Shown piece by piece: positions 1 to 64,000 of a stretch of DNA of 64,000 nucleotides. How positions within the stretch are numbered: position 1 is the first letter of the stretch; each line of letters starts with the position of its first letter. The notes beneath the pieces are model-generated. The model did no database searches. It was given only the letters and a program-made list of their open reading frames with translations, and was not told where the DNA came from. Source of the stretch: Eledone cirrhosa (taxonomy: Eukaryota); NCBI GenBank assembly GCA_964016885.1, contig OZ024744.1, forward strand, positions 94,984,001-95,048,000, written 5' to 3'. Both the position numbers and the translations under genes were made by a program.

Positions 1-236
1 AATATCATCATGCAATAACATTTGTGTTTTCATCAGATAAAATAGGAGGATATGATATGAAGGTTAAAAACACTTGTGGATAGTGCAGTTTTAAATCAAC
101 ATTTAACCTTCATATCATGTCCTCCTATTTTATCTGATGAAAACACAAATGTTATTGCATGATGATATTTGTTTTTGAAATGCGCATAATAAAATACATG
201 GAACTCATTTAACCATCTTTTGATCTTATATATTAT
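1..236. mobile_element. Fold-back hammerhead element, family A (cut by window edge, partial internal deletion)
   Basis: 1-68 is the reverse complement of about 101-169; same sequence as 45999-46331; ends in (TA)n. Confidence 0.8.
126..196 (+). ncRNA. Type I minimal hammerhead ribozyme motif
   Basis: tattttat-CTGATGA-long stem II-GAAA-tgcgca-TA-ataaaata: perfect 8-bp stem I and a palindromic stem/loop III. Confidence 0.85.
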
Positions 237-344
237 ATATATGTATATATATATATATATAAATATATCAGTCCAGAAATAGCCGTCAAAACGGCTTGAC
301 CTCTGCCATTGAGGTCCTGAACCTTTTCCTCTATATATACTGTT

Positions 345-830
345 CAGAGACGTGCAACCAAGCGAATACCCTCCATCAGGCATCTACCATACTCTGAGCA
401 CCTTGCTTCCCTGGGCATCGATACATTGAAGCTCCGACGCCTGGCAACTGACTTGGTAAACACCCACAAAATTATTAACCATGTTGCCAACAACAACCCT
501 GAGTACCTTTTTGATTTCCATGTGTCTGACTTTGTGGGCATGCCCACAAAGTCAGACAACAGCACAGTTCCCATGACTTTCGGAAACATTTTTTCACGCT
601 CAGAGTTGCTGAAGCATGGAACAAACTACCTGCATCAGTTGTTAGCTGTCGAGACACTGCATCCTTTAAGGTCTCCATGCTTCCCGAGATCCGCCAACAC
701 TACAGCTAACACATACACACATGTACTTCCCTGACATTTGTGTATTATTCTATGTACTATACATACACCTTTGACGAGTTGTAGTGCACCTGAGCACTTT
801 ACACAATAATTTCATTATTATTATTATTAT
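345..830 (+). mobile_element. CR1/L2-type LINE 3' fragment with (ATT)n tail
   Basis: Reads ...VQRRATKRIPSIRHLPYSE...; near-identical to the 3' end of 28880-30669. Confidence 0.85.
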
Positions 831-836
831 ATATAT

Positions 837-915
<79 letters not shown>

Positions 916-994
916 CATATATATATTTATTTATTATATATATATTATTTCTGGCAATATTATTACAACAATATGACCCTCCCCAAGTATAACA

Positions 995-1037
<43 letters not shown>

Positions 1038-1039
1038 GT

Positions 1040-1200
1040 TGGAAGACCAGGTATTCCCATAAAAACCCTAATTAGCAAAATATAATCATTTCAAAGATCC
1101 CCTGTGCTGATAGGAAATGCATAGTCTGTCTACAGGCTAAGCCCACAAACTAACTGCAAAACTAGGAATGTAGTATATAGCATAAGATGTACTGTCCAGC
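1040..1200 (+). pseudogene. Possible Penelope-like element linker/GIY-YIG fragment
   Basis: Frameshifted reading PCADRKCIVCLQAKPT / NCKTRNVVYSIRCT resembles the Cys-rich 'C..NVVY.I.C' entry into PLE GIY-YIG endonucleases; flanked by (TA)n. Confidence 0.5.
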
Positions 1201-1326
1201 AATTCTTTCTATAGTCATTCTAACCACATATCTGTATATTTTCGAGCTGTATAATCTCTCAGTTGCAACCTAAGACTACCTAAAATCATAAATGTTTACC
1301 ACACCATATCTGCTATATATATATAT

Positions 1327-1667
1327 GGCTTAGTGGTTAGAGCATTGGGCTTGCAATCGAAAGGTTGTGAGTTCAATTCTCAGACCGGGTGATGTGTTGG
1401 TTCCTTGAGCAAGACACTTTATTTCACACTGCTCCAGTTTACTCAGCTGTAGAAATAAGATGATAGGGACTGGGGTCCCTATCATTCCACTGCAAAGTGG
1501 TCGTGGAGGTGCCACGGCAAAAAAGCACCCAGCACTCACTGTAAATGAGGTTGGTGTTAGGAAGGGCATCCAGCTGTAGAAATCAAGCCAGAATCAGTTC
1601 CCGTCCCATCCTTGCAAGCAGGGAAAAGCAGACGTAAAATGATGATGATGATGATGATGATGATGAT
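1327..1667 (+). mobile_element. tRNA-derived SINE (CORE-like centre, RTE-like tail, (GAT)n)
   Basis: A box tggcttagtgg, B box gagttcaattc, ccttgagcaagacactt domain. Copies at 6295-6786(-), 36727-37058, 52300-52552(-), 61289-61597. Confidence 0.85.
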
Positions 1668-1669
1668 GG

Positions 1670-1860
1670 TTGGTAAAAATCAGGTAGACCATAACCCACC
1701 AGAGTACTCAATACTTGAGGTAGTAGAGTGGGTAATATGAAAAGATTCAGGACCCTGACTTCTGAGCTCTGGCCCATTTGACAGCTAGATCCCAAAACAG
1801 TTCAGATCTAGATGTCGAAACGGCAGAAGCTCGGTCATCGGTTTCTTGATCATTCCGGTT
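1670..1860. mobile_element. Degenerate fold-back hammerhead-half element, family B
   Basis: Homologous to 17501-17693 (gtggg-taat...ggaccc-gac...gtcGAAAcggc). Confidence 0.6.
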
Positions 1861-1918
1861 AGCGTATCATGGTGCTATAGTAAAAAAAGCATTCTACATT
1901 GATTTTAACAAATATATA

Positions 1919-2742
1919 TCATCATCATCATCATCATCAACGTTTAACGTCCGTGTTCCACGCTTGCATGGGTTTGGACGGGGGTAGTCCCACTTGAGGC
2001 AAGAGTGATTGTCTTGCTCGCATAGGACTGTCTGGCAGGTTTTCTACAGTTGGATGCCCTTCCTAACACCAACCACATTTACAGTGTGGGTCTGGGAGGT
2101 TTTTACCGTGTTGCCTACACGGCCACATTACAGCGTGGACTGTGTGTTTTTTTGTCGTGACACCTACACGATCTCATTTGTTTCGGCCTCGATGGCGCGG
2201 CACCAACATAACTTTACATAGAACGGGGTGGTGTGGATCGGGTGGGGGTGGTGGTGGTGGGACGGGGTGTATTTTGTTAGAGATGCCTACTGGCTGGAGT
2301 AGGTTTTACTATATATTTAGGTAAGGCGGGTCTTCTCTGTTACTGAGTACCGCCAAAGGTCTCGGTCCAGTGACATTGTCTTGGAGAGGTGTAAGTGTGT
2401 GATGTCGGAGTTTATCAGCTCGTCCCAGGTTTTTCTAGGTCTGCCTATTCCGTGACTACCGTCTATCTTTATTGCCCTGCACTTTGTTATACAGCTATCG
2501 ACTTTCATGCGCATCACGTGTCCATACCAACGTAGCCTTCTCTCGAGTAAACAACATCTGATCCCTCTTATCTCTAATTTTTTCCTTAGTTCGTTTATGC
2601 TTTGCCGTTCACGTATATTACTGTTACACATCCAGCGGAGCATGCAAGCTTCGTTCCTCTCTAGTCTGCGTATATCCTCTGCACACAATGCCCAGGTCTC
2701 ACTGCCATGCAGCATTGCTGTTCGTATGCAGGCATCGTACAA
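1919..2742 (-). mobile_element. 5'-truncated RTE-clade LINE, family 1
   Basis: ORF ...LHGSETW...[12 protein letters not shown]...GRPRKTW, typical of an RTE ORF2 C-terminus; about 400-bp 3' UTR and (GAT)n tail. Confidence 0.9.
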
Positions 2743-2779
2743 GCGATATAGATATATATATGTGCGTGTATGTGTGGAT

Positions 2780-3108
2780 ATTTGTATATATATATATACA
2801 TTTGTATGTATATATATATATATTTGTATGTATATATATATATATTTGTATGTATATATATATATATTTGTATATATATATATATATTTGTATATATATA
2901 TATATATTTGTATGTATATATATATATATTTGTATATATATATATATATATATTTGTATGTATATATATATATATTTGTATGTATATATATATATATTTG
3001 TATATATATACATACAAATATATATATATATATACATACAAATATATATATATATATATATTTGTATATATATATATATATATTTGTACGTATATATATA
3101 TATATTTG

Positions 3109-3139
<31 letters not shown>

Positions 3140-3345
3140 ATGTATATATATATATTTGTATGTATATATATATATATATTTGTATGTATATATATATATA
3201 TATTTGTATGTATATATATATATATATTTGTATGTATATATATATATATATATTTGTATGTATATATATATATTTGTATGTATATATATATATTTGTATG
3301 TATATATATATATTTGTATGTATATCATATATTTATATATATTTA
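2780..3345. repeat. Compound (TA)n/TTTGTATG microsatellite
   Basis: Directly visible. Confidence 0.95.
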
Positions 3346-3437
3346 TGAAAAACAATGTATATAAAGATATATGTGTGTGTGTGTGTGTGTGAAAAGGAAA
3401 AAAGGAAAACAGTGCTCAATCAGGAAGAGAGTAAAAA

Positions 3438-3572
3438 TATATTACTAGTACAGATTAAAGTTTAAGCAAAGAATTTCTCCTTTCAACCTATATACGATCT
3501 TCAGAAGATCTCATATAGGGTGAAAGGCGAAATTCTTTGCTTAAACTTTAATCTGTACTAGTAGTAAATATT
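3438..3572. mobile_element. Fold-back element, family C, centred on a CTGAAGA box
   Basis: Arms tactagtacagattaaagtttaagcaaag... around gatcttcagaagatc; homologue at 52637-52770. Confidence 0.7.
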
Positions 3573-3989
3573 TGCTCTATAGGTTTAAATATATTTATAT
3601 ATATGGAGTAGAGAGTAAATGAAATGGGAAGAAACATAATAGTATCACTGATGATGTCACAGGTGTGTGATGAAAGAACTTTTATAGACTATATATATAT
3701 ATTTATATCTGTATTTTCAACCATTGGTCAATCAATGATAAACATTGATTACAAGCTAAATTAACTATGGAGATATAAAATATACAGAAGCGAAAACCAA
3801 TCCAAACCAAACAGTGAGTGTGTTCTACTATTATTTCTGGCAATATTAAAACAATATGACCCTCCCCAAATATAACAATGTATATATATCAAGCTCTCTT
3901 TGGATATTGGTCTTTGAATTTATTATTACTATATACATATATATAAAGGTGCTGGTCATCAACAGATACACAGCATTTGTTATCAATCA

Positions 3990-4025
<36 letters not shown>

Positions 4026-4108
4026 GTTATTCCGGGTTGAATCGGAGGTAACCACAGTAAGTAAGGTACTCAATACATTGCAGAGTATAAAAGTTTTAAT
4101 ATAGATGA

Positions 4109-4157
4109 GATTCTACAGGACTAGAACTGTTTCATTCTTTAGAAATCATCAGGAATC
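4109..4157 (-). ncRNA. Type I hammerhead ribozyme motif (inverted twin, sense to host pre-mRNA)
   Basis: Exact reverse complement of 4164-4212. Confidence 0.85.
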
Positions 4158-4163
4158 ACTGAT

Positions 4164-4212
4164 GATTCCTGATGATTTCTAAAGAATGAAACAGTTCTAG
4201 TCCTGTAGAATC
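4164..4212 (+). ncRNA. Type I hammerhead ribozyme motif
   Basis: gattc-CTGATGA-t.ttc(taaa)gaa.t-GAAA-cag(ttctagtc)ctg-TA-gaatc; all three stems pair. Confidence 0.85.
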
Positions 4213-4215
4213 TCA

Positions 4216-4257
<42 letters not shown>

Positions 4258-4383
4258 TTTTGGAACTATTTGGTGTAGATGACCCAATGTTAATTACTAA
4301 ATAAACAACCCCAGCACAGCCCACTCCACCACACCACCATACAATATCTTTCTAATACATTGATACAACACCAAGATACTTAC

Positions 4384-4469
4384 TTATGTTCTTTACCGTC
4401 ATCACTCGCAATATCAGGTGGTAGAACTATGTCTTTCTTCAGAAGAGATGATGTCAGTTTCAGCAATGA
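4384..4469 (-). CDS. FCHSD2: FCHSD2/nwk-like coding exon (probably exon 4)
   Basis: ttttttattttag|tcattg...cataa|gtaagt, 86 nt, phase 0. The only open frame gives SLLKLTSSLLKKDIVLPPDIASDDGKEH, aligning with human GMQKLASQYLKRDWPGVKADDRNDYR. Confidence 0.82.
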
Positions 4470-4839
4470 CTAAAATAAAAAAGAACAATAAGAATTAATT
4501 TCACTGTAAAGTCTTCATCATAGTCTTCTATTATAATTCCATTCACACCAATAATGTTTTACAGGAATGTTAACCACTGCCTACGATTTTCAAATAATTT
4601 TGAAAATAATCAAGAAATTGGAGGGATTTAGTAATATAACTTAATAATGAGAAAGTTATTTATAATTCCATTCACACCAATGATGTTTTATAAGAATATT
4701 AAAACATTTGTTACCATATTTCTAATGAAAGATCACTGCCTATGATTCTCAAATAATTTTGAAAATAATCAAGAAATGATATTTTATTCTAAAAATATAT
4801 CGTGTAAATACAATTTAATAGAACAAGAAAAAAACATTA

Positions 4840-5155
4840 GATTGAGGAGAAACAATGGAATGTAAAATAAGAAATTTTTTTTTTTTAAATGGAAAAGAGA
4901 GGAAAGGAAAGGGCTCTAGTGTCACAGAAGAATGGGGAGGGGGTAATGGTGAGGGTGATTGGGCTATGGGCCTAGGGCGCGTTGGTAATAGTGCTGCACC
5001 TCACGAACAAGACTATAAAAGCATTCCTATGGATAATGGCCAGCATCATCCACTGCAACAGCCACCTCAATGCGTGGGGCTCCTTCCTCAGACAGGCTGC
5101 TGACGTTCCGATCTTATGGAGGAGCTCAGCAGTACGGGGTCCAAGAATGCCTGAG
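4840..5155 (+). mobile_element. Dispersed repeat of uncertain class (possible non-LTR 5' region)
   Basis: A diverged inverted copy lies at about 15545-15810 (ctctagtgt.acagaagaatgggga...ccactgcaacagccacc). Confidence 0.55.
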
Positions 5156-7014
5156 GGAATTTAGTAATATAAATAACTTTCTCGTTATCAAGTTATATTT
5201 CCATTCACACCAATGATGTTTCATTACCATATTTCTAATGAAAGATACTGCCTTTGATTTTAAAATAATTTTGAAAATAATCAAGAATTTTGAGGGATTT
5301 AGTAATATAATGTTCTCATTATTAAGCTGGTGATAGCTTAGCCTTTCATCCTGACAGGGTTGATGAAATAAAGTACCAGTAACATACTAGGGTCGATTTA
5401 ATCAACCTTCCCCTCTCCGAAAATTGTTGGTTTTGTGCCTAAATCAGAAACCATTATTAAGCTGGTATTTGGAACATAACAAAGATTCTTGCATAAAATT
5501 ATGATAGAAAGTTTCTTTTAGATAAATATAAACACTTTAACCCTTTCATTACCATATCTCTAATGAAAGACACTATCTTTGGCCTTCAAATAATTTTGAA
5601 AATAATCAAGAATTTGGAGGGATTTAGTAATATAGATAACTTTTTCATTATTAAGTTAGTGTTTGGAACATAACAAAAGTTCTTGTATAAAATTAGGATA
5701 AAAGCATTTTAGATAAATATAAACATTTTAAAACACAGCTTTGTATCGTAGAAGAAGGGGTGGCTTCTGGTAGTTTGGTATCAGAAGGATTAAATCAGCC
5801 CCAGTACTTGACTGGTATTTTATTTTAACAGTTCTTGAAGAATAAAAAGCAAAGCTGATCTAAGAAGGATTTGATCCCAGGACATAAAGGTCCCAAACTA
5901 AATACCACAAGATATTTTGTCTGATGCTCTAATGATTCTGCCAACCCAACATAATTCAATGATTAACCACAGCTAAGATCAACAATAACAGCACAAACAA
6001 TAGGAGAAAGGTAGTGTCCTCCTATGAAGGGAGGAATGTCCTCTTTGGTTAAGACTGATTATGAGCTTGGGTTGCATCTGGAAAGTTCTTCTCCAAGATA
6101 CAAGCATGGGCAAGATGTTTTTGTGGAAGACATGTATTTGCCCTTTCATCGTAGCCATACCTCTGTGTGCCACCAATATTGTCCAAGGTAAAGGCAAAAA
6201 CCAATACACCAGTGTCGTCGCGACTCACTTTTTCCAGCTGAGGCCACTGGAGTAACGTGAAATAAAAAATAAAGTGACTTGTTCAAGGACACAATCATCA
6301 TCATCATAATTTCATTTTACGTCCGCTTTTCCCTGCTTGCAAGGGTGGGACGGGAACTGATTCTGGCTTGATTTCTACAGTTGGATGCCCTTCCTAACAC
6401 CAACCTCATTTACAGTGAGTGGTGGGTGCTTTTTTTGCCGTGGCACCTCCACGACCACTTTACAGTGTGGGCTGGGTGCTTTTTTGCCGTGGCACCTCCA
6501 CGACCACTTTACAGTGTGGGCTGGGTGCTTTTTTGCCGTGGCACCTCCACGACCACTTTACAGTGTGGGCTGGGTGCTTTTTTGCCGTGGCACCTCCACG
6601 ACCACTTTGCAGTGGAATGATAGGGACCCCAGTCTCTATCATATCATTTCTACAGCTGAGTAAACTGGAGCAATGTGAAATAAAGTGTCTTGCTCAAGGA
6701 AACAACACATCACCCGGTCTGAGAATTGAACTCACAACCTTTCGATTGCCAGGCCAATGCTCTAACCACTAAGCCACGTGCCTCCAATATGCCGGGCAAA
6801 TCAGGAATCAAACTCATAACTTAATGATTGTGAACCCAACACCCTAACTACTAAGCCACATGCCTGCACTTGATCCCTCCTATCATTCTATAACAATTCA
6901 AACAACCAGATTGAGCTAAATTAAAGCCTTCTGTCAATAAATGATATTCACTTGAAAGATAAAAACAATATTGTTTAACAAAATCACAGATGCTCCTGTT
7001 TTAGTAGCAGTGAG

Positions 7015-8820
7015 CAGCCATCATCATCATCCCCCTCCCCCCTCCAACCGCATCGCCATTACCCCCCCCCCCCCCCCCCCCCCCACACACACACACCTCA
7101 TCATCATTACAATCACCCCACACCCACCCTATCATCATTACCCCCCCCCATCATCATTACCATCACCATCACGCCCCACACCATCATCATTACCATCACC
7201 ATCACCCCCCACACCCCACCACATCATCATTACCATCGCCATCACCCCCCACACCCCACCGCATCATCATTACCATCACCCCACCCCACCTCATTATCAT
7301 TACCATCACCCCACCCCACCTCATCATTACCATCACCATCACCCCACCCCACCCCATCATCATTACCATCACCATCACCCCACACCATCATCATTACCAT
7401 CACCATCACCCCACCCCACCCCATCATCATTACCATCACCGTCACCCCACCCCATCATCATCACCATTACCCCACCCCAGCCCATCATCATTACCATCAC
7501 CATCACCCCACCCCACCCCATCATCATTACCATCACCCCACCCCACCCCAGCCCATCATCATTACCATCACCATCACCCCACCCCATCATCATTACCATC
7601 ACCGTCACCCCACCCCACCCCATCATCATTACCATCACCGTCACCCCACCCCATCATCATCACCATTACCCCACCCCAGCCTATCATCATTACCATCACC
7701 ATCAACCCCCACCCCCACCCCATCATCATTACCACCACCATCACCCCACCCCATCATCATTACCACCACCATCACCATCACCCCACCACATCATCATTAC
7801 CATCACCATCACCCCACCCCATCATCTTACCACCACCATCACCCCACCCCATCATCTTACCACCACCATCACCCCACCCCATCATCATTACCACCACCAT
7901 CACCATCACCCCACCACATCATCATTACCATCACCATCACCCCACCCCATCATCTTACCACCACCATCACCCCACCCCATCATCATCACCATCACCATCA
8001 CGCCACCCCATCATCATTACCACCACCATCACCCCATCATCATCACCATCACCATCACGCCACCCCATCATCATTACCACCACCATCACCCCACCCCATC
8101 ATCATTACCACCACCATCACCATCACCCCACCACATCATCCTTACCATCACCCCCACCCTCACCCCATCATTACCACCACCATCACCCCACCCCATCATC
8201 ATCACTATCACCCCACCCCATCATCATTACCACCACCATCACCCCCACCACATCATCCTTACCATCACCCCCACCCTCACCCCATCATTACCACCACCAT
8301 CACCCCACCCCATCATCATCACTATCACCCCACCCCATCATCATTACCACCACCATCACCCCCACCACATCATTACCATCACCATCACTCCACCCCATCA
8401 TCATTACCACCACCATCACCCCACCCCATCATTATACCATCACCATCACCCCCACCACATGATCATTACCACCACCATCACCATCACCCCACCCCATCAT
8501 CATTACCATCACCATCACCCCCACCACATCATCATTACCATCACCATCACTCCACCCATCATCATTACCACCACCATCACCCCACCCCATCATCATTACC
8601 ACCACCATCACCCCACCATCATTACCATCACCATCACCCCCACCACATCATCATTACCACCACCATCACCCCACCCCATCATCATTACCATCACCATCAC
8701 CCCCACCACATCATCATTACCATTACCATCACCCCACCACATCATCATTACCATCACCCCCCCACCACATCATCATTACCATCACCATCACCCCCCACCC
8801 CATCATCATTACCCCCACCA
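7015..8820. repeat. Degenerate (CAC/CAT/CCC)n low-complexity array
   Basis: Units such as catcatcattaccatcaccatcaccccacccc; the minus strand is rich in G-runs. Confidence 0.95.
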
Positions 8821-9159
8821 ATAATATGTAAGGTAAAGCCTTTACCGTGAAAATACAATAGTATATATAGAGTATATATAATATAATGGTAAAGGGTTAA
8901 TCTAGCATGGGTCGTGGTTTGGCAGAACCAGTAAAGCATTGGACAAAATGCTTTCTAGCATTTGGTAACAGATCTTTACCTCCTGAGTTCAAGTCCCACC
9001 AAAGTCAACTTTAACTTTCTTCCTTCTGGGGATCAATAAAATAAAGTACCAGTTAAGTACTGGGGTTAATATAATCCCCTTCCCTCTTTCTTCAGATTGC
9101 TGGTTCTGTGCCAATGTTAGAAAAAAATGTACCATGACAAAAACGCTCAGTCAACACGG

Positions 9160-9985
9160 TAAAGTGGTCGTTTAGTTGTCACGATAAAAAAGCACCCAAC
9201 CTCACACTGTAAAGTGGTCATGTAGGTGTCATGACAAAAAGCACCCAGTCCACACTGTAAAGTGGTCATGTAGGTGTCATGACAAAAAGCACCCAGTCCA
9301 CACTGTAAAGTGGTCATGTAGGTGTCATGACAAAAAGCACCCAGTCCACACTGTAAAGTGGTCATGTAGATGTCATGACAAAAAGCACCCAGTCCACACT
9401 GTAAGGTGGTCATGTAGGTCTCACAACAAAAAGCACCCAGTCCACACTGTAAAGTGGTCATGTAGATGTCATGACAAAAAGCACCCAGTCCACACTGTAA
9501 AGTCGTCATGTAGGTGTCATGACAAAAAGCACCCAGTCCACACTGTAAAGTGGTCATGTAGGTCTCACAACAAAAAGCACCCAGTCCACACTGTAAAGTG
9601 GTCATGTAGAAGTCATGACAAAAAAGCACCCAGTACACACTGTAAAGTGGTCATGTAGATGTCATGACAAAAAGCACCCAGTCCACACTGTAAAGTGGTC
9701 ATGTAGGTGTCATGACAAAAAGCACCCAGTCCACACTGTAAAGTGGTCATGTAGGTGTCATGACAAAAAGCACCCAGTCCACACTGTAAAGTGGTCATGT
9801 AGGTGTCATGACAAAAAGCACTTAGTCCACAATGTAAAGTGGTCATGTAGGTGTTATGACAAAAAGCACCCAGTCCACACTGTAAAGTGGTCATGTAGGT
9901 GTCATGACAAAAAGCACCCAGTACACACTGTAAAGTGGTCATGTAGGTGTCATGACAAAAAGCACCCAGTCCACAATGTAAATGT
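9160..9985 (+). repeat. 48-bp minisatellite (about 17 copies) amplified from a SINE internal domain
   Basis: Unit gacaaaaagcacccagtccacactgtaaagtggtcatgtaggtgtcat runs into the SINE tail (9985-10110). Confidence 0.9.
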
Positions 9986-10656
9986 GATTGGCGTCAGGAA
10001 GGTTAGCCAGCTGTAGAAACCAAGCCCAAATCAGTTCTGTATTAGCAAAACATAGTCATCTGATCTGACTTGTCTCACCATGGGACAATTCATCTAACCC
10101 ATGCTAGCATGCATGGTGACAAGCCAAGTCAAGTTGAAAACATTTCTTAAAAAAACAACAACAAAAACTAAAAAAACTGGCAACAATAACAACTATTGCT
10201 GCTAAAGCATCTTCTGTCAATGATTTTTTGTTATAAAAATTACAGCTGTTATTGTTGTTAGAATTATTTCTACTTTTGGCACAAGGGCAGCATTACTGGT
10301 ACTTTATTTTATCGACCCCCGTAAGGATGAAAGGCAAAGTTAACCTCAGCGAGACTTGAACTCAGACTGTAAAGGGACGAAACTCTATGCTGCAAAGCAT
10401 GGTGTCTGATGCTCTACCGATACTGCCAATCCACCACCTTCGTTGTTACAATAGTAACTACTAGTTAATTCCAAATAACAAGCGGTTTACCTAATTGTTT
10501 GTAATCATAAAAAGAACAGCTCATAAAACCAATTTTGTACTGATTAAATATGTTAATAGCAACATTTAGAAATAACAAGAAATTATATGAAAATAGTTAA
10601 ACATCTACTTTTCACTTAAATTCTCCTACAAAAAATCAAATGTTAAGTTAACTACT

Positions 10657-10884
10657 TAAACCCTTTAGCATTTACATTAATCTATATTTACTATTGAATT
10701 TTCACGGTAAACACTTACCCTAACATAATATCTCACATAATATCAAATTTATGAGATTTTGATATTATTTATTTTGAGAAAAATACCTTAACATCAGTAT
10801 GAGCGACTGGTTATGGCCAGTTTCAACAGAAAGGGGTAAAAAAATTCTGGTCGGATACGGCCGGTTTAAATGCTAAAGGGTTAA
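10657..10884. mobile_element. piggyBac-type MITE
   Basis: ttaa(a)ccctttagcattt ... aaatgctaaaggg-ttaa terminal inverted repeats. Confidence 0.75.
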
Positions 10885-11319
10885 GTTAAATGGTATTACT
10901 GTTATCTTTCATCAACAAGATCCCAGGTCTCACTCACAAATCATACCAGTGAAACAATGTCTCCATTTGTCTTTCCATTGCTGATACTATCTACCAGTCA
11001 TAACTGAGGCCTCTGTGTTTATGTTAAACAATATTATTGTTATCTTTCATCGATTGATCAATCTAATCAATCAACAAGATCCAAGACATCATTTGCTTAC
11101 TGAGTGAGAATGGAACTGATCAAATCAGACCAGTGAAACAATGTTTCCATTTGTCATTCCATTGCTGATACTATCTACCAGTCACAACTCCTAGCAGAAA
11201 GAACAATGTCAAATAAAGTGTCTTGTTGAAGGACATAATGCATCACCCCATCTAGGAATCTAACTAACAACCTCACAATTGAGAATCTAATTTGCTAACC
11301 ACTTAGCTGAGTGGTTAGT

Positions 11320-12546
11320 GGTTTATCGGTAGAGGGTCGGACGCCATGCTTTGACGTATAGAGTTACGGCCCTTGCCATTCTGAGTTCAAATCCCGCTGA
11401 GGTTAACTTTGCCTTTCATCCTTATGGGGTCGATAAAATAAAGTACCAGTAATCTACTGGGTGATTGCTGGCCTTGTGCCAAAAAGTAGAAACAATTATT
11501 TATTAGCGCACCGAGGTTAACTTTGCCTTTCATCCTTACGGGGTCGATAAAATAAAGTACCAGTAATGCACTGAGTAATTGCTGGCCTTGTGCCAAAAGT
11601 AGAAACAATTATTTATTAGAGCACCAGTGCATTGGCGGTGGATTGGCAGTCTCCGTAGAGGGTCGGACGCCATGCTTTGAAGCATGGAGTTACCTCCCTG
11701 TATGATCTGAGTTCAAATCCCGCCGAGGTTAACTTTGTCTTTCATCCTTCCGGGGTCGATAAAATAAAGTACCAGTAATGTACTGAGTAATTGCTGGCCT
11801 TGTGCCAAAAGTAGAAACAATTATTTATTAGAGCACCAGACAACATGCTCCATGGCATAGAGATACGGCCCTTTATGTTCTGAGTTCAAATCCTGGAGAG
11901 GTTAGCTTTGCCTTTCATCGTTATGGAGTCGATAAAAACAGTACCAGTAATGCACTGGGGGTTCGATTTAATCGACTTCCCCTTCTCCCAAAACTATTGG
12001 CCTTGTGCCTATAGTAGAAACAATTATTTATTGACAGTAGGCCTTAATATTTCCATATCTCTAGGTTGTCTCTTTGAATTGTTACAAGTCATAGGAGGAA
12101 TAAAGTGAAGATATGCGGTTGCTTGATTTGCTAGAAACAGAGGGCATCCAAATCTCCCTCAAACTACAAGCTGCCATCTTGGAAAAGAAAAAAAAGGACA
12201 CATTGGATGTTGAATAATGTCTTCCATGATGTAAGGTGTCTTGGAATAAGAGGAAATGGGCATGGTTGGAATATCCTTGATCCTATGTCTGTTAATTCTT
12301 AACACCCTATACCTCATGAAACCATATTAGCAGCAAGTCCTTACAGTGGATTGGCAGTATCGGTAGGGCTCCAAACAACATGTTGTGTGGCACAGAGTTA
12401 CGGCCCTTTACGTTCTGTGTTTAAATCCCGCCGAGGTTAGCTTTGCCTTACAGGGTCGATAAAATAAAGCATCAGTAATGCACTGGGGTCGATTTAATCA
12501 ACTTTTCCCCTCCCCCTCCAAATTGCCGGCCTTGTGCCTAAAGTAG

Positions 12547-12550
<4 letters not shown>
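11320..12550 (+). mobile_element. Cluster of MetaSINE-like tRNA SINEs
   Basis: Repeated ctgagttcaaatcccgccgaggttaactttgcctttcatccttacggggtcgataaaataaagtaccag (Meta-like domain). Other copies near 5340, 8990, 10262, 16311, 26965, 41929, 48430, 49403, 51260, 51925 and 60800. Confidence 0.8.
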
Positions 12551-12577
<27 letters not shown>

Positions 12578-13113
12578 TTTACGTCCGTTTTTCCCTGCTT
12601 GCAAGGGTGGGACGGGTCTTATTCAGCACAGCATCTCTCCACTTGTCACGGTCCTTCGTCATCTCCACCGTGAGCTTCAATGATCTGAGGTCTGTTCTCA
12701 CCACCTCCGCCCATGTTTTTCGTGGTCTACCTCTACCACGTCTTCCTTCAACTGGCAATTCCTGGCACTTCTTCACCCATCGGTCATCCTCCATGCGCAT
12801 CACATGTCCATACCACCGCAGTCTCCTCTTCCGTACACTACATTCTGTCCCTCTCAGACACAGTTTCTCTCTCAACACATTTATGCTGGGTCGTTCACGC
12901 ACATTTACACTGCACATCCAACGGAGCATGCTTGCCTCATTTCTCTCCAGCCGTCGCATATCCTCTGCAGTTGCTGCCCATGTCTCACTACCATGCAGCA
13001 TCGCGCTCCTCACACAGGCATCATACAACCGGCCTTTCGTACGCAGGGAGAAACCCTTCTTCGTCAACAGAGGAAGCAGCTCCCTAAACTTCTTCCAACC
13101 CGTCCTTATTCTA
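12551..13113 (-). mobile_element. 5'-truncated RTE LINE, family 3 (ORF ends at the tail)
   Basis: 179-aa ORF ...VEGRRGRGRPRKTWAEVVRTDLRSLKLT...ASREKRT* followed directly by (GAT)n. Confidence 0.9.
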
Positions 13114-13354
13114 GACACTAAATCATTATTGAAAAATACAAAACAGCACTATGACTGCATCACATTACATATTAAAGTCTTTACTTTAATACTGCACATT
13201 TTCACAATGGTAAGTCTACTAGTAAAAGATACTATAAACATTTATATTTTCTGCCAAACCATTACAGTTGTAAATTGATTCTTAAGAATCAATTAACAAT
13301 TGTGGATATGCAACATCATGCTTAGAATAAATGATTGCATCACATTAAATATTT

Positions 13355-13920
13355 GTGGAGGCGTAAGGCCTAGTGGTAAGGGTGTTGGACTTATGATCAT
13401 AATGTCTTGGGTTGGATTTTTTGACTGGGTTTTGTGTTGTGTTCTTGGGCAAATCAATTTATTTCACGTTGCTCCATTATACTCAGTGGAGGTGTGTGGC
13501 CTAGTGGTAAGGGTGTTGGATTTATGATCATAATGTCTTGGGTTCGACCCTTAGGCTGGGTTGTGTGTTGTGTTCTTGAGCAAAAACCTCATTTCATGTT
13601 GCTCCAGTATACTCAGTAGAGGTGTGTAGCCTAGTGGTAAGGGTGTTGGACTTATGATCATAATGTTGTGGGTTTGATTCCTGGACTGGGTGGTTGTGTG
13701 TTGTGTTCTTGAGCAAAACACTTCATTTCATGTTGCTCCAGTATACTCAGTGGAGGTGTGTGACCTAGTGGTAAGGGTGTTGGACTTATGATCATAATGA
13801 CTTGGGTTTAATTACTGGATACCTTGTAATGGACTGGTGTCTTGTTCAGGGGTGGGGTGGGGGATGTCATATAGCCTCAGTCGTTTAACACCACGGAAAA
13901 TGGGATAAGCTTCCTGGCTC
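13355..13920 (+). repeat. Tandem of four degenerate SINE heads (about 131-bp period)
   Basis: ggcctagtggtaagggtgttgga...ttcttgagcaaaa...gttgctccagtatactcag repeated. Confidence 0.75.
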
Positions 13921-14131
13921 GAGATAGACTTTAGATATTAAATATTGAAATCTTTATATAATAATAATAATGAAATTATTGTGTACTTTAATGCTACAAA
14001 GTTTCATAACAATCTGTCCACTAATAGAGATACTATAAACATTTATATTAACAAACCTGTTTTAGGGTAGTGTCTGCTAACTCATTACAGGATGTAAATA
14101 TTTAAATAAAAGCTGATGGTGATGATGATGA

Positions 14132-15148
14132 TCATCATCATCATCACCGTTTTACGTCCGTTCTTCCACGCTAGCATGGGTTAGACGGGTTGTCCTGTTG
14201 TGGGCAGTGTCTGGTCGGATGACCATGCCTTGCTCATACAGGAACTGATTTGGCTCGATTTCTACAGCTGGATGCCCTTCCTAACACCAACCTCATTTAC
14301 AGTGAGTGGTGGGTGCTTTTTCATGACGCCTACACGTCCACTTTACTGTGTGGGCTGGGTGCTTTTTTGCCGTGGCACCTTCACGATCACCTTGCGGTGG
14401 GGGGTGTGGGGGCATATTGTCTATATGCTTCAGCTTGTACCCATGGGAGGTCGGGTACTCTGTATTACTGCGTGACGCCAGAAGTCACGGTCGTGTGTCA
14501 TTGCCTTTGAGAGGTGTAATTGGGTAAGGTCGGCTTTTATCACCTCATCCCAGGTCATCTTGGGTCTCCCCACTCTGCGGTTTCCATCAACTTCTAGTGC
14601 TCTGCACCTTTTTATGCAGCTGTCATCCTTCATACGCATCACATGTCCATACCAGTGCAACTGCCTCTCCTGCACACAGCATTTGATTCCTCTTATGCTC
14701 AGTCTCTCTCTCAATTCATTTATGCTTTGTCGTTCACGTATATTACTGTTACACATCCATCGGAGTATGCAGGCTTCGTTTCTCTCTAATCTACGTAAGT
14801 CTTCCACCTTCAGCGCCCAGGTTTCACTACCATGCAACATCGCTGTTCGGATACACGCATCATACAGTCTGCCTTTCATTCTGAGGGAGAAGCCTTTTGC
14901 AGCTAGCAGTGGTAGTAGTTCCCTAAACTTCTTCCATCCCGTTCTTACCCTAGTTATTGTACTTTCTGAACACCCACCTCCGCTGTTAATTCGGTCTCCT
15001 AGGTAGCAGAAGCTGTCTACTGTTTCTACAGAGTCCTCCCAGAGATTGGTGGTACTTGTTTCCTGTGGCTGTTTGTTGTTTGCTGTCCCAGCACAGCTGC
15101 TACATGTGAAGCCTACATTCTTAATTAAGCTTCCTGAGATCCCGCTAC
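14132..15148 (-). mobile_element. 5'-truncated RTE LINE, family 2
   Basis: ORF2 C-terminus (FCYLG...GWKKFRELLPLL...HGSETW...GRPKMTW) plus SINE-like 3' UTR and (GAT)n. Copies at 33704-34230(-) and 45410-45883(+). Confidence 0.9.
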
Positions 15149-15813
15149 ATCTCTTGATGACGATGACAATGATGATGATGATAATGACAATGATGATGAT
15201 GACAATGATGATGATGATAATGACAATGATGATGATGACAATGATGGTGATGATGATGATGATGATGATCCCTACCCACCCCTGTCCTCAACATCCTCCT
15301 CCTCCTCCTCCTCCTCATCATCATCATCATCATCATTGTCATCATCATCATCATCGTTGTCATCATCATCATCATCCTTATCATCATCATCATTTAAGAT
15401 GACAAATTAATTAAATTAAGGATCAAATTAACAATGATATTTATAAATATAAAATGCCAGCTAGCTAACACTCCTAATATTTTTCTTCCTAATCATCATA
15501 ATTAATTAACTCTATTGTGGTTAGTTATTTCTGATGTTGAATACACTGGGAAGAGGAAGTAGCCCCGTGAGGTGGGGTGGCTGTTGCAGTGGGTGTTGCT
15601 GGCCATTGGCCACCGAAATGTATTTGCAGTCATGTTCACGGTGTGCAGCCCCTTTACTGCTGTTCCCTAGGCCCAGAGCCCAATCACCCCCACCCTTCCC
15701 CATTCTTCTGTCACACTAGAGTCCTTGCCATTCCCTCTGCTTTTCATTTTTTTTTCATTTTTTCTTTATATTTTCCTATTCTACATTCCTTCTTTTCTTT
15801 TTTCCTTTTACTA

Positions 15814-16040
15814 TTAACCCTTTAGCATTTGAACCGGCCACATCCGGACAGAATTCTCTCACCTCTTTCTATTCAAACCTGCCATAACAAGCCACTCATA
15901 CTGATGTTAAGGTATTGTTCTCAAAATAAATAATATCAAAATCTCAGATTCGATATTATGTGAGATATTTATGTGAGATAAAGCCTTTGCCACGAAAAGA
16001 CTATAGTATATATAGAGTAATGTAAATGCTAAAGGGTTAA
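15814..16040. mobile_element. piggyBac-type MITE
   Basis: TTAA-ccctttagcattt ... aaatgctaaaggg-TTAA. Confidence 0.8.
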
Positions 16041-16105
16041 ACTATATATTCCATGATATATTCCATAAATAAATTATCACACTCCTTTAAAAAAAAATAA
16101 ATAAT

Positions 16106-16520
16106 TTAACCCTTTAATGTTCAAACCGGCCAAAACCGGCCAGAGTTCTCTACCTCTTTCTGTTGAAACTGGCTGTAACTGGTCACTCAAACTGATGTTA
16201 AGGTATTGTTCTCAAAATAAATACTTTCAAATTTCATAGATTCGATATTATGTGAGATAATTATGTGAGATAAAGCCTTTGCCATGAAAATATAACAGTA
16301 TATATAGAGTAATTGTTTCTACTTTAGGCACAAGGCCAGCAATTACCCAGTACATTACTGGTACTTTATTTTATCGACCCCGTAAGGATGAAAGGCAAAG
16401 TCAACCTCGGCGGGATTTGAACTCAGATCGTAAAGGGACATAACTATGCTGGAAAGCAAGGCGTCCGACCCTCTACCGATACTGCCAATCCAGAGAGTAA
16501 TGTGAATGCTAAAGGGTTAA
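16106..16520. mobile_element. piggyBac-type MITE with nested MetaSINE
   Basis: TTAA-bounded; SINE at 16311-16492 is flanked by an agagtaat direct repeat. Confidence 0.75.
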
Positions 16521-16638
16521 ACAACCATATTATACTTATGTAGTAAAAAATATGGTCAATGATTTTTTTACAATTGATTACCAGTTAGTACTTGTTTCAG
16601 TAACATGGAACAAAACCATGGCAGGATTTCGAACTAAA

Positions 16639-16681
<43 letters not shown>

Positions 16682-17448
16682 TCATCATCATCATCATCAT
16701 TATCATCACCATGGTTTAACATTCAATTTTCCATGCTAGTATGTGTTAGACGTGTTGTCCCATTTGAGGCAAGTTACGTCAGGTGACCGCGTCATCTTCA
16801 TGCTGTTTCTTGCTTGGTTTCTATAAGTATAATATCATCATCATCATCGTGACATGATGATGATGATATTATACTTATGTAGTAAAAAATATGGTCAATG
16901 ATTTTTTACAATTGAATTATCACTTAGTACTTGTTTCAGCTTTAGTATCACGGAACAAAACCTTGGCAGGATTGCGAACTAAATAATATATGTGGGTAGG
17001 CTGAAAAGTTTATAGCCTGACTATGAAGGATTGATGCTAGAGCTGTGAAATTTTGCATGCAATGAATTAAAGACAATTCCCGTCTTACCCATGCTAGCGT
17101 GGAAGACAGATGTTAAACGATGAATAATAATAATGATGAAATTATTGTGTAAAGTGCTCAGGTGCACTACAACTCGTCAATATAGTACATAGAATAATAC
17201 AATGATGATCTTATTACCACGTAGGTGTCACAACAAAAAGCATCCAGCCCATACTGTAAATGTGGCTGGTGTTAGAAAGGGCATCCAGCCATAGAAACCA
17301 GGCAAGAAACAGTATGAGGATGACATGGTCACCTGATGCAACTTGCGTGACGTCTACACAACCACTTTACAGTGTGCGGTGAGTGCTTTTTGTCGTGACA
17401 CCTACACAACCACTTTACAGTGTTGGCTGGATGTTCTGTCATACCAAC

Positions 17449-17500
<52 letters not shown>

Positions 17501-17501
<1 letters not shown>

Positions 17502-17688
17502 CGGAAGAAATGTGGTAAGGAACCAGGTGGACCATAACGCACCAAAGTACTCAATATTTAGGGTAGTAGAGTGGGTAATAGGAACGAGTAGGACCCCGAC
17601 GGCTGAGCTCAAGCCGTTTCGACGGCTAATTCTGGACTGAATTACCCGTCGAAACGGCTTGAGCTCAGCCGTCGGGGTCCTACTCGTT

Positions 17689-17693
<5 letters not shown>
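17501..17693. mobile_element. Fold-back element, family B, with the 3' half of a hammerhead on each strand
   Basis: Arms 17578-17625/17646-17693; GAAA-cggc(ttgagctca)gccg-TC-ggggtcc; (TA)n on both sides. Relatives at 268-335, 1670-1860, 35555-35730, 36622-36727 and 53330-53465. Confidence 0.8.
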
Positions 17694-17730
<37 letters not shown>

Positions 17731-17885
17731 AGTAAGATGTATGGTAGGTCGTATGTGAATCGCGATGATCACGTCTGACCTACCAAATATGTGACGGTAG
17801 CTAGTTAAGCTCTATGCGTATACGCAGAGCAGAAATATTAGTGAAAAAGAACAAAGGAACTATTATGACATTATAACAAGTTTAT

Positions 17886-17932
17886 TGCCGACAGCCGTTT
17901 CGTCCGACCACATGGTGGGACTTTTCAAGGCA
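17886..17932 (-). ncRNA. Type I hammerhead motif, U3-A8 core variant
   Basis: tgcc-TTGAAAA-gtcc(caccatgtggtc)ggac-GAAA-cggctg-TC-ggca, followed by aataaa. Confidence 0.72.
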
Positions 17933-18976
17933 TATAACATGTGACTGTAAGATCATTATCTACATCAACGTATCACTCAAGGCTAGCAGTTTGAAATTGT
18001 GGTATACATCAGGAACTCCGCTTGTATAGTTGGGGTCTATATTCTAAGGGGGCTCTTTTATATTAGTTGTCGGGGTCATGGATTAGATAATATATAATTT
18101 ACGCATTAACAGTAAACTAAAAGACTTGGGGTCCCGTAGAAGCACCTTAGAAAATCCCTCAATAAGTGCATAAAGCTTACAGGCTCCGATAAACCTACTA
18201 GACTAGAAGAAATTAAGAGGCTAATAAAATAAAAAATAAAAATATAAAGTTTCCCTAAAAAATATATAAAGTTTCCTATGAAATTCCTTCTAGAGAAAAA
18301 AATTTTTTTTCCGAAAGAAAAAAACCTTCCCCCGAGGTCACGTTTACAAATTTCAGAAAACTTACGAAGTTTTGATATTTCCTACTAAGTTGAAAGAAAC
18401 TAATCAATTAAAGGTTAATTCAGAGAGCCTTCTATAATTCTCTCAGAAAAGGCCCCGGTGTGTTTGTGTCTGTCTGTGAGTGTCTGTGTGTGTGTGTTTG
18501 TGTCTGTCTGTCTGTGAGTGTCTGTGTGTGTGTTTGTGTCTGTCTGTTTGTGTATGTGTGAATATGCAATTATTGTGTATGAATGAAAGTATATGTATGT
18601 GTGTGTGTGTCAGTGTGTGTGTGTGTTTGTATGTCCACCTGTGTGTGTCTGTGTGTGTATGTCCACCTGTGTGTGTGTGAGTGTGTGTATGTGTGTGTAT
18701 GTGTGTGTGTGTGTATACATGTGAATATGAGGATCCAGATAATATCCTCATCAGATACCAAAAAATAAAATAAAAAATTCATGCAACAAAATCTCTTCAA
18801 TTAAAAAGGGTTTTAAAGAAAAAAAACAAACATTTTTTTAAAAAAGCAAAATAATGAAATTAATGTGTATTTAATAACGAAGAGGTTAATTAGCATTGTA
18901 GTCTTTCACATTCTATAATGTTAAGTACCGGTTGTTTTGGTCAATGGAAAAGCTTGTTTGTGAAATTAATTTACAA

Positions 18977-21900
18977 GTGAAGGAAGCCACAGTAGAGGTA
19001 GACCAAGGAGGACCTGGGCAGAGGAAATGTCAGTGGAAGGAAGCTGCAGTAGAGGTAGACCAAGGATGACCTGGGCAGAGGGAATGTCAGTGGAAGGAAG
19101 CTGCAGTAGAGGTAGACCAAGGAAGACCTGGGCAGAGGAAATGTCAGTGGAAGGAAGCTGTAGTAGAGGTAGACCAAGGAAGACCTAGGTAGAGGAAATG
19201 TCAGTGGAAGGAAGCCACAGTAGAGGTAGACCAAGGAAGACCTGGGCAGAGGAAATGTCAGTGGAAGGAAGCTGCAGTAGAGGTAGACCAAGGAAGACCT
19301 GGGTAGAGGAAATGTCAGTGGAAGGAAGCTGTAGTAGAGGTAGACCAAGGAAGACCTGGGCAGAGGAAATGTCAGTGGAAGGGAGCCACAGTAGAGGTAG
19401 ACCAAGGAGGACCTGGGCAGAGGAAATGTCAGTGGAAGGAAGCCGCAGTAGAGGTAGACCAAGGAAGACCTGTGCAGAGGAAATGTCAGTGGAAGGAAGC
19501 AGCAGTAGAGGTAGACCAAGGAAGACCTGGGTAGAGGAAATGTCAGTGGAAGGAAGCTGCAGTAGAGGTAGACCAAGGAAGACCTGGGTAGAGGAAATGT
19601 CAGTGGAAGGAAGCCACAGTAGAGGTAGACCAAGGAAGACCTGTGCAGAGGAAATGTCAGTGGAAGGAAGCAGCAGTAGAGGTAGACCAAGGAAGACCTG
19701 GGTAGAGGAAATGTCAGTGGAAGGAAGCCACAGTAGAGGTAGACCAAGGAAGACCTGGGCAGAGGAAATGTCAGTGGAAGGAAGCTGCAGTAGAGGTAGA
19801 CCAAGGAAGACCTGGGTAGAGGAAATGTCAGTGGAAGGAAGCTGTAGTAGAGGTAGACCAAGGAAGACCTGGGCAGAGGAAATGTCAGTGGAAGGGAGCC
19901 ACAGTAGAGGTAGACCAAGGAGGACCTGGGCAGAGGAAATGTCAGTGGAAGGAAGCCGCAGTAGAGGTAGACCAAGGAAGACCTGTGCAGAGGAAATGTC
20001 AGTGGAAGGAAGCAGCAGTAGAGGTAGACCAAGGAAGACCTGGGTAGAGGAAATGTCAGTGGAAGGAAGCCACAGTAGAGGTAGACCAAGGAAGACCTGG
20101 GCAGAGGAAATGTCAGTGGAAGGAAGCTGCAGTAGAGGTAGACCAAGGAAGACCTGGGTAGAGGAAATGTCAGTGGAAGGAAGCTGTAGTAGAGGTAGAC
20201 CAAGGAAGACCTGGGCAGAGGAAATGTCAGTGGAAGGGAGCCACAGTAGAGGTAGACCAAGGAGGACCTGGGCAGAGGAAATGTCAGTGGAAGGAAGCCG
20301 CAGTAGAGGTAGACCAAGGAAGACCTGTGCAGAGGAAATGTCAGTGGAAGGAAGCAGCAGTAGAGGTAGACCAAGGAAGACCTGGGTAGAGGAAATGTCA
20401 GTGGAAGGAAGCTGCAGTAGAGGTAGACCAAGGAAGACCTGGGTAGAGGAAATGTCAGTGGAAGGAAGCCACAGTAGAGGTAGACCAAGGAAGACCTGTG
20501 CAGAGGAAATGTCAGTGGAAGGAAGCAGCAGTAGAGGTAGACCAAGGAAGACCTGGGTAGAGGAAATGTCAGTGGAAGGAAGCCACAGTAGAGGTAGACC
20601 AAGGAAGACCTGGGTAGAGGAAATGTCAGTGGAAGGAAGCTGCAGTAGAGGTAGACCAAGGAAGACCTGGGTAGAGGAAATGTCAGTGGAAGGAAGCTGC
20701 AGTAGAGGTAGACCAAGGAAGACCTGGGTAGAGGAAATGTCAGTGGAAGGAAGCTGCAGTAGAGGTAGACCAAGGAAGACCTGGGTAGAGGAAATGTCAG
20801 TGGAAGGAAGGCACAGTAGAGGTAGACCAAGGAAGACCTGGGCAGAGGAAATGCCAGTGGAAGGAAGCCGCAGTAGAGGTAGACCAAGGAAGACCTGGGT
20901 GGAGGAAATACCAGTGGAAGGAAGCTGTGGTAGAGGTAGACCAAGGAAGACCTGGGTAGAGGAAATGTCAGTGGAAGGAAGCTGCAGTAGAGGTAGACCA
21001 AGGAAGACCTAGGCAGAGGAAATGTCAGTGGAAGGAAGCTGTAGTAGAGGTAGACCAAGGAAGACCTGGGCAGAGGAAATGCCAGTGGAAGGAAGCTGCA
21101 GTAGAGGTAGACCAAGGAAGACCTGGGCAGAGGAAATGTCAGTGGAAGGAAGCTGTGGTAGAGGTAGACCAAGGAAGACCTGGACAGAGGAAATGTCAGT
21201 GGAAGGAAGCTGCAGTAGAGGTAGACCAAGGAAGACCTGGGCAGAGGAAATGTCAGTGGAAGGAAGCTGTGGTAGAGGTAGACCAAGGAAGACCTGGACA
21301 GAGGAAATGTCAGTGGAAGGAAGCTGCAGTAGAGGTAGACCAAGGAGGACCTGGGCAGAGGAAATGTCAGTGGAAGGAAGCTGTAGTAGAGGTAGACCAA
21401 GGAAGACCTGGGTAGAGGAAATGTCAGTGGAAGGAAGCAGCAGTAGAGGTAGACCAAGGAAGACCTGGGTAGAGGAAATGTCAGTGGAAGGAAGCTGTAG
21501 TAGAGGTTGACCAAGGAAGACCTGGGTAGAGGAAATGTCAGTGGAAGGAAGCTGTGGTAGAGGTAGACCAAGGAAGACCTGGGCAGAGGAAATGTCAGTG
21601 GAAGGAAGCTGTATTAGAGGTAGACCAAGGAAGACCTGGGTAGAGGAAATGTCAGTGGAAGGAAGCCGCAGTAGAGGTAGACCAAGGAAGACCTGGGTAG
21701 AGGAAATGCCAGTGGAAGGAAGCCACAGTAGAGGAAGACAAAGGAAGACCTGGGTAGAGGAAATGTCAGTGGAAGGAAGCTGTAGTAGTGGTAGACCAAG
21801 GAAGACCTGGTTAGAGGAAATGTCAGTGGAAGGAAGCTGCAGTAGAGGTAGACCAAGGAAGACCTGGGTAGAGGAAATGCCAGTGGAAGGAAGCCACAGT

Positions 21901-24900
21901 AGAGGAAGACCAAGGAAGACCTGGGTAGAGGAAATGTCAGTGGAAGGAAGCCGCAGTAGAGGTAGACCAAGGAAGACCTGGGCAGAGGAAATGTCAGTGG
22001 AAGGAAGCTGTAGTAGAGGTAGACCAAGGAAGACCTGGGTAGAGGAAATGTCAGTGGAAGGAAGCTGTAGTAGAGGTTGACCAAGGAAGACCTGGGTAGA
22101 GGAAATGTCAGTGGAAGGAAGCTGCAGTAGAGGTAGACCAAGGAATACCTGGGCAGAGGAAATGTCAGTGGAAGGAAGCTGTAGTAGAGGTAGACCAAGG
22201 AAGACCTGGGCAGAGGAAATGTCAGTGGAAGGAAGCTGTAGTAGAGGTAGACCAAGGAAACCTGGGCAGAGGAAATGTCAGTGGAAGGAAGCTGCAGTAG
22301 AGGTAGACCAAGGAAGACCTGGGCAGAGGAAATGTCAGTGGAAGGAAGCTGTGGTAGAGGTAGACCAAGGAAGAGCTGGACAGAGGAAATGTCAGTGGAA
22401 GGAAGCCACATTAGAGGTAGACCAAGGAAGACATGGGTAGAGGAAATGTCAGTGGAAGGAAGCTGCAGTAGAGGTAGACCAAGGAAGACCTGGGTAGAGG
22501 AAATGTCAGTGGAAGGAAGCTGCAGTAGAGGTAGACCAAGGAAGACCTGGGTAGAGGAAATGCCAGTGGAAGGAAGCCACAGTAGAGGAAGACCAAGGAA
22601 TACCTGGGTAGAGGAAATGTCAGTGGAAGGAAGCCGCAGTAGAGGTAGTCCAAGGAAGACCTGGGTAGAGGAAATGCCAGTGGAAGGAAGCCACAGTAGA
22701 GGAAGACCAAGGAAGACCTGGGTAGAGGAAATGTCAGTGGAAGGAAGCTGTAGTAGAGGTTGACCAAGGAAGACCTGGGTAGAGGAAATGTCAGTGGAAG
22801 GAAGCTGCAGTAGAGGTAGACCAAGGAAGACTTGGGCAGAGGAAATGTCAGTAGAAGGAAGCTGCAGTAGAGGTAGACCAAGGAAGACCTGGGCAGAGGA
22901 AATGTCAGTGGAAGGAAGCCGCAGTAGAGGTAGACCAAAGAAGACCTGGGCAGAGGAAATGTCAGTGGAAGGAAGCTGCAGTAGAGGTAGACCAAGGATG
23001 ACCTGGGCAGAGGAAATGTCAGTGGAAGGAAGCTGTATTAGAGGTAGACCAAGGAAGACCTGGGTAGAGGAAATGTCAGTGGAAGGAAGCCGCAGTAGAG
23101 GTAGACCAAGGAAGACCTGGGTAGAGGAAATGCCAGTGGAAGGAAGCCACAGTAGAGGAAGACCAAGGAAGACCTGGGTAGAGGAAATGTCAGTGGAAGG
23201 AAGCTGTAGTAGTGGTAGACCAAGGAAGACCTGGTTAGAGGAAATGTCAGTGGAAGGAAGCTGCAGTAGAGGTAGACCAAGGAAGACCTGGGTAGAGGAA
23301 ATGCCAGTGGAAGGAAGCCACAGTAGAGGAAGACCAAGGAAGACCTGGGTAGAGGAAATGTCAGTGGAAGGAAGCCGCAGTAGAGGTAGACCAAGGAAGA
23401 CCTGGGCAGAGGAAATGTCAGTGGAAGGAAGCTGTAGTAGAGGTAGACCAAGGAAGACCTGGGTAGAGGAAATGTCAGTGGAAGGAAGCTGTAGTAGAGG
23501 TTGACCAAGGAAGACCTGGGTAGAGGAAATGTCAGTGGAAGGAAGCTGCAGTAGAGGTAGACCAAGGAATACCTGGGCAGAGGAAATGTCAGTGGAAGGA
23601 AGCTGTAGTAGAGGTAGACCAAGGAAGACCTGGGCAGAGGAAATGTCAGTGGAAGGAAGCTGTAGTAGAGGTAGACCAAGGAAACCTGGGCAGAGGAAAT
23701 GTCAGTGGAAGGAAGCTGCAGTAGAGGTAGACCAAGGAAGACCTGGGCAGAGGAAATGTCAGTGGAAGGAAGCTGTGGTAGAGGTAGACCAAGGAAGAGC
23801 TGGACAGAGGAAATGTCAGTGGAAGGAAGCCACATTAGAGGTAGACCAAAGAAGACCTGGGCAGAGGAAATGTCAGTGGAAGGAAGCTGCAGTAGAGGTA
23901 GACCAAGGATGACCTGGGCAGAGGAAATGTCAGTGGAAGGAAGCTGCAGTAGAGCTAGACCAAGATAGACCTGGGTAGAGGAAATGTCAGTGGAAGGAAG
24001 CTGCAGTAGAGGTAGACCAAGGAAGACCTGGGCAGAGGAAATGTCAGTGGAAGGAAGCTGTAGTAGAGGTAGACCAAGGAAGACCTGGGCAGAGGAAATG
24101 TCAGTGGAAGGAAGCTGCAGTAGAGGTAGACCAAGGAGGACCTGGGTAGATGAAAAGTCAGTGGAAGGAAGCAGTAGTAGAGGTAGAGCAAGGATGACCT
24201 GGGCAGAGGAAATACCAGTGGAAGGAAGCTGTGGTAGAGGTAGACCAAGGAAGACCTGGGCAGAGGAAATGTCAGTGGAAGGAAGCTGTAGTAGAGGTAG
24301 ACCAAGGAGGACCTGGGTAGAGGAAATGTCAGTGGAAGGGAGCCACAGTAGAGGTAGACCAAGGAGGACCTGGGTAGAGGAAATGTCAGTGGAAGGAAGC
24401 TGCAGTAGAGGTAGACCAAGGAAGACCTGGGCAGAGGAAATGTCAGTGGAAGGAAGCCACAGTAGAGGTAGACCAAGGAAGACCTGGGTAGAGGAAATGT
24501 CAGTGGAAGGAAGCTGTAGTAGAAGTAGACCAAGGATGACCTGGGCAGAGGAAATGTCAGTGGAAGGAAGCCACATTAGAGGTAGACCAAGGAAGACCTG
24601 GGCAGAGGAAATATCAGTGGAAGGGAGCCACAGTAGAGGTAGACCAAGGAAGACCTGGGTAGAGGAAATACCAGTGGAAGGAAGCTGCTGTAGAGGTAGA
24701 CCAAGGAGGACCTGGGTAGAGGAAAAGTCAGTGGAAGGAAGCTGTAGTAGAGGTAGAGCAAGGATGACCTGGGCAGAGGAAATACCAGTGGAAGGAAGCT
24801 GTGGTAGAGGTAGACCAAGGAAGACCTGGGCAGAGGAAATGTCAGTGGAAGGAAGCTGTAGTAGAGGTAGACCAAGGAAGACCTGGGCAGAGGAAATGTC

Positions 24901-26545
24901 AGTGGAAGGAAGCTGCAGTAGAGGTATAGCAAGGAAGACTTGGGCAAAGGAAATGTCAGTGGAAGGAAGCTGTAGTAGAGGTAGACCAAGGAAGACCTGG
25001 GCAGAGGAAATGTCAGTGGAAGGAAGCCACAGTAGAGGTAGACCAAGGAAGACCTGGGTAGAGGAAATGTCAGTGGAAGGAAGCTGTAGTAGAGGTAGAC
25101 CAAGGAAGACCTGGGTGGAGGAAATACCAGTGGAAGGAAGCTGTAGTAGAAGTAGACCAAGGAAGACCTGGGCAGAGGAAATGTCAGTGGAAGGAAGCTG
25201 CAGTAGAGGTAGACCAAGGAAGACCTGGGCAGAGGAAATGTCAGTGGAAGGAAGCTGTAGTAGAGGTAGACCAAGGAAGAGCTGGGTGGAGGAAATACCA
25301 GTGGAAGGAAGCTGTAGTAGAGGTAGACCAAGGAAGACCTGGGTAGAGGAAAAGTCAGTGGAAGGAAGCTGTAGTAGAGGTAGACCAAGGAAGACCTGGA
25401 TGGAGGAAATACCAGTGGAAGGAAGCTGTAGTAGAGGTAGACCAAGGAAGACCTGGGTAGAGGGAATGTCAGTGGAAGGAAGCCACAGTAGAGGTAGACC
25501 AAGGAAGACCTGGGTAGAGGAAATGTCAGTGGAAGGAAGCTATGATAGAGGTAGACCAAGGAAGACCTGGGTAGAGGAAATGTCAGTGGAAGGAAGCTAT
25601 GATAGAGGTAGACCAAGGAAGACCTGGGTAGAGGAAATGTCAGTGGAAGGAAGCCACAGTAGAGGTAGACCAAGGAAGACCTGGGTAGAGGAAATGTCAG
25701 TGGAAGGAAGCTGTAGTAGAGGAAGACCAGGGAAGACCTGGGTAGAGGAAATGTCAGTGGAACGAAGCTGTGGTAGAGGTAGACCAAGGAAGACCTGGGT
25801 AGAGGAAATGTCAGTGGAACGAAGCTGTGGTAGAGGTAGACCAAGGAAGACCTGGGTAGAGGGAATGTCAGTGGAAGGAAGCCACAGTAGAGGTAGACCA
25901 AGGAAGACCTGGGTAGAGGAAATGTCAGTGGAAGGAAGCTATGATAGAGGTAGACCAAGGAAGACCTGGGTAGAGGAAATGTCAGTGGAAGGAAGCCACA
26001 GTAGAGGTAGACCAAGGAAGACCTGGGCAGAGGAAATGTCAGTGGAAGGAAGCTGCAGTAGAGGTAGACCAAGGAAGACCTGGGTAGAGGAAATGTCAGT
26101 GGAAGGAAGCTGTAGTAGAGGTAGACCAAGGAAGACCTGGGTAGAGGAAATGTCAGTGGAAGGAAGCTGCAGTAGAGGTAGACCAAGGAAGACCTGGGTA
26201 GAGGAAATGTCAGTGGAAGGAAGCTGCAGTAGAGGTAGACCAAGGAAGACCTGGGTAGAGGAAATGTCAGTGGAAGGAAGCTGTAGTAGAGGTAGACCAC
26301 TGAAGACCTGGGTAGAGGAAATGTCAGTGGAAGGAAGCCACAGTAGAGGTAGACCAAGGAAGACCTGGGTAGAGGAAATGTCAGTGGAAGGAAGCTGTAG
26401 TAGAGGAAGACCAGGGAAGACCTGGGTAGAGGAAATGTCAGTGGAAGGAAGCTGTGGTAGAGGTAGACCAAGGAAGACTTGGGCAGAGGAAATGTCAGTG
26501 GAAGGAAGCTGCAGTAAAGGTAGACCAAGGAAGACTTGGGCAGAG
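18977..26545 (+). repeat. 57-bp minisatellite (about 133 copies) derived from an RTE ORF2 C-terminus
   Basis: The unit encodes MSVEGSCSRGRPRKTWAEE and exits into native RTE sequence KTWAEVVRADLKSLRLTEEMTK (26545-26640). Confidence 0.95.
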
Positions 26546-28879
26546 GTGGTGAGAGCTGATCTCAAATCACTGAGACTCACTGAAGAGATGACGAAAGAAC
26601 GCTGCAAATGAAGAGATGTTGTGCTGAAAAGGACCCGTCCAGTGATGTTAGAGCTGTGAAATCTTGCATGAATTAATTTCAACTCTTCTTATTAATAACT
26701 GCATTGTTAAGTTCCAGGAGGGATTATGTTGAAAAATAAACCTCATTTGGCCATCTTGGTTAGCTTATGAAGGAGTGATGCTAGAGCTATGAAATCTTGC
26801 ATGATATAATTTCAAATCTTCTGCACTGTATCTTTCTAGGTCGGACTTCTTATTAATAACTGTACATTGTTTCTTTCTAGAGACTATGTTGAAAAATAAA
26901 CCTCATTTGGTCATTCCATGAGAGTATCTTGGTCAGCCTTTGAACTTTTCAGCTGAGCCTTATATAATTGTTTCTACTTTAACACAAAGCTAGCAATTAC
27001 CCAGTGTATTACTGGTACTTTATTTTATCAACCCCGTAAGGATGAAAGGCAAAGTTAAGCTCAGCGGGATTTGGCCTTATATAATTGTTTCTACTTTTAG
27101 GCACAAGGCCAGCAATTACCCAGTGCATTACTGGTACTTTATTTTATCGACCCCGTAAGGATGAAAGGCAAAGTTAACCTCAGCGGGATTTGGCCTTATA
27201 TAATGTCCAACTGTTTGGTATCTTGTGAAAGAATTATTAGCAAAGGGATCAGTTTCAGAAAACTGCATGAGCTCCAAAATACAAGGATTTACTCATTTAT
27301 TCTGATAAATCTGATTCAACAAAGAAAATTATAGAGTCTGTAAACCAACCAAACCAGACACTTGAATATTTAGCTTGTAGTAAGTACCACATGATTTAAA
27401 CTGGAAAATTCTTATTAATAACTGCATTGTTACTTTCTAGGAGGGACTATATTGAAAATTAAACCTTATTTGTTCATTCCATGAGAGTATTTTGGTCAGT
27501 CTATGAACTTTTCAGCCTACCTTCATATAAATATACACATGTATATATATACGGCCCCTTAATTGTAGAACTAACTCAGTTGAATGGACTCGGCTGCTAT
27601 TTCTAGCTGTCGATAATCCTATTCACGCCACTGGGATGACCCTGTGCGATGTGTGTATTTAAAAAAAATGCCACACGTGGTTCGAGTCATTCACAGATTT
27701 GCATTTGCTGTGTAAACACAGATGGTTGGATCTTCTCCTTTGGCGACCATCCAGGATTTGACTACTGTGATTTACTGGTTAATTGGTGAAATATATTTTT
27801 TACTTAAAGAAATATATACAAAGGAGATTAATCATTTTAAAAGTTGAAGTTCTAGTCAAACTTTAATTAGTTACCTACCTAGCTATGTGTGCTTACATTC
27901 TTTACAAATTATTCCCTGAGATTGTTTCATGTGTTTATTTTATATATATATATGTCAATCTATTTCTAGTTGATATGAAATGCTCGGATCTATTCATTGG
28001 AATCTTTGAGCTTATTCTGCAGTGGATATGGCGCATGTCTCTCGGACATGATAACCCTTAATTTAATTTTGGATATATATATATATATATATACCCATAT
28101 ATATATATCATCATCATCATTTTACATCCGCTTTTCCATGCTTACAAGGGTGGGATAGATCTTCTGCAGCCCAACATCTTTCTATTCGTCACTGTCCCTC
28201 GTCATTTCCTCTGTGAGCTTCAGCAATCTGAGGTCAGCCCTCATACCTCCGCCTATGTTTTTTGTGGTCTTTTTGTGTCTTATTAATAACTGCATTGTTT
28301 TTTTCCAGGGACTAAGTTGAAAAATAAACCTCATTTGGTCATTCCATGAGAGTATCTTGGTCAGCCTATGAAGGAGTGATGCTAGTGCTGTGAAATCTTG
28401 TATCCATTAATTTCAACTCTTCTTACTAATAACCACACTGTTTCTTTACACTTTCCAGGAACTATGTTGAAAAATAAACCTCATTTGGTCATTCCATGAG
28501 AGTATCTTGCTCAGCATATGAACTTTTCAGTTGACTCGTGTATATAAAAAAAAAAAAAAATCACATATGCAGGGAGGGAGAGGATTCCAAATGTCTGACT
28601 GAACTTCTCCTTAACATTTATAGGGTGGGGTGGGGGTGGGAAGGGCAAAGAGTAACAGTTATTGTAAGATAGGGGTGGATTTAGTAATTGTGGATAACTA
28701 TCATATTGTTCACACGTACACACATATACTCAGACACACACACACACACACACAAACACACATATATGCACAGACACTCATACACAGTCATATTTATAAA
28801 CGTGCAAATACACAACCCAATATATAAAATTTGTGGTTCTACAGTCAGGCAAAAGCCATGAATTAAATGTTAAATAGTA

Positions 28880-30669
28880 GAGGTCCTCACTACATTCCAT
28901 AATGGAATTTACACCTGCAATGCTGCGACGTCACCTTAAAAATAAATGCAACCATGCCTCTCCTGGTCTTGGTGGTGTTACGTACTTGCTTCTCAAACGT
29001 GGTGGGTACTTCCTTCTGCACCAGCTATCACCGCTTCTTCCAATTCTGTCTGAACAACAGTGCTACTCCAGAACAGTGGAAAACTGCCAGTGTCATTCCT
29101 CTGTTCAAAAAGGGTGACCACACATCACCTGTGAACTATCGTCCAGTCAGTCTTACTAGCTGCATTGCCAAACTGATGGAATCCTGTGTCAGAGAAACAC
29201 TCTGGAACTTCTGGAACTTCTGGAGCTCTCACAGTCTTATCCGGCCCTCGCAATTTGGATTTATCCCCAACTCCAGCTGCTGTGATCAACTTATCGAGTT
29301 TCTTGAAGACATCACCCGGATCAGTGATGGCGGCTCATGGGTGGATGTTATTTACCTTGACTTTGCTAAAGCTTTCAATTCTGTGCCACACAAATGACTT
29401 ATGGCAAAACTCTCTGCAATGGGTGTGAAGGATGATCTTTTTAACTGGTTGAAGTCCTTCATTCTCAGTCGAAGAGAGGTAGTCACGGTTCTAGGACAGC
29501 ATTCCTTGCCATATGAGATGTCATCTGGTGTACCACAAGGATCTGCTCTTGGCCCCCTTTTGTTTGTGGCATATATTAATGACATAGATGGCAACTTAAA
29601 GAATGCCACAGTACTGAAATATGCAGATGACATCAAGCTGTACCTTGAGATAAAAAGGACAGATCCTGAACACTATAGATCTTGCCTGTAATCTGACCAT
29701 GGATTACGGACTGGCAACTCAAGCTGGCTTGTGGACAAGTGTACCACCATGCATTTTGGGAGTAAAAACCCAGCATACACATACTCCCTCCACAACACTA
29801 ATATCAAGAAGTCCTCTTGTGAACGTGACCTGGGCATTACTGTCAGCAGCGATTTGCGTTGGATGAAGCACGTCTCTAAAATTGTCAAGAAGGCCAAGGG
29901 TGTCTTAGCATCACTCAGCAAGACCTTTGTCAGCCGCTCTCCAGCTATCTATTTAAAGCTGTATATAGCTATGGTGTGGCCACACTTAGAATTTGCATCA
30001 CCAGTCTGGAACCCTTATCTTGCTCAGAACATTGACTGCCTGGAAACTGTTCAGAGACGTGCAACCAAACGAATACCCTCCATCAGGCATCTACCATACT
30101 CTGAACGCCTTGCTTCCCTGGGCATGGATACATTGAAGCTCCGACATCTGGCAACTGACTTGGTAAACACCCACAAAATTATTAACCATCTTGCCAACAA
30201 CAACCCTGAGTACCTTTTTGATTTCTAACAAAGTCAGAAAACAGCACAGCTCCCACGACTTTCGGAAACATTTTTTCATGTTCAGAGTTGCTGAAGCATG
30301 GAACAAACTCCCTACATCAGTTGTTAGCTGTCGAGACACTGCATCCTTTAAAACCTCCATGGAACAAACTCCCTACATCAGTTGTTAGCTGTCGAGACAC
30401 TGCATCCTTTAAAATCTCCATGGAACAAACTCCCTACATCAGTTGTTAGCTGTCGAGACACTGCATCCTTTAAAGCCTTCATGCTTCCTGAGATTCGCCA
30501 ACACTACACCTAATATTACCCCTCCATACACGCGCACACATGTATATCATGTCTCATACACTATTCACTTCCCTGACATCTGTACATTATTCTATGTACT
30601 ATACATGCACCTTTGATGAGTTGTAGTGCACCTGAGCACTGTACACAATAATTTCATTATTATTATTAT
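28880..30669 (+). mobile_element. 5'-truncated CR1/L2-type LINE, disrupted RT
   Basis: NYRPVSLTS, QFGF, YLDFAKAFNSVPH, SGVPQGSALGPLLF and YADD motifs with stops and frameshifts; 61-bp triplication near 30297-30480; (ATT)n tail. Confidence 0.93.
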
Positions 30670-30689
30670 GATTCAAACCTGGCAGTCGC

Positions 30690-31983
30690 TGTAGTGATGG
30701 TAGTAGTAGTAGTATTAGTAGTGGTGGTGGTAGTGGTAGTAGTGGTAGTGGTGGTAGTGGTGGTGGTGGTAGTGGTGGTAGTAGTAGTAGTAGTACTAGT
30801 AGTGGTGGTGATGGTAGTGGTATGGTGGTGGTGGTGGTGGTAGTAGTAGTATTAGTAGTGGTGGTGGTAGTGATAGTAGTGGTGGTGGTGGTAGTAGTGG
30901 TGACAGTGGTGGTGGTAGTGATGGTGGTGGTGATGGTGGTGGTGGTGGTGGTAGTGATGGTGGTAGTGATGGTGGTAGTGGCAGTGGTAGTGATGGTGGT
31001 AGTGGCAGTGATAGTGGTGGTGGTAGTAGTAGTAGTATTAGTAGTGGTGGTGGTGGTATGGTCGTGGTAGTGGTGGTGGTGTTAGTGGTGGTGATAGTAG
31101 TAGTATTAGTAGTGGTGGTGGTGGTAGTGGTAGTAGTGGTATGGGTGTGGTTGTAGTGTTGGTAGAGGTGGTGGTGGTGGTAGTAGTAGTATTAGTAGTG
31201 GTGGTGGTAGTGGTAGTAGTGGTGGTATGGTGGTAGTGGTGGTGGTGGTAGTGGTGGTGCCACAGAAAGATTCTTTTTGCATACACATACAAACACACAC
31301 ACACACAGCCAAATACACATATACACACAACCAAATACACATATTCACACACATAGCCAAATACACACACACACGCAGCCAAACACACATATACACACAC
31401 GCAGCCAAACACACATATACACATACACAGCCAAATACACACATATACACACACAGCCAAACACACATATACACATACACACAGCGAAATACACATATAC
31501 ACACACACAGCCAAATACACATATATTCACACACACACACACACACAGCCAAATACACATATACATACACACACAACGAAACACACATACATACACACAC
31601 ACACGCAAACAAATACATACACACAAACACAAACATACACACACACACAAACATACATACACACACACAAACATTCACACATACACACACAAACATTCAC
31701 ACAAACACACAAACACATACACACACATCACACACTTAAACTTACACACATCACACACACATACACTCACATCACACACACACTTAAACATACACACACA
31801 AACACACACATACACAAACATACACATACACACACCCAATCAGCAAAAATGGTTAAATTTGATATTTATTGGTGGAAATGTCATCAAACGTAATAACTGT
31901 TGACAGGTGTACTGTAGAAAGTCGTTTTCTTATTAACACTAAAATGTCACTTCTACTACTACTACTACTACTACAGCAGCAGC

Positions 31984-32018
<35 letters not shown>

Positions 32019-32034
32019 CAGCAGTAGTAGTGGC

Positions 32035-32075
<41 letters not shown>

Positions 32076-32306
32076 CAGCAGCAGCTACTACTACTACTGC
32101 TACTACTACTACTACTGCTGCTACTGTTGCTACTACTACTACAGCTGCTACTACTGCTACTACTACCACTACTACTGCTGCTACTACTACTACTGCTGCT
32201 GCTACTGCTGCTACTACTGCTACTACTACTACTACTACTGCTGCTACTACTACTGCTACTATTACTGCTACTACTGCTGCTACTACTACTACTACTACTA
32301 CTGCTG

Positions 32307-32358
<52 letters not shown>

Positions 32359-32734
32359 CACTACTACTGCTACTACTACTACTACAGCTGCTACTACTGC
32401 TACTACTACCACTACTACTACTACTGCTACTACTACTGCTACTACTACCACTACTACTACTGCTACTACTACTACTACTACTACTACTGCTACTACTACT
32501 ACTACTGCTGCTACTACTGCTGCTACTACTGCTGCTACTACTACTACTACTACTACCACTACTACTGCTGCTGCTACTACTGCTACTACTACCACTATTA
32601 CTGCTACTACTACTACTGCTGCTGCTACTGCTGCTCTACTACTACTACTGTTGCTGCTGCTACTACTACCACCACTACTACTACTGCTGTTGCTGCTACT
32701 ACTACTACTACTGTTGCTACCGCCGCCACTGCTG

Positions 32735-32770
<36 letters not shown>

Positions 32771-33280
32771 GTACTACTTCTAGTACTACTACTGCTACTG
32801 CTGCTGCTGCTGCTGTTGTTGTACTACTACTACTGCTATTGCTGCTGCTACTACTACGACTACTACCACGTCCACCACCACTACAACTAATACTACCATT
32901 TCCACTACAACCGCTACAACTACCATTATAACCACTACTACTGCTACAACCACCACCACTGCCACTACCATCACCACTGTTGCTGCTGTTACAACTACCA
33001 CCACCACCACAACAACAACTACCACCACCACCACTACAACAACAACAACCACTATTAGTGCTACTAGTATGATACTTCCTCTATTACTTCAACTACCACC
33101 ACCACCACCACCATCACCACCACCACCATCACCACCATCACCACCACCACCATCACCACCACCATCACCACCACCACCACCATCACCACCACCACCACTA
33201 TCACCACCACCACCACCATCACCACCACCACCATCACCATCACCATCACCATCACCACCACCATCACCACCATCACCACT
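30690..33280. repeat. Compound microsatellite block (GTG/GTA)n, (CA)n-like, (CTA/CTG)n, (CAC/CAT)n
   Basis: Directly visible. Confidence 0.95.
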
Positions 33281-34234
33281 GTTGCTGCTCTATTTTGGCC
33301 CTTCTTGAGGATTTCTATAAGCTTTATGACATTTTCCTACCCATTACATCTGAAATTTGGGAACAGGGAACACTCTTCTCCCCCTCCCCCTGTCATTCTC
33401 CTTGTTATACACCCTCCCTCCCCACTAACCTCTTCATTCTTCCTTTCTTCCTACTTGCTCCCTCCTTTCTTCCTTCCTTTCTTATATCATTTGTCTCCTT
33501 TCATTTTTATATTACTTCTTAGCCAGAAAAGATACAAATATTGTTGTATCATATTTAGACAGGACAAAAAGCACCCAGCCCATACAGTAAAGTGGTTGCG
33601 TAGGAGTCACGACATAAAGACGAAAAGCACCCAATTAACACTATAATGTGGTTGTTTTGGTGCCACGACAAAAAGCACCCACCTGTAAAGTGATCATGTA
33701 GGTCATCATCATCATCATCATCATCACCGTCTTACGTCCGTTCTTCCACGCTAGCATGGGTTAGATGGGTTATCCTGTTGTGGGCAGTGTCTGGTCGGTT
33801 GACCTTGTCTTGCTCATACAGGAACTGATTCTGGCTTGATTTCTACAGCTGGATGCCCTTCCTAACACCAACCTCATTTACAGTGAGTGCAGGGCGCTTT
33901 TTTTTCCATGGCGCCTACACGTCCACTTTACAGTGTGGGCTGGGTGCTTTTTTTGCTGTGGCACCTCCACGACCACTTTGCAGTGGGAGGGGGTGGGGGA
34001 CATATTGTCTATATGCTTCAGTTTCGGCTTGTTCCTGTGGGAAGTCGGGTCTTCTGTATTACTGTGTGACACCAGAGGTCATGGTCCAGTGTCATCGCCC
34101 TTGAGAGGTGCAATAAGGTTGGCTTTTATCACCTTATTCCACGTCTTCTTGGGTCTCCCCACTCCGCGGCTTCCATTGACTTCTAGTGCTCTGCATCTTT
34201 CTATGCAGCTGTCATCCTTCATAAGCATCATGTT

Positions 34235-34620
34235 TTGGTGTCACAACAAAAAGTACCCAGTCCACACTGTAAAGTGGTCATGTAGGTGTCATGACAAAAA
34301 GCACCATGCCCACACTGTAAAGTGGTCATGTAGGTGTCATAACAAAAAGCACCATGCCCACACTGTAAAGTGGTCATGTAGGTGTCATGACAAAAAGCAC
34401 CATGCCCACACTGTAAAGTGGTCATGTAGGTGTCATAACAAAAAGCACCCACTCCACTCTGTAAAGTGGTCATGTTGGTGTCACAACAAAAAGCACTCAG
34501 TCCACACATTAAAGTGGTCATGTAGGTGTCACGATAAAAAACACCCAGTCCACACATTAAAGTGGTCATGTAGGTGTCACGATAAAAAACACCCAGTCCA
34601 CATTGTAAAGTGGTCATGCA
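34235..34620 (+). repeat. 48-bp SINE-derived minisatellite (about 8 copies)
   Basis: Same unit as 9160-9985. Confidence 0.88.
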
Positions 34621-34629
34621 GGTGGGGGG

Positions 34630-34860
34630 ATATCAGGTGTAGTTTTGGCGAATCTCGAGAAGCATGGAGGTTTTAAAGGATGCAGTGTCTCGACAGCTAA
34701 CAACTGATGCAGGTAGTTTGTTCCATGCCTCAGCAACTCTGAGCATGAAAGTTTCCGAACTTCATGGGAGCTGTGCTGTTTTCTGATTTTGTGGGCATGT
34801 CCACAGGTTTTAGACATATGGAATTGAAAAAGGTGCTCGAGGTTGTTGATGGAAATATGT
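34630..34860 (-). mobile_element. CR1-type LINE 3' fragment
   Basis: Reverse complement of the 490-710 region. Confidence 0.8.
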
Positions 34861-35264
34861 TTAGATGTTTATGAAATATAATTGTTGAGAATGCAATGTA
34901 TTTTAAAATGCCATTCAGATACCAAGTCGTTAGTTTACAAGAGTCATTAATATTTATGATTGTTTTTTTTTTACAAAACAAAACAGAAAAAAAAAAAAAA
35001 AATTTAACAAAAATTAGAAAAAATAAATGTGACCTCCTTTTTAAATGCAATCTAAAGTCATTTGAAACTGGAAAAATTGAAAAAAAAAAAAATATAAAAA
35101 GAAGAAAAAAAAAGGGTGTAAGAGTAAAAATTTAAATTATCAGAGATTCTGCAAGCATTGAAATTATGTAGTATAAAAATAAAAAATAAAAGGAAAAGAA
35201 AATTTCTAAATTGACACTATGGGAATGCGGTTGGAATGACTCAGGGAAAAAAACCGCTGGACAG

Positions 35265-35470
35265 ATTTTACGGGCAAAACCAACCAGCAGGAGACCCAGG
35301 GGTAGACCCCGAGCAAGATGGTTGGATAACATATATTAGCTTGGCTGGTCTCATTTGTGGATCCAGCCAGATAAGTTGGAGACGGTTGCTTCTGACAGGA
35401 CCCACTGAAAGGAGTTTTTGAGGACTCTGTCCCCAAGACCCTCTCAGGAATAAGTGGATGAAGAAGAAGA
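35265..35470 (+). mobile_element. Expander/Rex3-like RTE 3' fragment
   Basis: Reads ...PRGRPRARWLDNI...LSPRPSQE* then a (GAA)n tail. Confidence 0.65.
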
Positions 35471-36284
35471 AATTGGAAAAATGAGATGATGTAAATAAGA
35501 AACAATCTTTTTTTTTTCTTTTTTAGCAATTGTTGTATGTTCATATATATATATGAAGAGATTCAGAACCCCAACGACGGAGCTTCGGCTGTTTTGGCAG
35601 CTAGCGGTCAAAACAGCCAGAGCTCAACTGTCAGGGTCCTGAATCTCTTCATATTACCTACTCTACCACCCCAAGTATCGAGTACTCTGGTGGGTTATGT
35701 TCCACCTGGTATTTTACTACACCCTACCTGATATCATCATCATCATCATCATCACCGTTTTACATCCGTTCTTCCACGTTAGCATAGGTGACGGGTTGTC
35801 TAACCCATGCTAGCATGGAAGAACGGATGTAAATATATATATATATCAGAAACAGTTCCCGTATGAGCAAGACAAGGTCAGCCGACTAGGCACTGCCCAC
35901 AACAGGACAACCCATCTAACCCATGCTAGTGTGGAAGAATGGACGTAAAACGGTGATGATGATGGTGATATGTTGTTTACTTGTCCCCCTCGCCTTACGC
36001 GAATTCTGGCCCCAATAACTTTTTTTAGTTATTGCTCGCACCAACCTGAGGTATCTGATTTTTAATGCGATGAAATACCAATGATGGTTGGAAAATCACT
36101 GACGAAGGACTATTTTTATCATATGTAACCCATGTGCAAACCACGCAGTATTCTACTTTCTTCTCATGTTTTTTTATATATATATATATATAAGCAAAAG
36201 GGACATTTAATTTGTTGGTAATTCAACAAATATAAATGTTTATAACTGATTCAAAGCACTCAACAAATTTCTGGAGTAAATATT

Positions 36285-36551
36285 CAATGGTATTAAATAA
36301 ATGGAAACTATATTTATAAAACCATATTTATTCTATTATATATATTTCAAGGGTACCAAAACTTTGGTACACTCTCATCAGATAAAATACAAAGTTTGTT
36401 TTACAAATATTGACAGATCCAGGAAGGAGATCTTAACGGTTCAAGTTTTTCCACTATCCAGGAAAAACTGGTACCAAAGTTTTGGTACCCTTGAAATATA
36501 TATAATAGAATAAATATGGTTTTATAAATATAGTTTCCATTTATTTAATAT

Positions 36552-36556
<5 letters not shown>
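36285..36556. mobile_element. Inverted-repeat hammerhead element, family E
   Basis: Arms about 36285-36370 and 36471-36556, followed by (TA)n. Confidence 0.8.
36329..36389 (-). ncRNA. Type I minimal hammerhead motif
   Basis: tattttat-CTGATGA-gagtgtaccaaa..tttggtaccctt-GAAA-tatata-TA-atagaata. Confidence 0.8.
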
Positions 36557-36621
<65 letters not shown>

Positions 36622-37229
36622 AGGAACCCCGATGGCTGAGCTCAAGCCGTTTTGACGGCTAATTCTGGACGAAACGGCCTGAGCTCAGCCGCCGGGGTCC
36701 TACTCATTCCTATTACCCACTCTACTAGAGCATTGGCCTTGCAATCGAAAGGTTGTGAGTTCAATTCTCAGACCGGGTGATGTGTTGTTTCCTTGAGCAA
36801 GACACTTTATTTCACATTGCTCCAGTTTACTCAGCTGTAGAAATGAGATGATAGGGACTGGGGTCCCTATCATTCCACTGCAACGTGGTCGTGTAGGCAC
36901 CATGGAAAAAAAGCACCCAGCACTCACTGTAAATGAGGTTGGTGTTAGGAAGGGCATCCAGCTGTAGAAATCAAGCCAGCATCAGTTCCCGTCCCACCCT
37001 TGCAAGCAGGGAAAAGCGGACGTAAAAATGAAATGAAAAAAAATGAAATGAAATGAAATATATATATATATTATTTGTATTTTGTATATTATTTATTTAT
37101 TTATATTTTGTGTTTTATATTTTTATATTTTATTATTTATTTCCTTTGTTTATATTAGCCTGATGCCAACCAATGATTTGTGAGTGAATTTGATAGAACG
37201 GAAACCTTAGAAGAAGCCTGTTGTGTATG

Positions 37230-37775
<546 letters not shown>

Positions 37776-38224
37776 GAGGGTCAGTTTACTGACAATGCTT
37801 AGAGCAACTGATGACATTTGTTTATGTCCTACATAACAAAAATATGTCCTGCAGTATAGCATTTCAATAATGATGAGCAGCATATAACAAACTTAAAGTG
37901 TTGTTTGTCATCAGGAAGGGCATCGAACTATACAAAATGCTACTCCCTTTTGCCAACAAAAGACAAGATGGAGTAACAGATTAAGACCAGAAAGAAGAAG
38001 AGGCACAAAAAAGATTATATAGTCATTGAGGAGGTCACAAAATGTGTGACAAAAGAACTTTGACGAACTAACCATTAACTAGTAATAAAGATAAAGTGAA
38101 AAAGTTAAAATAATATTGAGTGTGTGTTTTTCTTTTATTTGTACTACTGGCAACATGGCCATCCCAAAATATAACAATATCAGTCTCAACACAGGATTTC
38201 ACATCAAGAATCTTACAGAACAAA

Positions 38225-38431
38225 TATGAGAGTTGGCTGAAAACTTCATAGGATGACTTTGAAAGAGTGATGCTAGAGCTGTGAAATCTTGCATGTAATG
38301 CATTAATTCCAACTCTTCTTATTAATAACTGTATTGTTTCTTTCCAGGGACTATGTTGAAAAATAAACCCCATTTGGTCATTCCATGAGAATATCTTGGT
38401 CAGTCTATGAACCATTCAACCGACCCTCATA
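38225..38431. mobile_element. Tc1/mariner-type MITE
   Basis: TA-bounded imperfect TIRs tatgagagttggctgaaaacttcatag / ctatgaaccattcaaccgaccctcata. Relatives near 16990, 26640-26960, 27410, 28280-28540, 43130-43460, 48340-48760 and 49310-49960. Confidence 0.72.
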
Positions 38432-39022
38432 CATAAACATTAATAAAATCCTTTTCATATATAACATATATGAAAAGGATTTTATATATATGTACATACA
38501 TGCACACACACACATACACTCACATACATACATACATACACACACATGCAAACACACATACATACACACATACACATATACACACATACATACACACACA
38601 AAAATCTATATAATGGGTTTCTTTTATGGTTTATGTCTACCAAGTCCATTGTTATATTTATATATATTTTTCTTTTCAATAATACTGAGAATATTATTGG
38701 ACCGTGATTAGTGTGACGTTAAATGTCAAATATATAAAACTCACAACATTTCTATGTCAGCACCTTTTCATTAACATACCAATACTGAGAATTAATCAGA
38801 TTAGGGGATAGATATAATGTAGCGAGTCATTTAGAAGGCCTACTAAGTATTATCTTCAAGCTGAAGCATATGTACAGTATGTCCCACCCCCTAGCCAACA
38901 CTGTAAAGTGGACATGTAAACGACACGGTGGGGGAACACCCAGCCCATACTGTAAAATGGACATGTATATATATATATACAAAGTGTTAAAACGATCAAA
39001 TTTTAGCTTAGAACATTTATTT

Positions 39023-39071
39023 GCTGACAATTGTTTCTTCCAGACAGAAGGAAGTTCAGAATCATCAGAGC
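39023..39071 (-). ncRNA. Type I minimal hammerhead motif
   Basis: gct-CTGATGA-ttc...gaa-GAAA-caattg-TC-agc; palindromic loop III. Confidence 0.72.
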
Positions 39072-39870
39072 CTAGGGAATGTCGAAACATGTGACTAGAA
39101 TCCTAGTCATTCAGAACATTTAGGGTACATAATAGTTGTTAGTGTCATTGACATCATGTGGAGAGTCAGGAGTTAAAAAGATAATTTGTAGATAAAAATG
39201 CATAAGATAATATACCTACAATAACAAGATGGCCAGTAATTCAGTGGAATTTGCATTTAACAAACAAACACCTATTGACTATAAACGACTCAAACTAATC
39301 TCATGGTTAATAGCTGTGAGTAACAAACAACATATACACATACATACGAACTACAACACAAAAACACTTGAATGAAAATCACCTATCCAACTCTATTACG
39401 TGCTTTACATTACACCTTACATAACAAATTCCTACATTATCACCACATGTCTCTCTAATAAATAGCACGCTATCTTAAACATTTATAACATGCTTTATAA
39501 TATGCTTTAACACCCCACACAACATATGTTTATTTCAACTGCATTATAACTCTTTCCTCATACATGCCTTATTGATTGTATTGACTCCTGAATTGTACAC
39601 CCATAACATTAACTGTTCTCCAATGTTAAGATATCTTATATCTTATGTCTATCCTATCCCACACTTTTCCTTGCTTATAACATTTTTGTTTGAACCTTTT
39701 CCTTATACCTCTTACACTTTCAACCTGTGCTGCCTGCAATTGTGTTCTCTCAAGCATAACACCTTGTTAACTCCTGACTCTCCACATGATGCCTTTGACA
39801 CTAACAACAATTATGTACCCTAAATGTTCTGAATGACTAGGATTTTAGTCACATGTTTCGACATTCCCTA

Positions 39871-39917
39871 TGCTCTGATGATTCCAGACTTCCCTCTGAA
39901 AGAAACAATTATCAGCA
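39871..39917 (+). ncRNA. Type I minimal hammerhead motif (mutated twin)
   Basis: tgct-CTGATGA-ttccaga...tctgaaa-GAAA-caatta-TC-agca. Confidence 0.65.
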
Positions 39918-40091
39918 AATAAATGTTCTAAACTAAAATTTGATCGTTTTAACATTTTGTATCTCGGCTCTGTAAAAAACTTGAAAATTTGCATTGAGCC
40001 TTTTGTCATACCAGTAACTGGCTAGTACTTAGTACTACCCCCCATATTTATAGTTATATTAAACATATATAAATATAAATATAAATATTAC

Positions 40092-40144
<53 letters not shown>

Positions 40145-40169
40145 GAGAGAAAGAGAGAGAGAGAGAGAG

Positions 40170-40662
40170 AAAAGGTGAAGTTGGAAATACCACAGAAAAT
40201 ATATTTAAGGGTCTGTTTTTCTTTTTTCATCCTTTCTTTGATTCGTCAAAGTGACATTATTGAAAAGATGACATTATTGAAAAAATGAGAGGGACAATTC
40301 TTTAAAAATAAAGTTTTATAATGTATATAATGTATATAAAGTATTACCGGTTTCGATGTATTATTAAAATTCATCTTATCAAATGTTAAGTATTGAAATA
40401 AAAATTTAAAAATAATTAAACTAAAAATTAAAGATTTAAAATTAAAATCAAATATTTGAATAAGTTTTTTTCTCATCTTTCTTGCTCGAGCAAGAAAGAT
40501 GGGGAAAAAAAACTTACTCCAGCATTTGATTTTAATCTTTTAAAAGAATCGTCCCTCTCATTTTTTCAATAATGTCACTTTGACGAATCAAAGAAAGGAT
40601 AAAAAAAGAAAAACAGACCCTTAAATATATTTTCCGCGCTATTTCCAACTTCACCTTTTCTC
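40170..40662. mobile_element. Fold-back element, family G, with a degenerate U3-A8 hammerhead at 40343-40384(-)
   Basis: Outer arms about 130 bp, hairpin centre cttgctcgagcaag. Minus strand TTGATAA-gatg...catc-GAAA-ccgg-TA, but stem I has only 2 bp. Confidence 0.65.
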
Positions 40663-43588
40663 TATATCCACTGTTTTGTATAGAACCTTACTTCTCTTTT
40701 CTAATATATATATATATAATATATATATATATATTCTAGTGGACCTATGCCATCAATAATAACATCAACAGCATTAAATGGATTTAATTTTTTGAGTCTA
40801 AGATTGGTATGCCATATACACCAGGATTATCAGATGTATAAACAATCATACAAAACTGGGAAATTTGCATTTTTGATAAAGTTATGGTTTGCATAAGAGA
40901 AACCCTATAGTTCGTGTTGATTACTGACATGTGGAGGGATTACTGACAAGTGAAGTTAAGAATGATATTTTAATAATCTATTTCTAGGATGTAATTACAT
41001 AAATGTTCAACATATATGTACAAATGACATACAGGATTAAATATGTGAGAACTTTAGAGAAATAATATTTACAAGGACAAACGCAGGGTTAGAAAGTGAA
41101 CTTCTTATTGTAGCAATGTGACCGAGATAAGAAATGCATTGTGTATATGTTACAGATAGATATATCCCTTGAAAGCAGGGAAAGCGGACGTAAAATTATG
41201 ATGATGATATGATATATATATATATATATATTTATACAAATATGAAGCTATAAATTTAAAAAGTCTCATTCTTTCTCGTACCCTGAATTATATTTAGGCT
41301 CTAACATTTGAATAACATTTCCACTTGCTTCAGGTCAGAGAACAACATTTTTTTAATGGTGACATTTTCACATTTTCAGCATTGCTGCCAGCAAGCTATT
41401 TACGCTAGCCACATTCATAAAAACTGACACAGTAGATAGATATTTTGTGTATTTATATACAATTACGAAAAATATGAAATCCCAGTGGAAGGAAGCTGCA
41501 GTTGAGGAAGACCAAGGAAGATCGAGGAAGATCAAAGAAGACCTAGGCAGAGGTTGTGACAGCTGATCTCATATTGCTGAAGCTCAGAGAGGAGACAATG
41601 ATAGACTGCAAATGATTGGAGTGAACGCTGTGATGGAAAAGACCTAAGTAACGCATGCAAGCATGGAAAAATGGATATAAAATGATGATCACAGTGATCG
41701 TATCACTGGCCCGGCAGCCTCCATATAAACCCATATTTAGCTGTAACCCAGTAGGGATTACTGAACTAAATCTTTTATGTTCCTTACATCTGATGAAATT
41801 GCGAATTGCCTTGCCTCATAGTTTGATGACGTAAGCTGGCCATAGAAACACGTATTGTGTAATTGAGTAACAATAAAGGAATATATTGGAATCTGACCAT
41901 CTGTTTTCATTGAAGGATATATATATATAATTGTTTCTACTTTTGGCACAAGGCCAGCAATTACCCAGTGCATTACTGGTACTTCATTTTATCGACCCCT
42001 TAAGGATGAAAGGCAGAGTTAACCTCGGTGGGATTTGAAATCAGAATGGCACGGGCCGTAACTCTATGCATCAAAGCATGGCGTCCGACCCTCTACCGAT
42101 ACTGCCAATCCACCTATATATATATAATAGAGGCCTATCTGTATGTATAGTGTGTGTATAGTGTATATATATATATATGGAAATAATACACTATGAAGAT
42201 TTAAAAGGAATTGGATATAGTATGCAAGAGAGAAGATTGAAATAGTTTGGACGTGTGATGCATATGGAAGACAATAGTTGTATAAAGCAGTTCCAAGAAA
42301 TCTCAGTGGATGTGAAAGTCATAGAAGATGCAGACCTGGGAAGACATGGGATGAAGTAGAGAAGAAGACTCACTCACCAGTATTTTAAAAAAAAAATGTG
42401 AGTATGACTTGATCCATTAATGCCTGTCCCTTTCCATCATGGCTCCTTATTATCTATTCTCATGATCACAATATCCACACTGCTCTATCTGGGAATCACC
42501 CAGTTAAATCCCACCACACTTGTCATTCATCTGTGACATCACACATTTATTATCTCCCCTTACTTTGCTCCCTCCCTCCCATCTACCTTGTCAATTGTGG
42601 ATTGAATATATTCGACCCAGCTAAGGTCTAATGACATCTCTCATATGAAGGTGCAGTGAATAGGAGAGAGAGGGGTGGGGAGCGGGGGGTGGGGGTGGAA
42701 TTGATAGAGCTGAATAGCAGAAAGATGAAAGTGTATCAGTGAGGTATGTGTGTGTGTGTGTGTGTGTGCATGTGCATGTGTGTGTGTGTGTGTGTGTGTA
42801 TGTGTGTGTGTGAGTGCATGTGTGTGTATGTATGTGGGTGTGTGCATGTGTGTGTGTATGTATGTGTGAGTGTGTGTGTGCATGTGTACGTGTGTGTGGA
42901 TGTGTGTATGTGTGTGTATACAGGGGTGGACAGGGTGGCATGAGGTCAGCCAGTGGAAACATAACCTTTTAATTAACTATATTTCTGATGAAGTACATTG
43001 CCTGTGAGTTTCAATTAATTTTGAAAAATAAGCAAATATTTCGAGGAATTTCATAAAATAATTAAATTGTTAATTAATTAGTAAGCAGATGTTTTTATAT
43101 TTGGTATCAAAAGGGTTAGGAGAGAGACATAAGAGGGTCAGCTGAAAAGTTCATAAGCTGACCAAGATATTCTCATGGAATGACTAAATGAGGTTTATTT
43201 TTCAACATAGTCTCTAGAAAGAAACAATGCAGTTATTAATAAAAAGAGCTGAAATTAATGCATGCAAGATTTCACAGCTCTAGCATCATTCCTTCATAGG
43301 CTGACCAAGATACTCTCATGGAATAACCAAATGAGGTTTATTTTTTTCAACATAGTCTCTAGAAAGAAACAATGTACAGTTATTAATAAGAAGAGTTAAA
43401 ATTAATACATTGCATGCAAGATTTCACAGCCCTAGCATAAGTCCTTCATAGTCAGCCTATGAAGAAACAACACCACACATCCGGCCAGCCCTCTGTATCA
43501 AGAAAGGAAAATCTTTCTCAGAGAAGTTATTGGACTTTTCCAGACTTTAAGCTTTTTTTAGGAACTCTCATTGTTTTTATAGGTTTTG

Positions 43589-43646
43589 CTGTCTGAAGAG
43601 CTGAGGGTATCATAACTGATAGATCTCAGTGAAATATATATAACTG
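43589..43646 (+). ncRNA. Hammerhead-like motif (weak stem I)
   Basis: ctgt-CTGAAGA-gctgag...ctcagt-GAAA-tatata-TA-actg. Confidence 0.55.
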
Positions 43647-43824
43647 ATTTTAAATAAACCTGAATCAACTGAATATGGTCTCCGATATTTTATTAATATA
43701 TAATGCTCTGACTTGCATCTTTTATACAGGTCCTTGAGCACTTCTTTTTATCTGCTTCGCAACCAGCAGACCATAATTTGGTCTGCACATCTCTGTTTGG
43801 TTAACCTCATACTATGATATATAG

Positions 43825-45207
43825 CCCCCTACTATTTATTATTGCCCTTCAGGCTATAACAGAGGAGTTCAAGACCGGCTCCCCATGGGAACTTCTATAT
43901 GCAGATGATCTAACGCTCATAGCTGAATCAATGGTTGAACTAGAGAAGAAATTCCAATCAAAAGGCCTTAAAATTAACCTGTCTAAGACTAAAGTTCTAG
44001 TTTGTAGGAAGGAAAATAGGGCACTGGTCCCATCTGGAAAATGGCCATGCTCAGTGTGTAGGAAAGGAGTAGGCAGAAACTCCATCTTATGTCCCAAATG
44101 CAAGGTATGGGTGCATAAAAGATGTAGTGGGATCACAGGTAAGCTAACTAAAATATATGTATTTTATATGTAGCCGGTGCTAAGGTGCAATAAGTAGCAG
44201 CAAGTGCCCACAGAATACTAGCTCATTCCATTGCACAGATGATTCTATAGAAATAGTGGACACCTTCCGTTACCTGGGTGATAAAATCAGCAGTGGTGGA
44301 GGGTGCTCTGAAAGTACAGTAGCTAGAGTCAGAATGGGATGGAAAAAGTTCAGAGAGCTTATACCACTATTGGCCACTAAAGAGTTCTCTCTAAAAATGA
44401 AAGGCAGGCTGTATGATGCCTGCATACGAACAGCAATGTTACATGGCAGTGAGACTTGGGCATTGTGTGCAGAGGATATACGCAGACTGGAGAGGAATGA
44501 AGCTTGCATGCTCCGTTGGATGTGTAGTAGTAATATACATGAACGGCAAAGCATAAATGAGCTAAGTGAGAAATTAGGTATAAGAGGAATCAGATGTTGT
44601 TTACTCGAGAGAAGACTACGTTGGTATGGTCACATGATGCGCATGAAAGACGACAGCTGTATAAAAAAGTGCAGGGCGATAAAAATAGATGGTAGCCATG
44701 GAGTAGGCAGACCCAGAAAAACCTGGGACGACCTGATAAATTCCGACCTCACACACTTACACCTCCCCAAGACAATGTCACTGGACCGAGATCTTTGGCG
44801 CTACATAGTAATACAGAAGACCTGCCTTGCCTAAGTACAAAGCGAAACCTACAGTCAGTAGGCACCTCTAACAAAAATACCCCCCCACCCCATCCACACC
44901 ACCCCTTTCGATGTAAAGTTATGTTGGTACCACAACATCCAGTTCGAAACAAATGAGGACGTGTAGGTGTCACGACAAAAAAACACACAGTCCACGCTGT
45001 AATGTGGCCGTGTAGGTAACACGGTAAAAACCTCCCAGTCCACACTGTAAACATGGTTGGTGTTAGGAAGGGCATCCAGGTAGAAAACCTGCCAGACAGT
45101 CCTATGCGAGCAGGACAACCACTCTTGCCTCAAGTGGGAAAACTCCCGTCCAAACCCATGCAAGCGTGGAAGATGGATGTTAAACGATGATGATGATGAT
45201 GATGATG
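43825..45207 (+). mobile_element. RTE LINE family 1, longest copy (RT YADD to 3' end, internal Cys-rich segment)
   Basis: SPLLF...LLYADDL...KWPCSVCRKGVGRNSILC..C..WVHKRC...FRYLG...GRPRKTW with in-frame stops. Shorter copies at 46379-47160, 48786-49278, 52783-53306(-) and 62365-62640. Confidence 0.92.
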
Positions 45208-45234
45208 ATATATATATATACATATATGTGTGTG

Positions 45235-45290
<56 letters not shown>

Positions 45291-46038
45291 TGTATATTTA
45301 TATATATATATACATACATATACATATACATATATATATATACATACATATACATACATACACACATACATACATATGCACACATACACATATGTATATA
45401 CATATGTATATACTAGAAGTTGATGGAAACTGCGGACTGGGGAGACCCAAGATGACCTGGGATGAGGTGATAAAAGCCGACTTTACCCAATTACACCTCT
45501 CAAAGGCAATGACACACGACCATGACCTCTGGTGTCACGCAGTAATACAGAGTACCCGACCTCCCATGGGTACAAGCTGAAGCATATAGACAATATGCCC
45601 CCACACCACCCACCGCAAGGTGTCGTGGAGGTGCCACGGCAAAAAAGCACCCAGCCCACACTGTAAAGTGGACGTGTAGGCGCCACAAAACAGCACCCAG
45701 CACTCACTGTAAATGATGTTGGTGTTAGGAAGGGCATCCAGCTGTAGAAATCAAGCCAGATCAGTTCCTGTATGAGCAAAGCATGGTCAGCCGACCAGAC
45801 ACTGCCCACAACAGGACAACCCGTCTAACCCATGCTAGCGGGGAAGAACGGACGTAAAACGGGGATGATGATGATGATGATGATATACACGTATATATAT
45901 ATATATATATATATAGGAGGTGAGTTTTATTGTAGTACAATAAAGCAATGCAGATATCGGATAAGAAGCACTCTACAGTTTGTAGGACTGGAGTATACAT
46001 AATATATAAGATCAAAAGATGGTTAAAAGAGTTCCATG

Positions 46039-46109
46039 TATTTTATTATGCGCATTTCAAAAACAAATATCATCATGCAATAACATTTGTGTTTTCATCA
46101 GATAAAATA
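46039..46109 (-). ncRNA. Type I minimal hammerhead motif (inverted twin)
   Basis: Reverse complement of 46221-46291. Confidence 0.85.
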
Positions 46110-46220
46110 GGAGGACATGATATGAAGGTTAAAAAACACTTGTGGATAGTGCAGTTTTCATATGTTGATTTAAAACTGCACTATCCACAAGTGTTTTTTA
46201 ACCTTCATATCATGTCCTCC

Positions 46221-46291
46221 TATTTTATCTGATGAAAACACAAATGTTATTGCATGATGATATTTGTTTTTGAAATGCGCATAATAAAATA
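46221..46291 (+). ncRNA. Type I minimal hammerhead motif
   Basis: Identical to 126-196. Confidence 0.85.
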
Positions 46292-46321
46292 CATGGAACT
46301 CTTTTAACCATCTTTTGATCT

Positions 46322-46364
<43 letters not shown>

Positions 46365-47324
46365 TACATATATATACACAAGTGCAGGGCAATAAAGATA
46401 GACGGTAGCCACGGAGTAGGCAGACCCAGAAAAACATGGGACGAGCTGATAAATTCCGACCTCACACGCTTACACCTCTCCAAGACAATGTCACTGGACC
46501 GAGACCTTTGGCGGTACTCAGTAATAGAGAAGACCCGCCTTACCTAAATACAAAGTAAAAACCTAATACAGTCAGTAGGCATCTCTATCAAAACACACCC
46601 CCGTCCCACCACCTCCACCCCACCCACACCGCCCCTTTCAATGTAAAGTTATGTTGGTCCCACAACATCCAGGCCGAAACAAATGAGATCGTGTAGGTGT
46701 CACGACAAAAAACACACAGTCCACGCTGTAAATGTGGCCGTGTAGGCAACACGGTAAAAACCTCCCAGCCCCACACTGTAAATGTGGTTGGTGTTAGGAA
46801 GGGCATCCAGCTGTAGAAAACCCGCCAGACAGTCCACGCTGTAATGTGGCCGTGTAGGCAACACGGTAAAAACCTCCCAGCCCCACACTGTAAATGTGGT
46901 TGGTGTTAGGAAGGGCATCCAGCTGTAGAAAACCCGCCAGACAGTCCACGCTGTAATGTGGCCGTGTAGGCAACACGGTAAAAACCTCCCAGCCCCACAC
47001 TGTAAATGTGGTTGGTGTTAGGAAGGGCATCCAACTGTAGAAAACCTGCCAGACAGTCCTATGCGAGCAAGAAAATCACTCTTGCCTCAAGTGGGAAAAC
47101 CCCCGTCCAAACCCATGCAAGCGTGGAACACGGACGCTAAACCTGATGATGATGATGATGACACATATATATAATTTTAATAGGTTTCAGCCAGTGTTGG
47201 CCCAGGCGATGCCTAACTTAATAGCAGCACCACCTGGTGTTAATAACAACAACATACCATCATCATCACCACCATCATCATCATCATCATCATATTGTAT
47301 ATGTAAATATGTAAACAGTAGATT

Positions 47325-47505
47325 TGGAGGTAAACGGAGGCGGGGTTGCACAAGGATCACCTGGCAACGAACATTTGGGAAGGACCTGATGGCAGCCAAC
47401 CTCACCTGGCACGGTCTCGAAAAAGTTGCCGCTGATCGTGACCCTTGGCGAGTACTTACTGGTCGATGTGCCAAACGGCGGAAGAATCTAAGACTAAGAC
47501 TAAGA
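47325..47505 (+). mobile_element. RTE-like LINE 3' fragment with (CTAAGA)n tail
   Basis: GGKRRRGCTRITWQRTF..DL...LTW....VAADR..WR, typical of an RTE C-terminus. Confidence 0.65.
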
Positions 47506-50361
47506 TTTGTAATATCCCCTGCAGTACAACACAGAGATAAATTGGTCTGAATGCTGGTAGTTAAATATCTTGGATGTTGGCACATGCCATTGTTTGTAAA
47601 AGGGATATAAACTGCTTACTTTTTTTTATCTCAGTTGTCCTGTACTTTTGTGAATGTTCAGTTAAAAATTTTAGACTATTTTACTCCCCATCTTTCATTA
47701 ATTCCGCTTAAATGCTTAATCAATTATTAGTTAATTACTCAATAAATGAGACATTCTTTTTTCTCTTTCTCTCAAAATATGAGTTGTTCAGTCAACCTTA
47801 AGAGAAACTTTAAATGCAATCAACGTGGCCTTGTACAAAAAAAAAAAAAAATCTCTTTTATTTAGAATGGAAGAAATCACTTGATATTTTGATTTAATTC
47901 TCAGAAATGAACAACTTGGTTTGGCTAATAAACTTGCCCTTTAAATGGAATTAATAGGATGGAAATGTTGTTGCTAGTACTAAATTGATTGCAATTACAA
48001 ACCTAATAACTATATGAACTTAGACATCCTGCAATTTCGTCTCTCTCTCTCTTATTTTCTTTCTATCTCGGCATTTTCAAACTATTCTTATTTTGCCAGG
48101 AAATATGCATTATTTCCACGACGATATCCCCCTCATTTAAATGTGATTATTGACTTGCAACAATACAACTTGTAATGCCAGTGTCGTAAATTTGGCATAG
48201 TGTGTACATATTTGGCATATTTTACCATTTTTTACCATTTTTTATTTATTGAAGCAAAAAATAACAAAACAGAAAAAAAAATAGAAAAAAAACCATTTGT
48301 TTTGTTTTTATTAGCGTGTTTTGAGATTTCCTTGTTCTACGATGGTGGATTGAAAAGTTCTTATGCTGACTATGAAGTAGTGATGCAAGAGCTGTGAAAT
48401 TTTGCATGCATTAATTTCAACTCTTCAAGGGCGATGGATTGGCAGTATCGGTAGAGGGTCGGACGACATGCTTTGACGCATAGAATTACGGCCCTTGCCA
48501 TTCTGAGTTCAAATCCCACCGAGGTTAACTTTGCCTTTCATCCTTACGGGGTCGATAAAATAAAGTACCAGTAATGTACTGGATGATTGCTGGCCTTGTG
48601 CCAAAAAGTAGAAACAATTAATTTCAACTCTTCTTATTAATAACTGCATTGGTTCTTTACACTTTACAGGTACTATGTTGGAAAATAAACCTCATTTGGT
48701 CATTCCATGAGAGATTCTTGGTCAGCTTATGCTTATGAACTTTTCAGATGACCTTTGTATAAACATATATATATATATATATATAGATAAACTCCGACCT
48801 CACACACTTACACCTCACCAAGACAATGTCACTGGACCGAGACCTTTGGCGGTACTCAGTAATAGAGAAGACCCGCCTTACCTAAATACAAAGTAAAACC
48901 TACTACAGTCAGTAGGCATCTCTAACAAAATACACCCCCGTCCCACCACCCCCACCCCATCCACACCGCCCCCTTCTATGTAAAGTTATGTTGGTGCCAC
49001 ACCATCCAGGCCGAAACAAATGAGATCGTGTAGGTGTCACGACAAAAAAACACACAGTCCACGCTGTAATGTGGCCGTGTAGGCAACACGGTAAAAACCT
49101 CCCAGACCCACACTGTAAATGTGGTTGGTGTTAGGAAGGGCATCCAACTGTAGAAAACCTGCCAGACAGTCCTATGCGAGCAAGACAATCACTCTTGCCT
49201 CAAGTGGGAAAACCCCCGTCCAAACCCATGCAAGCGTGGAACACGGACGTTAAACGATGATGATGATGATGATGATGATATATATATATATATATATACA
49301 CACATATGTATGAGGGTCAGCTGGAAAATTCCTAGTCTGATTATGAAGGAGTGATACTAGAGCTGTGAAATCTTGCATGCATTAATTTAAACTCTTCTTA
49401 ATAATTGTTTCTACTTTTAGCACAAGGCCAGCAATTACCCCAGTGCATTACTGGTACTTTATTTTATCGACCCCATAAGGATGAAAGGCAAAGTTAACCT
49501 TGGCGGGATTTGAATTCAGATCATAAAGGGCCGTAACTCTATGCTCCAAAGCATGGCATCCAACCTTCTACCGATACTGCTAATCCACCGCTCAAATCCA
49601 CCTCTTCTTCTTAATAATGGTTTCTTATATAGGCACAAGGCCAGTAATTTGGGGGGAGGGGAAAGTCGATTAAATCGACTCCAGTGCGTGACTGGTACTT
49701 TATTTTATCGAACCCATAAGGATGAAAGGCAAAGTTAACCTCGGCGGGATTTGAACTCAGATCATAAAGGGCCGTAACTCTATGCTCCAAAGCATGGCAT
49801 CCAACCTTCTACCGATACTGCTAATCCACCGCTTGAATCCATCTCTTCTTCTTAATAATGCCATTGTTTCTGTACACTTTACAGGGACTCTGTTGAAAAA
49901 TAAACCTCATTTGGTCATTCCATGAGAGTATCTTGGTCAGCATGTGCACTTTTCAGCCAATCCTTGTAGCTCTTCAAGCATAAACACTTGGCTCTCTTGC
50001 AAACTTTTGGATCAAGTTTTCTGGAGTGGTTTTTTTTTTTCCCCCTTGAACCACAGAAGCCTGGTCAGTCAGCAATAATGACCCTTCAAGTTCCCTATGT
50101 ATCCAATCACTTAAACCAACTTAACCTGTGAGAATTAGCTTAGCAGACATAGCTCTGTTCAATCATCACCATCACCACCACCACCACCACCATTATATCA
50201 ATCATCAACATCACCTTCACCATCACCATCACCACCACCACCACCACCAGTTGTTGTGGTTATGATGATGATGATGAAAATGGTGGTGGTGGCGGTGGTG
50301 GTGGTGATGATAATGATGATGGTGGTGGTGGTGGTGGTGGTAGTGTAGGTTGTTGTCGTTA

Positions 50362-50395
<34 letters not shown>

Positions 50396-50568
50396 GGTAG
50401 TGTAGGTTGTTGTGGTTATAATGATGATGATGGTAGTGGTGGTGGTGGTGGTGATAATGATGATGGAGGTGGTGGTGTTGATGATGATGATAATGGTGGA
50501 GGAGGTGGTGGTGATCATAATGATGATGGTGGTGGTGGTGGTGGTAGTGTAGATTGTTGTCGTTATGA

Positions 50569-50602
<34 letters not shown>

Positions 50603-51213
50603 GGTGGTAGTGTAGGTTGTTGTGGTTATAATGATGATGATGGTAGTGGTGGTGGTGGTGGTGATAATGATGATGGAGGTGGTGGTGTTGATGATGATGA
50701 TAATGGTGGAGGTGGTGGTGGTGGTGATGACAATGATGATGGTGGTAGTGGTGTTGATGATGATAATGGTGGTGGTGGTGGTGGTGGTGGTGATAGTAAT
50801 GGTGGTGCTAGCATGGGTTAGACGGGTTGTCCTGTTGTGGGCAATGCCAGGTCAGGTGACCATGTCTTGCTCATACAGAACTGATTTTGGCTTGATTTCT
50901 ACAGCTGTATGCCCTTCCTAACACCAACCTCATATATATACACATTATATACACTACATGTAACTAATATATACACTATATACACACTACATACACAAGA
51001 TGTATAGACTGTATATTATATATACATACACCATGTATGATATTGTTCAAAGGAAAAGCAAAGACCAATACAGCTTGGCACCAATAACATCACAACTCAT
51101 TTCTATAGCTGAGTAAACTAGAGCAACATGAAATGAAATGTCTTGTTCAAGGACACAACACACACCCAGTCCGTGAATCAAACTCACAACCTCATGATTG
51201 TAAGCCTGATGAA

Positions 51214-51584
51214 TTAACCCTTTAGCATTTACATTACTCTATATATACTATTGTATTTTTGTATCGGTAGAGGGTCGGACGCAATGCTTTGACGTATAGA
51301 GCCCTTGTCATTCTGAGTTCAAATCCCGCTGAGGTTAACTTTGCCTTTCATCCTTACAGGGTCGATAAAATAAAGTATCAGTAATACACTGGGATAATTG
51401 CTGGTCTTGTACCAAACGTAGAAACAATTATTATCTCACGTAATATCGAATCTATGAGATTTTGTTCTTCATTTTAAGAACAATACCTTAATGTAGGCAT
51501 GAGCAGCTGGTTACAGCTGGTTTAAACAGAAAATGGTGAGAGAGTTCTGGCCGGATATGGCCAGTTTAAATGCTAAAGGGTTAA
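51214..51584. mobile_element. piggyBac-type MITE with nested MetaSINE
   Basis: TTAA-ccctttagcattt...aaatgctaaaggg-TTAA. Confidence 0.75.
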
Positions 51585-52160
51585 ACACTATAAAGCTTAA
51601 TTTTATAGTCTGCCATGTGTTCGAGAAGAGCAGATGAAGAAGAGAAAACACTTATCTCCAGTGATTATTTTCTGGATAAGTGAATATGATTTGATCATCT
51701 ACAGCTTATCATCATGCTTAATCCAGCTCAGCTCAATTTTATTACAGGTTAGTGTAATTTTTAATTTAATGGATTACATTTTATAGATTCTTGAGGATAA
51801 AAGTGAGATCAGAAATTGATATTTAATTACATATAATATAATAATATATCTATTTAAAAAAATAGTAAAAATTTCTTTTTTTGACGGACAATCATATCAA
51901 TGTATATTAATATATATATACAAATAATTGTTTCTACTATTGGCACAAGGCCAGCAATTACCCAGTAAAACTTTATTTTATCGACCCCGTAAGGATGAAG
52001 GGCAAAGTTAACCTCGGCGGGATTTGAACTCAGAATGGCAAGGGCCGTAACTCTATGCATCAAAGCATGGTGTCCGACCCTCTACCGATACTGCCAATTC
52101 ACCGCCCTTATATATACAAATATAATATATATACAAATAATATTTATATATATATATATA

Positions 52161-52250
52161 CAGGGTGTCCCCCCAAAAATGTATACACCATTCTAATAAA
52201 TATTGCCTGCACAGGTAATCAAAGTGTGCATACATTTCGGGGGCACCCTG
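52161..52250. mobile_element. Tc1-type micro-MITE
   Basis: TA-cagggtgtcccccc...gggggcaccctg-TA; second copy at 63719-63797. Confidence 0.75.
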
Positions 52251-52636
52251 TATATATATATATCCATATATCCATGCCATATTTATATACATATATATAT
52301 CATCATTTTACGTCCGCTTTTCCCTGCTTGCAAGGGTGAGACGGGGACTGATTCTGGTTTGATTTCTACAGCTGGATGCCCTTCCTAACACCAACCTCAT
52401 TTACAGTGAGTGGTGGGTGCTTTTTTGCCGTGACACCTCCAAATGAGATGATAGGGACTGGGGTCCCTATCATCTCATTTCTACAGCTGAGTAAACTGGA
52501 GCAATGTGAAATAAAGTGTCTTACTCAAGGAAACAACACATCACCCGGTCTGAATAATAATAAATTTGAAGACTAAAATCCAAAGAGGTCTCGATAAGGA
52601 TAAATATATATCAAATATATAAGAACCGTAGAGCAA

Positions 52637-52770
52637 ATATTTATTAAAATAACATTAAAGTTTAAGCAAATAATCGCTGCTTTCACCTTTAACGAGATCT
52701 TCTGAAGATCCCGTTAAGGGTGAAAGCTGCGATTCTTTGCTTAAACTTTAATCTGTTATTTTAATAAATA
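52637..52770. mobile_element. Fold-back element, family C, with a hammerhead core
   Basis: Centre gatcttCTGAAGAt-ccc(gttaa)ggg-tGAAAgc...gcTT; the 5' strand of stem I is replaced by the inverted arm. Confidence 0.68.
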
Positions 52771-53490
52771 TATATATATATATCATCATCATCATCATCA
52801 TCATCATTTAACGTCCATCTTCCACGCTTGCATGGGTTTGGACGGGAGTTTTCCCACTTGAGGTAAGAGTGGTTGTCTTGCTCGCATAGGAGTGTCTGGC
52901 GGGTTTTCTACGGCTGGATGCCCTTCCTAACACCAACCACGTTTACAGTGTGGACTGGGAGGTTTTTACCGTGTTACCTACACGGCCACATTACAGCGTG
53001 GAGTGTGTGTTTTTTGGTCGTGACACCTACACGACCTCATTTGTTTCGAACTGGATGTTGTGGTACCAACATAACTTTACATTGAAAGGGGTGGTGTGGA
53101 TGGGGTGGGGGTAGTGGGATGGGGGTGTATTTTTGTTAGAGGTGCCTACTGACTGTAGTAGGTTTCACTTTGTACTTAGGTAAGGTGGGTCTTCTGTATT
53201 ACTGTGTAGCGCCAAAGATCTTGGTCCAGTGACATTGTCTTGGAGAGGTGTAAGTGTGTGAGGTCGGAATTTATTAAGTCATCCCAGGTTTTTTTGGGTC
53301 TGCCTACTATATATATATACATAAACAAAGAAGGTGTGGTAAGAAACCAGGTGGACCATAACACACCAGAGTACCCAATACTTAGGGTAATAGAGTGGGT
53401 AATAGGAAAAGTGTCAAGACCGTTTCGCCGGAGCTCAGCCATTGGGGTCCTGACTCTTTTCCTATATATATATATATACATATATAGACG

Positions 53491-53526
<36 letters not shown>

Positions 53527-53717
53527 ATATATATATCATTGGGTAGATTAGATTTTTGTAAGTATAGACATACAGACATACATGAGTATAACGAATATAT
53601 ATATAAACAAAATAACAAAATATACAAAATAACATACACACATACATACTCATACATATATACATATATACATATATACATATATACATACACACATGAG
53701 ACATATAATTAACATAC

Positions 53718-53763
53718 CTGAGCATATTCTTTCTCTATGGCTGACCGTTTCTGACTGAAGACT
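53718..53763 (-). CDS. FCHSD2: FCHSD2/nwk-like 46-nt coding exon (probably exon 3)
   Basis: attatttcag|agtcttc...gctcag|gtatgt. The phase-2 start completes the Arg codon, then VFSQKRSAIEKEYAQ versus human TFSQKKAAIEREYAQ. Phases fit both neighbouring exons. Confidence 0.92.
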
Positions 53764-53774
53764 CTGAAATAATG

Positions 53775-56700
53775 CAGAAATAATATAGAGATAGTATAGA
53801 GATAATATAGAGATAATATAGAGATAATATAGAAATAATATAGAGATAATATAGAGATAATATAGAGATAATATAGAGATATTATAGAAATAATATAGAG
53901 ATAATATAGGGATAATATAGAGATAATATAGAGATAATATAGAGATAATATAGAGATAATATAGAGATAATATAGAGATAATATAGAGATAATATAGAGA
54001 TAATATAGAAATAATATAGAGATAATATAGGGATAATATAGAGATAATATAGAAATAATATAGAGATAATATAGAAATAATATAGAGATAATATAGATAT
54101 AATATAGAGATAATATAGAGATAATATAGAGATAATATAGAGATAATATAGAGATAATATAGGGATAATATAGAGATAATATAGAGATAATATAGAGATA
54201 TTATAGAAATAATATAGAGATAATATAGATATAATATAGAGATAATATAGAGATAATATAGAGATAATATAGAGATAATATAGAGATATTATAGAAATAA
54301 TATAGAGATAATATAGATATAATATAGAGATAATATAGAGATAATATAGAGATAATATAGAGATAATATAGAGATAATATAGAGATAATATAGAGATAAT
54401 ATAGAAATAATATAGAGATAATATAGATATAATATAGAGATAATATAGAGATAATATAGAGATAATATAGAGATAATATAGAGATAATATAGAGATATTA
54501 TAGAAATAATATAGAGATAATATAGGGATAATATAGAGATAATATAGAGATAATATAGAGATAATATAGAGATAATATAGAGATAATATAGAGATAATAT
54601 AGAGATAATATAGAAATAATATAGAGATAATATAGAGATAATATAGAAATAATATAGAAATAATATAGAGATAATAAAGCGATAATATCGAGATAATATA
54701 GAAATAATATAGAGATAATATAGAAATAATATAGAGATAATATAGAGATAATATAGAAATAATATAGAGATAATATAGAGATAATATAGAGATAATATAG
54801 AGATATTATAGAAATAATATAGAGATAATATAGGGATAATATAGAGATAATATAGAGATAATATAGAGATAATATAGAGATAATATAGAGATAATATAGA
54901 GATAATATAGAGATAATATAGAAATAATATAGAGATAATATAGAGATAATATAGAAATAATATAGAAATAATATAGAGATAATAAAGCGATAATATAGAG
55001 ATAATATAGAGATAATACAGAGATAATACAGAAATAATATAGAAATAATATAGAGATAATATAGAGATAATACAGAGATAATATAGAGATAATATAGAAA
55101 TAATATAGAGATAATATGGAGATAATATAGAGATAATATAGAGATAATATAGAAATAATATAGAGATAATATAGAGATAATATAGAGATAATATAGAGAT
55201 AATATAGAGATAATATAGAGATAATATAGAAATAATATAGAGATAATATAGAGATAATATAGAGATAATATAGAAATAATATAGAAATAATATAGAGATA
55301 ATAAAGCGATAATATAGAGATAATATAGAAATAATATAGAGATAATGTAGAAATAATATAGAGATAATATAGAGAAAATATAGAATATAGAGATAATATA
55401 GAAATAATATAGAAATAATATAGAAATAATATAGAAATAATATAGAAATAATATAGAAATAATATAGAAATAATATAGAAATAATTTAGAGATATATAGA
55501 GATAATAAAGAGATAATATATAGATAATATGGAAATAATATAGAGATAATATAGAAATAATATAGAAATAATATAGAGATAATATAGAAATAATATAGAG
55601 ATAATACAGAGAAAATATAGAAATAATATAGAGATAATATAGAGATAATATAGAAATAATATAGAGATAATATAGAAATAATATAGAGATAATATAGAGA
55701 TAATATAGAGATAATATAGAAATAATATAGAGATAATATAGAGATAATATAGAGATAATATAGAAATAATATAGAAATAATATAGAAATAATATAGTGAT
55801 AATATAGAAATAATATAGAGATAATATAGAAATAATATAGAGATAATATAGAGATAATATAGAAATAATATAGAGATAATATAGAGATAATATAGAATTA
55901 ATATAGAAATAATATAGAGATAATATAGAGATAATACAGAAATAATAAAGAAATAATATAGAAATAATATAGAAATAATATAGAAATAATATAGAGATAA
56001 TATAGAAATAATATAGAAATAATATAGAAATAATATAGAGATAATATAGAGATAATATAGAGATAATATAGAAATAATATAGAGATAATATAGAGATAAT
56101 ATAGAGATAATATAGAAATAATATAGAAATAATATAGAAATAATATAGAGATAATATAGAAATAATATAGAGATAATATAGAGATAATATAGAGATAATA
56201 TAGAAATAATATAGAAATAATATAGAAATAATATAGAGATAATATAGAGATAATATAGAAATAATATAGAGATAATATAGAAATAATATAGAAATAATAT
56301 AGAAATAATATAGAAATAATATAGAGATAATATAGAGAAAATATAGAATATAGAGATAATATAGAAACAATATAGAAATAATATAGAAATAATATAGAAA
56401 TAATATAGAAATAATATAGAGATAATATAGAAATAATATAGAAATAATTTAGAGATATATAGAGATAATAAAGAGATAATATATAGATAATATAGAAATA
56501 ATATAGAGATAATATAGAAATAATATAGAAATAATATAGAGATAATATAGAGATAATATAGAGAAAATATAGAAATAATATAGAGATAATATAGAGATAA
56601 TATAGAAATAATATAGAAATAATATAGAGCTAATATAGAGATAATACAGAAATAATACAGAAATAATATAGAAATAATATAGAGATAATATAGAAATAAT

Positions 56701-59633
56701 ATAGAGATAATATAGAAATAATACAGACATAATACAGAAATAATAAAGAAATAATATAGAAATAATATAGAGATAATATAGAGATAATATAGAAATAATA
56801 TAGAGATAACATAGAGATAATATAGAGATAATATAGAGATAATATAGAAATAATATAGAAATAATATAGAAATAATATAGAAATAATATAGAGATAATAT
56901 AGAGATAATATAGAGATAATATAGAGATAACATAGAGATAATATAGAGATAATATAGAGATAATATAGAGATAATATAGAGATAATATAGAAATAATATA
57001 GAGATAATATAGAGATAATATAGAGATAATATAGAGATAATATAGAGATAATATAGAGATAATATAGAGATAATATAGAGATAATATAGAGATAATATAG
57101 AAATAATATAGAAATAATATAGAGATAATATAGAAATAATATAGAAATAATATAGAGATAATATAGAGATAATATAGAGATAATATAGAAATAATATAGA
57201 GATAATATAGAGATAATATAGAAATAATATAGAGATAATATAGAGATAATATAGAAATAATATAGAAATAATATAGAGATAATATAGAAATAATATAGAA
57301 ATAATATAGAGATAATATAGAGATAATATAGAGATAATATAGAGATAATATAGAGATAATATAGAAATAATATAGAAATAATATAGAGATAATAAAGCGA
57401 TAATATAGAGATAATATAGAAATAATATAGAGATAATATAGAAATAATATAGAGATAATATAGAGAAATTATAGAATATAGAGATAATATAGAAATAATA
57501 TAGAAATAATATAGAAATAATATAGAAATAATATAGAAATAATATAGAGATAATATAGAAATAATATAGAAATAATTTAGAGATATATAGAGATAATAAA
57601 GAGATAATATATAGATAATATGGAAATAATATAGAGATAATATAGAAATAATATAGAGATAATATAGAAAAAATATAGAGATAATACAGAGAAAATATAG
57701 AAATAATATAGAGATAATATAGAGATAATATAGAAATAATATAGAAATAATATAGAGATAATATAGAGATAATACAGAAATAATAAAGAAATAATATAGA
57801 AATAATATAGAGATAATATAGAAATAATATAGAGATAATATAGAGATAATACAGAGATAATACAGAAATAATAAAGAAATAATATAGAGATAATATAGAG
57901 ATAATATAGAAATAATATAGAGATAATAAAGAGATAATATAGAGATAATATAGAGATAATATAGAAATAATATAGAAATAATATAGAGATAACATAGAAA
58001 TAATATAGAGATAATATTGAAATAATATAGAGATAATATAGAAATAATATAGAGATAATATAGAGATAATATAGAGATAATATAGAAATAATATAGAGAT
58101 AATATAGAGATAATATAGAGATAATATAGAAATAATATAGAAATAATATAGAGATAATATAGAAATAATATAGAGATAATATAGAAATAATATAGAGATA
58201 ATATAGAGATAATATAGAAATAATATAGAGATAACATAGAGATAATATAGAATTAATATAGAAATAATATAGAGATAATATAGAGATAATACAGAAATAA
58301 TAAAGAAATAATATAGAAATAATATAGAGATAATATAGAAATAATATAGAGATAATATAGAGATAATACAGAGATAATACAGAAATAATATAGAGATAAT
58401 ATAGAGATAATATAGAGATAATATAGAAATAATATAGAAATAATATAGAAATAATATAGAAATAATATAGAGATAATATAGAGATAATATAGAAACAATA
58501 TAGAAATAATATAGAGATAATATAGAAATAATATAGAAATAATATAGAAATAATATAGAAATAATATAGAGATAATATAGAGAAAATATAGAATATAGAG
58601 CTAATATAGAAATAATATAGAAATAATATAGAAATAATATAGAAATAATATAGAGATAATATAGAAATAATATAGAAATAATTTAGAGATATATAGAGAT
58701 AATAAAGAGATAATATATAGATAATATAGAAATAATATAGAGATAATATAGAAATAATATAGAAATAATATAGAGATAATATAGAAATAATATAGAGATA
58801 ATATAGAGAAAATATAGAAATAATATAGAGATAATATAGAGATAATATAGAAATAATATAGAAATAATATAGAGATAATATAGAGATAATACAGAGATAA
58901 TACAGAAATAATAAAGAAATAATATAGAAATAATATAGAGATAATATAGAAATAATATAGAGATAATATAGAGATAATACAGACATAATACAGAAATAAT
59001 AAAGAAATAATATAGAAATAATATAGAGATAATATAGAGATAATATAGAAATAATATAGAGATAACATAGAGATAATATAGAGATAATATAGAGATAATA
59101 TAGAGATAATATAGATATAATATAGAGATAATATAGAGATAATATAGAGATAATATAGATATAATATAGAGATAATATAGAGATAATATAGAGATAATAT
59201 AGAGATAATATAGATATAATATAGAGATAATATAGAGATAATATAGAAATAATATAGAAATAATATAGAGATAATATAGAAATAATATAGAGATAATATA
59301 GAGATAATATAGAGATAATATAGAGATAATATAGAGATAATATAGAGATAATATAGAAATAATATAGAGATAATATAGAGATAATATAGAGATAATATAG
59401 AGACAATATAGAGATAACATAGAAATAATATAGAGATAATATAGAGATAATATAGAGATAATATAGAGATAATATAGAGATAATATAGAGATAATATAGA
59501 AATAATATAGAGATAATATCGAGATAATATAGAGATAATATAGAAATAATATAGAGATAATATAGAGATAATATAGAGACAATATAGAGATAACATAGAA
59601 ATAATATAGAGATAATATAGAGATAATATAGAA
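53775..59633. repeat. 11-bp satellite (ATAGAGATAAT/ATAGAAATAAT), about 530 copies, with about 1-kb higher-order repeats
   Basis: Directly visible; the marker ataatttagagatatatagag recurs at about 55481, 56444, 57572 and 58678. Confidence 0.95.
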
Positions 59634-60142
59634 AGTAAATCAGTTGAAATATGGAGACAGGAAGAAATTAATTAAAGCAATGTAAATTGGTTTTTAAATA
59701 ATTCCAATTAATGATAAGAGCACTAATAATGATGATGGTGGTGGGAGTGGTGAGGATGGTGGCGGTAGTGTCAGTGGTGGCTGTGGGGGTGCTGGTGCTG
59801 GTTACATGAAACATTAATAGATAAATAGATTATTGGAGTAGAGATGATTAGAAACTGGAACACAACACAGATAATATAATCATCATCATCAGCATCACCA
59901 CCACCACCACCACCACTACCACCACCACTACCATTATCATCATTACCATCACCATAACCAACACCATTAACTTGCCATCATCACCACCACCACCACCACC
60001 GCTACCATTATCATCATTACCATCACCATAACCAACACCATTAACTTGCCATCACCACCACCACCACCACCACCACCGCTACCATTATCACCATAACCAA
60101 CACCATTAACTTGCCATCATCATCACCACCACTATTATGGTG

Positions 60143-60177
<35 letters not shown>

Positions 60178-60367
60178 GTCGTCGTCATCATCTATTGACT
60201 ACAATGACAGCCATGACAAATATCCCATTCCATCATTGACACCATCAATATTGACGTACACACAAACAACACATACATACACATAAGCACACACACATAT
60301 ACCAACGCACGCACAAATACACCCACCAACACACACACACACACACACACACAAAGACACACACAAA

Positions 60368-60406
<39 letters not shown>

Positions 60407-60543
60407 ATACTCACATATAGGATACATGCGTGTGTGCTACAGACAACAAATTCAGCAAAAGTGATGTCATACGCGAGGTTTGCTGAAGTACAACAAAAAA
60501 ATTTGGGACTCTTCATCATAGATAGCACTATTAAGAAATATAT

Positions 60544-60616
60544 GCCTCCGTGGCCCAATGGATAAGGCACCGGCCTCCTAAGCCGAGGATTGTGGGTTCG
60601 AGTCCCTTCGGAGGTA
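60544..60616 (+). tRNA. tRNA-Arg(CCT) gene or young pseudogene
   Basis: GCCTCCG/CGGAGGT acceptor stem, D loop AATGGATA, anticodon loop CTCCTAA, T loop TTCGAGT. Single mismatches in the D, anticodon and T stems. Confidence 0.8.
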
Positions 60617-61943
60617 TAAATTTATTGAGTTCAAATCCCACCGAGGTTAAATATTAGGCCCCCGTTTTACATGTGTTGTATTGAAGTGAATAACTATGTG
60701 TATACTCTGGGAATGTATCCTACATTGCCTATTGAGTACGCTGAGATACAACCGGTCCTGGCATTGATAAATATGCTGGGTCCGTCAACTCCTTATTATC
60801 TGAGTTCAAATCCCGCCGAGGTTAACTTTGCCTTTCATCCTTACGGGGTCAATAAAATAAAGCACCAGTAATGTACTGGGTAATTGCTGGCCTTGTGCCA
60901 AAAGTTGAAACAACTAATAAGAAATATATTCAAAAATAAATGTAAGTTTTATATATAACTAGGCCACCAGTGACCCTGTTGGCTCACGTTTGCTTCAAAA
61001 TATTTTTTTTAAATCATGTTCACTTAAAAATAAATTTTAAATAATTAAAATAAATATACACAGACATGTATATAATGTGAAATGAAACTGGAAGACCCAT
61101 ATATAAATATGTGTCTATGTGTGTGTGTGTGTGTATATATATATGTGGGTTGTGGGTGTATATATATATGTGGGTGTATATATATATGTATATATACACT
61201 GGTCATAGACACACACACACACATATACACATATATATATATATATATACACACACTCGTATATATATATATATATATATATGAGTGTGCAGAGGCACAT
61301 GGCTTGGTGGTTAGAGCATTGGCCTTGCAATCGAAAGGTTGTGAGTTCAATTCTCAGACCGGGTGATATGTTGTTTCCTTGAGCAAGACACTTTATTTCA
61401 GATTGCTCCAGTTTACTCAGCTGTAGAAATGAGATGCAAAGTGGTCGTGGAGGTGCCACGGCAAAAAAGCACCCAGCACTCACTGTAAATGAGGTTGGTG
61501 TTAGGAAGGGCATCCAGCTGTAGAAATCAAGCCAGAATCAGTTCCCGTCCCACCCTTGCAAGCAGGGAAAAGCGGACGTAAAATGAAATGAAATGAAGAA
61601 ATGATATATATATATATACAACAATATCACCAGCTCTCTTCCATTCTCCTTCTCATCTCCCTCTCTCTATATCTCTCTTTCAATCAATCTACTCTCTCAC
61701 AACCATTCTCTCTTTCTCTCTATCTTTCTCTTTCTTTGTTTATGAAGGTACCCGGAAAAATCCCATATCTCGGAAACCCATGGTCCGATTTATGCGAAAC
61801 TTGTTTTATTTTATTTGTATTCCCATTTCAGGGGCAACATCCTTTCAAAGTATTTTCCCATTATGCACCCTTTTGGCTATATTACATTACAGACAAGCAG
61901 GCAAGCAAGCAATCACAGACTTTTAGTATTATATAGATAAAAT

Positions 61944-62348
61944 AGCTTAGAGGTTAGAGAATTGGATTCACAATCATGAGGTTGCGAGTTCGATTCCCAG
62001 AGTGGCTCTTTCTGCCAGGAATTATGACCGGTAGATAATATCAGCAATGAAAAGATCAGTGGAAACACAGTTTCTTTTGTCTGATATGATGAGTTCCACC
62101 CCACTTGGTAAGCGAGTGAGGTCTGGCATCTTGTCAATCGATCAAAATAAAATAAAAAATGGAAAATGGCTAGAATATCTCTTCCACTGTGGAGTGAAAC
62201 TGTGTTGGAAAAGACCTGTGCAACCCATGCAAGTACTGTGGGAAACGACACGTTGCTGAATGTTGCTGAAAAGAGGGTTATATATATATATTCCCATCCA
62301 AACCCATGCAAGTGTGGAACATGGACTTTAAACGATGATGATGATGAT
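61944..62348 (+). mobile_element. tRNA-derived SINE, distinct central domain, RTE-like tail
   Basis: tagcttagagg A box, gagttcgattccc B box, cccatgcaag...gatgatgat tail. Confidence 0.6.
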
Positions 62349-62909
62349 GATATATATATATATATCCAGGCCGAAACAAATGAGGTCGTGTAGGTGTCAC
62401 AACAAAAAAACACACAGTCCACGCTGTAATGTGGCCGTATAGGTAACACGGTAAAAACCTCCCAGCCCCACACTGTAAATGTGGTTGGTGTTAGGAAGGG
62501 CATCCAGCCATAGAAAACACGCCAGATAGTCCTATGCGAGCAATGACAACCACTCTTGCCTCAAGTGGGAAAACTCCCGTCCAAACCCATGCAAGCGTGG
62601 AACATGGACGTTAAACGATGATGATGATGATGATGATGTTGATGATATATACGTATATACATATATATATTTCCAAGGGGTCCGGGTAAATTTTTCGATC
62701 ATATATTATTATTTGTTTGACCCGAATAGCTTGCTCGCTTCTATGGCTTTGCGGTTAATGGTTTAACCATCGTCTCAGTGCGTTTGGCCTTTTTAACATA
62801 AGTTTATTGCTCTAGTTCACTCGTATCTATCGAGCGCTTGCCACACAATTTGGAAGTTGTTTTTCGCTAATTTCCAATAGCCGAAATGCGATACTCACTA
62901 ATTTATATT

Positions 62910-62967
<58 letters not shown>

Positions 62968-63144
62968 CAGAAATATCCGAGACCCCCAGTAGACAACTGA
63001 TGAGGAAAACTATGTTGGAAAATTATATTTAAAATAAGAATCTTTTCATGGATGGTTTTGTTTCATAAGACCAAGGCCGGTTTTAGCCAGGTTTGTAACA
63101 AAAGAGTCAATGAAAGAATAAATAACAAGAAATGGCAAACCTAC

Positions 63145-63242
63145 CGAATATCTTCCAGAAGTTCCACCTCTTGTTGGTGCTTTGCCTGCAATTTCTGCAG
63201 TTGTTCAGTATGAATAACTTTTAAAGCAGAGGCATGCTTCAC
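63145..63242 (-). CDS. FCHSD2: FCHSD2/nervous wreck-like gene, coding exon (probably exon 2), F-BAR N-terminus
   Basis: Minus strand tttattttgcag|...|gtaggt, 98 nt, translates VKHASALKVIHTEQLQKLQAKHQQEVELLEDIR. It matches recalled human FCHSD2 VKVTQELKNIQVEQMTKLQAKHQAECDLLEDMR. FCHSD1/FCHSD2 orthology is not resolvable here. Confidence 0.92.
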
Positions 63243-63363
63243 CTGCAAAATAAAGAAATATAAAAAATAATTTTAAAAATCAGATTTATTTGGTTACACC
63301 TATCTTCATTCTGTGAACTTGGTCACAGTTTTTCTGGGAGTAACTGCAGTTGAATATTAGCAG

Positions 63364-63452
<89 letters not shown>

Positions 63453-63454
<2 letters not shown>

Positions 63455-63643
63455 TTGTTATATTTTGGGAGGGTCATGTTGCCAATAAAAACACATGCAC
63501 CTGTTGGTTTTCACTTCAATTTATTATAAGTTTCCGGTTGGTTGGTTTGATAACTGGAACCAACTGGAAACATAATAAATTGAAGTGAAATTCAACAGGT
63601 GCATGTGTTTTTATTGACAACATGACTCTCCCAAAGTATAACA
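63453..63643. mobile_element. Fold-back element, family H
   Basis: Imperfect arms of about 90 bp; the central hairpin ccggttggtt...aaccaactgg is followed by GAAA; the end motif atgaccctccccaa.tataacaa also occurs at about 970 and 3855. Confidence 0.65.
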
Positions 63644-64000
63644 AAATCTGTTTCAACACACGTTTACAGATAAGAAATCTCGCAAAACAAATTCAAAAAC
63701 GAATTATATATATATATACAGGGTCGTGTCCTCCCAAAATGTATACACACTTTGATTAGAATGCTGAAGTATGTATACATTTTGGGGGGACACCCTATAA
63801 ACACATAGGCACACACACACAAAACTCACACACACACACACAAAACCCACACACACATATATTTAATTTCAAAGTGAATAGACCAGAACATTTTTCTTTG
63901 AGAGTTCCTTATACTCTGAAGAAGGGAATTTTTAAGTCCCAAAATATTAGGATAAAAGAAACAACAACAAAAACCTCCCCAAAGATTACCAGGTAACTAA

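Follow-up and report, generated by a model that had tools for sequence, protein, structure and literature searches.

The fold-back elements that occupy (TA)n runs in the window (the whole 64,000-nucleotide stretch of DNA that was analyzed) are best read as head-to-head insertions of 5′-truncated Penelope-like elements (PLEs), in which the ends belonging to the Hydra clade lie just 5′ of small hairpins that, judging from their sequence, probably position the reverse transcriptase (RT) on the RNA. The insertions comprise six families of the Hydra clade, one of the Neptune/Nematis type and one without clade assignment. Insertions of this kind are already known; what is new for this known clade, and can be tested, is that a duplicated hairpin marks both ends.

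Insertions in the window

All 13 loci listed by the sequence-only reading proved to be real, and each matches PLE 3′ ends. They represent eight families, to which the letters A–H were assigned in the follow-up analysis. The positions of the loci held, but several tails (in B, E, F, G and H) run beyond the limits that had been given for them.

The layout proposed for these elements, (TA)n – tail – palindrome – (TA)n, was confirmed at 45916–46331, a family A insertion composed of a head-to-head pair of 5′-truncated Hydra-PLE 3′ ends; the parent with both RT and endonuclease (EN) is found at L031. The insertion has two inverted arms and an 83-nt tail (45916–45998, minus strand), which is the segment between the internal and the terminal end. 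The tail contains hairpin 1 (45967–45994, minus; ACUC…UA-bulge…GAGU-GCU), located a few nt away from the internal end on its 3′ side, the tailed arm carries a minimal type I hammerhead with a palindromic helix III (46039–46109, minus), and the same hammerhead is present in the inverted arm (46221–46291, plus). The element is bordered by (TA)n at its terminal end (45892–45915) and at its internal end (46329–46358).

A second family A insertion (1–241, locus L287; hammerhead at 126–196, plus) is clipped by the window edge and has its tail outside the window. Family B is represented by a tailed insertion at 52553–52771 and by an older, B-like one (approx. 80% identity) at 3428–3604, and in both of them the hammerhead core was created by the junction, that at 52553–52771 being canonical. 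The family C insertion (4025–4222) carries hammerheads on both strands (4109–4157, minus; 4164–4212, plus) and hairpin 1 at 4065–4086 (minus). Four loci belong to family D or resemble it: 17501–17693, with the 3′ half of a hammerhead on both strands and hairpin 1 at 17546–17572 (minus); 36620–36727, with an interrupted tail; 35555–35730, which is D-like and older, with a decayed half hammerhead and hairpin 1 at 35660–35686 (plus); and 53330–53465, a D-like tail with a short arm. The tailed insertions of families E (36195–36556; hammerhead at 36329–36389, minus) and F (38977–40091; decayed hammerheads on both strands) contain hairpin 1 at 36255–36277 (minus) and 39967–40001 (plus), respectively. 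The family G insertion (40170–40704) has a 42-nt tail, a (GA)n run at its internal end and a minimal hammerhead of the U3-A8 type (40345–40382, minus). Finally, the family H insertion (63453–63704), whose parent is of the Neptune/Nematis type, has no remaining hammerhead and no Hydra hairpin.

Several further sequences were noted in the window. A tail-like stretch at 62670–62911, absent from the earlier list, ends at (TA)n and contains a hairpin (62809–62838, plus); it probably represents another Hydra family. Decayed D-like, B-like and H-like PLE ends, likewise additional to that list, occur at 270–318, 1671–1840, 3887–3945 and 37999–38226, and at 3648–3680 (plus) a TA run follows a lone minimal hammerhead core of the H-like type. 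Right after the left arm of the element at 3438 there is a motif resembling hairpin 2 (3411–3432, minus), as would be seen after deletion of the tail that separates the two sites. The highest Rfam scores came from trinucleotide-repeat fold-back arrays (31931–32216 and 50154–50361; GTA/TAC and CAC/GTG), in which, to the extent examined, no relation to PLEs was seen. The tRNA-like Rfam matches at 60544–60616 (well over the gathering score), 1326–1383 and 6715–6778 are probably SINE heads. A generic search of the window for inverted repeats was swamped by TA runs.

Hammerhead ribozymes

The expectation that hammerheads would be enriched over shuffled sequence was borne out: a strict type I descriptor recovered six complete type I folds in the window and none in each of 100 block-wise dinucleotide shuffles. 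Rfam gives no support, since hammerheads were among none of the 98 hits in the window at E≤1. The statement that a full or half hammerhead is present in every locus needs correction at 63453–63643, which has none; in the family H parent the hammerhead sits upstream of the point at which this copy is truncated.

The cores differ between families. Parents of family B (L252, L279 and L280) have CAGAAGA, with A at position 4, and a helix I extended with an internal loop, and constitute a candidate ribozyme; the canonical CUGAAGA of this family arises at the palindrome junction. The parental core of family D is UUGAGAA (U3-A8) in five of the eight copies that reach the core, and that of family G is UUGAUAA, with a helix I of only 2 bp. 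The U3-A8 variant has already been published (PMC4209133). The palindromes, their (TA)n flanks and the minimal type I hammerheads are thus real as sequence features, and self-cleavage is predicted.

Coding parents and clade assignment

Seven families (A, B, C, D, E, F and H) run into an open reading frame (ORF) encoding RT and/or GIY-YIG EN elsewhere in the genome, which upholds the proposed PLE origin and contradicts the description of these seven as non-autonomous. Besides the family A parent, such loci are L279 and L280 (B), L236 and L332 (D), L234 (E), L238 (F) and L240 (H). In family C, an open 713-aa ORF is present in all four full copies that were fetched (L329, L330, L333 and L334), and full copies (L329–L334) have a 3′ UTR of approx. 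2.5 kb, largely TG/TA microsatellite. Such microsatellite is itself a target for other Hydra families (family D inside the UTR of F, L155).

The family C ORF is a single frame in which RT is followed by a C-terminal GIY-YIG EN, and the same RT and EN order was seen in the parents of A, B, D, E and F. We identified RWR and DKT in B, C and D, RWR and DKI in E, and RW in F; the N-terminal motif is broken in the sole A-type copy seen (L237). The EN translations of A, B, C, D and E share a CxCX5C linker, the absence of CCHH, and CxxC and CxH around the conserved E and N, and the EN of family F is known only from a tblastn match. A hammerhead is present in the pseudo-LTR (pLTR) of families A–F, with variant cores in B and D. 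TA adjoins 432 of 458 classed ends, a figure inflated by a test window that takes in the element's own TA-rich end. No Pfam family exceeded the cut-off on the parent ORFs (GIY-YIG, E 0.13), and the RT and EN calls therefore rest on motifs and homology. Full-length unnamed homologues number 1408.

By the published clade motifs, A–F are Hydra-clade PLEs. Their RTs form one clade with a support of 100/100, apart from metagenome relatives, in a tree built of sequences from this genome and from metagenomes, without labelled Hydra references or outgroups. Neptune, the initial clade guess, was dropped on the definition of the Hydra clade. Family H parents (L240 and L241) have a CX4CxxC linker (of the CX2-5CxxC type) and CCHH in the EN, and are by these motifs Neptune/Nematis-type, the two clades being indistinguishable here.

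Since blastn detected no similarity between the 3′ ends of the eight families, they looked unrelated; the earlier view of eight unrelated families is correct for DNA similarity and incorrect for the RTs of A–F. Each family was abundant in the 3.0-Gb genome, yielding between 194 and 4172 first-look candidates, with 40 scored per search. A DNA search with the family C tail alone found nothing. An intron considered upstream of the family E ORF proved unnecessary.

A bulged hairpin present in two copies

The Hydra pLTRs contain two copies of a bulged hairpin, RCWC-Y…R-UH-GWGY-VCU, which show compensatory pairs and lie 70–90 nt apart. The stem of hairpin 1 (RCUC…GAGY) opens all six Hydra tails and is separated by a few bases from the internal end, on its 3′ side. 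In read-through copies (those in which the pLTR continues to the start codon) of A, B and E, hairpin 2 follows the terminal end by a few bases; it was then predicted for C and D and recovered there with patterns that required only two G/C bases past the tail end.

In family C the pattern gave 239 matches, most of those listed reading into the same sequence, and hairpin 2 took the compensatory form GCAC-5-GUGC in 12 of 19 loci examined. Family D gave nine matches at six places, with GCUC-14-GAGC at four of the six. Hairpin 2 was not seen in family F, for which the fetched loci included no read-through copy.

The position of hairpin 2, about 25–70 nt upstream of the start codon, would also suit a 5′-UTR element with a role in promoter activity or translation, whose adjacency to the ends is incidental. 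We give this explanation hardly any credence, as it leaves unexplained the pile-up of ends before both copies in families that differ in hairpin spacing. Hairpin 1 was also considered as a coding feature and rejected, because its half-site spacings are not frame-preserving and translation starts further downstream. From sequence and position, the hairpins likely function at the start sites of reverse transcription; if they set both starts, it is the spacing of the hairpins that defines the PLE 'tail'.

Ends and their pairing

In the Hydra families the ends of the elements fall just before one or the other copy of the hairpin. Among 506 distinct 3′ ends scored in the fetched loci, 438 stop just before a hairpin (hairpin 1 in 212 cases, hairpin 2 in 226); the others are 20 tail ends of family F, eight read-through ends and 40 unclassed ends. 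Ends were accepted from −14 to +3 relative to the hairpin, a window made wide because TA runs mimic the TA-rich ends of the element itself, and C and D loci chosen for read-through were left out. TA microhomology blurs the exact ends, and most queries contained the tail, so that terminal ends are enriched by design. Of the unclassed ends, 21 are family B ends at +31 to +36, which we read as alignment run-on into TA.

The pairing of the ends is equally regular. Head-to-head pairs consist of one internal and one terminal end in 140 of 165 cases, of two terminal ends in three and of two internal ends in one, the other 21 having unclassed or read-through ends. In a search with a tail-less family B query, a tail was present on one side only in all 30 loci listed (four of them duplicates). 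Moreover, the two arms of one insertion share private variants in A, C and D (0/1000 permutations) and E (1/1000), a sharing that was not significant in B (74/1000) or F.

These data bear on the idea that the hairpins mark RNA 3′-end formation, with cleavage or termination just upstream and RT beginning at both types of RNA end. Such a process predicts the same positions as twin priming, and in Anolis the ends of RNA-seq reads coincide with RT start sites (PMC11167929). Two RNA species should, however, pair at random, whereas 140 of the 165 pairs are one of each, and the private variants common to both arms also speak against it; we consider this explanation improbable.

Junctions and arms

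While the 3′ ends are common, the centre of the palindrome differs from copy to copy: we counted 22 distinct anchor distances in 25 family A pairs, 14 in 32 C pairs and 23 in 37 D pairs. Such variation is what separate truncation events, one per insertion, would produce. The inverted 5′-truncated copies that the earlier reading had named as frequent in PLEs are supported here, in the form of head-to-head truncated 3′ ends.

Variable junctions do not fit a dense population of non-autonomous ribozyme hairpins, amplified as fixed units by PLE proteins, as the palindromes had first been interpreted. The recurrence of one junction in family B (also found in four of 30 loci from a search that did not select for the junction), the lack of an ORF linked to family G and the tandem units derived from family C (L294) are what such amplification could produce. 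Nevertheless, the recurrent B centre is found with both alternatives of its middle base, as a microhomology hot spot would predict, and the arms of seven families lead to parents coding for RT or GIY-YIG EN, making fixed units already unlikely for A–F and H. We regard amplification of fixed units as very improbable. The warning that a repeat finder would mislabel these elements as MITEs is justified, the MITE-like palindromes being PLE copies; family G aside, we found neither the uniform length and fixed centre nor the missing coding parent or transposase parent that would define MITEs or fixed units.

The tail-less arm is sometimes far the longer of the two, measuring approx. 880 nt against approx. 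300 nt for the tailed arm in L011, and comprising the whole element against approx. 170 nt plus tail in L288; neither arm is therefore a simple copy of the other. Arms extend upstream past the predicted hammerhead cleavage site, which fits an uncleaved template.

A search for empty sites within the fetched loci gave three hits in 165, of which two were same-locus artefacts and one was usable. This single paralogous site contains a TA run of 40–57 nt, showing that there TA predates the insertion. In the comparison with public contigs, the flanks were repetitive and the contigs broke at TA. A-like sequence was also covered in sequencing runs X6 and X7 of other organisms.

Hairpin conservation beyond this genome

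Scanning metagenomes with the RT core yielded 79 loci with 48 hammerheads, of which 18 read through to an ORF start and fell into 13 clusters. Both hairpins were present in 11 of the 13 read-through pLTR clusters and at least one in all 13, compared with both in 0/3900 and one in 200/3900 shuffled sequences. In 18 comparisons of metagenome 3′ copies, seven stop 1–8 nt before a hairpin, four are contig ends and seven are uninformative or ill-fitting; L349 and L351 diverge between the two hairpins, which goes against the rule that ends fall at a hairpin. The motif is also contained in published Hydra consensuses (twice in Hydra-1_Ajap, and in Hydra-2_Amil and Hydra-2_Ajap; PMC8557442 supplement).

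The 35 hairpins compared have a 4-bp stem, a two-base U-H bulge on the 3′ side (34/35), an upper stem and a loop of 5 to 38 nt. Pair 1 is G-C in 31 and A-U in four, pair 3 is U-A in 34 and A-U in one, and pairs 2 and 4 are invariant; across the bulge, the first pair of the upper stem is C-G in 21 and U-A in 12 of 34. Most of the metagenome hairpins come from a few related lineages, and these covariation counts are therefore not independent events. Predicted folding energies are weak (−1.7 to −6.8 kcal/mol), and hairpin 2 of family C has no upper stem.

The core GCUC…GAGCAC is also conserved in primary sequence, which is compatible with recognition of DNA. The motif could then act as DNA or single-stranded cDNA, GIY-YIG nicking upstream of it to resolve a fold-back or self-primed intermediate whose arms are trimmed at site 1 and site 2. 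In favor of this explanation, the tail has been ascribed to EN-mediated resolution (PMC8557442), the Penelope EN needed the tail to cut a plasmid (as recounted in PMC11167929) and self-priming on an antisense template has been proposed (PMC3846280). The TA-rich character of both ends, like that of the target, and the variants shared between arms would suit a fold-back as well. On the other hand, a loop of such variable length and covariation across a 2-nt bulge are unlike a duplex binding site, and an extra trimming step would be needed where the tailed arm is shorter than the tail-less one (L011 and L288). We therefore consider action at the DNA level unlikely, if still worth weighing.

The twin hairpin was not found in searches of an open-access literature library. 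In PMC8557442, the word 'hairpin' has no hits in the main text and 'stem-loop' has none in the supplement.

Proposed mechanism

The simplest reading of these observations, and the one we moderately favor, is twin priming on one transcript, in which the hairpin immediately 3′ of each start determines that start. The GIY-YIG domain would nick both strands of a (TA)n run, and the protein, possibly as a dimer, would bind both hairpins of an uncleaved transcript, within its read-through 5′ UTR. With the help of short TA-like matches, the two target strands would then prime at different sites, one immediately 5′ of hairpin 1 and one immediately 5′ of hairpin 2. Both cDNAs would usually end early, near the hammerhead, and be joined through microhomology. 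In the resulting palindrome, the longer end would retain hairpin 1 as its 'tail', hairpin 2 never being copied. In vitro, a Poseidon PLE extended both nicked strands from two internal, tail-bounding sites on uncleaved RNA (PMC11167929).

More tentatively, with a chance that we put slightly below even, the two hairpins of each transcript may be a clade-wide signal that loads two RT-EN molecules, which prime opposite strands of the (TA)n run at two fixed sites, with the (TC)n of family G produced by telomerase-like repeat addition. If so, loading by two hairpins would account at once for the tail of PLEs and for their fold-back insertions, and the hairpin would be the first defined cis-element for PLE initiation, loosely comparable to the template-bounding element of telomerase RNA.

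Family G and a tandem derivative of family C

Copies of family G share only approx. 700 nt, and no ORF was linked to them in eight long stretches; the family may be non-autonomous. An RT beside G in L243 was rejected as G's own, being of the family C type and absent from other G copies.

Inspection by eye of 19 scored internal-end lines of this family (L184–L208; the window example is the left flank of 40170) showed that three carry the tail. A (TC)n run of at least approx. 16 nt, mostly followed by (TA)n, is present at 13 of the 16 internal ends and at none of the 15 tail ends. The template of family G finishes in TCTC at the internal end, and slippage at priming is a likely source of the run; a compound target is possible as well. 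The variable (TC)n/(GA)n runs at internal ends may possibly reflect telomerase-like repeat addition at priming. A (GA)n run also occurs at the family H copy at 63453, and similar runs are present in some C-like copies (L013, L149 and L168).

Locus L294 (G000:C1:67879444-67882474) consists of three tandem units of approx. 221 nt, each with the family C hammerhead, both hairpins and the first codons, and by its sequence is a retrozyme-like non-autonomous derivative of C. Tandem direct monomers, each with a hammerhead, as in retrozymes, were found in L294 only and not in the window. A similar spacing of 211 nt was noted at C3:36232137/36232348.

Significance and comparison with known systems

Fold-back hammerhead elements are by themselves ordinary. 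How PLEs, the sister group of telomerase RTs, choose internal starts and acquire tails and inverted ends is named as an open question in PMC8557442 and PMC11167929. A precise target for mutagenesis is now available in the conserved hairpin, which is duplicated and keeps a fixed distance from both ends. Family C supplies natural open-ORF copies suited to an in vitro assay, such as G000:C1:154871200-154877700, whose ORF occupies 1583–3721 of that stretch. For curators, the motif provides a rule for the boundaries of Hydra elements, and abundant MITE-like palindromes in such genomes can be recognized as retroelement stumps.

Small RNA structures also place RT on its template in other systems, namely the 3′ stem-loops of stringent LINEs, the R2 3′ UTR and the template-boundary element of telomerase. 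The Hydra hairpin departs from these in three ways: it occurs twice, it is situated 3′ of the start site, and synthesis from that site leaves it uncopied.

Families A–F resemble the Hydra clade as described in Craig et al. 2021 (PMC8557442) in having RW[KR], DKT, a CxCX5C linker without CCHH, CxxC and CxH around conserved E and N, a (TA)n target, a minimal hammerhead and an ORF of approx. 710 aa; a family from Octopus bimaculoides, Hydra-1_Obim, is listed in the supplement of that paper. They differ from the published description in that at least six families coexist in this one genome, in that 3′ UTRs of approx. 1–2.5 kb make the units longer than the '<3 kb' given there, and in their variant cores, which are of the U3-A8 type in D and have A at position 4 in B.

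Known PLE insertions have been described as an inverted 5′-truncated copy plus tail (PMC8557442), with the tail on one of the inverted pLTRs (PMC3846280) and with opposite-strand hammerhead pairs 100–700 bp apart (PMC4209133). The insertions reported here share with them the head-to-head palindrome, the single tailed arm, the paired hammerheads on opposite strands and the U3-A8 variant. They differ in that Hydra-family tails measure 70–130 nt instead of 30–40 nt, and in that both tail borders coincide with a repeated structured motif.

The element PAc, a Poseidon of Anolis carolinensis (Frangieh et al. 2024, PMC11167929), extends both strands on an uncleaved template and uses two tail-bounding internal sites, of which there appear to be counterparts here. 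The PAc starts are located within one AC-rich stem-loop inside the ORF; those proposed here belong to the 5′ UTR, where a separate copy of the clade-wide bulged hairpin directly follows each of them on the 3′ side. Non-LTR retrozymes (bioRxiv 10.64898/2026.07.22.740005) likewise contain PLE-derived type I hammerheads, and L294 is such a tandem array; the window elements, in contrast, are inverted pairs with variable junctions and not tandem monomers.
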